A stretch of 64,000 bases of DNA, taken from positions 1,696,001 to 1,760,000 of the forward strand of contig OZ242005.1 of NCBI GenBank assembly GCA_965204725.1, written 5' to 3'. The notes under the pieces were generated by a model, which worked only from the letters and a program-made list of their open reading frames with translations, did not search any database and was not told the origin of the DNA. Positions 1 through 64,000 of this stretch are shown here, piece after piece. Positions within the stretch are counted from its first letter, which is position 1. The number at the start of each line of letters is the position of its first letter. The DNA is from Candidatus Latescibacterota bacterium (lineage in GTDB: Bacteria; Latescibacterota; UBA2968; UBA8231). The position numbers and the translations under genes were made by a program.

Positions 1-1025
1 TGCCCCCGGGTAAAAAGTGCCGAGCCGTGCGTCCGCGGCAGCACCGTGCTCTCGCACGTGACGTCGCGCACCGCGTCGAGCGCCCGGCCATCAATGCGCC
101 GCTTTTCCTTGAGGATCATGGCGCGCATGTCGGCCTTGAGCAGCGCCTCCAGCTCGTCCTTGATGAGCTTTTCAGCGTCTGGGAACCGCTCGGCCAAGCT
201 CGCCAAGACCTCGGCGTTAATCGCGTCGATGCGCGCTTGGCGCTCTTCTTTGAGCGGGCTTCTGTTGGCCTCGGCAATCTGCTCGCGCGCCAACTCGGCC
301 ACGGCTTGGACGAGCGCGGGATCGACTTCCTCGGTTTCGATGACAATTTTCTCTTGGCCGACTTGAGCACCGAGTTGCTCCTGTAGCTCGACCAACTCGA
401 CGATGCGCTCGTGGCCAAAGGCCAACGCATCGACGAGCACTTGCTCGGCAATCTCGTGGGCCCCTCCTTCGACGCTGACGATGGAATCGGCCGTGCCACA
501 GACCATGATCTCTAGATCGGAGTCATCGAGCTGGGCCGAGGTCGGATTGGCGACGAACTCGCCGTTGATGCGCCCGACCCGCACGGCTCCTATCGGCCCA
601 GCAAAGGGAATGTCGGAAATGCTCAGGGCGGCCGAGGCCCCGATTAAACCCAAGACATCGGCGTCGTTTTCGCCGTCGTACGACAGCACCGAGACATAGA
701 CTTGGATCTCGTAGGGAAACTTCTTGGGAAACAGCGGCCGAATGGGGTGATCGATCAACCGCGCGCTCAAGGTCTCCTTTTCGGAGGGACGCCCTTCGCG
801 CTTGAAGATGTTGCCCGGTATCTTGCCCCCAGCGTAGGCCTTTTCCCGGTAATCGACGATCAAGGGCAAAAAGCCTCGATCCTCCGGGGTGTTGGTCCGG
901 CAGGCCGTGACTAGCACTACGGTCTCCCCGTATTGCATCCACACGGCCCCATTGGCTTGCTTGGCGATTCTGCCGGTTTCAATCGACAGACTCCGCCCAC
1001 CTATTTCGCGTTCGAGTTTAGTCAT
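1..1025 (-). CDS. pnp: Polyribonucleotide nucleotidyltransferase (PNPase); runs off the window edge
   Basis: Manual translation from ATG 1025: MTKLEREIGGRSLSIETGRIAKQANGAV...FLPLIVDYREKAYAGGKIPG...KREGRPSEKETLSARLIDHPIRPLFP...PRTHGSALFTRG. Lies downstream of rpsO. Confidence 0.97.
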   Translation of the reverse strand, partial: MTKLEREIGGRSLSIETGRIAKQANGAVWMQYGETVVLVTACRTNTPEDRGFLPLIVDYREKAYAGGKIPGNIFKREGRPSEKETLSARLIDHPIRPLFPKKFPYEIQVYVSVLSYDGENDADVLGLIGASAALSISDIPFAGPIGAVRVGRINGEFVANPTSAQLDDSDLEIMVCGTADSIVSVEGGAHEIAEQVLVDALAFGHERIVELVELQEQLGAQVGQEKIVIETEEVDPALVQAVAELAREQIAEANRSPLKEERQARIDAINAEVLASLAERFPDAEKLIKDELEALLKADMRAMILKEKRRIDGRALDAVRDVTCESTVLPRTHGSALFTRG

Positions 1026-1112
1026 TAGATATATCTTTTCTTTTGCTCTTCCTTTGAGGTTGTGAAATCTGTGCGGCACCCGCGCCTACGAGCACCGCTA
1101 CGAGCCTACGAG

Positions 1113-1379
1113 CTAACGGCGCAATCCAAGCTCGCGGATCAACGCCGCGTACGCCTGCGGGTTTTTCTTTTGGTAGTAGCTCTGCAATCGCCTCCTTTTG
1201 CCTATGAGTACGAGTAACCCTCGCCGCGTGGCAAAGTCCTTTTGCTGGTCTTTGAGATGTTCGGTCAGGTTCCTAATCCGCTCGGTGAAAATGGCAATCT
1301 GCACCGGGGCGGAACCCGGGCCGCCCTCTTGGCCAAACTGTTCAATCAGTTCCTTCTTGCGTTCGCTTGTTATGGACAC
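1113..1379 (-). CDS. rpsO: 30S ribosomal protein S15
   Basis: GSAPVQIAIFTERIRNLTEHL...KDFATRRGLLVLIGKRRRL...LGLRR. GTG 1379 has GGAGG upstream; the ORF track uses 1385. Confidence 0.97.
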   Translation of the reverse strand: MSITSERKKELIEQFGQEGGPGSAPVQIAIFTERIRNLTEHLKDQQKDFATRRGLLVLIGKRRRLQSYYQKKNPQAYAALIRELGLRR

Positions 1380-1807
1380 CTCCAACCTCCGTATTGCGCG
1401 TCGCGCTTTCCGCCTTCAGGACTGGAGGCGAACAGGGCGCGGGCTTGATGAATGTCTCTGCGGATTTGCCCGACCAACTCATCTGGATGGGCAAAGGCGC
1501 GTTGGTCGCGCAGCTTCTCTACGAGAACGACCTCTAGGGTTTGTCCGTAGAGATCGCCGGCAAAATCGAGTATGTGCAACTCGATGACGAGCGCGTCTTC
1601 GGCGAATGTGGGCCGAGGGCCGATATGAGCCACGGCCGGCAAAACCCCACTTTTCGGGTACTGCACTGCGGCGGCAAATACCCCTTGGGGCAAGGACGCA
1701 TCGGCTGGGGGCCGCAAATTCGCCGTGGGAAACCCCAGTGTTTTGCCCCGTCCTTGGCCCCTGGTGACGCGGCCGGAAAAGCGAACTAAGGTTGGCGCAA
1801 AACGCAC
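1370..1807 (-). CDS. Stand-alone riboflavin kinase (C-terminal domain of RibF only); start uncertain
   Basis: GQGRGKTLGFPTAN, HIGPRPTF, IELHILDFAGDLYG and KLRDQRAF motifs, in the usual ribF slot between truB and rpsO. No FMN adenylyltransferase domain and no room for one. Confidence 0.9.
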   Translation of the reverse strand: MRFAPTLVRFSGRVTRGQGRGKTLGFPTANLRPPADASLPQGVFAAAVQYPKSGVLPAVAHIGPRPTFAEDALVIELHILDFAGDLYGQTLEVVLVEKLRDQRAFAHPDELVGQIRRDIHQARALFASSPEGGKRDAQYGGWRCP

Positions 1808-2676
1808 AGCGGCCGCAACGCCCCCTGCTCCCACCGGGCGAGGCCAAACAAGGTTTCCGCCGCGTCAAAAACCGCGCAGACCGTGCGCGGCGCGGCCGGG
1901 TACTCAATCGCCCTCCCATGGACGAAATCGGCTAGCTTGCCTTCGTTCAGCTCGACGGCCGCGAGCTCGCTCAGCGCCTGCCGCGGATGGACGAGGGCCT
2001 TTTCAATTTGACCCGCTCGACTCAGGCTGGCGACTTGGTCTAGCGTCAGGGCTTGGTCCAAGCCGAGGCCCCCCGCTCGCCGGCGGCGCAATTCCGCTAA
2101 ATAGGCCCCCGTCCCCAAGACGCGCCCCAGATCTGCGGCCAAGGAGCGAATGTACGTGCCCGCCGAGCAATGGATTTTTACGCCTAGTTTGGGAAAATCG
2201 TAGCCGAGCAATTCTAGGGTGTGGATGTGTACGCGGCGGGGCTTGAGGACGACTTCGTCCCCGCGCCGCGCCCGCTTGTACGAGCGCACCCCGGCCACTT
2301 TTACCGCTGAATGCGGCGGCGGCACTTGGTCTATCGCACCCGTACAGTCGCGCAAGGCTTGGGCCACGCTTTGGGCGTCGGGCGGCCGGCCGTGGGCTTG
2401 GGGGCAAATCGGCCCCTCGGCATCGCCCGTAGCACTGACCGCCCCCAGACAAATCTCGGCCTCGTATTCCTTATCCGCGCCGCTGAGCCAGCGGTTGAGT
2501 CGAGTATAGCGACCCAAACAGACGACTAAGACGCCGCTGGCCAAGGGGTCGAGCGTACCGCAGTGCCCAATGCGCCGCAACAGCAATAGGCGTCGGAGCG
2601 AGGCGATTACGTCGTGGGAAGTGGGGCCTTTGGCTTTGTCGAGGACCAAAACCCCGGTCAAGGCCGGATCAGTCAT
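1786..2676 (-). CDS. truB: tRNA pseudouridine(55) synthase
   Basis: LDKAKGPTSHDVI, IGHCGTLDPLASGVL, CSAGTYIRSLAADLG motifs. Confidence 0.97.
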   Translation of the reverse strand: MTDPALTGVLVLDKAKGPTSHDVIASLRRLLLLRRIGHCGTLDPLASGVLVVCLGRYTRLNRWLSGADKEYEAEICLGAVSATGDAEGPICPQAHGRPPDAQSVAQALRDCTGAIDQVPPPHSAVKVAGVRSYKRARRGDEVVLKPRRVHIHTLELLGYDFPKLGVKIHCSAGTYIRSLAADLGRVLGTGAYLAELRRRRAGGLGLDQALTLDQVASLSRAGQIEKALVHPRQALSELAAVELNEGKLADFVHGRAIEYPAAPRTVCAVFDAAETLFGLARWEQGALRPLCVLRQP

Positions 2677-3022
2677 GCTGCGCTCCACCGAGACTATCGA
2701 TCAGGGCTGTAACGCGCACGGCGCGCTCGGTGGTATTGTCGTAGGCAACCCGCAACTGGGGTGCATAGCGCAAGCGCGTGCGCTGGGCAATTGCTCGGCG
2801 AATAAAACCCAAGCCCCGGTGCATTCCTTGGAGTATCTGCTTTTTGTCGTCGTCGTCGCCGAGGGTGCTGACAAAAATAGTGGCATGGCTCATGTCGGTG
2901 GAGAGCTCCACATCGACGATTTGCACGAGCTGTAGCCGCGGATCTTTCATCCGCCCTACAATGTCGGTCAGCTCGCGGAGCAACTGCCCGCGCACTCGGC
3001 TAATTCGTTGGGGGGAGGCCAC
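2669..3022 (-). CDS. rbfA: Ribosome-binding factor A
   Basis: MKDPRL...VELSTDMSHATIFVS...LRYAPQLRVAYD, located in the infB-rbfA-truB operon. Confidence 0.95.
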   Translation of the reverse strand: MASPQRISRVRGQLLRELTDIVGRMKDPRLQLVQIVDVELSTDMSHATIFVSTLGDDDDKKQILQGMHRGLGFIRRAIAQRTRLRYAPQLRVAYDNTTERAVRVTALIDSLGGAQHD

Positions 3023-3028
3023 CTGTGC

Positions 3029-3319
3029 TCAGTGTACTTCCATTTGATAGTCGAGAATATGCACTCGGGGATCGCCTTCGACGAAGTTGACGATTTTGGC
3101 CAACATCTCGTCGCAGTGTTCAACGGCCGAACTCACCACCGCAACCCCCAGCACCGACCGCTGCCACAGCGCGTGGTCATCGACCTCGGCTACGGCCGCG
3201 TTAAAGCGGTTGCGGATGCGCCCCTTGAGGCTGTTGAGGACCTGCCGCTTGTCCTTGAGCGAATGGCTATCGCCGATATAGATTTGCACCGCACAACTCA
3301 TGACGATCAAAACAGGCAA
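3029..3319 (-). CDS. DUF503/YlxP family protein
   Basis: SHSLKDKRQVLNSLKGRIRNRFNAAVAEVDDHALWQRSVLGVAVVS, conserved position between infB and rbfA. Confidence 0.9.
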   Translation of the reverse strand: MPVLIVMSCAVQIYIGDSHSLKDKRQVLNSLKGRIRNRFNAAVAEVDDHALWQRSVLGVAVVSSAVEHCDEMLAKIVNFVEGDPRVHILDYQMEVH

Positions 3320-3325
3320 CAGCCC

Positions 3326-5686
3326 CTAGAGCGTGCGCTCCGTCTCGACCACAACGAGCGACTCGACGATGTCCCCTTCGGCGATGTCGTCGAAGGCGGC
3401 AAACCCCATGCCGCACTCGAATCCCTCCGAGACCTCGCGCACGTCGTCCTTGAACCGCCGCAACGAGGTCAGCTCCCCGGTAAAGACGACTTGGCCCGCA
3501 CGCAAAATCCGCACCTGATTGCTGCGGGCGATGGTGCCGTCTTGGACCAAACAGCCGCCGATCGTCCCCATGCGGGACGAGGTAAAGATCTGGCGGATTT
3601 CGGCCCGGCCCACCACCTGTTCTTCGGTCGTCGGCGCCAAGAGGCCGGCCAGAGCGGCTCGCACATCCTCAATGACTTCGTAGATGATTCGGTAGTTGCG
3701 AATTTCCACGCCTTCTTGGGTGGCGAGGTCGCGGGCAGAGGGTTGGGTGGTTACGTGGAAACCGAGCAAAATGGCGTTGGAGGCCGCGGCCAACAGCACA
3801 TCCGATTCCGAGATGGCCCCCACCGCGCTGTGAATGACATTGACTCGCACTTCTTCGTGCGCGATGCGGCCCAACTCTTCGGCGATGGCCTCGACCGATC
3901 CATCGACATCGCCTTTGACCACCACCCGCAACTCTTGGATGTGGCCCTGCTGGATCTGATCGTGTAAATCGCTGAGCGTGACCGTGCGCAGCTTGCGGTG
4001 ATCCTGCTCGCGCTTGATGAGCTGCCGCCGCTGGCTCAGGTCTTTGGCCTCGCGCTCAGAGCTGGCAACGGCAAAAACGTCCCCCGCTTGCGGGACTCCG
4101 GGCAATCCAAGCACTTGGACGGGCACGGAGGGCTTCGCTTCTTGGACGCGCTGGCCGTGTTCGTCGAGCAGGGCGCGCACCCGGCCGCTGTGGACTCCGG
4201 TAATAAAAGGCTCACTCGGGCGCAACGTCCCCTCTTGCACCAAGACCGTGGCCACAGGGCCTCGCCCCTTGTCGAGGTGGGCTTCGACGATCGTCCCGCG
4301 GGCTTTCTTCTGGGGGTTGGCCTGCAACTCGAGCAATTCGGCCACGATGAGGAGCACTTCCAGCAAGTGGTCTATGCCCTGTCCGGTCTTGGCCGAGATT
4401 TCAGCGCAGGGAATCTGCCCGCCCCACTCTTCGACTAAGACGCCCCGCTCTGCTAATTCCCGCTTGATTTTGTCTGGGTCGGCCGTAGGTAAGTCGATTT
4501 TGTTGATCGCCACGACTAAGGGGACCTGCGCGGCCTTGGCGTGGTCGATCGCTTCAATGGTTTGTGGCATGACGCTGTCGTCGGCCGCCACGACTAGGAT
4601 TACGATGTCGGTTACTCGCGAACCGCGCGCCCGCATCGCCGTAAAAGCCGCATGCCCTGGGGTGTCGAGGAACGTCACGCCGCGCCCGTCTTCCACGCTG
4701 ATCACGTACGCCCCGATGTGCTGGGTAATGCCGCCCGACTCGCCTTCGGCCACCTTGCTTTCGCGCAAGTAGTCGAGCAATGAGGTTTTGCCGTGATCGA
4801 CGTGGCCCATCACGGTGATGACCGGCGGGCGCGGCTCGGGCTCGCCGATTTCTTCCTCCTCGACGATCTCCTCCAACTCAACTTCTTCAGCCTCCAGCGG
4901 CGCCACTTCAAAGCCCAACTCGTCGGCCAGCGTCTGCATGGTGTCCATATCGAGGCGTTGGTTGATGGTCGCCATGGTGCCCATCTGCAGACACAGGGCA
5001 ATTACTTCGCTGACCTTGACGCCGAGTTGTTCGGCAAATTCGCCGAGCGTGATAAACTCGCTCACCTTGATTTGGCGGACCGGACCGTCTTCTCCGGCGC
5101 CCTCTTCGTGCGGGCCGCGCTCGTAGCGGCGGCGCACCCGGCCCTCGTTGAGCTGGCTCAAGGTCCGCCGGACGCTTTCTTGCACCGCCTTGGCATCGGG
5201 CACCCCTTTGCGCCGCTTCCCCCGCCGGCGCTTGGGCGGCGACCCCGGCAAATTGGCCTGGGCCGTTACCTCCCGCTTCTCACCCAATTCGCGGATGCTT
5301 TCCAAGCCGTTTTGGCCCTTGCCGCGGCGGCGACCGCGACGACGACCGCCCCCACCCTCGGCCTTGTCGGGCAGCGGCGCGGTGCGCTCGTTGGCGAGCC
5401 CCTCAGTGCCCTGCTTGCGAGTTGCCGAGCCCTTTTCGCGGCGACGATCCGACCGCGATCGACCGGCTTGTTTGCGACTGTCCTCTTTGGCCTTCTGCCG
5501 CTTTACTTCCTCTATTGAGCTCTTCTTCTCTTCATCAAGCTTGCGGTTGATGGCCTCCAGCATCTCGGGCGTCACTACGCTCATGTGGCTCTTTACTTCC
5601 ATACCCAAGCCCTTGAGCATGGATATGAGCGCATCGCTGGACAGCTTCTGTTCCTTGGCTACTTGATAGACTCGGCGCTTTTCCAA
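3326..5686 (-). CDS. infB: Translation initiation factor IF-2
   Basis: RPPVITVMGHVDHGKTSLLD, GGITQHIGAY, FLDTPGHAAF, AINKID, SLRRFKDDVREV. Confidence 0.99.
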   Translation of the reverse strand: MEKRRVYQVAKEQKLSSDALISMLKGLGMEVKSHMSVVTPEMLEAINRKLDEEKKSSIEEVKRQKAKEDSRKQAGRSRSDRRREKGSATRKQGTEGLANERTAPLPDKAEGGGGRRRGRRRGKGQNGLESIRELGEKREVTAQANLPGSPPKRRRGKRRKGVPDAKAVQESVRRTLSQLNEGRVRRRYERGPHEEGAGEDGPVRQIKVSEFITLGEFAEQLGVKVSEVIALCLQMGTMATINQRLDMDTMQTLADELGFEVAPLEAEEVELEEIVEEEEIGEPEPRPPVITVMGHVDHGKTSLLDYLRESKVAEGESGGITQHIGAYVISVEDGRGVTFLDTPGHAAFTAMRARGSRVTDIVILVVAADDSVMPQTIEAIDHAKAAQVPLVVAINKIDLPTADPDKIKRELAERGVLVEEWGGQIPCAEISAKTGQGIDHLLEVLLIVAELLELQANPQKKARGTIVEAHLDKGRGPVATVLVQEGTLRPSEPFITGVHSGRVRALLDEHGQRVQEAKPSVPVQVLGLPGVPQAGDVFAVASSEREAKDLSQRRQLIKREQDHRKLRTVTLSDLHDQIQQGHIQELRVVVKGDVDGSVEAIAEELGRIAHEEVRVNVIHSAVGAISESDVLLAAASNAILLGFHVTTQPSARDLATQEGVEIRNYRIIYEVIEDVRAALAGLLAPTTEEQVVGRAEIRQIFTSSRMGTIGGCLVQDGTIARSNQVRILRAGQVVFTGELTSLRRFKDDVREVSEGFECGMGFAAFDDIAEGDIVESLVVVETERTL

Positions 5687-5700
5687 AACGACTCCCTCAG

Positions 5701-7059
5701 CTACTCAACCCTTTGGTCTGCCTCATCGGCGGCGCGCACTTCTTCCTCCGCTGGCTCCGCTGCCTCTTCCTCCTCAGCAGCGGCCAATGACTCGATATCG
5801 ACCTCGCCGTGTTCGGCCAGATACGCGGCGGCCGCCGCCTTTACTCCGTGGGCGGTTTCGGCGAGCTCTAGCCCTGGCACGGTCTGCAATAGCTCCGGCT
5901 CGGCCTCGGCGACCGAGGCAATGGAGTTGAAACCGGACGTGGTCAAACTCAGGGCAATCAGTTCGCTAATGCCATCTATCTGGCGGAATACTTGCTGGTA
6001 CTGCTCCTGTTTGGCGCGGCGTTCTCGGTATTGCTCATCAGTGATAATATCGAGGCCCCAACCTGTGAGTTGGCTGGCGAGCTTGGTATTTTGCCCCCCC
6101 TTGCCAATGGCCAGCGATAGCTGCTCCTCTTCGACGATCACGACGGCGTGCCGGCGGCGCGAATCCGTGATGCAGCGCGTCACACTGGCTGGGCTTAGGG
6201 CCCGACTGATGAATATGTCCGGCTCGTCAATCCAAGGCACAATATCTATGCGCTCGCCGCTCAGCTCGCGGACGATGGCTTGCACCCGCGACCCCTTCAC
6301 TCCGACACAGGCTCCCACTGGATCGACGCGTTCGTCGCTGCTGCTGACCGCGATTTTTGCCCGCTCGCCCGGATCGCGGGCTACGCCGTGAATCTCGACG
6401 ATGCCCTCGGCTATCTCCGGCACTTCCGTCGCAAAGAGCTTGCGGAGGAATTCGGGCCGAGTGCGGGAGAGCAAAACCTGCGGCCCCCGGCTCGACTTGA
6501 GCACCTCGTATATATAGCCCCGCACAGCATCGCCTTGGCGATAGCGCTCGCGGCGGATTTGCTCTTTGTATGGAACGGCCGCTTCGGCCCGGCCGAGGTT
6601 GAGGATGATGTCGCCGTGGCTGATCTGCTGCACGGAACCCGACTCGACGAGGCCGACTCGGCCTATAAATTCGTCGTATATTCGCTCGCGCTCGGCTTCG
6701 CGGACCCGCTGAATGAGAATTTGCTTGGCGGTCTGGATGGCATTGCGGCCAAAGTCGGCGAAATTGAGTTGTTGCACCAGCACAGAGCCTAGCTGGACAT
6801 GCGGGTCTATGTCGCGGGCGTCGGCGAGGAGAATCTCCATGGACGGCTCGACCACTTCTTCGACGACGGTCTTGCGGGCGTACACGGCCATTTTGCCTTG
6901 GGCCGCGTCGATGTCAACTTCGTAATTTTCCGTATTGCCGTAGTGCCTTTTGGCGGCTGAAATCAGGGCGTCGGCGAGGGTCTGCACCACCAATTCCCGG
7001 TCGACGTTTTTTTCGCGGGCAATCTGTCCCAAAGCTTCAACAATGTTGGCGTTGTTCAT
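5701..7059 (-). CDS. nusA: Transcription termination/antitermination factor NusA
   Basis: FGRNAIQTAKQ, EVPEIAEG, ARDPGERAKIAV, DPVGACVGVKGSRV, LSLAIGKGGQN. Confidence 0.99.
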   Translation of the reverse strand: MNNANIVEALGQIAREKNVDRELVVQTLADALISAAKRHYGNTENYEVDIDAAQGKMAVYARKTVVEEVVEPSMEILLADARDIDPHVQLGSVLVQQLNFADFGRNAIQTAKQILIQRVREAERERIYDEFIGRVGLVESGSVQQISHGDIILNLGRAEAAVPYKEQIRRERYRQGDAVRGYIYEVLKSSRGPQVLLSRTRPEFLRKLFATEVPEIAEGIVEIHGVARDPGERAKIAVSSSDERVDPVGACVGVKGSRVQAIVRELSGERIDIVPWIDEPDIFISRALSPASVTRCITDSRRRHAVVIVEEEQLSLAIGKGGQNTKLASQLTGWGLDIITDEQYRERRAKQEQYQQVFRQIDGISELIALSLTTSGFNSIASVAEAEPELLQTVPGLELAETAHGVKAAAAAYLAEHGEVDIESLAAAEEEEAAEPAEEEVRAADEADQRVE

Positions 7060-7080
7060 GTTTTGCTCGCCCTTTGATGC

Positions 7081-7533
7081 TTACAATTCTGGTTCGATGG
7101 TGGCTCTGGCAATGTCGGCCCGCGCTACGAGCTTAGCGGGGCTATCGAGCTGAATCTGGTCGGCTTCCCAAGCGACCAGCCGGCCTATGACGACTCGGCC
7201 AGAGGTGAGAACGACTTTTAGCAACCGGCCCCGGGCGCGGGTGAAGTCCCCATCCGTTGTTAGGGGCCGGGCTAATCCCGGGGAGGTAACTTCGAGCCGA
7301 TACCGGCCGGCAATCGGGTCTTCTATGTCAAAAAGATCGGCCACTTCGCGACTGATTGACTCGCAGGTGGCCAGTGTTATGCCGCAATTTTTGTGAACCA
7401 ATAATCGAACTAGCTGATTGCCGCGGACGCCGCTGAGTTCGATATCGACGAGTTCGGCCTCGTGCTCGCGGATAATGGGCTCGGCAAGCGCGATTAGATC
7501 GGCCTTTAATGCGAATTTATCTACAGCGGAAAT
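7081..7533 (-). CDS. rimP: Ribosome maturation factor RimP; probable non-canonical start (ATT 7533 or CTG 7548)
   Basis: GITLATCESISREVADLFDIEDPIAGRYRLEVTSPGLARPL. RimP-like N-terminus (LAEPIIREHEAELVDIEL) continues upstream of the track's TTG 7401. In-frame TAG at 7566-7564. Confidence 0.93.
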   Translation of the reverse strand: MSAVDKFALKADLIALAEPIIREHEAELVDIELSGVRGNQLVRLLVHKNCGITLATCESISREVADLFDIEDPIAGRYRLEVTSPGLARPLTTDGDFTRARGRLLKVVLTSGRVVIGRLVAWEADQIQLDSPAKLVARADIARATIEPEL

Positions 7534-7552
7534 ACGCGCTTTCCCCAGTAAG

Positions 7553-7579
7553 AAAAAAGTGGGCTAGTGACGCCCACTT
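7553..7579 (-). promoter_or_regulatory. rimP leader hairpin/premature terminator
   Basis: AAGTGGGC-GTCACTA-GCCCACTT followed by a U-run on the minus strand, between the promoter and rimP. Resembles the described rimP-leader attenuator. Confidence 0.8.
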
Positions 7580-7587
7580 GGGATTAT

Positions 7588-7616
7588 AAAATATGGGATT
7601 GTATTGATTTAGGCAA
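7588..7616 (-). promoter_or_regulatory. Sigma70-type promoter of the rimP-nusA-infB operon
   Basis: TTGCCT-17 nt-TATTTT, with an overlapping TATAAT, immediately upstream of the leader. Confidence 0.55.
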
Positions 7617-7647
7617 GACGACTTAACAGCCCTTGCCAAATGCCAAG

Positions 7648-8052
7648 TCAGAGGAGGCGCAAAATCTCGCGCAGCTCCTTTTGGGCCTCTTCAATCGCTC
7701 TGAATGCGGCCTCCCGGTCCGGTGCGGGTGCGGGCGAAACGGGCCGGTCCTGCTGTTTAGCGCCCAAAGCAGGTACTGGTTCGCCCGCTTGGTGCAGGAG
7801 CTCGGGCTCGTCTTTGAGCTTCTTCTTTACGCCCTGCGTCGTATAGCCCTCCTCGTAGAGGAGGCGTTTGAGCAACAAGATGATCCCTATATCGCGCTCC
7901 CTATACGCTCTGTTTTTACCCCCGCGCGCACGCCGCGGCCGCAAACAGGCAAACTCCTTTTCCCACGCCCTGAGCGTATAGGGTTGCAGTTGGGTGAGCT
8001 CTGCGACCTCGCTGATGCTGTAATACAGCTTATTTTGCAATGGATTTTTCAC
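7648..8052 (-). CDS. MerR-family HTH regulator
   Basis: KLYYSISEVAELTQLQPYTLRAWEKEF..LRPRR..GGKNRAY...LLYEEGYTTQGVKKKL. Confidence 0.88.
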   Translation of the reverse strand: MKNPLQNKLYYSISEVAELTQLQPYTLRAWEKEFACLRPRRARGGKNRAYRERDIGIILLLKRLLYEEGYTTQGVKKKLKDEPELLHQAGEPVPALGAKQQDRPVSPAPAPDREAAFRAIEEAQKELREILRLL

Positions 8053-9419
8053 GATCGCACTTCCCTAGATCTAGCTCTCTTAGACTCCTTGCGCCGACGC
8101 CAGACGATGCGCAGGGGCGTTCCCTCAAAATCAAATTCCGACCGCAGTCGATTTTCGATGTGGCGTCGATAATTCCCGGGCACGGCGCGGGGCAGATTCG
8201 TAAAGATCGTAAACGCCGGCGGGTTGATCCCGTGTTGGGTAGCGTAGAGCAGGCGGATGTCTCGGCCCTCTTGCGTCGCCAAGTACTCGCCGGAGAGTTG
8301 CTGAATGATCTTGTTCAAGCGCGGGGTGGGAATCCGCGTCCGGCGCTTGTTGCCCACGGCGGTCACCACTTCGAGGCACTTATGGACCCGCCGCCCGGTC
8401 AAGCCCGATATGCACAGCACCGGATAGTCGCGCAAAAAGGGATAGCGGTCGCGCAACGCACGGCGGTACTCGGCCGCGGTGCCCGCGGCGACCAAATCCC
8501 ACTTGTTGATCGCCACCACCAAGCCGCCGCCAGATTTTATTACTTGCTCCATGATGCGGACATCCTGCATAACCCACCCCTCGTCGCCATCTAGGAGCAC
8601 GACCGCCACATCGGCTTGGGCAATGCTGCTGGCCGCCCGGCGCGTGCTGTAGAACTCGACCGGATCACCCACCTTAGATCGCCGCCGCAAACCGGCCGTA
8701 TCTACGAACAGTAGATGGCTATTCTGCCAAGTCAAGCGCAGTTGAGTGGGGTCCCGGGTGGTCCCGGGCCGGGGGTGGACGATGGAAACCTGCTCGCCGG
8801 CGAGGCGGTTGATCAGCGTAGATTTGCCCACGTTGGGCCGCCCGACCAAAGCGACCCGGATCGCCTCTGCATCCCATTCCGGCCCATGAGCCACCGCCTC
8901 GTCAAACAGGGCAATGAGCGCGTCGAGCAAGGCACCGGATCGCCGCCCGGTAACGGCCGAAATCGGCCGAGGCTCCCCCAAGCCGAGCCGGTAGAATTCG
9001 TCGAGCGAAGCGACCGGCCCAACCTCATCGATCTTGTTGACGGCCAGCAGGCACTTCCCGCCCCCGCTGCGCAGCATGGTCCCCATCTCTTGGTCGAGAT
9101 CGGTCAAACCCGTGGTCGCATCGCAGAGAAAAATCGCTACATCCGCCTCGGCCAGTGCCTTGGCCGCTTGCGAGCGCACGGCCGCGGCTAGCGCATCTTG
9201 GACCCTCGGCATATAGCCCCCGGTATCAACCAGCGTGAAAGACCGCCCTCCCCACTCGGCCGCGGCGAATATCGGGTCGCGCGTGACCCCGGGCTGGCCG
9301 TCGGTTATGGCCCACCGGGTCCCCAAGATGCGGTTGAAAAGGGTTGACTTGCCCACGTTGGGCCGCCCGACGATCGCCACGATGGGCCGGCGATGGTTTT
9401 CGACGGTTTGGGTGTTCAC
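8049..9419 (-). CDS. der: Ribosome biogenesis GTPase Der (EngA)
   Basis: Two GRPNVGKSTL P-loops, GVTRD/GTTRD, DTGG/DTAG, NKID/NKWD, and C-terminal FEGTPLRI. Confidence 0.98.
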   Translation of the reverse strand: MNTQTVENHRRPIVAIVGRPNVGKSTLFNRILGTRWAITDGQPGVTRDPIFAAAEWGGRSFTLVDTGGYMPRVQDALAAAVRSQAAKALAEADVAIFLCDATTGLTDLDQEMGTMLRSGGGKCLLAVNKIDEVGPVASLDEFYRLGLGEPRPISAVTGRRSGALLDALIALFDEAVAHGPEWDAEAIRVALVGRPNVGKSTLINRLAGEQVSIVHPRPGTTRDPTQLRLTWQNSHLLFVDTAGLRRRSKVGDPVEFYSTRRAASSIAQADVAVVLLDGDEGWVMQDVRIMEQVIKSGGGLVVAINKWDLVAAGTAAEYRRALRDRYPFLRDYPVLCISGLTGRRVHKCLEVVTAVGNKRRTRIPTPRLNKIIQQLSGEYLATQEGRDIRLLYATQHGINPPAFTIFTNLPRAVPGNYRRHIENRLRSEFDFEGTPLRIVWRRRKESKRARSREVRS

Positions 9420-10789
9420 TTTTCCCGCCCTTCGCGCCCTATGTAATAGCCCAGCTCGGTCAACTGCCGTCCTTCTCCTTGTACTTTAACGCCAACGCGC
9501 CGCTCGGCCCAAAAGCCCTCGAGCGATTCGACCAAGTCGTATCCCCCTACCGCGAGGGGGACCCCGACCTCTTCCGCGAGTTGTGGCACGGTCCGGTCGT
9601 CGAGCGTCAGGCCCTCGCCATTGACGCAATTGGGCGGCAACAAGACCAAATCCCGCTGAATGCCATCGCGCACCCGCGCCGCCATATCGCGGCCGGTCAG
9701 CAGGCCCGATACCGTGATGCCGTGGCCGAAAAAGTCGTTATCTACCGGCAGGAGATCAATCTGTACGTTCTCAATGGCGTTCAGCCTAGGCATTAGGGGC
9801 GCGAGCATGGGCTCGGCCAAGCGGCCGGTCAGCAAGCCGATCCGCACGGCCTGAGCCACGCGCCCGGGCAGCCGCTTGCTCGCCTCGTCCCAAGTGTCGA
9901 GGAAGGAGCGGGACATGCCGATGCCGTTTTCGAGCTGGGGAAACGCATCGTAATACGACGCCTCGGGCAGAGGCCGCCCCATCAGCAGAAAGATCTCGTC
10001 GGCCGCATAGACAAACCGCTCGCCAAAGCGCGCTTTGAATTGCGCGCCCCACGCTTGGGCTGCGTCCGCGTACTCAGCGGCCTTGGCCGGGGTCACCGGA
10101 TCGAGCGCGACGAGCCGGTGCCGGTGATCGGTCAGCCCCACGGGCACCAACGCCACCGAGCGCACCGCGGGATAGTACGCCGACAGATCGGCCACCGTGC
10201 GCGCGAGGTGCGGCCCGTCGTTCCAGCCCGGGCAGAGCACGACTTGGGTGTGCATTTCAATGCCGTGGGCCGCTAGTTTGCGCAAGCGCTCGGTGATATC
10301 GACCGTCGCTTTCGTGCGGCCGAGCATGACTTGCCTCAGCTCGGGGTCGGTGGCATGGACGGAGATGTACTGCGGCGTCAGCCCTTGTTCAATGATGCGG
10401 TCAATATCGCTTTCGCGGACATTGGTCAAGGTCACGTACGAGCCGTGGAGGAAGGAGAGCCGAAAATCGTCGTCCTCAAAATACAGGCTGCGCCGCATGC
10501 CCTTGGGCATTTGATGGATGAAGCAGAAGACGCATTTGTTGTTGCAGCTACGCAAGCGCATATCTTCAAAGACCAGCCCTAGGGACTCGCCGCTTTGGCG
10601 CTCAATTTCGGCCTCGTACCGGTCTTCGCCGCGCTCGATTTCTACGCAGATCACATCCTCGGCGCTGGCGACCTGAACGTCGATCAAATCGCGTACTGCT
10701 TCGCCATTGATGCACAAAATGCGATCGCCAATGCAAAACCCCGCCCGCGCCCCGAGGCTGTTGGGCTCGATGTCTTTTACGACAACCAT
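9416..10789 (-). CDS. DUF512 PDZ/radical-SAM-like Fe-S protein
   Basis: N-terminal PDZ-like segment, CNNKCVFCFIHQMPKGMRRSLY.EDDDFRLSFLHG, QLENGIG, ITVSGLLTGRD. Commonly adjacent to der. Confidence 0.9.
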   Translation of the reverse strand: MVVVKDIEPNSLGARAGFCIGDRILCINGEAVRDLIDVQVASAEDVICVEIERGEDRYEAEIERQSGESLGLVFEDMRLRSCNNKCVFCFIHQMPKGMRRSLYFEDDDFRLSFLHGSYVTLTNVRESDIDRIIEQGLTPQYISVHATDPELRQVMLGRTKATVDITERLRKLAAHGIEMHTQVVLCPGWNDGPHLARTVADLSAYYPAVRSVALVPVGLTDHRHRLVALDPVTPAKAAEYADAAQAWGAQFKARFGERFVYAADEIFLLMGRPLPEASYYDAFPQLENGIGMSRSFLDTWDEASKRLPGRVAQAVRIGLLTGRLAEPMLAPLMPRLNAIENVQIDLLPVDNDFFGHGITVSGLLTGRDMAARVRDGIQRDLVLLPPNCVNGEGLTLDDRTVPQLAEEVGVPLAVGGYDLVESLEGFWAERRVGVKVQGEGRQLTELGYYIGREGREK

Positions 10790-10895
10790 AGTGAATTAAG
10801 CAATTAGTCTGCGCTATGTATCATGCTGTGGGGCAAGATGTTTTATTGGGTCAAAGGTATGTGGATCGTACGCCATCGGCAATACCTCGGGCAGA

Positions 10896-10932
10896 AATAA
10901 AAAATCCGCCCGACCACGTTGGCCGGGCGGAT
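10896..10932 (-). terminator. Rho-independent terminator after tRNA-Gly
   Basis: ATCCGCCCGGCC-AACGT-GGTCGGGCGGAT followed by TTTTTATTT on the minus strand. Confidence 0.85.
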
Positions 10933-10934
10933 GA

Positions 10935-11009
10935 TGGAGCGGGAGACGGGAATCGAACCCGCGACATCAAGCTTGGGAAGCTTGCGCTCTACCCCTGAGC
11001 TACTCCCGC
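10935..11009 (-). tRNA. tRNA-Gly(CCC)
   Basis: GCGGGAGTAGCTCAGGGGTAGAGCGCAAGCTTCCCAAGCTTGATGTCGCGGGTTCGATTCCCGTCTCCCGCTCCA; anticodon CCC, CCA encoded. Confidence 0.97.
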
Positions 11010-11019
11010 TAATTTTCGT

Positions 11020-11994
11020 TCATAAGGTAGAAGCGGCCCCAACCCCTGTCAACCCAGCCCCTCGGCCCCAGCGATACTCCCACTCGCCGACGATGCGCTC
11101 GACGACGCCGGTCTTTCCCCACACATCGAGGTCTAATTCGCGCAAGCGCCGATCGCGGCGGCACCACGTCATTTGTCGTTTGGCCAAGCGCCGGGTGCGC
11201 TGTTTGGTGCGCTCAACGGCTTCTTGCCAAGGGCAATGCCCGGCCAGTGCGCTGCACAGTTCAAAATAGCCCAAAGTCCCCAAGGCGCTATCGCCGCGAT
11301 CGTACCCCATGGCGCGCAAGGCGCGCACTTCTTCGATCCATCCTCGTTCTACCATCCGATCGACCCGCTCGTCAATCCGCTCGTAGAGCCGGCTACGCGC
11401 CATGGTCAGGCTGATCATCTGCGGCTGCCGCACCCAAGGCCGCCCCGCCCGCTCCCGCCATAGCGTGCTGAGCGCACCCTTTCCGGCCAGCGCGACCTCC
11501 AACGCCCGCAGGATCCGCTGCCCGTCGCCCGGGTGCAACCGCGCTTGCGCGATGGGATCCCGGCGGCCCAACTCCTCGTATAGGGCGGCAAGCCCCTCGC
11601 AATGCAGGCGATTTTGCAATTCGGCGCGGATCGGCGCGTATTCGGTTTCGTCCTCAAAGCAGCCATCCAATGCACTCTGCCAGTACAGGCCCGTCCCGCC
11701 GACCATGATGGGCAGGCCCCCTCTGCTCCAGATCTGCTCAACGACGCGCCGTGCGGCTCGCGCATACGCTCCCGCGCTGTAGTTTTGCTCGGGATCGAGC
11801 ACATCGAGCAAGTGATGGGGGCATTGGTTTTGCTGTTCAGCAGTTGGCTTGGCTGTGCCGATATCCAAGTAGCGATAGATTTGCCGCGAGTCGGCTGAGA
11901 TGATTTCCACTTTGGGCAAGTGCTGGGCTGCTTGGAGGGCTATTTCTGTTTTGCCGGTGGCGGTGGGGCCGGTGATTAGGATGAGGGGTAACAT
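11020..11994 (-). CDS. miaA: tRNA dimethylallyltransferase
   Basis: ITGPTATGKT, IISADSRQIYRYLDIGTAKP, VGGTGLY, RILRALEV, TRRLAKRQMTW. Confidence 0.98.
   Translation of the reverse strand: MLPLILITGPTATGKTEIALQAAQHLPKVEIISADSRQIYRYLDIGTAKPTAEQQNQCPHHLLDVLDPEQNYSAGAYARAARRVVEQIWSRGGLPIMVGGTGLYWQSALDGCFEDETEYAPIRAELQNRLHCEGLAALYEELGRRDPIAQARLHPGDGQRILRALEVALAGKGALSTLWRERAGRPWVRQPQMISLTMARSRLYERIDERVDRMVERGWIEEVRALRAMGYDRGDSALGTLGYFELCSALAGHCPWQEAVERTKQRTRRLAKRQMTWCRRDRRLRELDLDVWGKTGVVERIVGEWEYRWGRGAGLTGVGAASTL
11024..11052 (-). promoter_or_regulatory. Sigma70 promoter for tRNA-Gly, inside the miaA 3' end
   Basis: TTGACA-17 nt-TACCTT. Confidence 0.7.
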
Positions 11995-12011
11995 AATCAC
12001 AATTATAGGAA

Positions 12012-13682
12012 CTATTCAACCGACTCCTCTTTCTCTAACAAGGCCGGCTCCACGATGATCGTTTTCTCGCGGCGCAACAGGGCCTGCCCGGGTGCGCCGC
12101 CCCGCGGCTTGGTGACGTGTTTTACCAAGGTGTACGCCACGGAGACCTTTTTCGCTGTCTTGCCCTTGCTCCAATACGCGGCTAAGGCCGCAGCCTCCTC
12201 AATCGTCTGCTTGCTGGGGGCTTCCTTGCGGCCTCCGCTCCGCAGGACGACGTGCGAGCCCGAGTACCCCCGGGCGTGAAACCACCAATCGTTTTGGGCG
12301 GCCATTTTGTGCGTCAGCACATCGTTTTCCTTGTTGTTGCGCCCGGCCCACACCGACCACCCCGTGGAGGTCCTATAGCGCCGGGGATGGGCCTGGGGCG
12401 GCTTGCTCGCCCTTTTGTCGGTGCGGGTCACCTTGCTCTCCAACCAGTTTTGCAGCGCGGCGTCGGCTTCCCAAGTACCGGCATCCACCGCGCCGACCCA
12501 ATGCTCGTATTGGATGCACTGACGCCTGAGCTGGGCTAGGTGCTGCGGCAGGACTTGTTGGCGGCGCTCGTATTTTTGCGCGGTCTTTAGATAGAATGCG
12601 GCGTTTTCCGCCAAGCTGCGATTTACATCCAAATCGATGCGCAGCGTCGAGCGTCCCTCCGAATCGAAGAGGTCGGCGAGCTCTACGTGCGCGGGCCGCC
12701 CGGATAGCTGCCCCATGTTGGCCCACAGCGCGTGGCCTTTGCGCTTGTATTCCTCGGCACGGGCCGCCTCATCGAGATCGACTTGCAGGGCGGCCAAACG
12801 CCGCCGGGCATTTTTTAAGGCTTGGCTCAGCCGGCGGCGGAGTTGCTGCTGCGTCTTTTGCGCCCGGCGGTGTGCCCGCTCCTTTTGGCACACCGCCCAT
12901 ATCCCGGTGCTAACCGCGTCAAACGGCTCGTAGGCCCCTTGCAACCGACGCGGCTCAAGGGCGGAAACACAAAACCGGCCCGCCTCTTGCCACACGTAGC
13001 TGCGGCCCGACGGCGCACGGGTGTACGCCTCGGTGGCCGCGGCCCATAAGGCGGCCGGCTCGTCGGCCCCGGACAGCTGGCTACGGAAGATCAGTTCGCG
13101 CACCACCGCACGATCCGCTCCGGCCAACCAGCGGCGCGCGGCTTTTTCCAAGGGGGCATCCGCGCTCGCCAGCCGGTCGCACCACGTGCTGAGCGCGTCC
13201 GTGCCGGGCAGCAGGCGGCCCGACGGTTTGGGCGGCTGGTACGACGTACCCACGAGCGACTTGTCCTTGGCCATGCCCCAGTAGCCCAAAATCGCGCCAT
13301 CGGCTTGGCGATGGAGAACGAACCGCACCTTGTTGGGAATGAGTTCACACACCAAGACGCCAAAGCTCGTCCGGCCGGCGCGGTCCCGGCGCTCTAGGCG
13401 CAAGCGCAGGACGCGCTCTCGGCCCTCGGCTTCGACGGCCGCGACCCGCGCACGCACCAAGTACTTTTCCGGGCCATCGCCCGCCCGCCAAGGCCGCGGC
13501 CAAGCCTCCGGCCGCAGGCAGAGCAAGCCCTCCCGGCCACTCGCGCCGTACAGCCACTCGCCCTCGTCCACCGCCAAGGCCAGTTCCGTCGACTGGGCAT
13601 AGGCCCGCTCGATGAGCGCCCCTTGCAGGCGCGCCCGCAACTCCTGCGCGAGGGCCTGAATGGTGAAGTAATCAAACGCCAT
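12012..13682 (-). CDS. rqcH: Ribosome quality control protein RqcH (NFACT/FbpA family)
   Basis: MAFDYF N-terminus, coiled coil with LDVNRSLAENAAFYLK, NFACT-R motifs GRNNKENDVLT, WWFHARGYSGSHVV, AAALAAYWSK. Confidence 0.9.
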   Translation of the reverse strand: MAFDYFTIQALAQELRARLQGALIERAYAQSTELALAVDEGEWLYGASGREGLLCLRPEAWPRPWRAGDGPEKYLVRARVAAVEAEGRERVLRLRLERRDRAGRTSFGVLVCELIPNKVRFVLHRQADGAILGYWGMAKDKSLVGTSYQPPKPSGRLLPGTDALSTWCDRLASADAPLEKAARRWLAGADRAVVRELIFRSQLSGADEPAALWAAATEAYTRAPSGRSYVWQEAGRFCVSALEPRRLQGAYEPFDAVSTGIWAVCQKERAHRRAQKTQQQLRRRLSQALKNARRRLAALQVDLDEAARAEEYKRKGHALWANMGQLSGRPAHVELADLFDSEGRSTLRIDLDVNRSLAENAAFYLKTAQKYERRQQVLPQHLAQLRRQCIQYEHWVGAVDAGTWEADAALQNWLESKVTRTDKRASKPPQAHPRRYRTSTGWSVWAGRNNKENDVLTHKMAAQNDWWFHARGYSGSHVVLRSGGRKEAPSKQTIEEAAALAAYWSKGKTAKKVSVAYTLVKHVTKPRGGAPGQALLRREKTIIVEPALLEKEESVE

Positions 13683-16448
13683 CTAGGCTTCGACGCGCTT
13701 GAGGCTGGCGTTTAGCTTCTCCTGAGTGGCGCGATATTCGGCTTGGCGTTGGCGCTCTTGGGCGACGATTTCGGGCGGCGCTTTGGTCAGGAAGCGTTCA
13801 TTGGCCAGTTTGGCGTCTAGGCCTTTGAGCAAGCCGTCCATCTTGTGGATTTCTCGTTTGAGCCGCTGCCGCTCGGCCGCTAGGTCGATCAATCCCTCTA
13901 AGGGCACGAAAATCTCGGCCGTGGCCGTCAGCGCACTCCCGGAAGCCGGCGGCCGGACGAGCCCCTGCCCCACTTGCACGGAAGCGGCCCGGCTCAACAG
14001 CGCGATGTAAGGGGCGGCTTGGCGCAGAGTCTGTTCCACCTCGTCTGAGGCGGCCGAAATCAAGACCTCGACTTTGCGCCCGGGCGGGACGTTCATCTCG
14101 CCGCGAATGATCCGCACGCCGGTCACCGCCTCTTGCAGGTACTGCATGCGCGCTTCGGCCTCCAAGTCGATCAGCCCGGCATCGCATTCCGGCCAAGCCG
14201 CGACCATGATGCTGTTGGCCGCCGAGCCGTGGGGCAGTGCCTGCCACAAGGTCTCGGTGATGAAGGGCATAATAGGGTGCAACAGCCGCAGGGCGGTTTC
14301 GAGGACCCGCACGAGATGGTCTTGGGCGGTGCGCCGCGCTTGGGGATCGCCGCCCTGCAAGCGCACCTTGGCCAATTCGAGGTACCAATCGCAAAAGTCG
14401 CGCCAGACAAAGTCGTAGATCGCCCGCGTCAGGTCGCTGAAGCGATGCGATTGCAGGGCCTCGGTCATCTCGCGTACGGCCCCCTGCAACCGACTCCAGA
14501 TCCAGCGGTCAGCCCATTCGCTCCGCTCGCAGGGGCCGCGCTCGTATCCGTCGATGTTCATCAGCACGAAGCGAGTCGCGTTCCACAGCTTGTTGCCAAA
14601 GTTGCGGCCGGCCTCGGCACTGGCCGAAGCCTGCACTTGGTTGTTGGCGACCACGGCGTCGAAGCGCACGTCTTGGACGGCCCCGGCCTGCGCCAACAAA
14701 CAGTAGCGGGTCGCATCCGCGCCGTAGCGCACGACCAAGTCGAGCGGGTTGAGACCCGTGCCCAAGCTCTTGCTCATGCGGCGGCCGTCTCGGGTCAGAA
14801 TAGTCGGGTGAACCAGCACGGTCTTAAAGGGAATTTGCTCCACGCACTCCAGCGAGGTCATGGCCATCCGCAAAACCCACAAATAGAGAATGTCGCGGGC
14901 CGTGATGAGCAAATCCGTGGGATAAAAGTACGCCAGCGCGTCGCTGCGCTGCGGCCAGCCGAGGGTGGCAAAGGGCCACAGAGCCGAAGAAAACCACGTG
15001 TCGAGCACGTCTGGGTCTTGGACCCAAGTCCGGCCACCGCATTCGGCACAGGCGGCCGGCTCGGCCGCGCTGACGACGGGTTTGGCACCGGCCGCCACCG
15101 AGACCCTAAAGTTGCCCTCGCGCAGGGCCTGCTCCCGGTCCAAATCGAACATGGGGATCAGCGCGTCCCCGCTGCACTCGGTGCAATACCAAGCGGGAAT
15201 GCGATGCCCCCACCAAATTTGCCGCGACAAGGGCCAGTCGCGTATTTGGTCCAACCACTCGATGGCATAGCGGCGGAAGCGATCGGGCGCGTATTGGATA
15301 TCCGCCTGTACAAACGCGGGCCGCGCCTTGGCCGCTAGTTCCTTCATGTTCATAAACCACTGCTCCATCGGCAGGGGTTCGACTATCGTGCCGCACTTGT
15401 CGTGGTGCGGGACCGCATGGTCGTGATCCTCTATTTTGGCCAGCAGTCCCTCGGCTTCTAATGCGGCCACGACCGCTTCGCGAGCCGCCGAGCGATCCAA
15501 CCCGGCGAAGCGACCCGCCGCCTCGGTCATGACCCCGTCAAAGCCGATGACTTGGATTTGCGCTAGGTCGTGGCGCTGGCCCAGCGCGTAGTCGTTGGGA
15601 TCGTGGGCCGGCGTCACCTTGACCGCGCCACTGCCCAACTCGGGATCGGCGTATTCGTCGGCGACGATGGGAATGGCTCGGCCCGTCAGCGGCAGCTCGA
15701 CTTGCTGGCCAATGGCCGCGCGCCAGCGGTCGTCGGTTGGGTGGACAGCCACGGCCGTGTCCCCGAGCATGGTCTCCGGCCGCGTAGTAGCGACCACGAC
15801 TTGCAGTGCTCCCTCCCCCTCTTGGGCCGGGTAGCGAATGTGCCACAAGTGGCCGGCGACCTCGCGCTCTTCGGTCTCTAGGTCGGAAATGACCGTGCGG
15901 CACTGCGGACACCAGTTGATCATGCGGGTGCCGCGGTAAATCCACCCTTTCTCGGCAAAATGGGCGAAGGCCTGCAATACGGCCTCGACGTATTCCTCGT
16001 CGAGCGTGAACCGCTCCCAGCGCCAATCGTAGCTGGCGCCGAGTTGGCGCAACTGGCGGTAGATGGCGTCGCCGTATTTTTCCTTCCACTGCCAAATCCG
16101 GTCGATCATGGCGGCCCGTCCCAAGTCGTAGCGGCTCTTGCCCTCGACCTGCAAAAGCTCTTGCTCGACCTTTATATGGGTGGCAATGCCCGCGTGATCA
16201 GTGCCCGGCAGGCAGAGCGTCTCAAAGCCCTGCATCCGCTTCCACCGGACGACTAAGTCGTGGATGGCGTGTTGAATCGCGTGGCCCATGTGTAGCTCTC
16301 CGGTGACGTTGGGCGGAGGAATTGCGATGCAGTACGGGGGCTTGTCCGGGTTGATCTCCGCCTTAAAGAGGCCATTTTCCTCCCAGAAATCGTACCATTT
16401 TTTTTCTATCGCCCCGGGCTCGTACGTCTTGGCCAGTTCTTCGCTCAT
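13683..16448 (-). CDS. valS: Valine--tRNA ligase
   Basis: PPPNVTGELHMGHA, PGTDHAGIAT, VATTRPETMLGDTAVAV, DVLDTWFSSALWP, RMSKS. Confidence 0.99.
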   Translation of the reverse strand: MSEELAKTYEPGAIEKKWYDFWEENGLFKAEINPDKPPYCIAIPPPNVTGELHMGHAIQHAIHDLVVRWKRMQGFETLCLPGTDHAGIATHIKVEQELLQVEGKSRYDLGRAAMIDRIWQWKEKYGDAIYRQLRQLGASYDWRWERFTLDEEYVEAVLQAFAHFAEKGWIYRGTRMINWCPQCRTVISDLETEEREVAGHLWHIRYPAQEGEGALQVVVATTRPETMLGDTAVAVHPTDDRWRAAIGQQVELPLTGRAIPIVADEYADPELGSGAVKVTPAHDPNDYALGQRHDLAQIQVIGFDGVMTEAAGRFAGLDRSAAREAVVAALEAEGLLAKIEDHDHAVPHHDKCGTIVEPLPMEQWFMNMKELAAKARPAFVQADIQYAPDRFRRYAIEWLDQIRDWPLSRQIWWGHRIPAWYCTECSGDALIPMFDLDREQALREGNFRVSVAAGAKPVVSAAEPAACAECGGRTWVQDPDVLDTWFSSALWPFATLGWPQRSDALAYFYPTDLLITARDILYLWVLRMAMTSLECVEQIPFKTVLVHPTILTRDGRRMSKSLGTGLNPLDLVVRYGADATRYCLLAQAGAVQDVRFDAVVANNQVQASASAEAGRNFGNKLWNATRFVLMNIDGYERGPCERSEWADRWIWSRLQGAVREMTEALQSHRFSDLTRAIYDFVWRDFCDWYLELAKVRLQGGDPQARRTAQDHLVRVLETALRLLHPIMPFITETLWQALPHGSAANSIMVAAWPECDAGLIDLEAEARMQYLQEAVTGVRIIRGEMNVPPGRKVEVLISAASDEVEQTLRQAAPYIALLSRAASVQVGQGLVRPPASGSALTATAEIFVPLEGLIDLAAERQRLKREIHKMDGLLKGLDAKLANERFLTKAPPEIVAQERQRQAEYRATQEKLNASLKRVEA

Positions 16449-16560
16449 GCCGCGTCCTTTGTTTTATTTCTTTGTTTAATGGGGTTAAAAATATAACCCT
16501 TTCCCCTGCTCTGACAATTTTGCTCGCCGCGCCTTGCTGGCTATTTTGTGTTCCGTTCTT

Positions 16561-16694
16561 TACTACACGACACCAGCTCCAGCTTTCCAAGGATCGAGGG
16601 CATCTTGCCCTCGTCGAGGGCGGGACGCCCTCGATCCCGGACGCAACGGCAACACCAGAAAAGGCGTACTCAAAGTAGGTGTCGCGTACTTAGG
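16561..16694. repeat. ~134-nt structured repeat, copy 1 (REPIN/MITE-like)
   Basis: A 53-nt core (16588-16640) and a further 24-nt block are identical to copy 2 at 28199-28333. Nested palindromes; outer CGACACC/GGTGTCG stem; ends TACTTAGG. Confidence 0.9.
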
Positions 16695-16741
16695 TCCCGT
16701 TCCCTTTCACTTTCACTGCACCGGCACTAGGCGATTCCATA

Positions 16742-17665
16742 ATGGGCAACTGGTCCAAGCTCCAAACCGAACAGCGCAACCCAGCCAGCCAGCGCATCGA
16801 CGAGGTCTCGACGCTGGAGATGCTGGCGATCATCAATCGAGAAGACGCCCTCGTGCCGGCCGCGGTCGCCACGCAACTGAGGCCCATTGCCGACGCGGTT
16901 GACTTGGTCGCCAATCAGCTTGGGAACGGAGGCCGCCTGTTCTACCTCGGCGCGGGGACCAGCGGTCGGCTCGGCGTGTTGGATGCCGCTGAATGCCCCC
17001 CCACCTTTGGCACCGCCCCCCACTCGGTGCAGGGCCTAATTGCCGGCGGGCCAGCGGCTTTGTGCCAAGCCGTAGAAGGCGCGGAGGACGACGGCGAGAC
17101 CGCGCCCCGTGCATTGTCGCAGCGGGGCTTGGAGCCGGCCGACGTGGTCATGGGCATTGCCGCTAGCGGCGTAACCCCTTTCGTCGTCAGCGGCCTCCAG
17201 TACGCCGCCCAGCGGCCGTGCCCGACTATTTTTTTTACGTGTAGTCCCACGGCCGCCGCAGCCGTTGCCGCCTCAATCAAGATCGTCCCCGAGGTCGGCC
17301 CGGAAGTCATCACCGGGTCAACGCGGATGAAGGCCGGGACCGCAACCAAGCTGGTACTCAACATGATCAGCACCGGCGCCATGGTGAAATTGGGCAAGAC
17401 TTATGGCAACCTCATGGTCGATCTCCAGCCTACCAATGCCAAGCTGCGCGACCGCGCCGAGCGCATCTTGGCGACCCTAACCGGGGCCTCGCCGCAAGCG
17501 GCCGCGGCCCGGCTGCAAGCGGCCGAAGGCAGCTTGAAGCTGGCGCTGGTCATGGAGTGGTGCCAACTAGAGCGCACCCAAGCCCAGCGCCTCCTCGACA
17601 CCTGCGGCGGGAGCGTCAAGGCCGCCACCCTCGCCACCGGAGCCGCCCCTTGCAAATGGACCTAG
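16742..17665 (+). CDS. murQ: N-acetylmuramic acid 6-phosphate etherase
   Basis: TEQRNP, GAGTSGRLGVLDAAECPPTFG, GPEVITGSTRMKAGTATKLVLNMIST, YGNLMVD. Confidence 0.97.
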   Translation: MGNWSKLQTEQRNPASQRIDEVSTLEMLAIINREDALVPAAVATQLRPIADAVDLVANQLGNGGRLFYLGAGTSGRLGVLDAAECPPTFGTAPHSVQGLIAGGPAALCQAVEGAEDDGETAPRALSQRGLEPADVVMGIAASGVTPFVVSGLQYAAQRPCPTIFFTCSPTAAAAVAASIKIVPEVGPEVITGSTRMKAGTATKLVLNMISTGAMVKLGKTYGNLMVDLQPTNAKLRDRAERILATLTGASPQAAAARLQAAEGSLKLALVMEWCQLERTQAQRLLDTCGGSVKAATLATGAAPCKWT

Positions 17666-17771
17666 CCAAGCTCTTTGCCCCCGGTGCTCATTCGGCTATT
17701 TTCGGTATCGCGAATGTCTCCGAACTCGAAGCCAATGTACCCAACCCCGGCAACTAAAGGCGATCCACACC

Positions 17772-18869
17772 GTGAATAGACTCACCCCGAACCAAGCCGT
17801 TGGCGATTTAGAGACCCCGGTACTGCTGCTCAACCTAGAGCACTTTGAATCCAATGTGCGGCACTTGGCCGCGTATTGCCGCGACAACGGCAAGGCATGG
17901 CGGCCCCACAGCAAGGCGCACAAATCTCCGGCCATCGCCCACATCGAACTGGCCAACGGGGCCGCTGGCATCACCTGCGCCAAATTGAGCGAAGCCGAGT
18001 GGATGGTCGCGCATGGCGTCCGTTCCATCCTGCTGGCCAACCAGATCGTCAGCCCAGGGAAATTCGCCGCCCTCGCACGCCTGCAACACCAAGCCGAACT
18101 CATTGCCGCCGTAGATAATATCGCGGTCGTCGAACCGATGGCCGCGGCGGCCGCGGCCGAGGGGGTCTGCATCCCTGTGGTCGTGGAGATCGACATTGGC
18201 ATGAAGCGGGTCGGCGTGGCCCCTGGCCCCCCTGTCCTCGCTTTGTCCAAGGCCATTAGCGACCAACCTCGGCTGGCGTTCAAGGGCCTGATGGGCTACG
18301 AGGGCCACGCCCTTGACTGCTGGCCACACTCGGCCAAGCAAAGGGCCTGTTTCCAAGCACTCGACCTATTAGTAGAGTCGCGCAATTTGCTGGAAGCCAA
18401 CGGGATACAAGTGGAGATCGTCAGTGCTGGCGGCACGGGTTCATACGAGATCAGCACCCTCCACGACGGAATTACCGAAATTCAAGCCGGCGGCGGCGTG
18501 TTCATGGACGCCATGTATCGCCGCACCTGTCACGTCGAAGCCCTCGCCCCCGCTCTAACCGTGCTCACCACGGTTACCAGTCGCGCTGCCGACCGAGTCG
18601 TCGTCGATGCCGGCTTTAAGGCCCTTTCCTCCGCTCACCAGCCGCCGGAGGTGCTAGGGCGCGACGATCTGCATTTGCGCTACCTGTCGGCTGAACACGG
18701 CGTCTTCGACATTGCAGCGGGCCGAGCCGGGCCAGCCTTAGGCGAGCGGATCGAACTACTCGTCGGCTATTCGGATTCGACGACTTTCCTCCACAATTAC
18801 TTCGTCGCCATCCGCAAGGGGCGCGTAGAAAAAATATGGGACATCTCAGCGCGGGGCCTTTTGCTCTGA
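17772..18869 (+). CDS. DSD1/D-threonine aldolase family PLP enzyme (fold type III)
   Basis: ETPVLLL, WRPHSKAHK, GLMGYEGH, SAGGTGS, TEIQAGGGVFMD, DAGFKALS, SAEHG. Confidence 0.9.
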   Translation: MNRLTPNQAVGDLETPVLLLNLEHFESNVRHLAAYCRDNGKAWRPHSKAHKSPAIAHIELANGAAGITCAKLSEAEWMVAHGVRSILLANQIVSPGKFAALARLQHQAELIAAVDNIAVVEPMAAAAAAEGVCIPVVVEIDIGMKRVGVAPGPPVLALSKAISDQPRLAFKGLMGYEGHALDCWPHSAKQRACFQALDLLVESRNLLEANGIQVEIVSAGGTGSYEISTLHDGITEIQAGGGVFMDAMYRRTCHVEALAPALTVLTTVTSRAADRVVVDAGFKALSSAHQPPEVLGRDDLHLRYLSAEHGVFDIAAGRAGPALGERIELLVGYSDSTTFLHNYFVAIRKGRVEKIWDISARGLLL

Positions 18870-18899
18870 CGTCGACGAACCGCAAGGGAGAAAACATAC

Positions 18900-19184
18900 A
18901 TGACTAAAGCCGAGATCGCCCAGCAGCTAGCCCGGAGTACGGGCCTCTGCCAAGTGGATACCGCGGCCGTTATCGAGGGCTTCATCGAAGCCATAGCCCA
19001 AGCCCTATCGGAAGGCGACCACGTCGAAATCCGCGGCTTTGGCACCTTCAAGGTCGTGGACCGCGCGCCGCGCACCGGCCGCAACCCTAAAGCCGGCGCG
19101 ACCATCGCAATCCCCAAGCGCAAGGCCCCGACCTTTAAGCCTTCCAACGCCGTAAAGAGCCGAATAGTCCAGCGCGAACCATGA
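18900..19184 (+). CDS. HU/IHF family DNA-binding protein
   Basis: MTKAEIA...VEIRGFGTFKV..RAPRTGRNPK...PTFKPS. Confidence 0.95.
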   Translation: MTKAEIAQQLARSTGLCQVDTAAVIEGFIEAIAQALSEGDHVEIRGFGTFKVVDRAPRTGRNPKAGATIAIPKRKAPTFKPSNAVKSRIVQREP

Positions 19185-20296
19185 ACCTGCTGTTGATTTC
19201 GGTCGATAGCTTGCGCTTGGATTTTGCCCCGGGGATTCATGCGGCCGAGCGCACCCCCCGATTTTCCGACTTGACGCGCGATTTCCACATCTGCCAGCGC
19301 TGCTTTTCGGTTTCTTCGGCAACTCGCCCGGTCCACACCTCGCTTTTTACCGGGCTGTACCCGTTTGAACACGGCATTGAAGGCCAGCAGTCGCCCGCGA
19401 TGCGGCAGGGCGTTGCCGACCTCTTTGACCTGTGCCAGCAAGCGGGCTATGGCGTAGGCGCGTTCTCAGAGGCTCCGGGCATTTTCACCGGTCTGAGCTA
19501 CGCCCGCCACATCGCCCCCCTGCCCGCCGACGAGCAGCTAGTCGGCTGGCTACAACGCCGCGAGCCGACCGTTCTCTTTGTTCACTATTGGAGCGTTCAT
19601 CCCCCTTATGGGGCCGCAGACGGGCGGGCCTTTGGGGAGGTGGGCCGGTTGCTAGCGGCGGGGCGCATCGACTTGGTAAAGGCGCGCTATCGCGCTGCCA
19701 TTGAACAGCTCTTTGAACGGCACATCGCCCGGCTGCTAGCGGCCTTGGACCGGAGCGCGTGGGCCGTTTTCATCATCAGCGACCACGGCCAAAGCTGGCG
19801 GGCCGACGAACCCTATCACGGTCATACCCTGTGCAACGACGTGCTGCGGGTGCCTTTGTACTACCGCCTGCCCGGCGCGGACAACCCCGCCCCGGGACGC
19901 GGGTTAATCTCCCTCGTCGATCTTTTCCCTACCTTCTTGTCACTCTTGGAGTTAGCGCACCCCTACCGCGGCTTTGCCCGCGACATTCGCTCCCCGCTCA
20001 TGCCCGATTACTACCTCGCTGAAATCGACCCCGGCCCGACAGCCCCCCATCATGGCCGCCAGTGGTCGCTGTTTGACGAGGACGCCAAATTCAGCTACGA
20101 CGAAGCGACGCAGCGCGAGCACTTAGTCGCCACCTTCAGCGAAACGCCGCGCTCGGCCTTGGGCCACACCGACCAGTATCATGCGGCTTATGCCGCGCTC
20201 AAGGCCGCGTCGAACTACGGGCATGCGGATTGGGGACCGGCCGCCGATCGCACGGTATTGGAGCAGCGGCTGCGGCAGCTAGGCTATCTGGAATAA
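19181..20296 (+). CDS. Sulfatase-like/alkaline-phosphatase superfamily hydrolase
   Basis: NLLLISVDSLR, TRPVHTSLFTGLYPFEHG, HYWSVHPPY, ISDHG, HGHTL, VPL, SLVDLFPTFL, RLRQLGYL. Confidence 0.88.
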   Translation: MNLLLISVDSLRLDFAPGIHAAERTPRFSDLTRDFHICQRCFSVSSATRPVHTSLFTGLYPFEHGIEGQQSPAMRQGVADLFDLCQQAGYGVGAFSEAPGIFTGLSYARHIAPLPADEQLVGWLQRREPTVLFVHYWSVHPPYGAADGRAFGEVGRLLAAGRIDLVKARYRAAIEQLFERHIARLLAALDRSAWAVFIISDHGQSWRADEPYHGHTLCNDVLRVPLYYRLPGADNPAPGRGLISLVDLFPTFLSLLELAHPYRGFARDIRSPLMPDYYLAEIDPGPTAPHHGRQWSLFDEDAKFSYDEATQREHLVATFSETPRSALGHTDQYHAAYAALKAASNYGHADWGPAADRTVLEQRLRQLGYLE

Positions 20297-20299
20297 ACT

Positions 20300-21871
20300 T
20301 CACGCTCGTTCCACCTCAAAAGCGACCACGTTGCGCGTCTCTTGGCTAAACTCCACACCCACGAGGTAAACCGCTTCCCCCCGTGAGCGATACTTGGCCG
20401 CGTAGTCCCGCGCCTGCAACTGACCCAATGCCGCCCCCGACGACACCCGCTCCACCACCTTGAACTCGAACAGATACACGTTCCCATTAAACTCCACCGC
20501 CATGTCCAACCGCCCCGCCCGGCTGCTGTCCTCCACCGTGACCGAAAGCCCCAGCGACGCAAAGTACGAGTAAAACACGCTGGCGTAATAGCCCTCGTAG
20601 TTGGCAATCTCGTTGTTGGTGTGCCACTGGTAGGGAATGCTGGCAAAGAACGCCTCGAACAGCGTTTCCAACCCCTCGAAGTCGTTGACCAGCAACAGGT
20701 CGTACAGCCGAGCCATGTGCTCAACCCGGCGCGAGGGATTGCCCGTCAGGTGACTCAGCAAGCTCTTGTTCAGGCTCTGCTGCACCTCTCGGTTAGGGTA
20801 GCCCAGCCGATAGAACATCTCCCCGCCGCGCGACTCGGCTCGGCGAATGGTCAAGTAGCCAGTCTGGAACAGCAGCGCCTCGGTCGCAATGTGATCCACG
20901 TCAAACGCCGACAGCAACTCCTCGCTGCTGAGCAGCCCCTCCAACGCCAGCGCACTCACCCCTCGCGCTAACAGCATCTCAAGCAGAAACGTCGGCGTTC
21001 CCGTCTCAAACCAGTAGGCACCAAAGGCGCGACGACGAAACAGTAACAACACGTCAAAGGGGTTGTACACCTGTTCCTCGCCCAGCCAGTTGTACCCATT
21101 GTACCACGTGCGGATTTCTTCTCGGTCCAATCCGGGCAGTTCCGCGGCGAACACCGCGTCTAAGTCCGCCTCGGTATAGCCGCAGATCGCCGAGTAGTGC
21201 GGGTCCAAGGTGATGTCGATGAGGTTGTTGAGGCCGGAGAAGAGGCTCACCTTGGAGAATTTGCTCACCCCGGTGAGGAAGCTAAACGCGATGTGCGCGT
21301 CGCAGTCCTTAATCGTCGCATACAGCCCGCGCAGAAAGTCGCGGTTGGCACGCGCCACCTCCGGCACCTCGAGCGCGTCTAAAATCGGCTTGTCATACTC
21401 ATCTATCAGTAGCACCACCCGCTGGCCGGTCTGTTGATGCAGCACCTTCAGCATATACCGGAAACGCCCCCGTGCCGTGTCATAGCTGGACCGGACCGGA
21501 ACCTCGCTCTCTACCTCGTTCAACTGCTCCATCACGTCTTTGTGCAGGTCGCCCGGCTCCTTGAAATTGCCGCTGCCAAAGCTCAACCGCAGCACCGGAT
21601 GGCGCACCGACCAGTCCCACTGAGGATGGATCGCCAACCCCTTAAACAGCGGCTCGTTGCCCGCAAACAACTCCTTCAGCGTGTCCAAAAACAGGCTCTT
21701 GCCAAACCGACGAGGACGAGACAGAAAGTAGTGCGTACCCTCGGCCACCAGCCGCGCCATGTACGCGGTCTTATCGACGTAGTAGTAATTCTCTTCCCGA
21801 ATCGTGCGGAACGTCTGAATGCCGATGGGCAGCTTGCGCTTGGCCGAATCTTCAGGGGTGATCAGTAGCAT
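20300..21871 (-). CDS. AAA-ATPase-like plus PD-(D/E)xK nuclease protein, copy 1 (523 aa)
   Basis: KLPIGIQTF, YYVDKT, Walker A SRPRRFGKS, Walker B LIDEYD, GVSKFSK, YWFETGTP, EGYYAS, GRLD...FEFK. ATG 21871 has GAGGTGG upstream. Confidence 0.93.
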   Translation of the reverse strand: MLLITPEDSAKRKLPIGIQTFRTIREENYYYVDKTAYMARLVAEGTHYFLSRPRRFGKSLFLDTLKELFAGNEPLFKGLAIHPQWDWSVRHPVLRLSFGSGNFKEPGDLHKDVMEQLNEVESEVPVRSSYDTARGRFRYMLKVLHQQTGQRVVLLIDEYDKPILDALEVPEVARANRDFLRGLYATIKDCDAHIAFSFLTGVSKFSKVSLFSGLNNLIDITLDPHYSAICGYTEADLDAVFAAELPGLDREEIRTWYNGYNWLGEEQVYNPFDVLLLFRRRAFGAYWFETGTPTFLLEMLLARGVSALALEGLLSSEELLSAFDVDHIATEALLFQTGYLTIRRAESRGGEMFYRLGYPNREVQQSLNKSLLSHLTGNPSRRVEHMARLYDLLLVNDFEGLETLFEAFFASIPYQWHTNNEIANYEGYYASVFYSYFASLGLSVTVEDSSRAGRLDMAVEFNGNVYLFEFKVVERVSSGAALGQLQARDYAAKYRSRGEAVYLVGVEFSQETRNVVAFEVERA

Positions 21872-22004
21872 GGGCTGAATCCACCTCAACGTTGGCTTGG
21901 ACAGCTATGGACCTATAACCGACAAGATAGAAACTACCGGGAGAACTCATGCAAAGAAAACTCCCCTGCTGGAATACGTTCCGCTAGACGCTGGACCGTA
22001 CGCC

Positions 22005-23576
22005 TCACGCCTGTTCCACCTCAAAAGCGACCACATTGCGCGTCTCTTGGCTAAACTCCACACCCACGAGGTAAATCGCTTCCCCTCGCCCACGATACTT
22101 GGCCGCGTAGTCCCGCGCCTTCAACTGCCTGATCGCCGCCCCCGACGACACCCGCTCCACCACCTTGAACTCAAACAGATATACGTTCCCATTAAACTCC
22201 ACCGCCATGTCCAACCGCCCCGCCCGACTGCTATCCTCCACCGTGATCGAAAGCCCCAGCGACGCAAAGTACGAGTAGAACACGCTGGCGTAATAGCCCT
22301 CGTAGTTGGCAATCTCGTTGTTGGTGTGCCATTGGTAGGGAATGCTGGCAAAAAACGCCTCGAACAGCGTTTCCAACCCCTCAAAGTCGTTGACCAACAG
22401 CAGGTCGTATAGCCGAGCCATGTGCTCAACCCGGCGCGAGGGATTGCCCGTCAGGTGACTGAGCAAGCTCTTGTTCAGGCTCTGCTGCACCTCTCGGTTA
22501 GGGTAGCCCAGCCGATAGAACATCTCCCCGCCGCGCGACTCGGCTCGGCGAATGGTCAGGTAGCCAGTCTGGAACAACAGCGCCTCGGTCGCAATGTGAT
22601 CCACGTCAAACGCCGACAGCAACTCCTCGCTGCTGAGCAGGCCCTCCAACGCCAGCGCACTCACCCCCCGTGCCAACAGCATCTCAAGCAGAAACGTCGG
22701 CGTTCCCGTCTCAAACCAGTAGGCACCAAAGGCGCGACGACGAAACAGTAACAACACGTCGAAGGGGTTGTACACCGCCTCGTCGCCCAGCCAGTTGTAC
22801 CCGTTGTACCACGTGCGGATTTCTTCTCGGTCCAATCCGGGCAGTTCCTCGGCGAACACCGCATCTAAGTCCGCCTCGGTATAGCCGCAGATGGCCGAGT
22901 AGTGCGGGTCCAAGGTGATGTCGATGAGGTTGTTGAGGCCGGAGAATAGGCTCACCTTGGAGAATTTGCTCACCCCAGTGAGGAAGCTAAACGCGATGTG
23001 CGCGTCGCAGTCCTTAATCGTCGCATACAGCCCGCGCAGAAAGTCGCGGTTGGCACGCGCCACCTCCGGCACCTCGAGCGCGTCCAAAATCGGCTTGTCA
23101 TACTCGTCTATCAGCACCGCCACCTGCTGGCCGGTGCGCTCGTGCAACGCTTCGAGTAGATGGCTAAACCGCGCCGGCGCCCCAGCGCAGTCCGACCCGA
23201 CACCTGCCCGTCTTTCCGCCGCGGCCAGTTGCGCCAGCACGTCCTCTTGCAGTTCGCTTGGCTGCTTGAAGTTGCCCCTGCCGAAGCTCAGCCGCAGCAC
23301 CGGATGGCGCACCGACCAGTCCCACTGAGGGTGGATCGCCAACCCCGTAAACAGCGGCTCGTTGCCCGCAAACAATTCCTTCAGCGTGTCCAAAAACAGG
23401 CTCTTGCCAAACCGACGAGGACGAGACAGAAAGTAGTGCGTACCCTCGGCGACCAGCCGCGCCATGTACGCGGTCTTATCGACGTAGTAGTAATTCTCTT
23501 CCCGAATCGTGCGGAACGTCTGAATGCCGATGGGCAGCTTGCGCTTGGCCGACTCTTCAGGGGTGATCAGTAGCAT
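22005..23576 (-). CDS. AAA-ATPase-like plus PD-(D/E)xK nuclease protein, copy 2 (523 aa)
   Basis: Same motifs and identical 1572-nt length as copy 1. Confidence 0.93.
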   Translation of the reverse strand: MLLITPEESAKRKLPIGIQTFRTIREENYYYVDKTAYMARLVAEGTHYFLSRPRRFGKSLFLDTLKELFAGNEPLFTGLAIHPQWDWSVRHPVLRLSFGRGNFKQPSELQEDVLAQLAAAERRAGVGSDCAGAPARFSHLLEALHERTGQQVAVLIDEYDKPILDALEVPEVARANRDFLRGLYATIKDCDAHIAFSFLTGVSKFSKVSLFSGLNNLIDITLDPHYSAICGYTEADLDAVFAEELPGLDREEIRTWYNGYNWLGDEAVYNPFDVLLLFRRRAFGAYWFETGTPTFLLEMLLARGVSALALEGLLSSEELLSAFDVDHIATEALLFQTGYLTIRRAESRGGEMFYRLGYPNREVQQSLNKSLLSHLTGNPSRRVEHMARLYDLLLVNDFEGLETLFEAFFASIPYQWHTNNEIANYEGYYASVFYSYFASLGLSITVEDSSRAGRLDMAVEFNGNVYLFEFKVVERVSSGAAIRQLKARDYAAKYRGRGEAIYLVGVEFSQETRNVVAFEVEQA

Positions 23577-23722
23577 GGGCTGAATCCACCTCAACGTTGG
23601 CTTGGACAGCTATGGACCTATAACCGACAAGATAGAGACTACCGGGAGAACTCATGCAAAGAAAACTCCCCTGCTGGAATACGTTCCGCTAGACGCTGGA
23701 CCGCACGGTGATGCCGTGCGCC

Positions 23723-25294
23723 TCACACCCGTTCCACTTCAAAAGCGACCACATTGCGCGTCTCTTGGCTAAACTCCACGCCCACGAGGTAAATCGCTTC
23801 CCCGCGTGAGCGATACTTGGCCGCGTAGTCCCGCGCCTGCAACTGACCCAATGCCGCCCCCGACGACACCCGCTCCACTACCTTGAACTCGAACAGATAC
23901 ACGTTCTCATTGAACTCCACCGCCATGTCCAACCGCCCCGCCCGGCTGCTATCCTCCACCGTGATCGACAGCCCCAGCGACGCAAAGTACGAGTAAAACA
24001 CGCTGGCGTAATAGCCCTCGTAGTTGGCAATCTCGTTGTTGGTGTGCCACTGGTAGGGAATGCTGGCAAAGAACGCCTCAAACAGCGTTTCCAACCCCTC
24101 GAAGTCGTTGACCAGTAACAGGTCGTACAGCCGAGCACTATGCTCAACCCGGCGCGAGGGATTGCCCGTCAGGTGACTCAGCAAGCTCTTGTTCAGGCTC
24201 TGCTGCACCTCTCGGTTAGGGTAGCCCAGCCGATAGAACATCTCCCCGCCGCGTAGCTCGGCCCGGCGAATGGTCAGGTAGCCGGTCTGGAACAGCAGCG
24301 CCTCAGTCGCAATGTGATCCACGTCAAATGCCGACAGCAACTCCTCGCTGCTGAGTAGCCCCTCCAACGCCAGCGCACTCACCCCCCGTGCCAATAGCAT
24401 CTCAAGCAGAAACGTCGGCGTTCCCGTCTCAAACCAGTAGGCACCGAACTGGCGGCGGTCGAACAGCAGGAGGACGTCGAAGGGGTTGTACACCTGTTCC
24501 TCCCCCAGCCAGTTGTACCCGTTGTACCACGTACGGATTTCTTCTCGGTCCAATCCGGGCAGTTCCGCGGCGAACACCGCGTCCAAGTCCGCCTCAGTAT
24601 AGCCGCAGATCGCTGAGTAGCGCGGGTCCAAGGTGATGTCTTTGAGGTTGTTGAGGCCGGAGAATAGGCTGACCTTGGAGAATTTGCTCACCCCGGTGAG
24701 GAAGCTAAACGCGATGTGCGCGTCGCCAAACTTGATCGTCGCATACAGCCCGCGCAGAAAGTCGCGGTTGGCACGAGCCACCTCCGGCACCTCGAGCGCG
24801 TCTAAAATCGGCTTATCATACTCGTCTATCAGCACCACCACCCGCTGGCCGGTGCGCTCGTGCAACGCTTCAAGTAGATGGCTAAACCGCGCCGGCGCCC
24901 CAGCGCAGTCCGACCCGACACCCTCCCGCCTTTCCATCGCGACCAGTTGCGCCATCGCGTCCTCTTGTAGTTCGCCTAGCTCCTTGAAGTTGCCCCTGCT
25001 AAAGTCGAGCCGCAGCACCGGATGGCGCACCGACCAGTCCCACTGAGGGTGGATCGCCAACCCCTTAAACAGCGGCTCGTTGCCAGCAAACAACTCTTTC
25101 AGCGTATCCAAAAACAGACTCTTGCCAAACCGACGAGGACGAGACAGAAAGTAGTGCGTACCCTCAGCGACCAGCCGACCCATGTACGCGGTCTTATCGA
25201 CATAGTAGTAATTCTCTTCCCGAATCGTGCGGAACGTCTGAATGCCGATGGGCAGTTTGGGCTTAACTGGCTCTTCGGGGTCTATCAGTAGCAT
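23723..25294 (-). CDS. AAA-ATPase-like plus PD-(D/E)xK nuclease protein, copy 3 (523 aa)
   Basis: Same motifs and identical 1572-nt length from the aligned ATG (MLLIDPEEPVKPKLPIG). Confidence 0.93.
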   Translation of the reverse strand: MLLIDPEEPVKPKLPIGIQTFRTIREENYYYVDKTAYMGRLVAEGTHYFLSRPRRFGKSLFLDTLKELFAGNEPLFKGLAIHPQWDWSVRHPVLRLDFSRGNFKELGELQEDAMAQLVAMERREGVGSDCAGAPARFSHLLEALHERTGQRVVVLIDEYDKPILDALEVPEVARANRDFLRGLYATIKFGDAHIAFSFLTGVSKFSKVSLFSGLNNLKDITLDPRYSAICGYTEADLDAVFAAELPGLDREEIRTWYNGYNWLGEEQVYNPFDVLLLFDRRQFGAYWFETGTPTFLLEMLLARGVSALALEGLLSSEELLSAFDVDHIATEALLFQTGYLTIRRAELRGGEMFYRLGYPNREVQQSLNKSLLSHLTGNPSRRVEHSARLYDLLLVNDFEGLETLFEAFFASIPYQWHTNNEIANYEGYYASVFYSYFASLGLSITVEDSSRAGRLDMAVEFNENVYLFEFKVVERVSSGAALGQLQARDYAAKYRSRGEAIYLVGVEFSQETRNVVAFEVERV

Positions 25295-25426
25295 GGGGCT
25301 TGATCCTAGCTTGGGCAGGTATGGACCTATAACCGACAAGATAGCCGACCGAGACAACCCATGCAAAGAGGAATTGGCTACCGGCCGCCGATTGCACGCG
25401 CTTGCAACGGCTTCTGTGGCTTTGGG

Positions 25427-25987
25427 TTATCTCGACTGGTCTGAGGCGACGAACTTGGGTTTTAGGGCCTGATAATCGGCCCCCAAGCGGGCAAAGATGT
25501 CGGCCCATCGGCGCGGGTAGGATGGATGGCTGCTATTGGGCGCGAAGCCCAACTTGAGATAGCAGCGCAGGGCCGGCAGGCGGAAGTCGTCGGTCAGTAG
25601 GTATATGGGCCGTGGACCTAACGATTTGGCTTGGACTACCGCCGCCCCGACGATGAACTTGCCCAAGCCGCGCCCCTGAAAGGCCGGATCGACCGCAACC
25701 CAACCGATTTCCCAACAAGGCCGCAACTCGCGGGTGCGGTCATTGCAACCCGCACAGGCGACGATCTGCCCCTCGCACTCAACAAAGAGCTGGACCCGGG
25801 TTTCTTTGAGTACGCTCTCCAGCCGCTGCCGGTCCCAACGACCCAATTCGCCGTTGGCTTGCAATAGGGCCAACCAGCCCTCCTCGTCGCCCGGGCGGTA
25901 CGTCCGCAGCCGATAGCCAGCCATTGCCGACAAGTCCGGGGCCGCCGCACGCCCATACCAGAGGATGAGCTGAGGTGCGGGATTCAA
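25427..25987 (-). CDS. GNAT family acetyltransferase
   Basis: EIGWVAVDPAFQGRGLGK (motif A); LLTDDFRLPALRCYLKLGF. Confidence 0.9.
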   Translation of the reverse strand: MNPAPQLILWYGRAAAPDLSAMAGYRLRTYRPGDEEGWLALLQANGELGRWDRQRLESVLKETRVQLFVECEGQIVACAGCNDRTRELRPCWEIGWVAVDPAFQGRGLGKFIVGAAVVQAKSLGPRPIYLLTDDFRLPALRCYLKLGFAPNSSHPSYPRRWADIFARLGADYQALKPKFVASDQSR

Positions 25988-26394
25988 GTGCGGCTTTCCT
26001 GACGCCGGAACAGAGACGACTTAAACTGCTCGGGGCGATGGGGTTGGAGAACGACGATTTCGCACTCGGGGAAGGCTTCGGCCAAGCCTGCTGGCCTCCT
26101 TTGGTCGTAGCCGAGGGCAATGATGTGGGGAGCAATCTCGCCGACGATGCGCAAAAAGTTATCCCCCTCGTGGCCGAGGCGAACTTCGGCGACTTCGGGC
26201 AGCTTCACCAGCGCGGCTTCGCGCTCCTCTTGGGATTGGTCGGGATAGTACCCCTTGATGCGCCGGACGTTTTCGTCGCGGGCGACCACGACGAACAGTT
26301 CGTCGCCCAGCGCAGCCGCCTGCGCGATGAAGGAGCGGTGGCCCGGATGCAGGTAATCAAAAGTGCCGCAGCACAGTACGCGCGTTTTATTCAT
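25984..26394 (-). CDS. Cytidylyltransferase-family protein, archaeal RibL-like FAD synthase
   Basis: RVLCCGTFDYLHPGH (HxGH), GDELFVVVARD, IIALGYDQ, KSS. The VARD and LGYDQ motifs fit RibL better than TagD or RfaE. Confidence 0.75.
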   Translation of the reverse strand: MNKTRVLCCGTFDYLHPGHRSFIAQAAALGDELFVVVARDENVRRIKGYYPDQSQEEREAALVKLPEVAEVRLGHEGDNFLRIVGEIAPHIIALGYDQRRPAGLAEAFPECEIVVLQPHRPEQFKSSLFRRQESRT

Positions 26395-26821
26395 CGGTGC
26401 GCCGGTCTATCCAATACTCGACACTGTGGTCCTTGGCAAAAATGCGGCCGAAGCGGTCGGCGTCGGCATGCGTGGCGAAATAGCCGATCCGCACCCGCAC
26501 GCCGGCACCGCTCTGGACGCTATAGGCCGGATAGCCCTCGTCCTTCAATGCGCGCACCTTCTGATCGGCGCGCTTGATGTCCCGATAGACGCCGACTTGA
26601 ACGGTGAATTGGCCTTCGGGATTAAAAAACACCGGGCTGGTATCGCTGGGATCTACTTCGGCTGGAGCGGCCCCAGAGTCCGCCGGAGCCAAGACTACGA
26701 TCTCGCGGCGACTCGCGGGTTCGGGTTCGGGTTTAGGGATCTGTTCGTCGGCGCAGCCCCCGGCCCAGAGGGCGGCCCACGCGAGCATCCACAACAGCCT
26801 CTTGGGGTTCGCCGCGATCAA
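26387..26821 (-). CDS. SPOR domain lipoprotein
   Basis: Signal peptide ending WAGGC; FTVQVGVY...A...LK.EGY.AY...VRVRIGYF. TTG start overlaps the hemL stop. Confidence 0.8.
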   Translation of the reverse strand: MIAANPKRLLWMLAWAALWAGGCADEQIPKPEPEPASRREIVVLAPADSGAAPAEVDPSDTSPVFFNPEGQFTVQVGVYRDIKRADQKVRALKDEGYPAYSVQSGAGVRVRIGYFATHADADRFGRIFAKDHSVEYWIDRRTDE

Positions 26822-28107
26822 TGCACGGCCTTGAGCGCGGCAAAGTGAATGCGGAGCGTTTCTTCGATATCCCCTTCCCCGTGGGCGAGCGAGGGAAACA
26901 TACATTCGTATTGAGAAGGGGCCAGATAGAGGCCCCGCTCTAGACAGGCCCAGAAATAGTGCTTAAAACGCACTAGATCAACCGTGCCGACGCTGGCAAA
27001 ATCCACCACCGGGCACTCGGTAAAAAACATGCAGAGCATGGCGCCAACCCGGTTTAGCGCGTAGTTCAAGCCCAGTTTTTGCAGGTTATCGGCCATGCCA
27101 GCCGCCAAGTCGGCGCAACGGCTCTCCAGCGTTTCGTACGTTCCGGGTTCGGCCAGCATGTTCAATTGCTCCAAGCCAGCGGCCATGGCGAGCGGATTGC
27201 CCGATAAGGTGCCGGCCTGCGAGACCTTTATGCCCAGCGGCGACACGTTTTCCATGATCTCTCGCTTGCCGCCATACACGGCCGCCGGCAAGCCGCCCCC
27301 GACGATCTTGCCCAAGCACGTCAAATCGGGCAGCACGCCATAGCGCTCTTGCGCCCCGCCCGGACCAATTCGGAACCCAGTGATGACCTCGTCGAAGATG
27401 AGGACGATGCCCTCTTCGTCGGCTATTTGGCGCAGCGCGGGAAGAAACCCCTCGCGTGGGGGCACGGTCCCCATATTACCGGCCACTGGCTCGACGATGA
27501 TAGCCGCGATCTGGCCGCTGTTTTCTCGTGCGACCGCACGCACGGCAGCCGCGTCGTTGTACGGCAGGGTCAGGGTCGAATCAACCACGCTCTGCGGCAC
27601 CCCGGGGCTTGTGGGAACCCCCAAGGTCAGGGCCGAAGACCCGGCCTCGCTCAAGAAGCTGTCCCCGTGCCCGTGCCAGCAGCCCTCGAATTTGGCGATT
27701 TTGTCCCGGCCGGTATGGCCGCGGGCTAGGCGCACCGCCGCCATCGTAGCCTCGGTTCCCGAACTCACCATCCGCACCATTTCGATGGAAGGGACCATGT
27801 CCACAATGCGCTCGGCCAGCGCGGTTTCCAGATCGGTCGGGGCACCAAAACTAGTGCCCTTCACGCAGGCTTCCTGCACGGCTTTGACGACGCGGGGATG
27901 AGCATGGCCGAAAATGAGCGGCCCCCAAGAGCACACGTAGTCGATGTATTCGCGGCCATCGACATCAAACAGCCGCGAACCAGCCCCCCGCTCAATGAAG
28001 CGAGGGCCACCGCCCACCGCGCCAAAAGCCCGCGCCGGACTGTTCACTCCTCCGGGAATGACCTGCTGCGCTTGGGCGAAGGCTGTTGCGGAATTGGGTA
28101 TCGACAT
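26818..28107 (-). CDS. hemL: Glutamate-1-semialdehyde 2,1-aminomutase
   Basis: IPGGVNSP.RAF, YIDYVCSWGPLIFGH, SGTEATM, FDEVITGFR, LGKIVGGGLP, QAGTLSGNPLAM. Confidence 0.98.
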   Translation of the reverse strand: MSIPNSATAFAQAQQVIPGGVNSPARAFGAVGGGPRFIERGAGSRLFDVDGREYIDYVCSWGPLIFGHAHPRVVKAVQEACVKGTSFGAPTDLETALAERIVDMVPSIEMVRMVSSGTEATMAAVRLARGHTGRDKIAKFEGCWHGHGDSFLSEAGSSALTLGVPTSPGVPQSVVDSTLTLPYNDAAAVRAVARENSGQIAAIIVEPVAGNMGTVPPREGFLPALRQIADEEGIVLIFDEVITGFRIGPGGAQERYGVLPDLTCLGKIVGGGLPAAVYGGKREIMENVSPLGIKVSQAGTLSGNPLAMAAGLEQLNMLAEPGTYETLESRCADLAAGMADNLQKLGLNYALNRVGAMLCMFFTECPVVDFASVGTVDLVRFKHYFWACLERGLYLAPSQYECMFPSLAHGEGDIEETLRIHFAALKAVH

Positions 28108-28198
28108 GAGTTAGATCCTCTTAAGACGCGATAATCGCGGACAGACAGGCAAATTAGTCGTCGTCATAATCAATGAGATTTCTTTAGGGTCTTTTCGT

Positions 28199-28333
28199 TA
28201 CTACCCGACACCAGCCTTCCGCCTGTCAAGGATCGAGGGCATCTTGCCCTCGTCGAGGGCGGGACGCCCTCGATCCCGGGTGCAACGGCAACACCAGAAA
28301 AGGCGGACGCAAAGCAAGTGTCGCGTACTTAGG
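28199..28333. repeat. ~134-nt structured repeat, copy 2 (REPIN/MITE-like)
   Basis: Same orientation as 16561-16694; identical core at 28227-28279. Confidence 0.9.
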
Positions 28334-28385
28334 GCTTTTAGTTCAAAATAAGGCGTAGGCATTAAAATTCAACTGCTTAGCGATT

Positions 28386-29360
28386 TCACAATACCTGTAA
28401 AAGCCCAGCCTCTTCTTCTGCCAAACGCTCTAGAACAACCAGCCGATACACCCGCCCGCGCTCGGGCATCTCCAAGTCGGCCAAGACTTCCAAAGGATAG
28501 TCCTCGGCTTCCAACGGGGCGATGAAGGAGGCGAAATCGGCGACTTGGACCACGGCGATTCCACCCGCTCGCAACACCCGCGCCAATTCGGCCAACTCCG
28601 CGGCGGGGTTTGCTCCGGCCAAGCTGAACGCGTAATCGAGACGCCCCCCGACAAGAGGAAGCTGATCCAACGCGGCACTTAGGTTCGCTCGGATGCCCAC
28701 CAGCAGGCGCGGTGCAAACGCTTCTCGCAACGCGGCCAACTCGCCCGGATCGCGGCGCGCCCAGAGGACACATGCCCCCGGCTGCATGGCGACCAAGCGG
28801 GCCAAGCAATACGCCACGGCCGCCTTCGGCGCAACGCCCGGTCCCAGCCGCAGCCCCAACAAAGCACGTCGCCCGGTCAGTTGTAAGTGAAACCGCAAAA
28901 GATGCGGCCCCTTGCCGCGGCGCAACCCGTGCTCGTCGCGCAAAACCGCCGCCACGGCCGCGATCAACTCGGCCGCGCTGAACCGATACCGGCCCTGCAG
29001 CGTCGCGCTCAGGGCAAAAGCACCGGGGTCAACCGGAGCAGATGTGGCCCGCGCAAGGCTTTTGACGGGCGTCAAATCGCAGCGCGCGATGCGTTTGCAG
29101 ATGTAGTCTAGGCCCGGAGGCCCCACCGTAACCCCGTGCATCTGGCTGATTAAACCGGCGCACTGCATGGCCGAGCGCAACTGGAGCAGCCGCTCGGGGC
29201 TGCGCTTGTACGTGAAGAAAATCCGGCCCACGCGCCCGCCCGGTTCGACCTCGACCTGTTGCACCTCGGGCGCGTACTCGCGCAAATCGTCGAGTGCGAC
29301 CGCCTCCAACCCGCTCGGCACTGCGATCCAATAGCGATAGATCTTGTCGTGGGCGGCCAT
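28386..29360 (-). CDS. THUMP-like protein with a degenerate methyltransferase-like C-terminus
   Basis: N-terminal AVPSGLEAVALDDL and GRIFF resemble Trm14/THUMP MTases. C-terminal LPL..GRLDYAFS and LAELARVLRAGGIAVV resemble class I MTase strands. No SAM-binding glycine loop is evident. Confidence 0.55.
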   Translation of the reverse strand: MAAHDKIYRYWIAVPSGLEAVALDDLREYAPEVQQVEVEPGGRVGRIFFTYKRSPERLLQLRSAMQCAGLISQMHGVTVGPPGLDYICKRIARCDLTPVKSLARATSAPVDPGAFALSATLQGRYRFSAAELIAAVAAVLRDEHGLRRGKGPHLLRFHLQLTGRRALLGLRLGPGVAPKAAVAYCLARLVAMQPGACVLWARRDPGELAALREAFAPRLLVGIRANLSAALDQLPLVGGRLDYAFSLAGANPAAELAELARVLRAGGIAVVQVADFASFIAPLEAEDYPLEVLADLEMPERGRVYRLVVLERLAEEEAGLLQVL

Positions 29361-30658
29361 TATTCGGCGCGTCCCGTAGGTACAATCTGCATCGCGCTTA
29401 AATGCGACGACGACAGGCAACTCTCTAGCACTTCGAGAATATCGCCGACCCCAATCTGCTCGTGGACCTCAAAATAGACGCTGGGGGCCGCCTCACTCGC
29501 CGCGACCGAGCAGAGCAGATCGGCCACATCCTCGGCTTGCTCCCACGCCCGCAGCAGCAGGCCGTAGGCTTTGCGCTTGGCGCGGGCCAAATCCGCGGCC
29601 ACGACGCGCTCGTCAAGGCCGGCCAATGCGGCCCCTATTTCCTCGCGCAATCGCTCGCTTTGTTGGGTATATCCGCCCACCGCGCAAAAGCAGAACGTCG
29701 GCTCGGCATAGACCTCGGCCCCAAAGGCATCGCCATCGATTAGACCGTCTTCGTAGTGGGCGGCAAAAAAATCGCTCGCCGGTCCCAGGGCGATATCCAA
29801 GGCCAGCTCTAAGGCCAACTCCCGCAAGAGCAAATCGCGCCCTGACCGGCCCGCCTTGTCGTCGCCAAAAAATAGCAAGGTATAGGGCCGGCTAACCGGC
29901 AGCACTAGAGGCTCAAGCGGCTGCGGCGCCGGCAAAACCACCGGCCGCTCCACCCGGCCCCAGGCCGAGCGCGGCCGACCGTATTTTAGCAAGGCAGCCT
30001 CGACGACCGCGCAAGTGGCCTCGATGTCGAAATCCCCGCACAGGTACAGCCCCATATATTCGGGGCGATAAAAGACTTCGTGGCAACGGGTTAGCACGGC
30101 CGCGTCAATCTGCCCAAGGCTCGCCCGCGTACCGGCCATATCCCAAGCCAAGGGGCCATCCCCATACAGCCCCCCGAGGCCATGCAAAAACCCGATCCAC
30201 TCCGGGTCGTCGCAACTCGTCTGGAGTTCGCGCTCGATGATTTCGCGCTCCTGAGCGACGCTCGCTGGCTGGATGTACAACCCCAACGCAAGCTCAAAGA
30301 GCAAGTCTAGGTGAGCGGCAAAATGCTCAATGCACGTCAGAGAAAAAATGGTTGAAGTAAAACTGGTGCTGGCGTTTACGTCGCCGCCGAGGCGGTTGAT
30401 TTGCTCGGCGATGTCGCCGGAGGGTTTGGCAAAAAGGCAGTGTTCGAGAAAGTGCGCGGTTCCAGCAGGCGTGGTCTGGACTGGACCGGAGTCGCGGGCG
30501 CGCAAATGCAGATCGACCGAACCGTAGTCTATGGACAGCACGGCTGCTTTTTGCCGACTGCTCGGGCGCGGCACCGCCCATACATCGAGGCCGCCTAAGC
30601 AACGGCGGTACACGACTTCCCCCAACAGCGCATCCGCGCTCGCAGTCTCACGTCCCAT
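29360..30658 (-). CDS. M16 family zinc peptidase (YmfH/YfmH-like, active subunit)
   Basis: IDYGSVD, PAGTAHFLEHCLF (HxxEH), VNASTSF, EREIIERE, AGT..SL.QI. Confidence 0.9.
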   Translation of the reverse strand: MGRETASADALLGEVVYRRCLGGLDVWAVPRPSSRQKAAVLSIDYGSVDLHLRARDSGPVQTTPAGTAHFLEHCLFAKPSGDIAEQINRLGGDVNASTSFTSTIFSLTCIEHFAAHLDLLFELALGLYIQPASVAQEREIIERELQTSCDDPEWIGFLHGLGGLYGDGPLAWDMAGTRASLGQIDAAVLTRCHEVFYRPEYMGLYLCGDFDIEATCAVVEAALLKYGRPRSAWGRVERPVVLPAPQPLEPLVLPVSRPYTLLFFGDDKAGRSGRDLLLRELALELALDIALGPASDFFAAHYEDGLIDGDAFGAEVYAEPTFCFCAVGGYTQQSERLREEIGAALAGLDERVVAADLARAKRKAYGLLLRAWEQAEDVADLLCSVAASEAAPSVYFEVHEQIGVGDILEVLESCLSSSHLSAMQIVPTGRAE

Positions 30659-31913
30659 GCAGGAGAAAGGCCGTGTCGGCGGTGATGCCACCGGCCACGC
30701 GGGTTAGATCCTCAACGCCGACTTGCTCAATGCGCTGCCACAGCGCCTGCGGGGACTGGCTCCCCCCGATCAGCCCCTCCCGCAACTGATAGCGAAAAAA
30801 GTCCTCGCGGTCTTCGGCCAGCCCCAACAGCCACGCCCTTAGCAAGCACCGGGCGGCCTCAATTTCCCAGGGGTCAAAGGCCCCTGTCCGCAGCGCTTGG
30901 AGCTCCTGTTCCACCGCATCCCGGGCTTGGGGGTATGCGGCCGCTTCAATGCCCGCGGCCACAAAGAGCAGTCCGCTCAATGCCTCAATATGCGAGGCGA
31001 CGTAGTAGCACAACCCCTCTTCTTCGCGCAGGTGTTTGAACAGCCGCGATGGACCATCGCCCCCCAGCATCAGGTTTAGGAGCACCAAAGCCGGATAGTC
31101 GTCTGTGCCGTCCGCGCCATAGGCAACTTGAGTGCGATAGCCCAACACCATCTTTGCCTCTCGCACCGCTTGGCATTCAAAAATCTCGCGCTGCGGACCA
31201 GCCCTGCGCGACCGTTGCGCCCGGGGCTGGCTTGCAGTACGCTCCCAAGTAAAGAGCGACTCCACCAAGGGCCGAACCTGCTCCAAGCGCACAGCGCCGC
31301 TTACGAAGAGGTCTAGGCGGTCGGCCGCCGTCCGCTCGCGGTGAAAAGCCCACAGCTCGTCCGCCTGCACGGCCGCAAAGTCGGCCGGATTGCCCAACGG
31401 CGACAGGCCCATGGGTTCGCCCCGGCACATCTCCTCGCAGCACCGCCTTTGGGCGTAGCCTAGTTTGTCGTTGAAACCATCGGCGATTTGCCGCGCGAGG
31501 CGGTTTTTTTCTCGCGCTAGCGGCTCGTCCTGAAACCCGCTGCCATCGCACAGGATGTCGCGCAGGAAGGTCAGACCGCGTTCCAGTATCCCTTTCTCCC
31601 CAAGGAGGTTCTCGTCAATGACCTCTAAGCACAGGTGAATCAACTGATGCTCCCCTAAGCGATCGACTTGGACCGAGTAATGCGCTCCGTAGAGATCGTC
31701 GATAAAGCGGTTGAGGCTCTGGACATCGGGCAGCTTGTGCGTGCCCCGCGTCAGCAGCCGGCTGCTCAGGGCCACGAGCGAATGGCGCGGCGCGCCCAGC
31801 GGCGTGCTCAGACACACATCCACTCGAATCGTCTTGTACAACCCAATGCCGTGCCAGTGCAAATACACACCGTCCGCGAGTTGGACGCGGGTGAATTCAC
31901 CGGGGGTGTGCAT
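30648..31913 (-). CDS. M16 family peptidase, inactive subunit (YmfF/YfmF-like)
   Basis: YKTIRV, RGT..LP, DDLYGA, AKMVLGYR, LGGDGPSRLFKHLREEEGLCYYVAS; lacks HxxEH; tandem with the active subunit. Confidence 0.88.
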   Translation of the reverse strand: MHTPGEFTRVQLADGVYLHWHGIGLYKTIRVDVCLSTPLGAPRHSLVALSSRLLTRGTHKLPDVQSLNRFIDDLYGAHYSVQVDRLGEHQLIHLCLEVIDENLLGEKGILERGLTFLRDILCDGSGFQDEPLAREKNRLARQIADGFNDKLGYAQRRCCEEMCRGEPMGLSPLGNPADFAAVQADELWAFHRERTAADRLDLFVSGAVRLEQVRPLVESLFTWERTASQPRAQRSRRAGPQREIFECQAVREAKMVLGYRTQVAYGADGTDDYPALVLLNLMLGGDGPSRLFKHLREEEGLCYYVASHIEALSGLLFVAAGIEAAAYPQARDAVEQELQALRTGAFDPWEIEAARCLLRAWLLGLAEDREDFFRYQLREGLIGGSQSPQALWQRIEQVGVEDLTRVAGGITADTAFLLHGT

Positions 31914-31953
31914 TGACGCCCAGCGTCCTTCTTGGTTTAGTTTCCATTTCCGC

Positions 31954-32691
31954 ATGAATCCGCTCGACAACATCCGCGTCGTGCTCGTTGAGCCAGCGAC
32001 GCCCGGCAATATCGGCGCTACGGCCCGCGTGCTCAAAACCACCGGCCTAAGCCAGTTGGCCTTGGTCAATCCCGGAGCGTGGGACACGCCGGAAGCGCGC
32101 GCCTTTGCCCACGGCGCGGGCGATATTCTCGACGGCAGCCAAGTCTTTTCCAGCCTCGCCGCGGCCGTGGCCGATTGCCATATCGTCGTCGGTACGACCC
32201 ATCGGCAGGGCCGCTTCCGCACGGTTACTTCCGCGCCGCACGCCCTGATTGCCCAACTAGCCGCCCAAGCCCATCACCGCCGGGTCGCGCTCGTGTTTGG
32301 CCGCGAACGGGACGGCTTGTGGCATGAGGAACTCGCGCTCTGCCAGCAAGTGCTGAGGTTCCCCACGGCCGTGGCCTATCCCTCCCTCAACCTCTCCCAC
32401 GCCGTGCTCCTGTTCACCTATGACCTGTATCGAGCGGTGGGAGAAACGCCGCCAGCCCCCGCCGCGCCACTCGCTACGGCCGGCGAGCGCGAGCGCATGG
32501 TCGCTCAGATCGTACAAGCCCTTGCCGAGATAGAGTTTACCCCGTACAACAACGAGCCAGATCACTTTGGCCGAGTGCTGCGCCGCTTCTTCAACAAGGT
32601 CGAGTTGGAAGTGCGGGATGTGCGGGCAATTCAGACGATATGCGGCCAAATCCGCAAGTTCAGCCGCCGCTATCGCCGCCGGGCCGATTGA
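31954..32691 (+). CDS. trmJ: TrmJ/LasT family SPOUT tRNA methyltransferase
   Basis: [46 protein letters not shown]. Confidence 0.88.
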
Positions 32692-33653
32692 TGGGCCACC
32701 TGCTCCAAGTCCGAGTCAACCATCTGCTGGACCATTTCCTCAAAGCCGACCTCGGGTTCCCAACCGAGTTTTTCCCGGGCCTTAGCCGCATCGCCCAACA
32801 GGGTATGGACCTCGGCGGGACGCAAAAAGCGCTCATCCACCACCACGTATTGCCGCCAGTCCAAGCCAGCATGCGCAAAGGCGACCTCGCAGAATTCGCC
32901 AATGGTGCGAGAGGTGCCCGTGGCGATGACGTAATCGTCGGGCTCGTCCTGCTGGAGCATCATCCACATGGCGCGGACAAAGTCGCTCGCATGGCCCCAA
33001 TCGCGGCGGGCATCGAGGTTGCCGAGGCGTAGCTGTTGGTCTAGCCCGCACTTAATGCGGGCCACGCCGTGCGTGATTTTGCGGGTGACGAATTCGCGCC
33101 CGCGGCGCGGTGACTCGTGATTGAATAGGATGCCCGTACAGGCAAACAGACCGTAGCTCTCGCGGTAGTTGATGGTGATCCAATGCGCGTAGAGCTTGGA
33201 CACTCCGTAGGGCGAGCGCGGATAAAAGGCCGTTTGCTCGTTCTGCGGCGTTTCTTGTGCCTTGCCGAATAGCTCGCTGGTGCTGGCTTGGTAAAAGCGA
33301 ATGTTCTCGTCGCAGGCGCGGATGGCTTCCAAAATCCGCGTCACCCCTAGGCCGGTTACTTCGCCGGTCAACATGGGCTGCTCCCAAGAGACGGGCACAA
33401 AGGACTGGGCCCCTAAGTTGTACACTTCCTGCGGCCGCGCGGCCTGCAACGCCGAAACCAGCGACTTCTGGTCCAGCAGATCGCCGGAGATGAGCTCGAT
33501 TTGGTCCTGCAAATGGCCGATCCGCTCGAAGTTGACGGTGCTGCTGCGGCGGACCAGCCCGAAAACCTCATAGCCCTTTTCTAGCAGCAATTCGGCCAAG
33601 TACGAACCGTCTTGCCCGGTAATGCCGGTAATTACGGCGCGTTTTTGGCTCAT
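32670..33653 (-). CDS. gmd: GDP-mannose 4,6-dehydratase
   Basis: [61 protein letters not shown]. Confidence 0.98.
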
Positions 33654-33654
33654 C

Positions 33655-36507
33655 TCACTCCCCTCGTACGTAAGTTTCTACCGGCGGACAGGAACAGATT
33701 AGGTGGCGATCGCCCTGCGCGTCGTTTAGACGCCCTACGGCCGGCCAGAACTTGCGCTCCAACAGCCAAGGTGCCGGCAACGCGGCAACGGTCCTAGAAT
33801 AGGGCCGGTCCCACTCGTCGGCCAGCACGACATCCACGGGGTGGGGCGCGTGGACGAGCGGGTTGTTGGCGCGGTCCATTTCCCCGGCCGCTACTTGCTG
33901 GATTTCGCCGCCAATGGCGATCATGGCCGCGCAAAATCGGTCCAACTCGGCCTTGGACTCGCTCTCGGTTGGTTCGACCATCAAAGTCCCGGCGACTGGA
34001 AAGGATACCGTGGGCGCGTGGAACCCGTAGTCCATCAATCGCTTGGCTACGTCTTCTACGCCAATGCCGTGCTCTCGCGCCCAGCGCAGGTCGAGGATGC
34101 ACTCGTGCGCTACGCGCCCGGCGCGCCCCTTGTAGAGCACGGGAAAGGAATCCGCGAGGCGGGTACTCAGGTAATTGGCATTGAGGATCGCCACCTGCGT
34201 CGCCTCGGCGAGGCCCGCACCGCCCATCAGCCGCAAGTAAGCCCAAGATATGAGCAGAATTGAGGCACTGCCCCAGGGCGCGGCCGCAATGGGGCCAATC
34301 GATTCAGCACCGCCGGTGGGGACGAGGGGGTGCGAAGGCAAAAACTCCACCAAGTGTTCGGCCACGGCAATGGGGCCCATCCCCGGGCCGCCCCCGCCGT
34401 GGGGGATGCAAAAGGTCTTGTGCAAATTCAAATGGCACACGTCAATGCCGATTTCTCCAGGTCGGCACCATCCCACCAAGGCATTCATGTTGGCACCGTC
34501 CATATAGACCTGACCGCCCGCTTGGTGGACCACCGCGCAGATCTCGCCGATGGCCTCTTCAAAGACCCCGTGGGTTGAGGGGTACGTCACCATGAGGGCT
34601 GCTAGCCGCTCGCGGTGGGCGACCGCCTGCGCCCGCAGGTCTGCCAAGTCGATGTTGCCCTCGGCGTCACAGGCCACGACGACCACGTCCAACCCGGCCA
34701 TGGCCGCGCTCGCTGGGTTCGTCCCATGGGCCGAGGCTGGAATGAGGCAAACGTTCCGCTGGGCCTCCCCGCGCATCCGGTGGTATTTACGCACGATGAG
34801 TAAGCCGGCGTATTCGCCCTGCGAACCGGCGTTGGGTTGCAGCGAAATGCCCTTGAGGCCGGTGATCGCGCGCAGCATGTCCTCCATTTCGGCGAAAACC
34901 GCCGCGTACCCCCGGGCTTGCTCGGCCGGCGCAAACGGATGCAGCCCAGCGAATTCTGGCCAAGTAATCGCCATCATTTCCGCGGTCGCATTGAGCTTCA
35001 TGGTACACGAGCCGAGGGGAATCATCGCGTGGGCTAAGGACAAGTCCTTCGCTTCGAGCCGGCGCATGTAGCGCATCATTTCGGTCTCGGAGTGATGCGA
35101 CGCAAAAATGGGATGCTCCATGAAGCGCGAGCGGCGCGCGTGGACCGGCCCCCAAGCAGGCTCTGCATTGACTTCGGCGGGGAGCTGGCCGTCTAGCAAG
35201 GCGAGGATGGCTTGCAAATCGGCCTGATGGGTTGTTTCGTCGAGGGCCATGCCCCAGTGCCCGTCCCCCAGATCGCGGAAGTTCATCCCCGCAGCCCGCG
35301 CTCGCGCCAACAACTCGTCTGCCCGCGCTCCCACGTCAACGCGCAGGGTGTCGAAGTACTGGTCGTGGACGATTCGGTAGCCGGCTTCTTCTAGCCCGCG
35401 GGCGAGCACCCGCGCTTGGCGATGGATGCGACCGGCCATGCGCCGCAACCCGTCCGGCCCGTGATAGACCGCGTACATGCTCGCCACCACGGCGGGCAAG
35501 ACCTCGGCCGTGCAGATGTTGCTCGTGGCCCGTTCTCGTCTGATGTGCTGTTCGCGGGTTTGCAAGGCCATCCGCAGGGCGGGCTGCCCGCGGACGTCCT
35601 TTGAAACGCCAATGATGCGCCCGGGCACCTGCCGCTGGAACTCGGGTCGCGTCGCCAAAAAGGCGGCGTGCGGACCCCCGTATCCCATGGGCATGCCAAA
35701 GCGCTGCGCGCTGCCGATGGCCGCATCGGCCCCAAATTCCCCGGGGGGCCGCAGCAAACACAGGGCGAGCAAATCAACCGCCACGCACACGAGGGTCTGC
35801 TGGGCGTGCGCCCGAGCGCAGAACTCGGCGTAGTCGTATAGAGCACCATCGGAGGCCGGGTATTGGAGCAAGGCGGCAAAGGCCCCGGCCGCAAAATCCC
35901 ACTCGCGATGATCGCCGACTACAACCTCCCACCCCCGCGACTCGGCCCGGACCTCAACCACCGCTATGGTTTGCGGATGGCAGGCCGACGACACAAAGAC
36001 GCGCTGGCTCGCGTTGTTCTTTTGCACGGCCCGCAACATGGACAGAGCTTCGGCCGCGGCCGTGGCTTCGTCCAACAAGGAGGCATTGGCCAAGGCAAAA
36101 CCCGTTAGGTCGCCGACCATGGTCTGGAAGTTGAGCAGGGCTTCGAGCCGACCTTGGGCGATTTCGGACTGATAGGGCGTGTACTGGGTGTACCAGCCTG
36201 GGTTTTCCAAGATGTTGCGCTGAATCACCGGCGGGGTTATGCAGTCTGAGTAGCCCAAGCCGATAAAGCTGCGGGCTAGGCGATTCTGGCCGGCCAATGC
36301 GCGCAACCGCCCCAGCAGCTCGTACTCGCTGATGCCTTCTCCTAGCCCTAGGGGGCCTTGCATCCGAATCGCCGCCGGTAGGGCCTCGTCCATGAGGTCG
36401 TCCAAACTGGTGGACCCCACGGCCTTGAGCATGGCGGCTACGTCTGCGGCCGTAGGGCCGATGTGCCGGCGGACAAAAGCATCCCTAGGTTCAAGTTCGT
36501 CGCTCAT
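33655..36507 (-). CDS. gcvP: Glycine dehydrogenase (decarboxylating), P protein
   Basis: [65 protein letters not shown]. Confidence 0.99.
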
Positions 36508-36509
36508 GC

Positions 36510-37619
36510 TCAGTCCTTTTTAAGGCCCGCAGGCACAAAGGGCCGCTTGACCACCACGGCGGCTTGCTGCTTGCCCTTCATGCCGATGTACACGCGGGTT
36601 CCTATTTTTTGGGCTCCGCGCTGTAGGTAGGCCAGTCCGATGCCCTGTTTGAGCACCGGCGAGTGCGTCCCGCTGGTCACGGTCCCCACCGGCTCCCCGC
36701 GCTGGTCGAAAACCGGATAATCCGGCCGGGGAATGCCCCTTTCCAGCAGGCGGAAGCCGCGCAGGCGGCGATAGCCTCCAGCCGTGCGCAGCACCCGCAG
36801 GGCCTCGGCCCCGACAAAATTCGCCTCTTTTTCGAGGTCTAGTGCCCAAGCCAAACCCGCTTCTAAGGGGGTCGTCTGTTCGTTCAACTCGCGGCCATAC
36901 AGGCAAAACCCCATCTCGAGGCGCAAGGTGTCGCGGGCGCCGAGTCCACAAGGCCGGGCACCGGCCGCACGGAGCTCGGCCCACAGCGCGGCGACTTGGT
37001 CGGCCGGGCATATAATCTCAAACCCGTCTTCTCCTGTGTAGCCATTGCGGCTGAGCACCCCGCGGATCCCGGCGATCTCCATCTCCGCGCAGCGATAGTA
37101 CCCCAGTGCCACGCTCGTCGGTCCAGCGAGTGCTTCAACTAAGGCGGCGGCCTGTGGCCCCTGTACCGCGACCATGCCCTGTTCATCGCTCAAGTCCTCA
37201 ATTTGCACATCCGACCAACCCGCTGCCCGCGCGGTAATCCACTGCCAGTCCGCCGCCTTCCGGCTCGCGTTGACCACCAAGCGGTACTCCTGCTGGGCGA
37301 GCCGATAGACCACCAGATCATCTACGCATCCGCCCTGTTCATTGCACAGGGGCGCGTAGAGCATCTGGCCGATGGTCAATTCGCGGACCCGCGCTGGTAA
37401 GAGGCGGTCGAGAAAGGCTAAAGCGCGCGCCCCGGAAACGGCTATTCGACCCATGTGCGATATGTCGAACAGGCCGACCGCTCGCCGCACCGCCCAATGT
37501 TCGCTGCGGATGCCCTCGAACTGAACCGGCATTTCCCACCCGCCAAAGGGCACCATGCGCCCGCCTTCGGCCACGGCCACCTCATAGAGCGGCGTCCGCC
37601 GCAAGCGTTCATTCGTCAT
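36510..37619 (-). CDS. gcvT: Glycine cleavage aminomethyltransferase T
   Basis: [56 protein letters not shown]. Confidence 0.98.
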
Positions 37620-38208
37620 GGCGGTTCAACTCGGCCCACAGGGCTTCGGCTTGCTCGGCGAGCGCGGCCAAGCCCTTGTTGTTGTCGATGACAAAGTCGG
37701 CGCGGGCCTTTTTTTGGCGCGGATCCATCTGGCGGGCCATCCGCTGCCGAACCTCGCACACCGGCAAGCCGCTGCGCTTTTGCACCCTCAACACGCATCG
37801 TTCCTCCTCAGCATCAACGACCGCAATTCGGTCAAAGTTCCCCTCGTTTCCCCACTCGTATATCAGCGGCGCGTCAAATGCCACGATCCCCCCAGCGGCT
37901 TCCGCCACGGCCTGCGCCAGCCGGCACTGGATGGCCGCTTCGAGTGGCGGCCGCATAATCGCCTCTAACCGCTGGCTCGCCTCGGCCGATCGCAGGGCGC
38001 GACGCCCCAACTCTCGGCGATTCAAGCACCCGTCTGGCCCGAGTATATCGCGGCCGAACGCCGCTTGCAGGTTTTCTAGTACCGCTGGAATGGTCGCCAC
38101 TTCGCGCGCTACCTCGTCGGCATCGACCCGCAGGGCACCCAACTCGGCGAGCATCTGTGCCAGTGCGGACTTGCCCGCGCCCATGCCGCCGGTAATGCCT
38201 ACGAGCAT
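37609..38208 (-). CDS. coaE: Dephospho-CoA kinase
   Basis: VGITGGMGAGKS, DAD.VAREV, LNRRELG, DAPLIYE, ADFVIDN. The start may be up to 27 nt further upstream. Confidence 0.95.
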   Translation of the reverse strand: MLVGITGGMGAGKSALAQMLAELGALRVDADEVAREVATIPAVLENLQAAFGRDILGPDGCLNRRELGRRALRSAEASQRLEAIMRPPLEAAIQCRLAQAVAEAAGGIVAFDAPLIYEWGNEGNFDRIAVVDAEEERCVLRVQKRSGLPVCEVRQRMARQMDPRQKKARADFVIDNNKGLAALAEQAEALWAELNRHDE

Positions 38209-38309
38209 CCGCACTCGGGGGCCGGGGTTGAGCAACAGAACTTGAAGAATCGCACCACTATGCCTAGCAATGAATTGAGGAAGGACCTTCGGTCGCTGGA
38301 ACGGGGCAA

Positions 38310-38338
38310 AATGTACCGTGCCGCCCCTGCGCGGTCAA
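38310..38338 (-). promoter_or_regulatory. Sigma70 promoter for coaE-gcvT-gcvP-gmd
   Basis: TTGACC-17 nt-TACATT. Confidence 0.65.
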
Positions 38339-38357
38339 CCGATCGGAGCGCTGCCCA

Positions 38358-38386
38358 TTGACACTATATGGAGCATCGCCTATAGT
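38358..38386 (+). promoter_or_regulatory. Sigma70 promoter for clpP
   Basis: TTGACA-17 nt-TATAGT, divergent from the coaE promoter. Confidence 0.75.
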
Positions 38387-38429
38387 CCATTAACTAGCGA
38401 GTAGCCCCCTTCTAACGACAGAATAGCAG

Positions 38430-39035
38430 ATGGCCATCGTACCCGTAGTAATCGAACAGACCGGCCGCGGCGAGCGCGCCTACGACATCTTCTCCCGCCT
38501 CCTCAAGGAGCGGATCATCTTCATCAGCACCCCGATTGACGACCGCGAAGCCAACCTCGTCATCGCCCAGTTGCTCTTTCTAATCTCGGAAGATCCCAAC
38601 AAAGACATTTCGCTCTACATCAACAGCCCCGGCGGCAGCCTCACGGCTGGCTTGGCCATCTACGACACCATGCAGTACGTTCCCTGCGACGTAGCGACGC
38701 TGTGCATCGGCCAAGCGTACAGCATGAGCGCGATCCTCCTCGCGGGCGGGACCAAAGGCAAGCGCCACGCCCTAGCTCATTCTCGGCTCATGCTGCACCA
38801 GCCTTGGGGAGGGGTCCGCGGCCAAGCGGCCGATATTGAAATCCACGCCCGCGAAATCGTCGAGTGGCGCGCCCGGCTCAACCAGATCTTAGTCCAAGAT
38901 ACCGGCCAGCCGCTCGAGCGCATCGAGTTGGTCACCGAGCGCAATTACTTTCTTTCGCCGGCCGAGGCCATCGACTTCGGCCTAATCGACGGCCTGCTGA
39001 CATCCGAACAAGAGCTGGCCGCCCTCGCCGGCTAA
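38430..39035 (+). CDS. clpP: ATP-dependent Clp protease proteolytic subunit
   Basis: [41 protein letters not shown] (catalytic Ser), MLHQP. Confidence 0.98.
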
Positions 39036-40321
39036 TGTCCCAGCGGAAAGGCGATCACCTCGTCTAAGCAAGACGCGCCGGCAACGACCATGACCAACCG
39101 GTCCAACCCCAAGGCCACGCCACCCGCCGGCGGAATACCCCGCTCCATCGCCGCGAGAAACGCCTCGTCGGCCGGTGCGCCCCCCGGCTGTGCCCCCCGC
39201 GCAAAGCGCGCGCGCTGTTGGGCTGGGTCGTTTAACTCGGTATAACCGTTTGATAACTCCACCCCGCCCAAGTACGCTTCCGTTCTCTCGGCTACAGCCG
39301 GGTCGCCTTCTTTTAGTTTAGCCAAGGCGGCTAACGGCCGAGGATAATCGAAAAGGTGGACCGCCCCGAGTTTAGCCAATTCTGGCTCGACTTTTTCCAG
39401 CAGAATTTTGTGGTATAGGTCCTGCCAACGGTCCTCTCGTCTAGTGCTGCCATAGCCTAGGGCCTGGGCGCGGCGAAACAGCACTTCCGCGCTGGCACAC
39501 GCATCCAAATCAACCGCAGCCCAGCGCATAAAGGCCGCGCGGACGCTGATCCGCTCCCACGGCGGCTGCACGTCGATCGCCCGCCCTTGTCGGACTACGC
39601 TCGGCCGCCCTAAGACGCTTTCCACCACATAAGCGACCAAGTTTTCGACATCGGCCATGATTTCCTCGTAACTGGCGTACGCTCGATACCATTCGATTAG
39701 GGTAAATTCGGGGTTGTGTTGCGGCCCGCTCTCCCCATTGCGGTACGAGCGGCTAATCTGGTAAATCCGCTCAAAGCCCACCCCTAGCAGCCGCTTCATG
39801 TACAGCTCGGGCGAGGGGGCGAGGTAAAGCGGTTCGCGCACCTTATGCCCTTGGTATTCCGTGGCGAACAGCTGTATGTGTTCCTCTTGCGCCGAGGCGC
39901 GCACCAACGTGGGCGTCTCCACCGCGAGGAAGTTCGCAGCCCGAAAAAAACCGTGGACGGCGTCTAACACGGCGGCCCGCACTCGCAGGTTAGCCCCCAG
40001 CCTGTTGGCGTGGAACCGCGCCCAATCTCCCCGCTGCCATGCCGCCTCGCTAGGGGCTAATAAACGAATTTGATTGACAACGATAACTCCTTCTACAACA
40101 ATCCCATATAACTCGACTATGTCTCCGGCTTGTACCCCTTCTGCCCGCGTCTTCACGACGAGATCAACCGCTCCGCTCTCGTCGGCTATTCTGCCCCGAC
40201 CAGCCGCGAAGTGGAGGAGCCGTCCCCGCACAGCCACTTCCCCGACCGCGCTGGCCGTGCTGGCCGCAGGCTGGTGCCGCCACAGCACCCGCGCTGGATA
40301 GTCCCTAGACTTAGACTGCAT
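39032..40321 (-). CDS. epmA: EF-P lysine aminoacylase EpmA/GenX with an N-terminal OB-fold-like extension
   Basis: [26 protein letters not shown]...[42 protein letters not shown]. Confidence 0.85.
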
Positions 40322-40332
40322 GGCATTTTTCC

Positions 40333-40377
40333 AAAAAAAAACCCTTCTCGACCAGCGCGGTCGCTGGCTGAGAAGGG
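40333..40377 (-). terminator. Rho-independent terminator between clpX and epmA
   Basis: CCCTTCTC...CCAGCG ACCG CGCTGG...GAGAAGGG followed by T9 on the minus strand. Confidence 0.85.
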
Positions 40378-40410
40378 ACCTAGTGAAAGCTCAAAACCCT
40401 AATTTGGCGA

Positions 40411-41637
40411 TCAAGCCCGCTTCTTGTTGTACACGAAGGTTGGCGGGGCCTTGTTTTCGATGAACTCCTTGGTAATGACGCATTCGGCGACGTCGTCGCG
40501 GGCCGGGAGGTCGAACATGATCTCAAACATGACGGTTTCTAAGACCGCCCGCAGACCGCGTGCGCCCATCTCTTTTTCTTGGGTCAATTCGACGACCTTC
40601 TCCAGGGCCTCCTCTTCAAACCGCAGGGCCATGCCGTCCATTTCAAACAGCTTCTGGTACTGCTTGACGAGTGCGTTGCGCGGCTTGAGCAGGATGTCCA
40701 TTAGTGCCTGATCGCTGAGGGGGTGCAAGATACCCGCCACTGGCAAGCGACCAATCAACTCGGGAATTAGGCCGTACTGGATCAGTTCTTCGGGTTCGAC
40801 GCGCGCCAACAGATTGGCCCCGTCCATTTCCTCGCGGTCGTCGAGCGGGCTGCCAAAACCTATGGACTTGGTTCCGATGCGCTGGCTGATAATTTTGTCC
40901 AGCCCATCGAAAGCCCCCCCGCAAATAAAGAGAATGTTTTTGGTATTTATTTGGACCAAAGGCTGTTCGGGGTGCTTGCGCCCACCCTTGGGAGGCACTC
41001 CCGACACCGTCCCCTCTAAAATTTTGAGGAGTTCCTGTTGGACGCCCTCGCCTGAAACATCGCGGGTTATGGAGGGATTGCCGGATTTGCGGGCGACTTT
41101 GTCCAGCTCGTCGATAAACAAGATCCCGCGCTCGGCTTGTTTGACATCGTAATCCGCGGCTTGGAGAAGCCGCACGAGGATGTTTTCCACATCCTCGCCT
41201 ACGTACCCAGCCTCGGTGAGGACGGTGGCATCGACGATGGCAAAGGGCACTTGTAGTACGCGCGCCAACGTCTCCGCCAAAAGCGTCTTGCCCACTCCGG
41301 TGGGGCCGATGAGCAGGATATTGCTCTTGCTGAGCTGAACATCTGCAACGCCGGAATGCACCCGCTTGTAGTGATTGTACACGGCGACCGCGAGGGCTTT
41401 TTTGGCGCGTTCTTGACCGATAATATGCGCGTCGAGGTGGGCCTTGATTTCAGCCGGCTTGGGCAAGGGACGACCGTTGAGACTGAGCTCGTGTTTGTCG
41501 TCCTCTGCCAGCACCTCGTTGCACAGGCCAATGCACTCACTGCATATATACACCGAAGGCCCCTGAATAACCTTCTCTACTTGATCGCTTCCCTTGCCGC
41601 AGAACGAACAGGCTGTATCAGGCGTTTTTTTACCCAT
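40411..41637 (-). CDS. clpX: ATP-dependent Clp protease ATP-binding subunit ClpX
   Basis: CSFCGK zinc finger, [46 protein letters not shown] loop. Confidence 0.99.
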
Positions 41638-41643
41638 CTTCCC

Positions 41644-42270
41644 CTACGACTGACCGCCCTCGTCGTCTTGGGGGGGCGCCGCGCTGTCTTCGCTGTCCGC
41701 GGCGTCGCCGTTGGCGTTTTCAGCCTCCCCGGTTTCGTCGAGAGGCCCGGTCGCGGTTGCCGCGGCGGTCTCCTCCTCGGCCTTGTCTTGGCCGGCCTTC
41801 ATCACGTTGATGGCCTGAAACCCCTTGGCAGTGCGGGTCACCATGAACTGCACTTCGTCGTCTTGGCTTAAGCTCCGTTCCCAAGATGAAATGTCGCGCC
41901 AGTGGACAAAGACATCGACATGGCTATCTGTAGAAATAAAACCATATCCCTTATCGTTGTTAAACCACTTGACTACGCCTGTTGTCCACTTGTTTTCCTC
42001 TAGGGCGCGGCGCTCATGCGTCGGGGGGCCGCTCTCCGCAGTGCCGGGGAGCGGGCGAGGCGGCTGTTTCTTTCCCTCACTCTCCAGAACGCGGGCGAGT
42101 ACGTCTTGCTTGAGCCCTTGGCCCCCCTCGGCCCCTTGCGCTATCCACTCGACAGCCGTCATCATACCTATGACGTAAGGACTATCGTTGCCATAGAGCT
42201 TGCGGGCATCTCCTATGCGTTGAGCCAGTTCGCTCACCACCGTGCTTTCTAAATGTATTGAACTACCCAA
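41644..42270 (-). CDS. Cold-shock domain protein with N-terminal extension and acidic tail
   Basis: GVVKWFNNDKGYGFI...DVFVHW...SL...DEVQF....KG.QA.NV; GGAGGAG upstream of the TTG start. Confidence 0.9.
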   Translation of the reverse strand: MGSSIHLESTVVSELAQRIGDARKLYGNDSPYVIGMMTAVEWIAQGAEGGQGLKQDVLARVLESEGKKQPPRPLPGTAESGPPTHERRALEENKWTTGVVKWFNNDKGYGFISTDSHVDVFVHWRDISSWERSLSQDDEVQFMVTRTAKGFQAINVMKAGQDKAEEETAAATATGPLDETGEAENANGDAADSEDSAAPPQDDEGGQS

Positions 42271-42367
42271 TGTAATCTACTCCTCCTACCCCTTAAAGGG
42301 CCTTAAATGCCTCTTAGCGAAGTGTGGGATATGAGACGATGTAGTTAAGCACATCTATATAGGTTTG

Positions 42368-43759
42368 TCAACCTACTCTAAATCGGTATTGCTTGACCCC
42401 TTCGTAGATGGTTTGGACGCTCACTTTCGCGATGCCCGTGAGCGGTACGGCGATCAGCATCCCGACGATGCCCATTAACTGGCTTCCCACCATGACGACA
42501 AAGAGGACGACTAAAGGGTGCAACTCAACGCTTTTGGCCACCATTGTCGGTTGAATGAGTACGTTGTCGATCAGTTGAATGACCAAGAACATAACGATCA
42601 CTTTGGTCACCATCGCCAAACCCCCGCCGGTAGCCAAGGCCACAATCGACGAGCAGACGATCCCGATCAAGGGCCCGAGATATGGGATTACGTTGGCCAA
42701 CCCGGCGAGTATCCCCAGAGGCAGAGCATAATAGACGCCGATAATGGACAAGCCGCTAACGGAGAGCGTCGATACGAGGAGGACCGCCAAAAGCTGGCCG
42801 CGGATATAATTCCCGATCTGTTTATTGGCTTGATACATTAGGTTTAGGCACAATTCAAAATAGGCGTTGGGCACCAAGGCCATCAGGCACCGCGTCAAGC
42901 GCCGCCCCTCTTTGAGGAAGAAGAACGCCACAAACGGCACGAGCACCGCAAAAGTAAGGCCCGAGATCACGCCCTCGATAAACATGGTAGTGCCCCCCAA
43001 CATGGTCTTTAGCAGCCGCTCGCCGTACTCCCGGATCAACTCCGCGAGACGGAAATCACTTCCCAAATAAGGCTGTAGCATAGGCTCAATTTTTGAAGCC
43101 CTAGCGCTGGTTTCCGTTAGGATCCTATCGCCGATTTCCACCAAGACGTTGGGAGCCGCCTCGCCAAAGCCAATATCGGTGCGCGAAAACGCAACGGACC
43201 TCGGGCTTTCGCCGGCCGCTTGGCCGCCGGCGACCAAACCGCTATTGCCGTGGACGCTGATGCGCTGGCGGTACTCGGCCTTGCCCTGCGAGTACTCGAT
43301 CAAGAGCGCGTTTGCGGCCGGTGCGTGGTCCTTGGGAACAAAGCGAAGGTGAACTGCCAACTCCTCCATAGGAGCAATTTCTAGCGGCCAGCGGTATTCC
43401 CCTCTTAGACTAAACGGCTGTTCCCGCGAGTCGTCTTCCCAAGCTATCCTTTGGATACTCAGGAGTTTATCTCCGGTGTTGGCGATGGTAAAAACCCTAT
43501 CGACCGTTTCTCCGGTCAGCTTATCGCCAACCTTGAATACGCCTAGCCCCAATCCGGCGAAAACGAGCGAAAAGACGAGGAGGGTACTCCAAACCCGCCC
43601 CAACCCCTTTCTCTCCAGCCAATCGATGATTGGGTGAAGGACATAGGCCAAGACGAACGCCAAAACAAACGGAGTGAGAATTCCGCGAATCTCGTATAGA
43701 AACCACCCGACAGCCGCTAGGGCCACCAAGCCGACTGCGACTTTAAGTTGCCAATTCAT
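42368..43759 (-). CDS. AI-2E (PerM/TqsA) family transporter with an inserted soluble domain
   Basis: LTPFVLAFVLAYVLHPIIDWLE, FFFLKEG, IGNYIRGQL, ANVIPYLGP, QLIDN.LIQP...KSVELHPL, GMLIAVP. Confidence 0.92.
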   Translation of the reverse strand: MNWQLKVAVGLVALAAVGWFLYEIRGILTPFVLAFVLAYVLHPIIDWLERKGLGRVWSTLLVFSLVFAGLGLGVFKVGDKLTGETVDRVFTIANTGDKLLSIQRIAWEDDSREQPFSLRGEYRWPLEIAPMEELAVHLRFVPKDHAPAANALLIEYSQGKAEYRQRISVHGNSGLVAGGQAAGESPRSVAFSRTDIGFGEAAPNVLVEIGDRILTETSARASKIEPMLQPYLGSDFRLAELIREYGERLLKTMLGGTTMFIEGVISGLTFAVLVPFVAFFFLKEGRRLTRCLMALVPNAYFELCLNLMYQANKQIGNYIRGQLLAVLLVSTLSVSGLSIIGVYYALPLGILAGLANVIPYLGPLIGIVCSSIVALATGGGLAMVTKVIVMFLVIQLIDNVLIQPTMVAKSVELHPLVVLFVVMVGSQLMGIVGMLIAVPLTGIAKVSVQTIYEGVKQYRFRVG

Positions 43760-43822
43760 TGTAATTACCTGCTCTGCTCGCCGCGCCTCTCTTACTCTTA
43801 ACAGGGGCGCGAGGATCCGCAG

Positions 43823-44353
43823 CTATACCGAGAGCTTCTTTGTTAATTCGGATACGTCGGCTGAGACCGCTTGGGCCAGGCCTTTGAGCATCTTTAAGGA
43901 AAGTGGGGTGTTGCCCTGTAGGAGTTCGAGTACGTCGGGGCGACAAAACACGAGGAGGCTACAAGGTTGGACAGCGTAGGCCGAAGCGGGGCGCGGCGAT
44001 TCGTCTATAAGGGCTTGTTCGCCAAAAAAATCCCCCCGGGTCAAGGTGGCTAGCGGCTTCTCAACCCCATCGTCGCCCATCTGTGCGACCCGCACTTGGC
44101 CGGCGGCGACGATGTACATCCCTATCCCGGGATCCCCTTGGTTGATAATCGTCTCGCGGGCGCGCCAATTCCGTGGCCCGTAGAGCATCTCTTCTATCTT
44201 GTGCAGCTCTCGCCCGCTCAATTCCTGAAAAAGGGGCATTTTCTGCAAGAGCTTGTAGGTGGGGGTCTCTTCCGCCTTGTGACCGCTCCGTACGCGCTCT
44301 TGCAGACCGTGCAGGCGGCGAAAGACCGGCCTCCAGATGGGATTAGACGGCAT
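43823..44353 (-). CDS. Stand-alone cyclic-nucleotide-binding domain protein
   Basis: LQKMPLFQEL, IINQGDPG.GMYIV..GQV, GDFFGEQALIDESPRPASA; no HTH. Confidence 0.9.
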   Translation of the reverse strand: MPSNPIWRPVFRRLHGLQERVRSGHKAEETPTYKLLQKMPLFQELSGRELHKIEEMLYGPRNWRARETIINQGDPGIGMYIVAAGQVRVAQMGDDGVEKPLATLTRGDFFGEQALIDESPRPASAYAVQPCSLLVFCRPDVLELLQGNTPLSLKMLKGLAQAVSADVSELTKKLSV

Positions 44354-44405
44354 GGTTAGCACTCCCGCTCAGACGACCAACGCCCAAACTCGCTCCCCCG
44401 CACGA

Positions 44406-44732
44406 TTAGGCCAATGCGGCCTCCAGCTTTGCGGTGATTTGCCCTTTGGAGACAGCACCAATGATCTGGTCTGCGACTTTGCCCTCTTTGAAGATGAGCA
44501 AGGTGGGAATGCTGCGGATGCCGAATTCGGCCGCTGTTTTCTCGGCGGTGTCGACGTCTAGCTTGCACACTTTGGCCCGGCCTTCGTATTCACCGCTCAA
44601 TTCTTGGACAATCGGCGCAATCATTCGGCACGGACCGCACCACGTCGCCCAGAAATCCACGAGCACGGGCAGGCTCGCTTTGAGAACTTCAGTGCTGAAA
44701 TTGTCATCGGTTAAGACAGTTGGTTCGCTCAC
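44406..44732 (-). CDS. trxA: Thioredoxin
   Basis: VLVDFWATWCGPCRMIAP, IRSIPTLLIFK. Confidence 0.98.
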   Translation of the reverse strand: MSEPTVLTDDNFSTEVLKASLPVLVDFWATWCGPCRMIAPIVQELSGEYEGRAKVCKLDVDTAEKTAAEFGIRSIPTLLIFKEGKVADQIIGAVSKGQITAKLEAALA

Positions 44733-44803
44733 GATAGGTCCTTTGCTTGTTGGTTTATACTTATACTTTTCAACAGGTTACAAACACAATACCTTGTGTT
44801 TCA

Positions 44804-44833
44804 ATTATAGCCTTGACACAACCCATTGTCAAG
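44804..44833 (-). promoter_or_regulatory. Consensus sigma70 promoter for trxA, overlapped by a palindrome
   Basis: TTGACA-17 nt-TATAAT; inverted repeat CTTGACA-N8-TGTCAAG at 44812-44833. Confidence 0.85.
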
Positions 44834-44834
44834 C

Positions 44835-45875
44835 TTAGCGCTTCCGGCACAACTTGGCCACCAACAGTTCCAAAACCAAGTGCTCTTGGCGTCGCCCCTG
44901 CGATTTTAGACGCCAATCGGCCTCCTTTAAGGCACTCAAACCCGCCCACAGCCAAGCGGTGGAGCGACGCTGGGCCTGCTCTAAATAGCCGGACAAAAAG
45001 AACGGCGCAACTCCCAATTCGGCGGCCATTTTGTCGCGCGGCAACGATTGGCCCCTTAGCCCCTTCGCCTTGAGCAAAAGCTGGAAGTGGCGGGCGACCA
45101 TGACGACGGCGCGGGTCGGCTCTTCTCCCTCGTTGAGCAATTTTCGCATCAACTCTTGCGCTAGCTTGCCCTGCCCTTTGCCGAGGGCATCGGCGAGGTC
45201 GAACACGCTGGCCCCGCGCGTGATGCCAGCGACTTGCTCGACCGCAGCGGCGGTGATCGGCCGGCCCACGCCAGCAAAACTGACCAACTTTTCTATTTCG
45301 CTGACCAGCTCGCGCGGCTTAGCCCCTACGTACTGGCTGAGCAGTTGGATGGCCTCGGGCTCGATCGGTATCCCCTGACGCTTGGCGTACCGCTGTATCC
45401 ACCGCGGAACTTGGTTGTCGTAGGGCGGCCTAAATTCTAGCGCACGTCCCTTGCGCGAGAGCTCGCGAAAGAACTTCCGACGCATATCGACCTTTCGGCC
45501 ACCCACTACCAGCAGCCGACTCGTCTCCACGGGCGTTACAAATACGCGCTCCAAGCCACGGCACTGATCGGCCTCTAGGGCCTCGGCATCGCGCAACACA
45601 ATCAGTCGGCTCTCGGCCATCATGGGATAGGTCTCATAGACTTGGAAAAAATCCAGTATCTCCAAGCGTTCGCGTCCGCGTTCGCTTTTGGCCCTTAGTA
45701 CGTCGAGGTTGAAATCCCGCGTCTGGGCTGGTGCCAAGGCTTCGATCATAGACGCGACCACCGCTTCGCGCTCGTATTCTTCATCGCCGTGTAGCAAATA
45801 AAAGGGCCGAATATCTCCCTTGGAAATTTCGGCCAGCAGCTCTTCGGGACTGAGTCCTTTCGCTCTCTTAGCCAC
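44835..45875 (-). CDS. holA: DNA polymerase III delta subunit
   Basis: PFYLLHGDE, DFNLD, YPMMAESRLIVL, SEIEKL, SVFDLADA, LGVAPFF, AD..LK. Confidence 0.93.
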   Translation of the reverse strand: MAKRAKGLSPEELLAEISKGDIRPFYLLHGDEEYEREAVVASMIEALAPAQTRDFNLDVLRAKSERGRERLEILDFFQVYETYPMMAESRLIVLRDAEALEADQCRGLERVFVTPVETSRLLVVGGRKVDMRRKFFRELSRKGRALEFRPPYDNQVPRWIQRYAKRQGIPIEPEAIQLLSQYVGAKPRELVSEIEKLVSFAGVGRPITAAAVEQVAGITRGASVFDLADALGKGQGKLAQELMRKLLNEGEEPTRAVVMVARHFQLLLKAKGLRGQSLPRDKMAAELGVAPFFLSGYLEQAQRRSTAWLWAGLSALKEADWRLKSQGRRQEHLVLELLVAKLCRKR

Positions 45876-46059
45876 GATCTTTCCGTTCTACCTCCTCTTC
45901 ATCCAATATGCTGTACTCGGCCTCGGCGACTCGGCTCGGATCAATACCATCGCGCTTGTTGGACGCGCCGCGGCTAGAATCGCCCCTTAGCTGCCGATAC
46001 GCGGCGAAACACAGCAACGAGATCAGCAATATAAACAACATGAACAACATGAATTTCAT
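45868..46059 (-). CDS. Small single-pass membrane protein
   Basis: Hydrophobic N-terminus, acidic tail VAEAEYSILDEE, AAGGGA-like SD; overlaps the holA start. Confidence 0.7.
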   Translation of the reverse strand: MKFMLFMLFILLISLLCFAAYRQLRGDSSRGASNKRDGIDPSRVAEAEYSILDEEEVERKDRG

Positions 46060-46103
46060 GGTTTATTCGTCCCTTCTTTTTGCACTAGGCTAGAATTTAA
46101 CGC

Positions 46104-46136
46104 AAAAAGCTCCCCCTGTTACCTACCGGGGGAGCT
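46104..46136 (-). terminator. Rho-independent terminator after the lipoprotein gene
   Basis: AGCTCCCCC...GGGGGAGCT followed by a T-run. Confidence 0.75.
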
Positions 46137-46172
46137 CTACGTAGTGCAAGTGCAGCAGGCGGCGGGCCTCAA

Positions 46173-46628
46173 CTATTTTTCGGCTTGCCACTTGAGCGGG
46201 AAGGGTTCGGTCTTACCGGCATCCTCCCATATTTTCTTTAAGTTGGTGTACACGGTGACAAATTCTTCTTCGACGACCGCAATGCTCTTTTGGGCGTTGG
46301 GCACAAACGTCGGGAAGTCCGGCTCAACTAGCTTGCGCATCGCCGCCTTCAAGCCCCGCTTCATTTTGTTGTTCAAGGCCCGGAGATACTTGTCCTCCAG
46401 CTCGATCTTCTCCAGCTCGTCGAGCAAGGTCTGCATGACCTTTTCGACGTCGTTGGCCTGAGAGGTCATACCCTCGGTCGTTAGGTACACCTGATAGCGC
46501 ATTAGCTGCTGGCTGTGGCGATCCAAGTCCTGCAAGGTTTGGATATAAGGGGTTAGTTCGTCTTTCTTGGCACCTCCGCAGGCCGCAAGCCCGCTGACGA
46601 GCGCGAATAGGATTAGATTTTTGTGCAT
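46173..46628 (-). CDS. Hypothetical helical lipoprotein
   Basis: MHKNLILFALVSGLAAC lipobox, GGAGG SD, own promoter TTGACG-17-TAGGTT at 46672-46700. Confidence 0.8.
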   Translation of the reverse strand: MHKNLILFALVSGLAACGGAKKDELTPYIQTLQDLDRHSQQLMRYQVYLTTEGMTSQANDVEKVMQTLLDELEKIELEDKYLRALNNKMKRGLKAAMRKLVEPDFPTFVPNAQKSIAVVEEEFVTVYTNLKKIWEDAGKTEPFPLKWQAEK

Positions 46629-46674
46629 TGGTTCCTCCATTTCCCCAAGGCATTACCACGCTACAGGCCCCAAC

Positions 46675-47535
46675 CTAACAATCTGTCGGGGGCGCGTCAA
46701 ATGTATGGCGGCGGCGATAGAGCACCGCGTTCAACTCGCCGCCCAACAGTAGGGTAAAAGCGAGCAAATACGTGGACAGCAAGAGGATGATGGCGGTCCC
46801 GAGCACGCCATGGATGATGTTGTAATAGCTGAATCGCTCGATATAATCCAAGGCCGAGGCAATGACCCCGGCCAGCCCAGAACACACCACACTACCCGGC
46901 AATACGTCCAACCAACGCAGACGCCCGGCGGGCATGATGCAGTAAATACAAGTGGTCGTAGCGATCATGCCCACCACGACCACCGCCTGCCTCAACAAGG
47001 CCACCAACGGAGAAAAATGGGAGGAGAGCCAATAGTCCCGCAGCCAACGCTCGACGTGTTCGCCGAATACGATGAGGTTAAAGAAAAAAACGAAAGAAAT
47101 CCCCAAGACCACGACTAAGGCCAGCGAGAGAATGCGCCGCTTGTAAAAGGACCGATGCTCTTGGACGCCGTACGCTCGGTTGAGCGCTATCATCGTAGTG
47201 GACATGCTGGCCGACGCCGGCCAGATGACGCCCAAGAACCCGATGACGAACAAACTTTGCGACGAGAGAAAGTTGATGTTGCTTTCGATGACCTCTAGCA
47301 GCGGGACGGGGATGACAATGCCCAAAATTGCGAGGACTTGGATGAAATCCTCGGGCGATATGCCCAAGATGCCCAATAAGGGCGTCAGGACGAGAATGCC
47401 CGGGAAAATGGCAAATATAAAGTCAAAGGCCATGGCGGCGGCCGCGGTCGTGCAATCGTGGCGGTACGTCGCCACCACGGCATCGCGGCCGACCGCCAAA
47501 TAGAAGGCGATCCGGCCTCTAAGCCCGCTTCTCAC
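46675..47535 (-). CDS. YihY/virulence factor BrkB family membrane protein
   Basis: AAAMAF.FIFAIFP, IWPASA.M....ALNRAY.V.E.R.F.KRR, Y.I.P, YY..IHG.LG..I.LLL, LLLGGELNA. GTG overlaps the hisN stop. Confidence 0.88.
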   Translation of the reverse strand: MRSGLRGRIAFYLAVGRDAVVATYRHDCTTAAAAMAFDFIFAIFPGILVLTPLLGILGISPEDFIQVLAILGIVIPVPLLEVIESNINFLSSQSLFVIGFLGVIWPASASMSTTMIALNRAYGVQEHRSFYKRRILSLALVVVLGISFVFFFNLIVFGEHVERWLRDYWLSSHFSPLVALLRQAVVVVGMIATTTCIYCIMPAGRLRWLDVLPGSVVCSGLAGVIASALDYIERFSYYNIIHGVLGTAIILLLSTYLLAFTLLLGGELNAVLYRRRHTFDAPPTDC

Positions 47536-48308
47536 TGCGGCCGCCCCAGATACTCCATGATGGACGCAAAGAGATGACCGTTGGACGAGAAGGCGTCTTG
47601 GCCGTATATCGTCGGCGCCCCTCGCCAATCGGTAAAGGTGCCTCCGGCTTCCTGCAAAATCGGCAGCAACGGCCCGCAATCCCACGGATTCATAATGGGG
47701 TCAAAGCTGGCCTCAGCCCGGCCCGTGGCCACGAGTATATGGCCGTAACAATCGCCCCACCCCCGGTGTAGTCGAGTGCTGGCGACTAGCTGCCGCCACC
47801 CCGGCTCGCGGCCCTGTTCGGCAAAGCTCGGCCACGACGTATAGCAAATACAGGCCTGACCCAACTCGGCTACGGCCGACACCCTAGCCCGCCGGCCATT
47901 CCACCAACAGCCCTCGCCCCGAGCGGCCCATACCATCTCGTCAAGGGCCGGCATATAGCAACAGCCTACGTCAACGCCATCGGGGCCTTCCCGCGCGATG
48001 AGCACTCCGTAGAGCGGCACCCCTTGGACAAACGATTGCGTACCGTCTATGGGGTCGATAATCCAGCGCACGCCGGAACTTCCCTCGATCTGGCCAAATT
48101 CTTCGCCGACAATCCCATCGTCGGGATAGGCTTTGGCCAGCAAGTCCCGTATCTTGGCTTCGGCTTCGCGGTCGGCGACGGTCACCGGCGAGCGGTCTTC
48201 CTTCCACTCGGCGTGGATGCCCGACTGGAAATAGCGCAAGGTGATCTTGCCCGCTTGCCAGGCCGCCTCTACGGCAAAATCCGCACAGTTCCGCAGCCGA
48301 GTACTCAA
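47532..48308 (-). CDS. hisN: Histidinol-phosphatase, inositol monophosphatase family
   Basis: SPVTVADREAE, GEEFG, WIIDPIDGT.SF..GVPLYG, GDCYGH.LVA.G, WD...L.PI..EAGG.FTDW. Confidence 0.78.
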   Translation of the reverse strand: MSTRLRNCADFAVEAAWQAGKITLRYFQSGIHAEWKEDRSPVTVADREAEAKIRDLLAKAYPDDGIVGEEFGQIEGSSGVRWIIDPIDGTQSFVQGVPLYGVLIAREGPDGVDVGCCYMPALDEMVWAARGEGCWWNGRRARVSAVAELGQACICYTSWPSFAEQGREPGWRQLVASTRLHRGWGDCYGHILVATGRAEASFDPIMNPWDCGPLLPILQEAGGTFTDWRGAPTIYGQDAFSSNGHLFASIMEYLGRPQ

Positions 48309-49138
48309 CCCAAAATCTCGCGGCGCAGGTCGGTGAGTAATTGTAGGGCCGCGCGGATGTCTCCGACTTGGTCCGGGGAAAATTCGCGCTCAATGGTCAG
48401 CGGCCCCTCGTATCCCAGATCCCGCAATTTCAAGAGGAAGGCCCGGATATCGACATCGCCTTGGCCAAGCGGCGCGTCCTCAGACCACGGCTGACCCGGG
48501 CGACGCTCAATTGCGGCGTCTTTGCAGTGGACGCTGCGGACAAAGCGCCCCACCCGATCTAAGGCCTCTAGCGGCGGACCGGCTTGGTAGAGGATCATAT
48601 TGGCTGGATCGAAATTGACTGCGAGGTTTTCGCGGTCCACGGCTCCGATAAAAGCGAGTAGTTCGTCGGCGGTCTCTTGCCCGGTTTCTAAGTGAAAGTA
48701 CTGGCCGTGCCCCCGGCAGTGATCGCACACGGTGCGCGCAACTTCAACGACCGCGGCAAAATCTGGAGCCGACGCCTCCGGCACAAAGCCTAAGTGCATG
48801 CCGACCGCATCTACTCCCAGCACCGCGGCAAAGTCCGCGATGGCCAAGGTCTCTTCGAGCCGACGCGCGCGGCGATCCAAAGGCACCAGCCCGACCGTTT
48901 GCTGGGTGGTTTCCGGCGTGGTGTAATCCTCGTCGGAAAAACCGGCGAAAACCACGCTGATTTCGATCCCAGCCGCGGCGAACTGGTCCTTGATTGCCGC
49001 GGTTTTCTCGGCCGTGCGAAAAGCGCGGCCCGGGGCATGTAGATGCACGGTGGCAACCCCTAACTCCTTCACCGAATCCAAGCCAGCCCCCAAGCCCTCG
49101 TCAATTGAGGTGAATATACCCGTTGCCCATGTGTCCAT
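48305..49138 (-). CDS. Sugar phosphate isomerase/epimerase (TIM barrel, AP endonuclease 2 family)
   Basis: HLGFVP, LETGQE, VNFDPANMILY, VHCKDA, PLGQGDVD, GYEGPLTIERE. Confidence 0.88.
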   Translation of the reverse strand: MDTWATGIFTSIDEGLGAGLDSVKELGVATVHLHAPGRAFRTAEKTAAIKDQFAAAGIEISVVFAGFSDEDYTTPETTQQTVGLVPLDRRARRLEETLAIADFAAVLGVDAVGMHLGFVPEASAPDFAAVVEVARTVCDHCRGHGQYFHLETGQETADELLAFIGAVDRENLAVNFDPANMILYQAGPPLEALDRVGRFVRSVHCKDAAIERRPGQPWSEDAPLGQGDVDIRAFLLKLRDLGYEGPLTIEREFSPDQVGDIRAALQLLTDLRREILG

Positions 49139-49165
49139 TTTGGTTCTCTCCGTTTGTGGTTGCAG

Positions 49166-49198
49166 AAAAAAAGAGGGGACAGCCAAGCCATCCCCTCT
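49166..49198 (-). terminator. Rho-independent terminator after the sigma factor and small ORF
   Basis: AGAGGGGA...TCCCCTCT followed by a T-run on the minus strand. Confidence 0.8.
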
Positions 49199-49218
49199 CT
49201 GATAAATCCACGCGCCGC

Positions 49219-49374
49219 TTACCTCCTCGCACTCCCTTCCTTTTCGTCGCGCCGCGTTCCCTCGGCCTGGGCAGCGTCTAAAATAGCCCGCACCCGCTGG
49301 CGAAAATTTTTGATCTGGTTGTCAACTTCATCTATGGAATTCAGCAGATCCTCCTCAACCGCATCTTCTGGCAT
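49219..49374 (-). CDS. Unannotated 51-aa protein
   Basis: AGGAG SD, ATG 49374, MPEDAVEEDLLNSIDEVDNQIKNFRQRVRAILDAAQAEGTRRDEKEGSARR, TAA, then a terminator. Below the ORF-track length cutoff. Confidence 0.7.
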   Translation of the reverse strand: MPEDAVEEDLLNSIDEVDNQIKNFRQRVRAILDAAQAEGTRRDEKEGSARR

Positions 49375-49430
49375 GATGTACTCCTGCGACTTTTGGGGAG
49401 CAGGGGAGCCGTTGGTGTTGGGGGTCGTTT

Positions 49431-50291
49431 TTAAGCGCGGCTATAGGTGCGCAGCCGATCGCAGCGGCTGGGGTGCCGCAAGCGGTGCAGTGCTTTCTCC
49501 TTGATTTGCCGAACTCGCTCGCGCGTAAGCCCAAAGCGCATACCGATCTGGTCCAAGGTCATAGGCTCTTCTCCATTCAGCCCAAAGTAGAGGCGAAGAA
49601 TTTCGGCCTCGCGCCCGGTGAGCCGACTCAGAGCCGAGTCAATCTGCCCGCGCAGACAGCCGCGTATCACTTGGTTTTCGGGGGATTCTTGGCGCTCGTC
49701 TGGCAGCACGTCGAGCAGGCTGTGGTCCTCTTCGCCGAGAAAGGCTGCGTCGAGCGACCGCATCGAACGGCCGCACAGCAAGGTCTCTTTGACCTCTTCA
49801 ACCGGAACATCGAGTTGCTCGGCAATGGCTTCTGGGTGGGGGTCGCCCGTGCGCTCTTGCTGCAATATGCGGGACGCCTTGGATATCTTGTAGAGCAAGC
49901 CGACTTTATTCAGGGGCAGGCGAACTGTGCGCGACTGCTCGGCCAGCGTCTGTAGGATCGCTTGGCGGATCCACCAAACCGCATAGGAAATGAATTTGAA
50001 CCCCTTGTCTTCGTCGAAACGCTCGGCCGCCGTGATCAAGCCCACGTTGCCGGCACCGACTAAATCGGCGAAGGGGACGCCGCGATTTTGGTATTCCTTG
50101 GCCACGCTGACCACAAAGCGCAAATTCGCTTCGACTAATTTATTGCGAGCCTGCTCATCCCCTTGCTTAATTTTTCGCGCCAGATTGACCTCGTCGGCCG
50201 GGGAGAGCGGCTTGGAATGAGCAATTTCGGCCAGATAACTCCCGAGGCAATCTTCCATGTCCCAAAATGGAGCTTTAGTCATCCCCGCCAT
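49431..50291 (-). CDS. RpoD/RpoS-like sigma-70 factor lacking region 1.1
   Basis: YL.EI....L...E..LA, LVEANLRFVVSVAK.Y, GFKFISYAVWWIRQ, RTVRLP, TL..IG..F.LTRERVRQIKEKAL.RLR. Confidence 0.93.
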   Translation of the reverse strand: MAGMTKAPFWDMEDCLGSYLAEIAHSKPLSPADEVNLARKIKQGDEQARNKLVEANLRFVVSVAKEYQNRGVPFADLVGAGNVGLITAAERFDEDKGFKFISYAVWWIRQAILQTLAEQSRTVRLPLNKVGLLYKISKASRILQQERTGDPHPEAIAEQLDVPVEEVKETLLCGRSMRSLDAAFLGEEDHSLLDVLPDERQESPENQVIRGCLRGQIDSALSRLTGREAEILRLYFGLNGEEPMTLDQIGMRFGLTRERVRQIKEKALHRLRHPSRCDRLRTYSRA

Positions 50292-50367
50292 GGAACCATC
50301 CTCTTCGTTTAGAGTGGGGAGGAAAAGGAAAGCTACACGTGCTTTGAACTGAACTAAAGATGCGTAT

Positions 50368-50396
50368 AACTTAGCCGGGGTCACAACCCCTGTCAA
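50368..50396 (-). promoter_or_regulatory. Sigma70 promoter for the sigma factor gene
   Basis: TTGACA-17 nt-TAAGTT; the spacer holds the inverted repeat GGGGT-TGTG-ACCCC. Confidence 0.65.
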
Positions 50397-50412
50397 GCAA
50401 TTTCTCCCGCCC

Positions 50413-51129
50413 CTAAGCCTCCGTAAGTGCGCTTAAAACAGACTGTTGCACGGCCAATAGGCGTTCTATGCCTATCGCTGCCAAGTCGAGCAACTCAATC
50501 GCTTGGGTGCGGGTAAAGGGACGCCCTTCGGCCGTGCCTTGGACTTCGACGATGCCCCCCGAGCCGGTCATAACGACGTTCATATCGGTTTCGGCGCGGC
50601 TATCTTCCTCGTAGCACAGATCCAATAGGGGCTGCTCCCCTATGATCCCGACGCTAATGGCCGCGACTTGATCTACGAGCACATCATCGCCTTGGAGCGT
50701 CTGCAACGCCTCTACTAAAGCCACGTAAGCCCCTGTTATTGCGGCCGTGCGCGTTCCACCATCGGCCTGTATGACATCGCAATCGACATACAGCGTGCGC
50801 TCGCCGATTTGCTCCAAATTCACTATCGCACGCAACGAGCGGCCGATCAGGCGTTGAATCTCCCGCGCCCGGCTAGTGGACTCACGGGCTACTCGGCGCA
50901 CAGAGGAGCCCGGCAGCATGCTGTACTCAGCGGTCAGCCACCCCTTGCCGGTCCCCGCCAGAAAGGGCGGTACTCCATCGACGGGCGACACCGTGCAGAG
51001 CACCTTTGTATCGCCCATTTCGATCAGGGCCGATCCAGCGGCCGTTTTCAGGTATTTCGGAGCGATCTGCACCGGCCGCAGTTGATCAGGGCGGCGTCCA
51101 TCGCCGCGCTTCGAGCGGGTCTCACGCAT
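50413..51129 (-). CDS. rph: Ribonuclease PH
   Basis: [77 protein letters not shown]. Confidence 0.97.
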
Positions 51130-51946
51130 TGATATAAGGCCGATAATCAAGGCCATCCATGGGGATGGGTTGGCACATCTCTACTAGGCGCGAGTAGATG
51201 CGGCCCTCGGCGAGGTCCTTGAGTTCGTCGAGAGGGTGATTCGTGGTAATGACCGTGAACCGCTGGTCGCCATAGCGAGTATCTAAGAGATCGTAGAACA
51301 TTTCCTCTTCCCAATCGGTCCTCTGCTGGACTTCAAAATCGTCTATGACCAGATAAGGCATATTGCACAGTTCTTCAAAAATTGGCCAAATGCGGCCACG
51401 GTGCTCGCTGTCGGGTGAAAAGGTGTCGCGCAACCTGTAGTACATGCGCCGCAAACTGAGGAAGCGGCCCGGTTTGGTCCAGCGCAACATGAGTTCGTTG
51501 AGTGCAATACAGCTCATCAAGGTCTTGCCCGTGCCGGGATTTCCGTAGAGAAGATAGCCCCGCTCAGGCTCTTCGGCTGAGTCGATCAGATCTTGGTGAA
51601 TGCGGAGATAGACTGTATTCGCTAGGTCAATGGGCGTCCCGTCTGGTGCCGCCATGCGGAAGTCGTCAACGAACTTCCACTTGAAGCGCTCGGGGATCTC
51701 GGCTTGGCGAAATAAGCGGTTGGTTTCCGCAATTTTTTGGCGATAGGGACGGCAGGGACACCACTGGTTGCGCGAATCGTCGTCCCAGTACTGGTACGGC
51801 ACCCGCCCCCCACAGCGGCACTCGACGCACTCGCAAAGCCGGAGCGTACCATAGCGGCCCACCTCGACTATTGGGTCGTAGTACAGGCCGCCACTACCGC
51901 ATTTAGAACAGCGCGGCACTTCCCGGCTGGGTGCAGGTAAACTCAT
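51122..51946 (-). CDS. DnaC/IstB-like AAA+ ATPase with a Cys-rich N-terminus
   Basis: [19 protein letters not shown] (Walker A), LVIDDF (Walker B), LLD.RY...TVITTN, RIYSRL.EMC. Confidence 0.88.
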
Positions 51947-52422
51947 CGGTGTCGCTCCTTGAGGGCCCGGTCGACGTCGCGGTCGGCTTGGCGTTGGGCC
52001 AACGCTTGGCGTTTGTCGAACTGCCTCTTGCCGCGGACCAGTGCCAACTCCACCTTCGCTCGGCCGCGCTTAAAGTAAATTTTCAGCGGCACCAAAGTAA
52101 GGCCCTGCTGTTGCGTCCTCCCGGTCAGCCGGCGGATTTCGCTGCGGTGCAAGAGCAATTTGCGTACGCGCTCTGGGTCGTGATTGAAATTGTTGCCGCG
52201 CTCGTACTGGGCAATGTGGACATTGTGCAGAAAAATTTCGCCCCGCTCAACTAAGGCGAAACTGTCCTTGAGGTTGGCGCGGCCGGCGCGCAGCGATTTG
52301 ACTTCCGTGCCCCGCAAGACAATGCCGGTCTCATAGCGGCCCATCACCTCGTAATCGTGCCGGGCTTTGCGGTTTTGTACGGCGATGAACTCGCGCTTGG
52401 CACCGTTTTCCGTTTTGGCCAT
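51943..52422 (-). CDS. smpB: SsrA-binding protein
   Basis: [52 protein letters not shown]. Confidence 0.98.
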
Positions 52423-52452
52423 AACTCGCCTGTTCCTACGAAGAGAGCAGGC

Positions 52453-52481
52453 TTGACGGCTACAAGCCCGCCGCTTAGTTT
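52453..52481 (+). promoter_or_regulatory. Sigma70 promoter for tRNA-Leu
   Basis: TTGACG-17 nt-TAGTTT. Confidence 0.65.
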
Positions 52482-52494
52482 GTGCTATGCACTG

Positions 52495-52581
52495 GCCGAA
52501 GTGGCGAAATTGGTAGACGCGCATGGTTCAGGACCATGTGGGGGCAACCCCGTGGAGGTTCGAGTCCTCTCTTCGGCACCA
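52495..52581 (+). tRNA. tRNA-Leu(CAG)
   Basis: GCCGAAGTGGCGAAATTGGTAGACGC...CATGGTTCAGGACCATG, long variable arm, GGTTCGAGTCC, TTCGGCACCA. Confidence 0.97.
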
Positions 52582-52709
52582 CTTTTCGCTTCTCACTCCC
52601 TGACTGATTTAATCTACACGCCTCGTTCCAACCCGCGCAAGGGACTGCCTGCACCCGCAGCAGCCCTTTTCTTCCTTATTATATACCTATAACCTGCGAA
52701 AGGATGTCC

Positions 52710-53087
52710 ATGGCTCGCTTCCTGCACACCCGCATCCGCGTCGGCGATCTCGAGCGCTCTATTGAGTGGTATTGTACTCACCTCGGCTTTGAGGTCCAGA
52801 GCCGTTCCGCTAAATCGCCTGCTGGCAACCAAATCGTCCATCTCGAACTGCCCGGCAATGAGCACACCCTAGAGCTGACCTACTCCGCCGACTACCAGCT
52901 TGCGGTCCCCGAAGACCTCATGCACCTCGCTATTGCGGTCCCCGACTTGATCGGCTTTTGCGACGCTTTGGAAAACAACGGGATCGAAATATGGCCGAGC
53001 GATTGGCGCACGACGTTTCCCACCGGCCGCAAGATGGCCTTTATCGACGACCCCGATGGCTACGAGATAGAGCTGCTCGAATGTTAA
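52710..53087 (+). CDS. VOC/glyoxalase family protein (lactoylglutathione lyase-like)
   Basis: FLHTRIRVGDLERSI.WY...LG, LELTY, HLAIAV.D, AFI.DPDGYEIELL. Confidence 0.9.
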   Translation: MARFLHTRIRVGDLERSIEWYCTHLGFEVQSRSAKSPAGNQIVHLELPGNEHTLELTYSADYQLAVPEDLMHLAIAVPDLIGFCDALENNGIEIWPSDWRTTFPTGRKMAFIDDPDGYEIELLEC

Positions 53088-53139
53088 GGTTGATTTAACG
53101 TTCCCGCGCTAAAGGGCCGCTGTGGTCGAGGAAAGGAAC

Positions 53140-53213
53140 TACCCCCGGGCGGATTCGAACCGCCGACCCACAGATTAGGAATCTGTTGCTCTATCCTGCT
53201 GAGCTACGGGGGT
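53140..53213 (-). tRNA. tRNA-Arg(CCT), CCA not encoded
   Basis: ACCCCCGTAGCTCAGCAGGATAGAGCAACAGATTCCTAATCTGTGGGTCGGCGGTTCGAATCCGCCCGGGGGTA; promoter TTGACT-17-TAATAT at 53237-53265. Confidence 0.95.
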
Positions 53214-53289
53214 TAGAGGAGGGATGTTGGTTGTTCATATTATATTGCGAGAGATTCAAAGTCAAATGCTCGGGTTTTTATCGCATCTG

Positions 53290-53317
53290 TTGACACCAAA
53301 TTAAACTGGCCTAATTT
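53290..53317 (+). promoter_or_regulatory. Candidate promoter for the ACIII-oxidase operon
   Basis: TTGACA-16 nt-TAATTT upstream of actA. Confidence 0.55.
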
Positions 53318-53385
53318 ACAAGACTGTTTGGCCAAAAAATCTAAGGCAAGGCCGGCTTTTTACAACCTCAGCTAAACTAAAAAAT

Positions 53386-54042
53386 ATGGCTCAAGTATTC
53401 TCGCGCAGCGCCAACTGGGCTTCTAAGGCCAGCATCCTCGTCGGCCTCGTCCTAGTCGGAAGTATCCTCGGTATCGTCCTCAACATCAATCGCATTTACT
53501 TCGTCAACCAAGTCAACGTGGCCATTGATCAGCCCGTTCCCTTCAGCCACAAACACCACGTCACCGGCATGGGGATCGACTGCCGCTATTGCCATACAAC
53601 CGTCGAGGAAAGTGCTTTTGCCGGCATTCCCCCGACCGAAACCTGCATGACCTGCCACTCGCAGATCTGGACCGAAGCCCCCATCCTCGAACCCGTGCGG
53701 GCTAGCTTCCGCGACGGCGTCCCCATCGAGTGGAATCGCGTCCACGACTTGCCCGACTTCACTTATTTCAACCACAGCATCCACGTCAACCAAGGCATTG
53801 GCTGCCAGTCCTGCCACGGCCCAGTCGATCAAATGCCCCTGATGTGGAAAGCCGAATCCCTGAATATGGAGTGGTGTCTCGATTGCCACCGCGATCCCGC
53901 CCAGTACATCCGCCCACGCGACCAAGTCTTTAACATGAACTACCAATATCCAGCCGACCAAGAAAGCTTGGGGGCGCAACTCGTCGCCGAATACGGCGTG
54001 CAGACCAGCCAACTCACCAACTGCTCTATCTGCCACCGCTAA
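53386..54042 (+). CDS. actA: Alternative complex III pentaheme cytochrome c subunit
   Basis: N-terminal TM helix, QPVPFSHKHH, five CxxCH motifs, WNRVHDLPDF.YFNHSIH. Confidence 0.95.
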   Translation: MAQVFSRSANWASKASILVGLVLVGSILGIVLNINRIYFVNQVNVAIDQPVPFSHKHHVTGMGIDCRYCHTTVEESAFAGIPPTETCMTCHSQIWTEAPILEPVRASFRDGVPIEWNRVHDLPDFTYFNHSIHVNQGIGCQSCHGPVDQMPLMWKAESLNMEWCLDCHRDPAQYIRPRDQVFNMNYQYPADQESLGAQLVAEYGVQTSQLTNCSICHR

Positions 54043-54043
54043 T

Positions 54044-57025
54044 ATGGAAACCAGAAAAAACATCGATCTCGCGACCATCCGTTCCCGTCTCCAAGCCACT
54101 CAAGGTCCAGAGTACTGGCGCAGCTTGGACCAATTGGCTCAGACCGAAGAATTTGCCGCCATGGTCCAGCGCGAGTTCCCCGAGCAAGCGGCCGAGTTGA
54201 AGGATCCGGTCAGTCGGCGGAATTTTCTCAAGCTCATGAGCGCATCGCTGGCGCTAGGCGGGCTTTCGGGTTGCACGATTCAGCCCCGCGAAAAAATCGT
54301 TCCCCAAGTCCGGGCCCCGGAAGATGTCATTCCCGGCAAGCCTCAGTACTTTGCTTCGGCCGCCTCGCTCGGCGGTGTGGGCATGGGCATCCTAGTCGAG
54401 AGCCATCAGGGGCGGCCGACCAAAATCGAGGGCAATCCCGAGCATCCCTCCGGCAGCCGCGGCTCCAATGCGCTCATACAGGCTTCGATTCTCGACCTCT
54501 ACGACCCCGACCGGTCGCAAACGGTTAAAAACGCCGGTCGCATCAGCACTTGGAGCATCTTCCTAGCCGATCTGACGCAGCGGTTGAGCTTGCACGAGGC
54601 CAACGGCGGCGCTGGCCTGCGCATCCTGACCCAGACGGTGACTTCGCCGACCCTTGGGCACCAGTTGCAGGCCCTGCAGGCCCAGTTTCCCCAAGCCCAG
54701 TGGCACCAGTACGAGCCTGTCAATCGCGACAACGCCCGCGCCGGGGCCCAAATGGCCTTTGGCGAGCCGGTCCATGCGTTTTACGACGTCGCCCACGCCA
54801 AGGTGATTCTATCGCTGGACGCGGACTTTACCTACAGCGCTCCCGGCAACGTCCGCCACGCTCGGGACCTAGCGGCCGGTCGCCGCTTTCGCAACAACGC
54901 CAAGGCCAGCAATCGGCTCTATGCGGTCGAGAGCAGTCCAACGCCTACGGGCAGCGCAGCCGATCACCGCTTGGCCCTAGGCACGGCGTCCATCGAAGCC
55001 TTGGCCCTAAAGGTGGCCCAAGGGCTTGGCATCGGCTGGGAGGGGCCGAGCGTTCCGGCCGACTTCTCCGCGCACGATGCCTGGATTGCCGCCCTCGTCG
55101 ATGACCTAAAAGCCCACCGCGGTCAAAGCCTCGTCCTCGCGGGCGACCAGCAGGCCCCGGCCGTCCACGCTTTGGCCCATGCGATCAACCACGCCCTCGG
55201 CAATGTGGGCACAACGATACACTACACCGATCCCCTCGAAGTCGAGTCGGTTGACCAGCGCGCGTCGCTAGCCGCTTTAGTCGCCGACATGAACGCCGGC
55301 CAAGTCGAGTCCTTGTTCATCCTCGGCGGCAATCCGGTGTACGACGCGCCCGTGGATCTCGACTTTGCGGCCGCGCTCGACCAAGTCGGCTACCGCGTCC
55401 ACCTCGGCCTGTACGACAATGAAACGTCGGAACGCTGCCATTGGCACATCCCAGAATCTCATTTTCTCGAAGCGTGGAGCGACACCCGCGCCCACGACGG
55501 CCTCGCCACGATTGTCCAGCCGCTAATAAGCCCGCTCTACAAGAGCCAATCAGCGCACGACTTTTTGGCGGTCCTCACCGGCCAGCCCGGGGTCCCCGAT
55601 CTTGAAATCGTGCGCCAGTATTGGGAGGGACAAGGGCTGGATGCGACAGCTTGGCGTCGCGCCCTGCACGACGGCTTCGTCGAGGGTACGCGCCCCCAAG
55701 CCCAATCCGCCCAACTCGTTCCGCTGCGGCTGCCGGCAACCACTGGGAACCTGCCCGCCGAAGAAGACCTCGAAATCCACTTTCGGCCCGATCCCATGGT
55801 GTGGGACGGCCGCTTTACCAACAACGCTTGGCTGCAAGAGACCCCTAAGCCCATCACCAAGCTAACTTGGGACAACGCCGTCCTCGTCAGCCCGGCCACG
55901 GCCGAGCGCCTGCGGCTCAAGAGCGAATTTCTCGCCGAACTGCGCTTTGACGGGCGGGCGCTCAAGGCAGCGGTTTGGATCGTGCCCGGCCAAGCCGACG
56001 GCGTCGCCACCTTGCACTTGGGCTACGGCCAAAAGCGTAGTGGCCGCATCGGGCGCGACAAGGGGTTCAATGCCTATGCCTTGCGGCCTACGGCGGCCTT
56101 GTGGAGCGGCGGCGACCTCCAGATCAGCGGCTCCTACGACCGCTATCGCCTCGCCTGTACGCAAGACCACCACAGCATGGAAGGCCGCAACTTCGTGCGC
56201 CAAGCCTCGCTAGACTACTACCAAGCGCATCCGCACTTTGCCCACGAAGGCACCCACGACCCGCCCGATGACCTGACGCTCCACAACCGCACGGATCACC
56301 AATACACAGGCTATGCTTGGGGCATGGTAATCGATCTAGGCTCCTGCATCGGCTGCAATGCGTGCGCAACGGCCTGCCAAGCCGAAAACAACATCCCCAT
56401 CGTGGGCAAGGACGAAGTCCTCAACGGCCGCGAAATGCCTTGGATTCGCGTCGATCGCTACTACAAGGGGTCGCTCGATAACCCCGAGATCGCGCACCAG
56501 CCCGTGCCTTGCATGCAGTGCGAAAACGCCCCTTGCGAGTTGGTTTGCCCGGTCGCGGCTACGACCCACAGCGACGAGGGCCTCAACGACATGGTCTATA
56601 ATCGCTGCGTCGGCACCCGCTACTGCGCCAACAACTGCCCCTATAAGGTGCGGCGCTTCAACTTCCTCCAATACGCCGACCGCGATACCGAAAGCCTAAA
56701 ATTGCAGCGCAATCCCGATGTCACCACGCGCGCCCGCGGCGTCATGGAAAAATGCACGTACTGCGTCCAGCGCATCAACCAAGCACGCATTGAGGCCAAA
56801 AAGGCGAATCGCACCATAGGCGATGGCGAGATCGTCACCGCCTGCGAGCAAGCCTGTCCCACCGAGTCCATCGTCTTCGGGGACATCAACGATCCCGAGA
56901 GTCGCGTCTCTGCGCTCAAGGCATCCCCGCTCAACTACGGCATCCTCACCGAGTTGAACACGCGCCCCCGCACCACGTATTTAGCCAGCATCAAGAACCC
57001 CAATCCCAAAATTGCCGAGGCTTAG
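54044..57025 (+). CDS. actB: Alternative complex III subunit B (molybdopterin-oxidoreductase-like plus Fe-S domains)
   Basis: YWRSL..L, Tat motif SRRNFLKLM followed by a lipobox Cys, [52 protein letters not shown]. Confidence 0.95.
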
Positions 57026-57026
57026 C

Positions 57027-58400
57027 ATGTCCGAAACTGCGAAAACGCCTTATCGCCCCCCAGTGTCGGAACTAGGCCCGAGCCAGACCTCGTACACCTC
57101 AATCACCGACAAAATCAGCGGGATCGTCCTGACCAAAAACACTCCGCTGGCGTGGTTCCTTTGCTTTGCTTTGGGCTTTTTGCTGCTGCACGGACTCATG
57201 ATCGGCGTTCCCTACCTGCTGTTTGAGGGCGTGGGCATCTGGGGCATCAACAATCCGGTGGGCTGGGGTTGGGCCATCATCAACTTTGTCTGGTGGATCG
57301 GCATCGGCCACGCCGGCACCCTGATCTCGGCGATTTTACTCTTATTCCGGCAGCGGTGGCGCACCTCGATCAACCGCGCGGCCGAGGCCATGACCATCTT
57401 TGCCGTGCTCTGCGCCGCGCAGTTTCCGCTCTTTCACACCGGGCGGCCTTGGCTGGCCTGTTACTGGCTGTTGCCCTATCCCAACTCCATGGATCTCTGG
57501 CCGCAGTTTCGCAGCCCGCTTATTTGGGACGTCTTCGCGGTCTCGACCTATTTGACGGTGTCGCTGGTCTTTTGGTTCGTCGGCTTGGTTCCAGACTTAG
57601 CGAGCCTGCGCGACCGCGCCAAAAACCGCATTGCCCAAGTTCTCTACGGCGTCCTCGCGCTTGGCTGGCGCGGCTCGGCCATTCACTGGGAGCGCTACGA
57701 AATGGCGTCCCTGTTGCTGGCCGGCCTCTCCACCCCCCTCGTGCTCTCGGTCCACAGCGTCGTCAGTTTCGACTTTGCCGTCGGGCTGATACCCGGGTGG
57801 CACACGACCATATTCCCTCCCTATTTCGTCGCCGGGGCCATCTATGCGGGCTTTGCCATGGTCCTGACCTTGATGATCCCCATGCGCCTCATCTATGGGT
57901 TGGACGACTTCATAACCGAGCGCCATCTAAACAACATGGCCAAAGTCATGCTCGCTTCCGGGCTGATTGTGGGATATGGCTACTTCATGGAGCAGTTCAT
58001 CGCTTGGTACAGCGCCAGCGTCTTTGAGAGCTATATGATGGAAAACCGCATGCATGGCCCGTACGGCCCCTTCTACTGGGCCTTGATCGTCTGCAACATC
58101 GCCGTGCCCCAGCTCCTTTGGTTTAGGCACTTCCGCACGAGTATGTTCTGGCTATTTTTCATTTCTCAGTTCATCAACGTCGGCATGTGGCTGGAGCGCT
58201 TCATCATCGTCGTCACGAGCCTACATCGCGATTTTATGCCCTCTTCTTGGGGCATGTTCCACCCAACTATCTGGGACATTGCCATCTACGCGGGGACCAT
58301 CGGCTTGTTCATCGTCCTGTTTTTTCTCTTCATCCGCGGCCTACCGATGATTTCCATCCACGAGATCCGCAATCTGCTGGTCTCTGGCGACCACAAGTGA
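57027..58400 (+). CDS. actC: Alternative complex III subunit C (NrfD-like quinol-binding subunit)
   Basis: [64 protein letters not shown]. Confidence 0.96.
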
Positions 58401-58411
58401 GCCCTTGATTT

Positions 58412-58954
58412 ATGCAGCACACCGAACCAACGCCCTACGGCCTGCTGGCCGAATTTGAATCCCCCAACGACTTGCTGGCCGCGGCCAAGGCGACCTTTGC
58501 GGCCGGCTACCGCAAGATCGACGCTTATTCGCCCATGCCCGTCCACGGTTTGGGCGCGGCGATTGGCTTTCCGCGCACCAGGTTGCCTTGGCTGGTTTTC
58601 GCCTTTGGCCTACTCGGCGCCATCACCGGCTACTCCCTGTGCTATTGGGTCTCGGTCATCGACTATCCGCTCAACATCGCCGGCAAGCCCTTGCACAGCG
58701 GGCCGATGTTCATCCCGGTGACCTTTGAGCTGACCATCCTCTTTGCCGCCCTCAGTTCGGCCGTTGGCATGTTCATTGCCAACGGCCTGCCCCAGCCCTA
58801 TCACCCGGTCTTCAACGCGCCCAACTTCAGCCGCGCCAGCCAAGATCGCTTCTTTCTCTGCATTGAGGCCGAAGACCCCCAGTTCGACCGCAAAAAAACC
58901 GAGGAATTTCTGCGCGGCCTAAACCCGCATGAGGTTGTCGAAGTTGAAAACTGA
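58412..58954 (+). CDS. actD: Alternative complex III subunit D (DUF3341)
   Basis: GLLAEF, DAYSPMPVHGL, DYPLNIAGKP, FIPVTFELTILF. Confidence 0.93.
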   Translation: MQHTEPTPYGLLAEFESPNDLLAAAKATFAAGYRKIDAYSPMPVHGLGAAIGFPRTRLPWLVFAFGLLGAITGYSLCYWVSVIDYPLNIAGKPLHSGPMFIPVTFELTILFAALSSAVGMFIANGLPQPYHPVFNAPNFSRASQDRFFLCIEAEDPQFDRKKTEEFLRGLNPHEVVEVEN

Positions 58955-58955
58955 A

Positions 58956-59540
58956 ATGACCATCGCCAGCCGACGGCCCGCGGCCCTGTTGGCAGCGGCG
59001 CTGTTGCTGATTGGCACCGCCGGTTGCGAGCTGCGGCAGGCCATGTACAATCAAGAAAAATACGAGCCGCTAGAGGCCTCGGCGTTCTTTGCCGACGGCA
59101 TGTCCTTTCGCCCGCAGGTAGAAGGCACTGTGGCGCGCGGCCAACTGATGCTCGACGAACACTTCTACCAAGGCACCATACAAGGCCAACTCGCGGAGAC
59201 CTTGCCGGTGCCGGTTGACCGCCCGCTCCTAGCGCGCGGCCGCGAGCGCTACAACATTTTCTGCGCCCCCTGCCACGACCGGACCGGCGCGGGCAACGGC
59301 CTGATCGTCCAGCGGGGGCTCAAACAACCGGAGAGTTTTCACCAAGAGCGGCTGCGCGAGGCCCCGGTCGGCCACTTTTACGATGTCATTACCAATGGCT
59401 TTGGCGTCATGTATAGCTACTCCTCCCGCATTCCCGTGGCCGACCGCTGGGCCATCGTCGCCTATCTCAAGGTGTTACAGCTAAGCCAGAACCTCGAACT
59501 GGACCAACTGCCGGTCGAGGACCAAAGGCAACTTCAATGA
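58956..59540 (+). CDS. actE: Alternative complex III monoheme cytochrome c lipoprotein
   Basis: Lipobox TAGC, FF.DG...R..V.GTVARG, RG.ERY.IFCAPCH, DRWAIVAY...LQ. Confidence 0.92.
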   Translation: MTIASRRPAALLAAALLLIGTAGCELRQAMYNQEKYEPLEASAFFADGMSFRPQVEGTVARGQLMLDEHFYQGTIQGQLAETLPVPVDRPLLARGRERYNIFCAPCHDRTGAGNGLIVQRGLKQPESFHQERLREAPVGHFYDVITNGFGVMYSYSSRIPVADRWAIVAYLKVLQLSQNLELDQLPVEDQRQLQ

Positions 59541-60772
59541 ACGAGTCGATTACCCAACAGTCCGCTGCCCTCCATCCCTATTTGGACACCCTCCAGCGCC
59601 GCGCACTGGCCGTGGGCTTGGCCGGTTTGGCCGCCGCTGCGGTCGGCTACTTCACCGCCGAGGAGCAGTTCTTCCGCTCTTATTTGCTGGCCTTTACCTT
59701 CTGGATCGGCCTGCCCTTGGGCAGCATGGGCATCCTCATGATCCACCACGTCGGCGGCGGCACTTGGGGATTTTCGATCCGGCGGCTGCTCGAAGCGGGG
59801 ACCCGCACCTTGCCGCTGATGTTTCTGCTCGCGCTGCCCATTCTCTTCTTCGGCCTGCACGACCTCTACGAGTGGACTCATCAGAGCGTAGTGCAAAAAG
59901 ACGCCATCCTCCAGAAGAAGGCCCCTTATCTCGACGAGCCTTTCTTTATCGCCCGCACCGTGCTCTACTTTATTATATGGGGGCTGTTCGCCTTTCTGCT
60001 CAACCGCTGGTCGCAGCAGCAAGATCAGACGACGGCCACGCATCCAACCCACCGCTTGCAGCTCTTGAGCGGCCCGGGGATCGTCGTTTTCTTTGTGACC
60101 GCAACGCTGGCCTCTATGGATTGGCTCATGTCGCTCGAGCCGCATTGGTTCTCGACTATTTTTGGCATCATCTACATCGTGGGCATGGGGCTGATGGCCT
60201 GGGGCTTCGCGTTCCTCGTAGCGGTTCCCCTCGCGCGCCGCAAACCGCTACAGGGCGTAATTACCGAGCAGCACCTGCGCGACTTGGGCACTTTTATGCT
60301 CGCCTGCGTCATGCTCTGGGCATACACCTCGTTTTCCCAGTTGCTCATTATCTGGTCGGCCAATCTGCCCGAGGAAATCACTTGGTACATGACCCGCTTG
60401 GAGGGCGGCTGGCAATACATTGGCTACGGGCTGCTGGTGTTTCACTTTGCCGTTCCCTTTCTGTTTCTCATATCCAGCACGATGAAGTCCAAAACCAAGC
60501 TGCTCGGCGCCATTGCCGCGGGCTTGGTTTTCATGCGCTTGGTCGATTTGTACTGGATCACGGCCCCGACCTTCACCAAGGTCCACGCCGAGCACGGGCC
60601 GAGTTTCCACAGCACCGGGATTACCCTACACTGGCTCGACCTAGTCATTCCAATAGGCATCGGCGGCATCGTCATTGCGCTCTTCTTCTCTCAGCTAAAA
60701 AAACGCGCCCTGATCGCGCAAAACGACCCCCGCTTTGCAGACCTCTACCGCGGCGAGAGCAATCATGGCTGA
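59537..60772 (+). CDS. actF: Alternative complex III subunit F
   Basis: LYEWTH, K..YL..PFF..R, MDW.MSL.PHWFSTIFG, HLRDLG, LWAY..FSQ.LIIW.ANLPEE..WY..R. Confidence 0.93.
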   Translation: MNESITQQSAALHPYLDTLQRRALAVGLAGLAAAAVGYFTAEEQFFRSYLLAFTFWIGLPLGSMGILMIHHVGGGTWGFSIRRLLEAGTRTLPLMFLLALPILFFGLHDLYEWTHQSVVQKDAILQKKAPYLDEPFFIARTVLYFIIWGLFAFLLNRWSQQQDQTTATHPTHRLQLLSGPGIVVFFVTATLASMDWLMSLEPHWFSTIFGIIYIVGMGLMAWGFAFLVAVPLARRKPLQGVITEQHLRDLGTFMLACVMLWAYTSFSQLLIIWSANLPEEITWYMTRLEGGWQYIGYGLLVFHFAVPFLFLISSTMKSKTKLLGAIAAGLVFMRLVDLYWITAPTFTKVHAEHGPSFHSTGITLHWLDLVIPIGIGGIVIALFFSQLKKRALIAQNDPRFADLYRGESNHG

Positions 60773-61157
60773 ACAAGCACCCCAATCCACCCACTCCGGC
60801 TACGAGACGACCGATGCGCGGATAACGCCCTTGGCCCAGACCGGCCTTTTTATTACCGCGCTAGTCATCGCTTCCTTTGTCGGCATGCTCGTCTTATTCC
60901 GGGTTTTCGCCTATTACCAGCCGCTCTTCGACGATCCGGTGCCGCCGCTCGTCGCCAACCGCATCGCCACCATTGCGCCGCGGCTGCAGGTGGACCCGCC
61001 CAAGCAAAAGGTCGAGCTGGCCCAAAGCGAAGCCGCGCTGCTCAACTCCTATGGCTGGATCGACCAACAAGTGAAGGTGGTCCACATTCCCATCGAGCGC
61101 GCAATGGATCTGGTGAGCGCCGGCAAAATGCCGCTCATCGCGCCCGCGGCCCCATGA
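60765..61157 (+). CDS. ActG-like single-TM accessory subunit
   Basis: GYE..D, TM helix, PRLQ.DP, LNSYGWID, HIPIERAM; positioned after actF. Confidence 0.75.
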   Translation: MAEQAPQSTHSGYETTDARITPLAQTGLFITALVIASFVGMLVLFRVFAYYQPLFDDPVPPLVANRIATIAPRLQVDPPKQKVELAQSEAALLNSYGWIDQQVKVVHIPIERAMDLVSAGKMPLIAPAAP

Positions 61158-61993
61158 GCAGAGCCACGACGACATTCTTTCGCAGTGCGATCTTCGCATC
61201 GGCCCTGCTGCTAGCCGGCCAAGCCGGAGCGCAAAGCTATACCCAGCAGCTACAAGAACGCATTGGCATCGACCAGAAATTGGGCGATTCGATCCCCTTG
61301 GATCTCGAATTCACCGACTCCAGCGGCGAGCGCGTCTCGCTGCGCCAATACTTCGGCCAAAAGCCCATCGTACTCACCTTAGTGTACTACGAATGCCCCA
61401 TGCTCTGCACCCAAGTGCTCAATAGCCTCTTGCGGGCCATGAACGTGCTGAGTTTTGGCATTGGCACGGATTTCGACGTGTTGACCATCAGCGTCGATCC
61501 GGGCGAAACTCCAGAGTTGGCCGCGGCCAAAAAGGCCGAATACAACAAAAACTACCGCGGCCGCGATGGCTCTACGGGCTGGCACTTCCTCACCGGCGAG
61601 GCACACTCCATCAACCAGCTAGCCGAAGCCGTCGGCTTTCGCTACCTATACGACGAAGACACCGATCAGTACATTCACGCCAGCGGCCTGATGGTGCTGA
61701 CGCCGGCAGGCAAACTAGCGCGTTACTTCTACGGCATCGACTACCCCCCGCGCGACTTGCGCTGGGGCCTCGTCGAAGCAGCCGACGGCGCCATCGGCAA
61801 TCCGGTCGATCAGCTGCTCCTGCTCTGCTACAGCTACGACCCAATGACCGGCAAATACGGTCTCTACATCCGCAATTCCCTGCGCATCGGTGGGCTGATT
61901 ACCGTGCTGGCTCTCGCGGCCTTTATCATCGCTATGCTCAAGCGGGAGCGCCGCAACAGCCGCAACAACCTGCACCAGCCTCAGCTCAACTAG
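61154..61993 (+). CDS. SCO family copper chaperone
   Basis: GIDQKLG..IPLD..F.D..G, YYECPMLC (CxxxC), SVDP.ET, WHFLTG, HASG. Confidence 0.93.
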   Translation: MSRATTTFFRSAIFASALLLAGQAGAQSYTQQLQERIGIDQKLGDSIPLDLEFTDSSGERVSLRQYFGQKPIVLTLVYYECPMLCTQVLNSLLRAMNVLSFGIGTDFDVLTISVDPGETPELAAAKKAEYNKNYRGRDGSTGWHFLTGEAHSINQLAEAVGFRYLYDEDTDQYIHASGLMVLTPAGKLARYFYGIDYPPRDLRWGLVEAADGAIGNPVDQLLLLCYSYDPMTGKYGLYIRNSLRIGGLITVLALAAFIIAMLKRERRNSRNNLHQPQLN

Positions 61994-62011
61994 TTCGGAG
62001 CCCTGAACCGC

Positions 62012-62947
62012 ATGTCCGACTTTCCACTTTTTCCCGCCCAAGCCTCCACCGTCGCCTGGCAGGTAGATGCCCTGTACGCATTCTTGCTCGCCCTGACTGT
62101 GCTCTTCTGCCTGCTCGTGTTCGGCATGGTAATCGTCTTTGCCATCAAGTACCGCCGCCGCTCGGACGACGAACAGCCCGAGCAAAACCACGGCAACCTC
62201 GCCCTCGAATTGTCTTGGACCATCATTCCGCTCTTTCTCGCCCTTTTCGTCTTTTTGCTCGGGGCCGACGTGTTCTTCCGGCTCCAGCGGCCGCCGGCCG
62301 ACCCCTTGGAGATCTATGTGGTTGGCAAGCAGTGGATGTGGAAAATCCAGCACGAATCGGGCAAGCGAGAAATCAACACCCTGCACGTACCCAAGGGACA
62401 GCCCGTCCGCTTGACCATGACTTCGGAGGACGCAATCCACGACTTTTTCATCCCCGCCTTTCGGGTCAAAAACGACGTGTTGCCCGGGCGCTACACCACC
62501 TTGTGGTTCGAGGCCACGCAGACGGGCGAATTCCACTTGTTTTGCGCCGAGTATTGCGGCACCCAGCACTCGGGTATGATCGGCAAGGTAATCGTCTTAG
62601 AGCCCGCCGATTACCACGACTGGCTGACGGGCGCGTCCAGCGGCGAGTCCATGGTCGAGGCGGGCCAGCGCCAGTTTCAGCAACTCGGCTGCGAGACCTG
62701 CCACAAATCCACGGCCACGGGTCGCGGCCCGTCGCTGATCGGGATTTACGACAAGCCGGTAACGCTCAGCAACGGGCAGGAGATCGTCGTCGATAGCGAC
62801 TATATCCGCGAGTCCATCCTCCAGCCCACGGCCAAAATAGTCGCCGGGTACGAGCCGATTATGCCCGTCTTTGAGGGGCAGATCAGCGAGCAATCGCTCC
62901 TGCAAATCGCGTCTTATATCAAATCCCTGAGTGAGTCCGCAGAGTGA
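62012..62947 (+). CDS. coxB: Cytochrome c oxidase subunit II with fused cytochrome c (caa3 type)
   Basis: [38 protein letters not shown] (CuA), C-terminal CETCH. Confidence 0.96.
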
Positions 62948-62972
62948 ATATCTCAACGAGGTCATTCAAGCC

Positions 62973-64000
62973 ATGAGCCACGCAGTTAGCGCCAACGGCG
63001 AGCCGAGGAACTATCTCAACGAAACCTATGGGATCAAATCTTGGCTCCTGACCCTAGATCACAAGCGCATCGGTATCCTCTACTTGATAACGATGGCGAT
63101 CTTCTTCTTGGCCGGCAGCCTTTTCGCCAGTGTAATTCGCTTTGAGCTGATGACGCCCCAAGGCGATTTGGTCGAGGCCGAGACCTACAACAAGCTCTTC
63201 ACCATGCACGGCGTGGTGATGATCTTCTTCTTTCTCATCCCCTCCATCCCAGCGGCCCTCGGCAACTTTCTCATCCCCCTGCAAATCGGCGCTCGGGACG
63301 TGGCCTTCCCCCGCCTCAATCTCCTCAGTTACTATCTCTACACCGCCGGGGGGCTGTTCGCCGTGTTGGCCATCATCATGGGGGGCATTGACACGGGTTG
63401 GACCTTTTACACGCCTTATAGCAGCACGTATGCCACTTCGTTTGTCTCTTTGGCCCTAGTCGGCGTTTTCGTCAACGGCTTCTCTTCGATTCTCACTGGG
63501 GTCAACTTCATGGTCACCATCCACAAGATGCGGGCCCCGGGCATGACGTGGTTCCGCTTGCCGCTCTTTATTTGGGGGCACTACGCGACCAGCCTAATTC
63601 AGGTCTTGGGCACCCCGGTCGTGGCCATCACCTTGTTGCTGGTCTGCTTCGAGCGCATCTTCAAAATCGGCATTTTCGATCCCAATTACGGCGGCGACCC
63701 CGTACTCTTCCAGCACATGTTCTGGTTTTACTCGCATCCGGCCGTATATATCATGATCCTGCCGGGCTTTGCCGTCATCAGCGAAGTCGTAGCCTGCTTC
63801 TCGCGCAAGCGGGTCTTCGGCTATTCGTTTGTCGCCTTTTCTTCGTTGGCCATCGCCATCCTCGGCTTTCTCGTCTGGGGCCACCACATGTTCGTATCGG
63901 GCCAATCCACCTACGCCAGCATGGTCTTTTCCTTCATTACCTTCTTCGTGGCCGTGCCCTCGGCGATCAAAATTTTCAACTGGTCTTTCACCCTCCACAA
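62973..64000 (+). CDS. coxA: Cytochrome c oxidase subunit I (type A2); runs off the window edge
   Basis: Manual translation: [67 protein letters not shown]. Confidence 0.96.

Follow-up and report, generated by a model that had tools for sequence, protein, structure and literature searches.

A tandem array of DUF1703-type ATPase-nuclease genes in a Latescibacterota bacterium: gene conversion around a helical hairpin of two ancient classes

Three paralogous genes of the DUF1703 type, each encoding a predicted NTPase fused to a PD-(D/E)xK nuclease, lie in tandem in a Latescibacterota genome, within a window of 64,000 nucleotides, the whole stretch of DNA analysed here. Conversion among the array copies and with donors outside the array holds most of each gene 91–100% alike, while one short segment, a helical hairpin just before Walker B, persists as two ancient classes, each of which is conserved and found across species. 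The reading that we favour, tentatively and with slightly less than even confidence, is that of converted tandem paralogs with two old hairpin classes, whose products are NTP-switched nucleases with hairpin-set specificity, probably acting in genetic conflict. The locus is a new example of known family behaviour and not a new system, as expansions of DUF1703 genes have already been described in Cardinium hertigii cCpun, where the paralogs recombine, and in Rickettsia of midges (Siozios et al. 2019, PMC6387759).

The three genes, A1 (20300..21871), A2 (22005..23576) and A3 (23723..25294), are all encoded on the minus strand and are 523 amino acids long when counted from a conserved ATG; their full open reading frames span 20300–21889, 22005–23594 and 23723–25366. 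A1 carries the type-1 hairpin, A2 and A3 the type-2 hairpin. By Pfam, each protein combines the AAA-ATPase_like domain (PF09820, residues 15–211, E 2e-64 to 4e-62, 210–218 bits) with a C-terminal PDDEXK_9 domain (PF08011, residues 425–516, E about 1e-21, 74–75 bits), both above the gathering cut-offs of 26.1 and 25.5 bits and in the N-to-C order of the DUF1703 type. The same pair of domains exceeds the cut-offs in eight other close and three distant copies, so that the source genome holds 14 in all, many for a defence gene; this number and the lack of a separate sensor domain count against the reading favoured here. Direct reading confirmed the earlier note's description of three intact tandem frames: Walker A of A1 (RPRRFGKS, residues 52–59, 21695..21718, minus strand) has intact equivalents in A2 and A3, the Walker B core LIDEYD (residues 155–160) is intact in all three, in A1 as part of strand beta3 plus Walker B (VLLIDEYD, residues 153–160, 21392..21415, minus strand; placed by sequence, alignment and model), and so is the nuclease motif D456...E469-x-K471 (20459..20506 in A1, minus strand). 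All of these motifs are intact in the 11 close paralogs of the genome, and their residues are at least 90% conserved in an alignment of 98 family members of 24–92% identity, in which G57 and K58 of Walker A are invariant. A1–A3 are 91–93% identical in pairwise protein comparison and differ by 7–9% in DNA.

Modelling, which the earlier note had proposed for the variable segment, places it as a helix-loop-helix between strand beta2 and Walker B. In the AlphaFold model of A1 (pLDDT 92.7, pTM 0.90), helices 108–123 and 133–148 lie between beta2 (93–97) and beta3 (152–157). By order of elements, this modelled hairpin sits at the position of the initiator-specific motif (ISM) and H2 of Orc1/Cdc6 and STAND NTPases, if the extra ISM helix is defined, after PMC6468293, as lying between strand beta2 and helix H2. 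Aligned with VIA-align, the predicted model matches Orc1/Cdc6- and STAND-like cores with Z 12.5–15.6 over residues 7–377: the archaeal SSO1545 (2fna_A) at Z 15.6 (residues 12–368, rmsd 3.7 over 277 residues), CED-4, Apaf-1 and plant NLRs at Z 12.5–13.3, and ORC2 (1w5t) at Z 12.5. Foldseek likewise recovers 2qby_A and 2v1u_A (E 1e-4 to 3e-4), and the C-terminal domain (residues 308–523) resembles the CidB and CinB nuclease domains (VIA-align Z 11.4–12.4); a PDB sequence search returned nothing relevant (best E 0.36). As modelled, A1–A3 are thus P-loop NTPases of the Orc1/Cdc6 or STAND kind, made up of nucleotide-binding domain, lid and winged helix, with a PD-(D/E)xK nuclease joined on at the C-terminus. 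A complex prediction for two copies of A1 residues 1–380 scored 0.00, which bears neither way on oligomerisation.

Along the genes, relatedness switches, as the earlier note had observed; the strings it quoted are all present and group as stated. The 192 variable nucleotide sites among A1–A3 are clustered in runs, far from chance, and the odd copy changes from block to block in the order A3, A1, A3 and then A2. For instance, an A3-specific conversion patch in the FDRRQF form (codons 274–300, 24395..24473, minus strand), recognised as a run of 15 A3-odd sites, has a dS of 0.64–0.75 vs 0.05 between A1 and A2, and is 95–96% identical in nucleotides to copies in other species. Likewise, a run of 10 A2-odd sites marks an A2-specific patch in the AAIRQLKAR..YRG form (codons 481–496, 22089..22134, minus strand), where A1 groups with A3 and A2 has 91% nucleotide identity to the dispersed paralog B. 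With our own implementations of the PHI and shared-fragment tests, PHI gave p<=0.001 (0/1000 permutations) for A1–A3 plus B, for all 11 close paralogs and for the tandem copies D1–D4, and 13 of 55 paralog pairs have a significant shared fragment. Together with the trees and AU tests below, these results bear out the idea of an array shuffled by gene conversion: aligned copies reject a single tree, and divergence is uneven along the gene.

The hairpin stretch, residues 100–152, is where the copies part. It occupies 21416..21574 in A1 (type 1: helix 108–123, loop, helix 133–148; delimited by identity scan, dS, segment tree and model), 23121..23279 in A2 (type 2; identity scan, dS and segment tree) and 24839..24997 in A3 (type 2; identity comparisons), all on the minus strand. 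In sliding windows, DNA identity of A1 to A2 and A3 falls to 52% at codons 121–150, against 91–100% over most of the remainder, so that the strong difference reported just before Walker B is real; A2 and A3 have 91% nucleotide identity in the hairpin stretch. Synonymous divergence between the hairpin classes is 1.0–2.0, compared with 0.12–0.21 in the rest of the gene. In the tree of that rest, A1–A3 are monophyletic (support 100), with the syntenic copy of genome G110 as sister, whereas in the hairpin tree A1 falls within a type-1 clade of other species' copies and A2 and A3 within a type-2 clade (support 98); AU tests reject the tree of each partition on the data of the other (delta lnL 80 and 376). 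The nearest relatives of the A2 hairpin are type-2 copies of congeneric genomes (77–79% amino acid identity). No donor of either hairpin was found within the genome, where BLAST matches the A1 hairpin to itself only and that of A2 to A3 only, and where the best candidate for A1, paralog C, reaches 58% in a 90-nt window. The type-2 locus of genomes G010 and G020 is syntenic to C1:3243673-3244784 of genome G000, which has no copy there.

These classes are discrete and old. Among 123 close homologs, we count four hairpin classes (57, 32, 26 and 8 sequences), and hairpins of different classes are 41–58% identical, vs 83–100% for the protein remainder. Within classes, hairpin dN/dS is 0.09–0.69 and below 1 in 25/25 pairs (0.08–0.17 in the rest of the gene), values that rest on 53–60 codons with saturated synonymous sites; hairpin dS does not exceed that of the rest in 10/10 type-1 and 9/15 type-2 pairs. 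Classes this old, under purifying selection and with no raised synonymous rate within them, indicate that ancient variation was preserved, or a patch imported, and speak against rapid diversification. The labels 'hypervariable' and 'diversifying' in the earlier note therefore do not hold, and this tempting reading has to be corrected to one of old variation that has been kept. Nor did we find any sign of programmed hypervariation (DGR, shufflon or silent cassettes): the flanking ORFs scanned include no reverse transcriptase or recombinase, and the copies are all full-length and intact.

The pattern recurs elsewhere. Across the 12 tandem arrays compared, 21/23 pairs differ more in the hairpin than in the remainder of the gene, and in 14/23 the least-alike window of 30 codons overlaps the hairpin; the count leaves out L121 (a single copy in the stretch covered), L124 (two copies, not tandem at 12.6 kb from each other) and L109 (a distant subfamily missed by the motif filter). 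These data bear on a neutral account, by which the hairpin, lying on the surface, is under weak constraint, the copies diverged there until they lacked the homology for recombination, and conversion tracts halt at its edges, so that the old alleles persist with no selection for diversity or specificity. It would fit that the hairpin, where family-wide entropy peaks, is matched by two further high-entropy regions (H 3.2/2.95 at residues 101–140, 3.13 at 301–320 and 3.20 at 381–400), so that weak constraint may explain part of the pattern. Moreover, a second region, residues 363–403, is the least-alike window in 6/23 pairs, hairpin dN/dS exceeds that of the rest, and tandem neighbours do not always differ, given that D2/D4 and one G019 pair (2/23) have near-identical (99%) hairpins. 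Drift alone nevertheless appears somewhat unlikely to us, since each class is kept across species (dN/dS under 1 in every within-class pair), the classes are discrete, at least four in number and with no continuum, and types 1 and 2 take up one and the same syntenic position in different species. Furthermore, the buried-face residues of both helices (L109, L117, F137, L141 and L144) are invariant in A1–A3 while other positions differ, as would be expected if the surface changed and the fold was kept.

On one side of the array lies a convergent sulfatase-like gene, S (19181..20296, plus strand), which marks one edge of the insertion site, and on the other, upstream of the array and adjoining A3, a GNAT acetyltransferase gene, G (25427..25987, minus strand), both assigned by Pfam and with orthologs in 31/31 genomes of the genus. 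Across species, the site between them contains zero, one or three copies, remnants, or a truncated copy. As the earlier note had stated, each copy stands behind the same upstream block: about 89 nt abut the ATG of A1 (21872..21960), A2 (23577..23665) and, more diverged, A3 (25295..25383), all on the minus strand. Its core motif, CTRTCTTGTCGG, precedes A/B-subfamily copies in 35 sources; the block probably supplies each gene with a promoter and 5' leader. A sigma-70 consensus scan gave no promoters and two terminator-like sites, both within the genes, and Rfam found no RNA family in 20000–26000 at E<=1. The neighbours of the array are housekeeping genes by Pfam, and among the 20 flanking ORFs scanned (8–38 kb of the window) there is no transposase, integrase or reverse transcriptase, in agreement with the note. 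No recognisable defence island surrounds any of the genome's 14 copies, whose neighbours are metabolic or housekeeping genes without a constant partner. No transposase or integrase gene adjoins these copies either; a single IS4/5 transposase is found 4 kb away from copy F.

Could the genes themselves be the mobile element? An ATPase-nuclease that behaves like a free-standing homing nuclease, cleaving sites that are empty or related and entering them when the break is repaired by recombination, would explain why copies are scattered among housekeeping genes, why conversion tracts exist and how the family spread across phyla. The copies do sit tightly between unrelated housekeeping genes, with spacers down to 1–15 nt, the S–G site is filled, empty or decayed depending on the species, A/B-subfamily copies bring their own conserved upstream block to different loci, and copies of different phyla interleave in the family tree. 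Yet our search for terminal inverted repeats gave only weak 16–20 nt pairs that arise from the repeats themselves, no target-site pattern was seen, and the flanks of paralogs C–F are unrelated and without common conserved ends, unlike those of a transposon or insertion sequence; as the family is absent from deep-branching species of the genus, vertical descent with loss fits as well. We regard such a selfish gene as improbable. A secreted effector nuclease acting on the host, as proposed for the Cardinium DUF1703 proteins, appears very improbable. The cCpun proteins are termed putative secreted nucleases in PMC6387759, CidB and CinB of Wolbachia have nuclease domains similar to the C-terminal domain of A1, and the organism is present in sequencing runs labelled sponge metagenome; against this, the N-terminus (MLLITPEDSAKRKLPIG...) has, by direct reading alone, no hydrophobic signal-like stretch, secretion genes are not adjacent to the copies, and the family occurs on plasmids of the free-living Azotobacter, Sphaerotilus and Hydrogenophilus. 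Finally, a single gene from several strains misjoined as a tandem array is hardly credible. Short-read contigs of 4/4 runs break within the repeats and none spans the array, but the A3–A2 junction, from which these contig data do not separate the A2–A1 junction, is bridged in all four runs (four studies, one probably the source), and unique contigs cover type-1 and type-2 hairpins in runs X1, X5 and X9. Moreover, type-1 and type-2 proteins share one contig in other assemblies (four contigs), tandem arrays of the family occur in other closed genomes, and the copies, 7–9% different in DNA, lie on a 5.38-Mb contig.

The DUF1703-type family is large, with 19,342 clusters at 50% identity in a representative library (E<=0.001). 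A homolog is found on 64 plasmid records, in one case amid toxin-antitoxin and Abi genes. In a phage collection, 35 records matched, all of them unannotated faecal fragments named 'Bacteriophage sp.' with less than 40% identity, which carry no weight here. No catalogued anti-phage system was recognised in A1–A3, as PADLOC-DB v2.0.0 gave only a sub-threshold Cas4_II hit on the nuclease core (E 0.02–0.05, 12–13 bits), and NCBIfam has no family for them. A literature search covering sponge symbionts, Latescibacteria, the AAA-ATPase and the nuclease superfamily found no paper that ties the family to sponge symbionts, and a close relative of the locus occurs in a run labelled sponge metagenome. With the Cardinium example, this agrees with the earlier note's description of a family that is multicopy in host-associated bacteria and has no assigned function; the part of PMC6387759 drawn on here holds no experiment on any member.

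Several known systems resemble the array in part. The Cardinium genes have the same two-domain architecture, many paralogs per genome of a host-associated bacterium and no known function, and among them intragenic recombination was detected (by RDP4 and PHI) and horizontal transfer inferred; however, they average 39% amino acid identity without homogenisation, compared with 91–93% in A1–A3, and in the portion of that study used here no preserved segment is mapped onto a structure, whereas A1–A3 have one sharply bounded old segment (PMC6387759). By fold, the closest relative is SSO1545 (PDB 2fna), an AAA+ ATPase of unknown function with the same order of NTPase domain, lid and winged helix, but with a sequence identity to A1 of only 12%. 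We take it to belong to the multicopy archaeal COG1672/ATPase_2 group. STAND NTPases (Apaf-1, CED-4, plant NLRs, MalT/PH0952 and Avs) and Orc1/Cdc6 match in the NBD-HD-WHD core (Z 10–13) and, like A1–A3, have at the ISM position a helix-loop-helix that separates beta2 from Walker B, and some STAND members, such as Avs, join the NTPase to a nuclease effector. Unlike these, A1–A3 lack a repeat-type sensor, carry the nuclease C-terminally, directly after the winged helix, and have an oligomeric state that is only proposed. They are not canonical STAND or Avs proteins: Pfam detects no repeat domain in A1–A3, and thus no C-terminal TPR, WD40 or LRR sensor, PADLOC gives no Avs match, and the nuclease domain ends the protein. 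In clustered plant resistance genes, too, tandem paralogs evolve in concert while one segment escapes conversion, with a homogenised scaffold and old discrete alleles in one short region. The kept region of A1–A3, by contrast, lies within the NTPase domain and not in a repeat sensor, and selection for diversity is only a possibility here.

Under our favoured reading of NTP-switched nucleases with hairpin-set specificity, A1–A3 would each act in the cytoplasm, and the hairpin would set which partners or ligands license assembly and cutting, so that the array would keep two specificities on one common scaffold. In the active Apaf-1 oligomer, the subunit-subunit ring is made by the equivalent hairpin, which serves in resting STAND proteins as the docking site of the sensor, according to PMC5050015 and PMC6468293. 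The hairpin may be the 'sensing segment' that the earlier note took it for. Its first helix in A1–A3 is, by direct reading, rich in acidic residues, which speaks against its reading DNA in the way that the Orc1 ISM does. The likeliest arena would be genetic conflict, that is, defence against or exclusion of foreign DNA, which fits a family that is gained, lost and decayed, swings in copy number, passes between phyla and is carried on plasmids. In a bolder and, in our view, unlikely version, the hairpin would act as the cassette that confers specificity in a very large family of nuclease receptors, each an NLR-like single chain, whose arrays would keep an allelic series under balancing selection and a common scaffold by conversion. 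If true, bacteria would have their own counterpart of clustered immune-receptor genes, one where the NTPase domain itself, and not a repeat sensor, reads recognition or self/non-self assembly.

DUF1703-type ATPase-nucleases are abundant and have repeatedly expanded in symbionts, with their function unexplained. The array offers a natural experiment on them, namely two proteins that are 96–97% identical outside the hairpin (0.96 in DNA) and carry hairpins of two ancient classes; with so similar a scaffold and such distinct hairpins, a hairpin swap would cleanly ask what the family senses or assembles with. Even if that function should prove ordinary, the locus is a clear case of concerted evolution with one escaping segment.

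The array consists of three genes on the minus strand, arranged head to tail: A1 (20300-21871), A2 (22005-23576) and A3 (23723-25294). Found by ORF scan and counted from an ATG that is conserved in relatives, each encodes 523 amino acids, in line with the equal lengths claimed in the earlier note. In all three proteins, Pfam places an AAA-ATPase_like domain (PF09820, residues 15-211) and a PDDEXK_9 domain (PF08011, residues 425-516), far over the cut-offs, and their pairwise identity is 91-93%. Several further claims of that note hold as well: the Walker A, Walker B and D456...E469-x-K471 motifs are intact in A1-A3, all sequence strings that it quoted are present with the copy groupings it gave, a block of ~89 nt upstream is common to the three genes, and no transposase, integrase or reverse transcriptase occurs among 20 flanking ORFs scanned (8-38 kb of the window). 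These ORFs are all housekeeping genes, including Der, MiaA, RqcH-like, ValRS, MurQ-like, HU, sulfatase-like, GNAT, HemL and GcvP/T. The upstream blocks of A1, A2 and A3 (21872-21960, 23577-23665 and 25295-25383) contain ...TTTCTTTGCA-N20-TATCTTGTCGG..., with a GGG-N4-CCC palindrome inside the spacer. The block has no match in Rfam; it may be a promoter of the Bacteroidota -33/-7 type. It accompanies copies of the A/B subfamily to different loci and genomes (35 sources).

The segment between strand β2 and Walker B (residues ~100-152), which is of type 1 in A1 and of type 2 in A2 and A3, had been called hypervariable, but this description does not hold: it falls into ancient discrete classes, with saturated dS between classes and purifying selection within them. 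DNA identity between A1 and A2/A3 drops to 52% at codons 121-150, and between-class dS amounts to 1.0-1.1 for codons 96-155 as a whole and to 1.7-2.0 in the core (105-147), compared with 0.12-0.21 elsewhere; dN/dS across the segment, between A1 and A2/A3, is 0.23-0.36. Since an amino-acid sweep cannot saturate silent sites, the common ancestor of the segment must be far older than that of its flanks. This is borne out by the trees, in which the two partitions place the copies in different company. In the tree of the rest of the gene, A1-A3 form one clade (support 100), whose sister is the copy that G110, the closest relative, has at the syntenic site. In the segment tree, A1 lies inside a type-1 clade with six syntenic copies of other species, and A2 and A3 group with copies from eight further loci in a type-2 clade (support 98). 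In AU tests, the topology of each partition is rejected on the data of the other (delta lnL 80 and 376).

Among 123 close homologs, a set that takes in the source genome's own proteins, the segment forms four discrete classes (n=57, 32, 26 and 8), between which it is 41-58% identical, compared with 83-100% for the rest of the protein. Within classes, where estimates come from only 53-60 codons and are noisy, dN/dS is 0.09-0.69 in the segment vs 0.08-0.17 in the rest, and the dS of the segment is not above that of the rest in 10/10 type-1 and 9/15 type-2 pairs. Judged from these sequences, purifying selection acts on the segment inside each class, and a mutational hot spot is excluded because the synonymous rate of the segment is not raised there.

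Outside and across this segment, the three genes are a mosaic. Their alignment has 192 variable nucleotide sites, along which the odd-one-out copy changes blockwise: it is A3 over nt 12-198, A1 over nt 330-471 (runs of 23 and 9 sites), A3 again over nt 822-900 (15 successive variable sites) and A2 over nt 1443-1488 (10 successive variable sites). The earlier note had called for a recombination check, and PHI gave a clear signal for A1-A3 with the lone paralog B, for all 11 close paralogs of the genome and for its second array D1-D4 (0/1000 permutations as extreme, p<=0.001); a GENECONV-like fragment test flagged 13/55 paralog pairs at p<=0.002, both tests being our own implementations. The mosaic of A1-A3 is real. 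Sequence similarity indicates that some conversion donors are external to the array and some to the genome itself: a patch of A3 (codons 270-302) has 95-96% DNA identity to other species' copies, while A1 and A2 reach at most 86% to anything else there, and a 3' patch of A2 is 91% identical in DNA to B. In P0007, a conspecific variant from another assembly, the type-2 hairpin switches back and forth between residues resembling A3 and residues resembling A2; apparently the pair of type-2 alleles recombines within the population as well.

An AlphaFold2 model of A1, built on a 98-sequence alignment, has a pLDDT of 92.7 and a pTM of 0.90. Residues 12-~377 of the model match SSO1545 (2fna_A; Z 15.6), CED-4, Apaf-1 and plant NLRs (Z 12.5-13.3) and archaeal ORC2 (Z 12.5), residues 308-523 match the PD-(D/E)xK domains of CidB and CinB (Z 11.4-12.4), and the best Foldseek matches are Orc1/Cdc6-DNA complexes and Avs3. 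The variable segment is modeled as a helix (108-123), a loop and a second helix (133-148), preceded by β2 (93-97) and followed by the Walker B strand (152-157). On the basis of this topology and of the Walker A-Walker B spacing, the model places it at the ISM-H2 hairpin of an Orc1/Cdc6- or STAND-like fold. The ISM, an extra helix between S2 and H2, is described as marking the STAND and initiator clades (PMC6468293). In the resting state of Apaf-1 and PH0952/MalT, the sensor is docked by the ISM region; once the apoptosome is active, adjacent subunits bind each other through their ISM-loop-helix motifs, which line the central pore (PMC5050015).

The pattern recurs in 12 tandem arrays from ten genomes and two families of the class. 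In 21 of the 23 within-array pairs, similarity is lower in the hairpin than over the remainder of the gene. Of the same 23 pairs, 14 have their 30-codon window of lowest similarity overlapping residues 100-152, six have it at 363-403, and one each at 253-283 and 19-49. Because the arrays are mutually related, these counts are descriptive and not a test; they leave aside L121 (a single copy in the stretch), L124 (copies 12.6 kb apart) and L109 (a distant subfamily). In the remaining two pairs, hairpins 99% identical sit on less similar scaffolds, so the hairpin can also move within a conversion tract; in D2 and D4, for instance, the scaffolds are 90% identical and the shared fragment spans codons 88-201.

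The array lies between two convergent genes, S (sulfatase-like) and G (GNAT acetyltransferase), each present in 31/31 genus genomes. Where the family gene is absent (G010, L095; G021, L103), the ends of S and G are 2-4 nt apart, so that the array fills an otherwise almost zero-length gap. Among the relatives whose site was fetched, one copy is found in G110, G002, G013, G107 and G106, and one copy with extra DNA in G001, G023, G004 and G007; in G108, where the gap measures 6 kb, none was detected. Remnants persist in G019 (residues 12-67 and 439-488; L090:1481-1762) and G005 (residues 217-327; L091:2099-2416), and a 5'-truncated copy in G014 (L102:1410-2459); internal deletion thus removes the gene in some lineages, while it is triplicated here. 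Single copies at the site are of type 1 in six species and of type 2 in three, and G010 and G020 carry a type-2 copy at another locus, whose counterpart in the source genome holds none. Two histories fit: homogenisation at the array may have acted on the scaffolds of old paralogs of type 1 and type 2, or a donor, now lost, may have passed a type-2 hairpin to a duplicated type-1 gene.

The source genome (5.43 Mb, 2 contigs) holds 11 close copies (>=70% amino-acid identity), all intact: A1-A3, the lone B, C, E and F, and D1-D4, a second tandem array (C1:3226158-3233548; L106:6067-13391), which is flanked by polysaccharide-synthesis genes and argJ and has a methyltransferase gene inserted between D1 and D2. 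Three distant family members with the same two domains (592-597 aa; 25-28% identical to A1) are also intact and lie at C1:2702742-2706317 and 2729607-2731430 (L109, L110); two are in tandem, and one adjoins PhyH genes and two HEPN/nucleotidyltransferase pairs. Across 41 genomes searched (the source genome and 40 relatives), 32 have family matches, 3-21 each, and deep-branching members of the genus have none. The family is very large: a search of a representative library gave 19,342 clusters at 50% identity (E<=0.001). The array locus is present in runs labelled sponge metagenome, in one of which the flanks are ~98% identical.

Close homologs (61-87%) are not confined to records titled Latescibacterota but extend to ones titled Gammaproteobacteria, Vicinamibacterales, Binatia, Spirochaetia and others. 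Copies of different phyla interleave in the protein tree, which means horizontal transfer or, in some cases, binning error. Near-identical copies are shared by records titled Binatia and Vicinamibacterales and by others titled Binatia and Deltaproteobacteria (L065/L066, L039/L042); these reflect either very recent cross-phylum transfer in one community or misbinned contigs. On the Moraxella osloensis plasmid NZ_CP068111.1 (L112:5922-8551), the replication initiator and a ParA-like ATPase with its small partner come immediately before a 47% homolog, and a resolvase comes after it. On the Azotobacter plasmid NZ_CP066312.1 (L111), a 62% homolog lies among toxin-antitoxin and Abi genes (RelE/ParE, HipA, MqsA, AbiEii).

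Conservation of both catalytic centres throughout the family makes it most likely that these proteins have NTPase and nuclease activity. We infer an NTP-switched nuclease that would act in genetic conflict and in which the ISM-H2 hairpin would set assembly or ligand specificity. This reading draws on the domain architecture, on how the family gene has been gained, lost and degraded at the S-G site, on the cross-phylum spread and on the plasmid copies. Against it count the lack of a match for the family proteins in PADLOC and NCBIfam, the housekeeping neighbours at all 14 family copies of the source genome, the absence of a separate sensor domain, the acidic first hairpin helix, and the fact that two regions besides the hairpin also have high entropy across the family. 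As the chief alternative, the hairpin classes may persist as a neutral outcome, their divergence blocking recombination.

For the symbiont Cardinium cCpun, a DUF1703 expansion with paralog recombination, a horizontal origin and an unexplained function has been described (PMC6387759), and A1-A3 likewise belong to an expanded family with recombining paralogs. What is new is how sharply an ancient segment stands out from a homogenised scaffold, that the segment classes are discrete and trans-species, that the model of an Orc1/Cdc6- or STAND-like fold puts the segment at the ISM-H2 hairpin, and that the pattern recurs in other arrays. Rather than a new system, this is an informative array within a known gene family.
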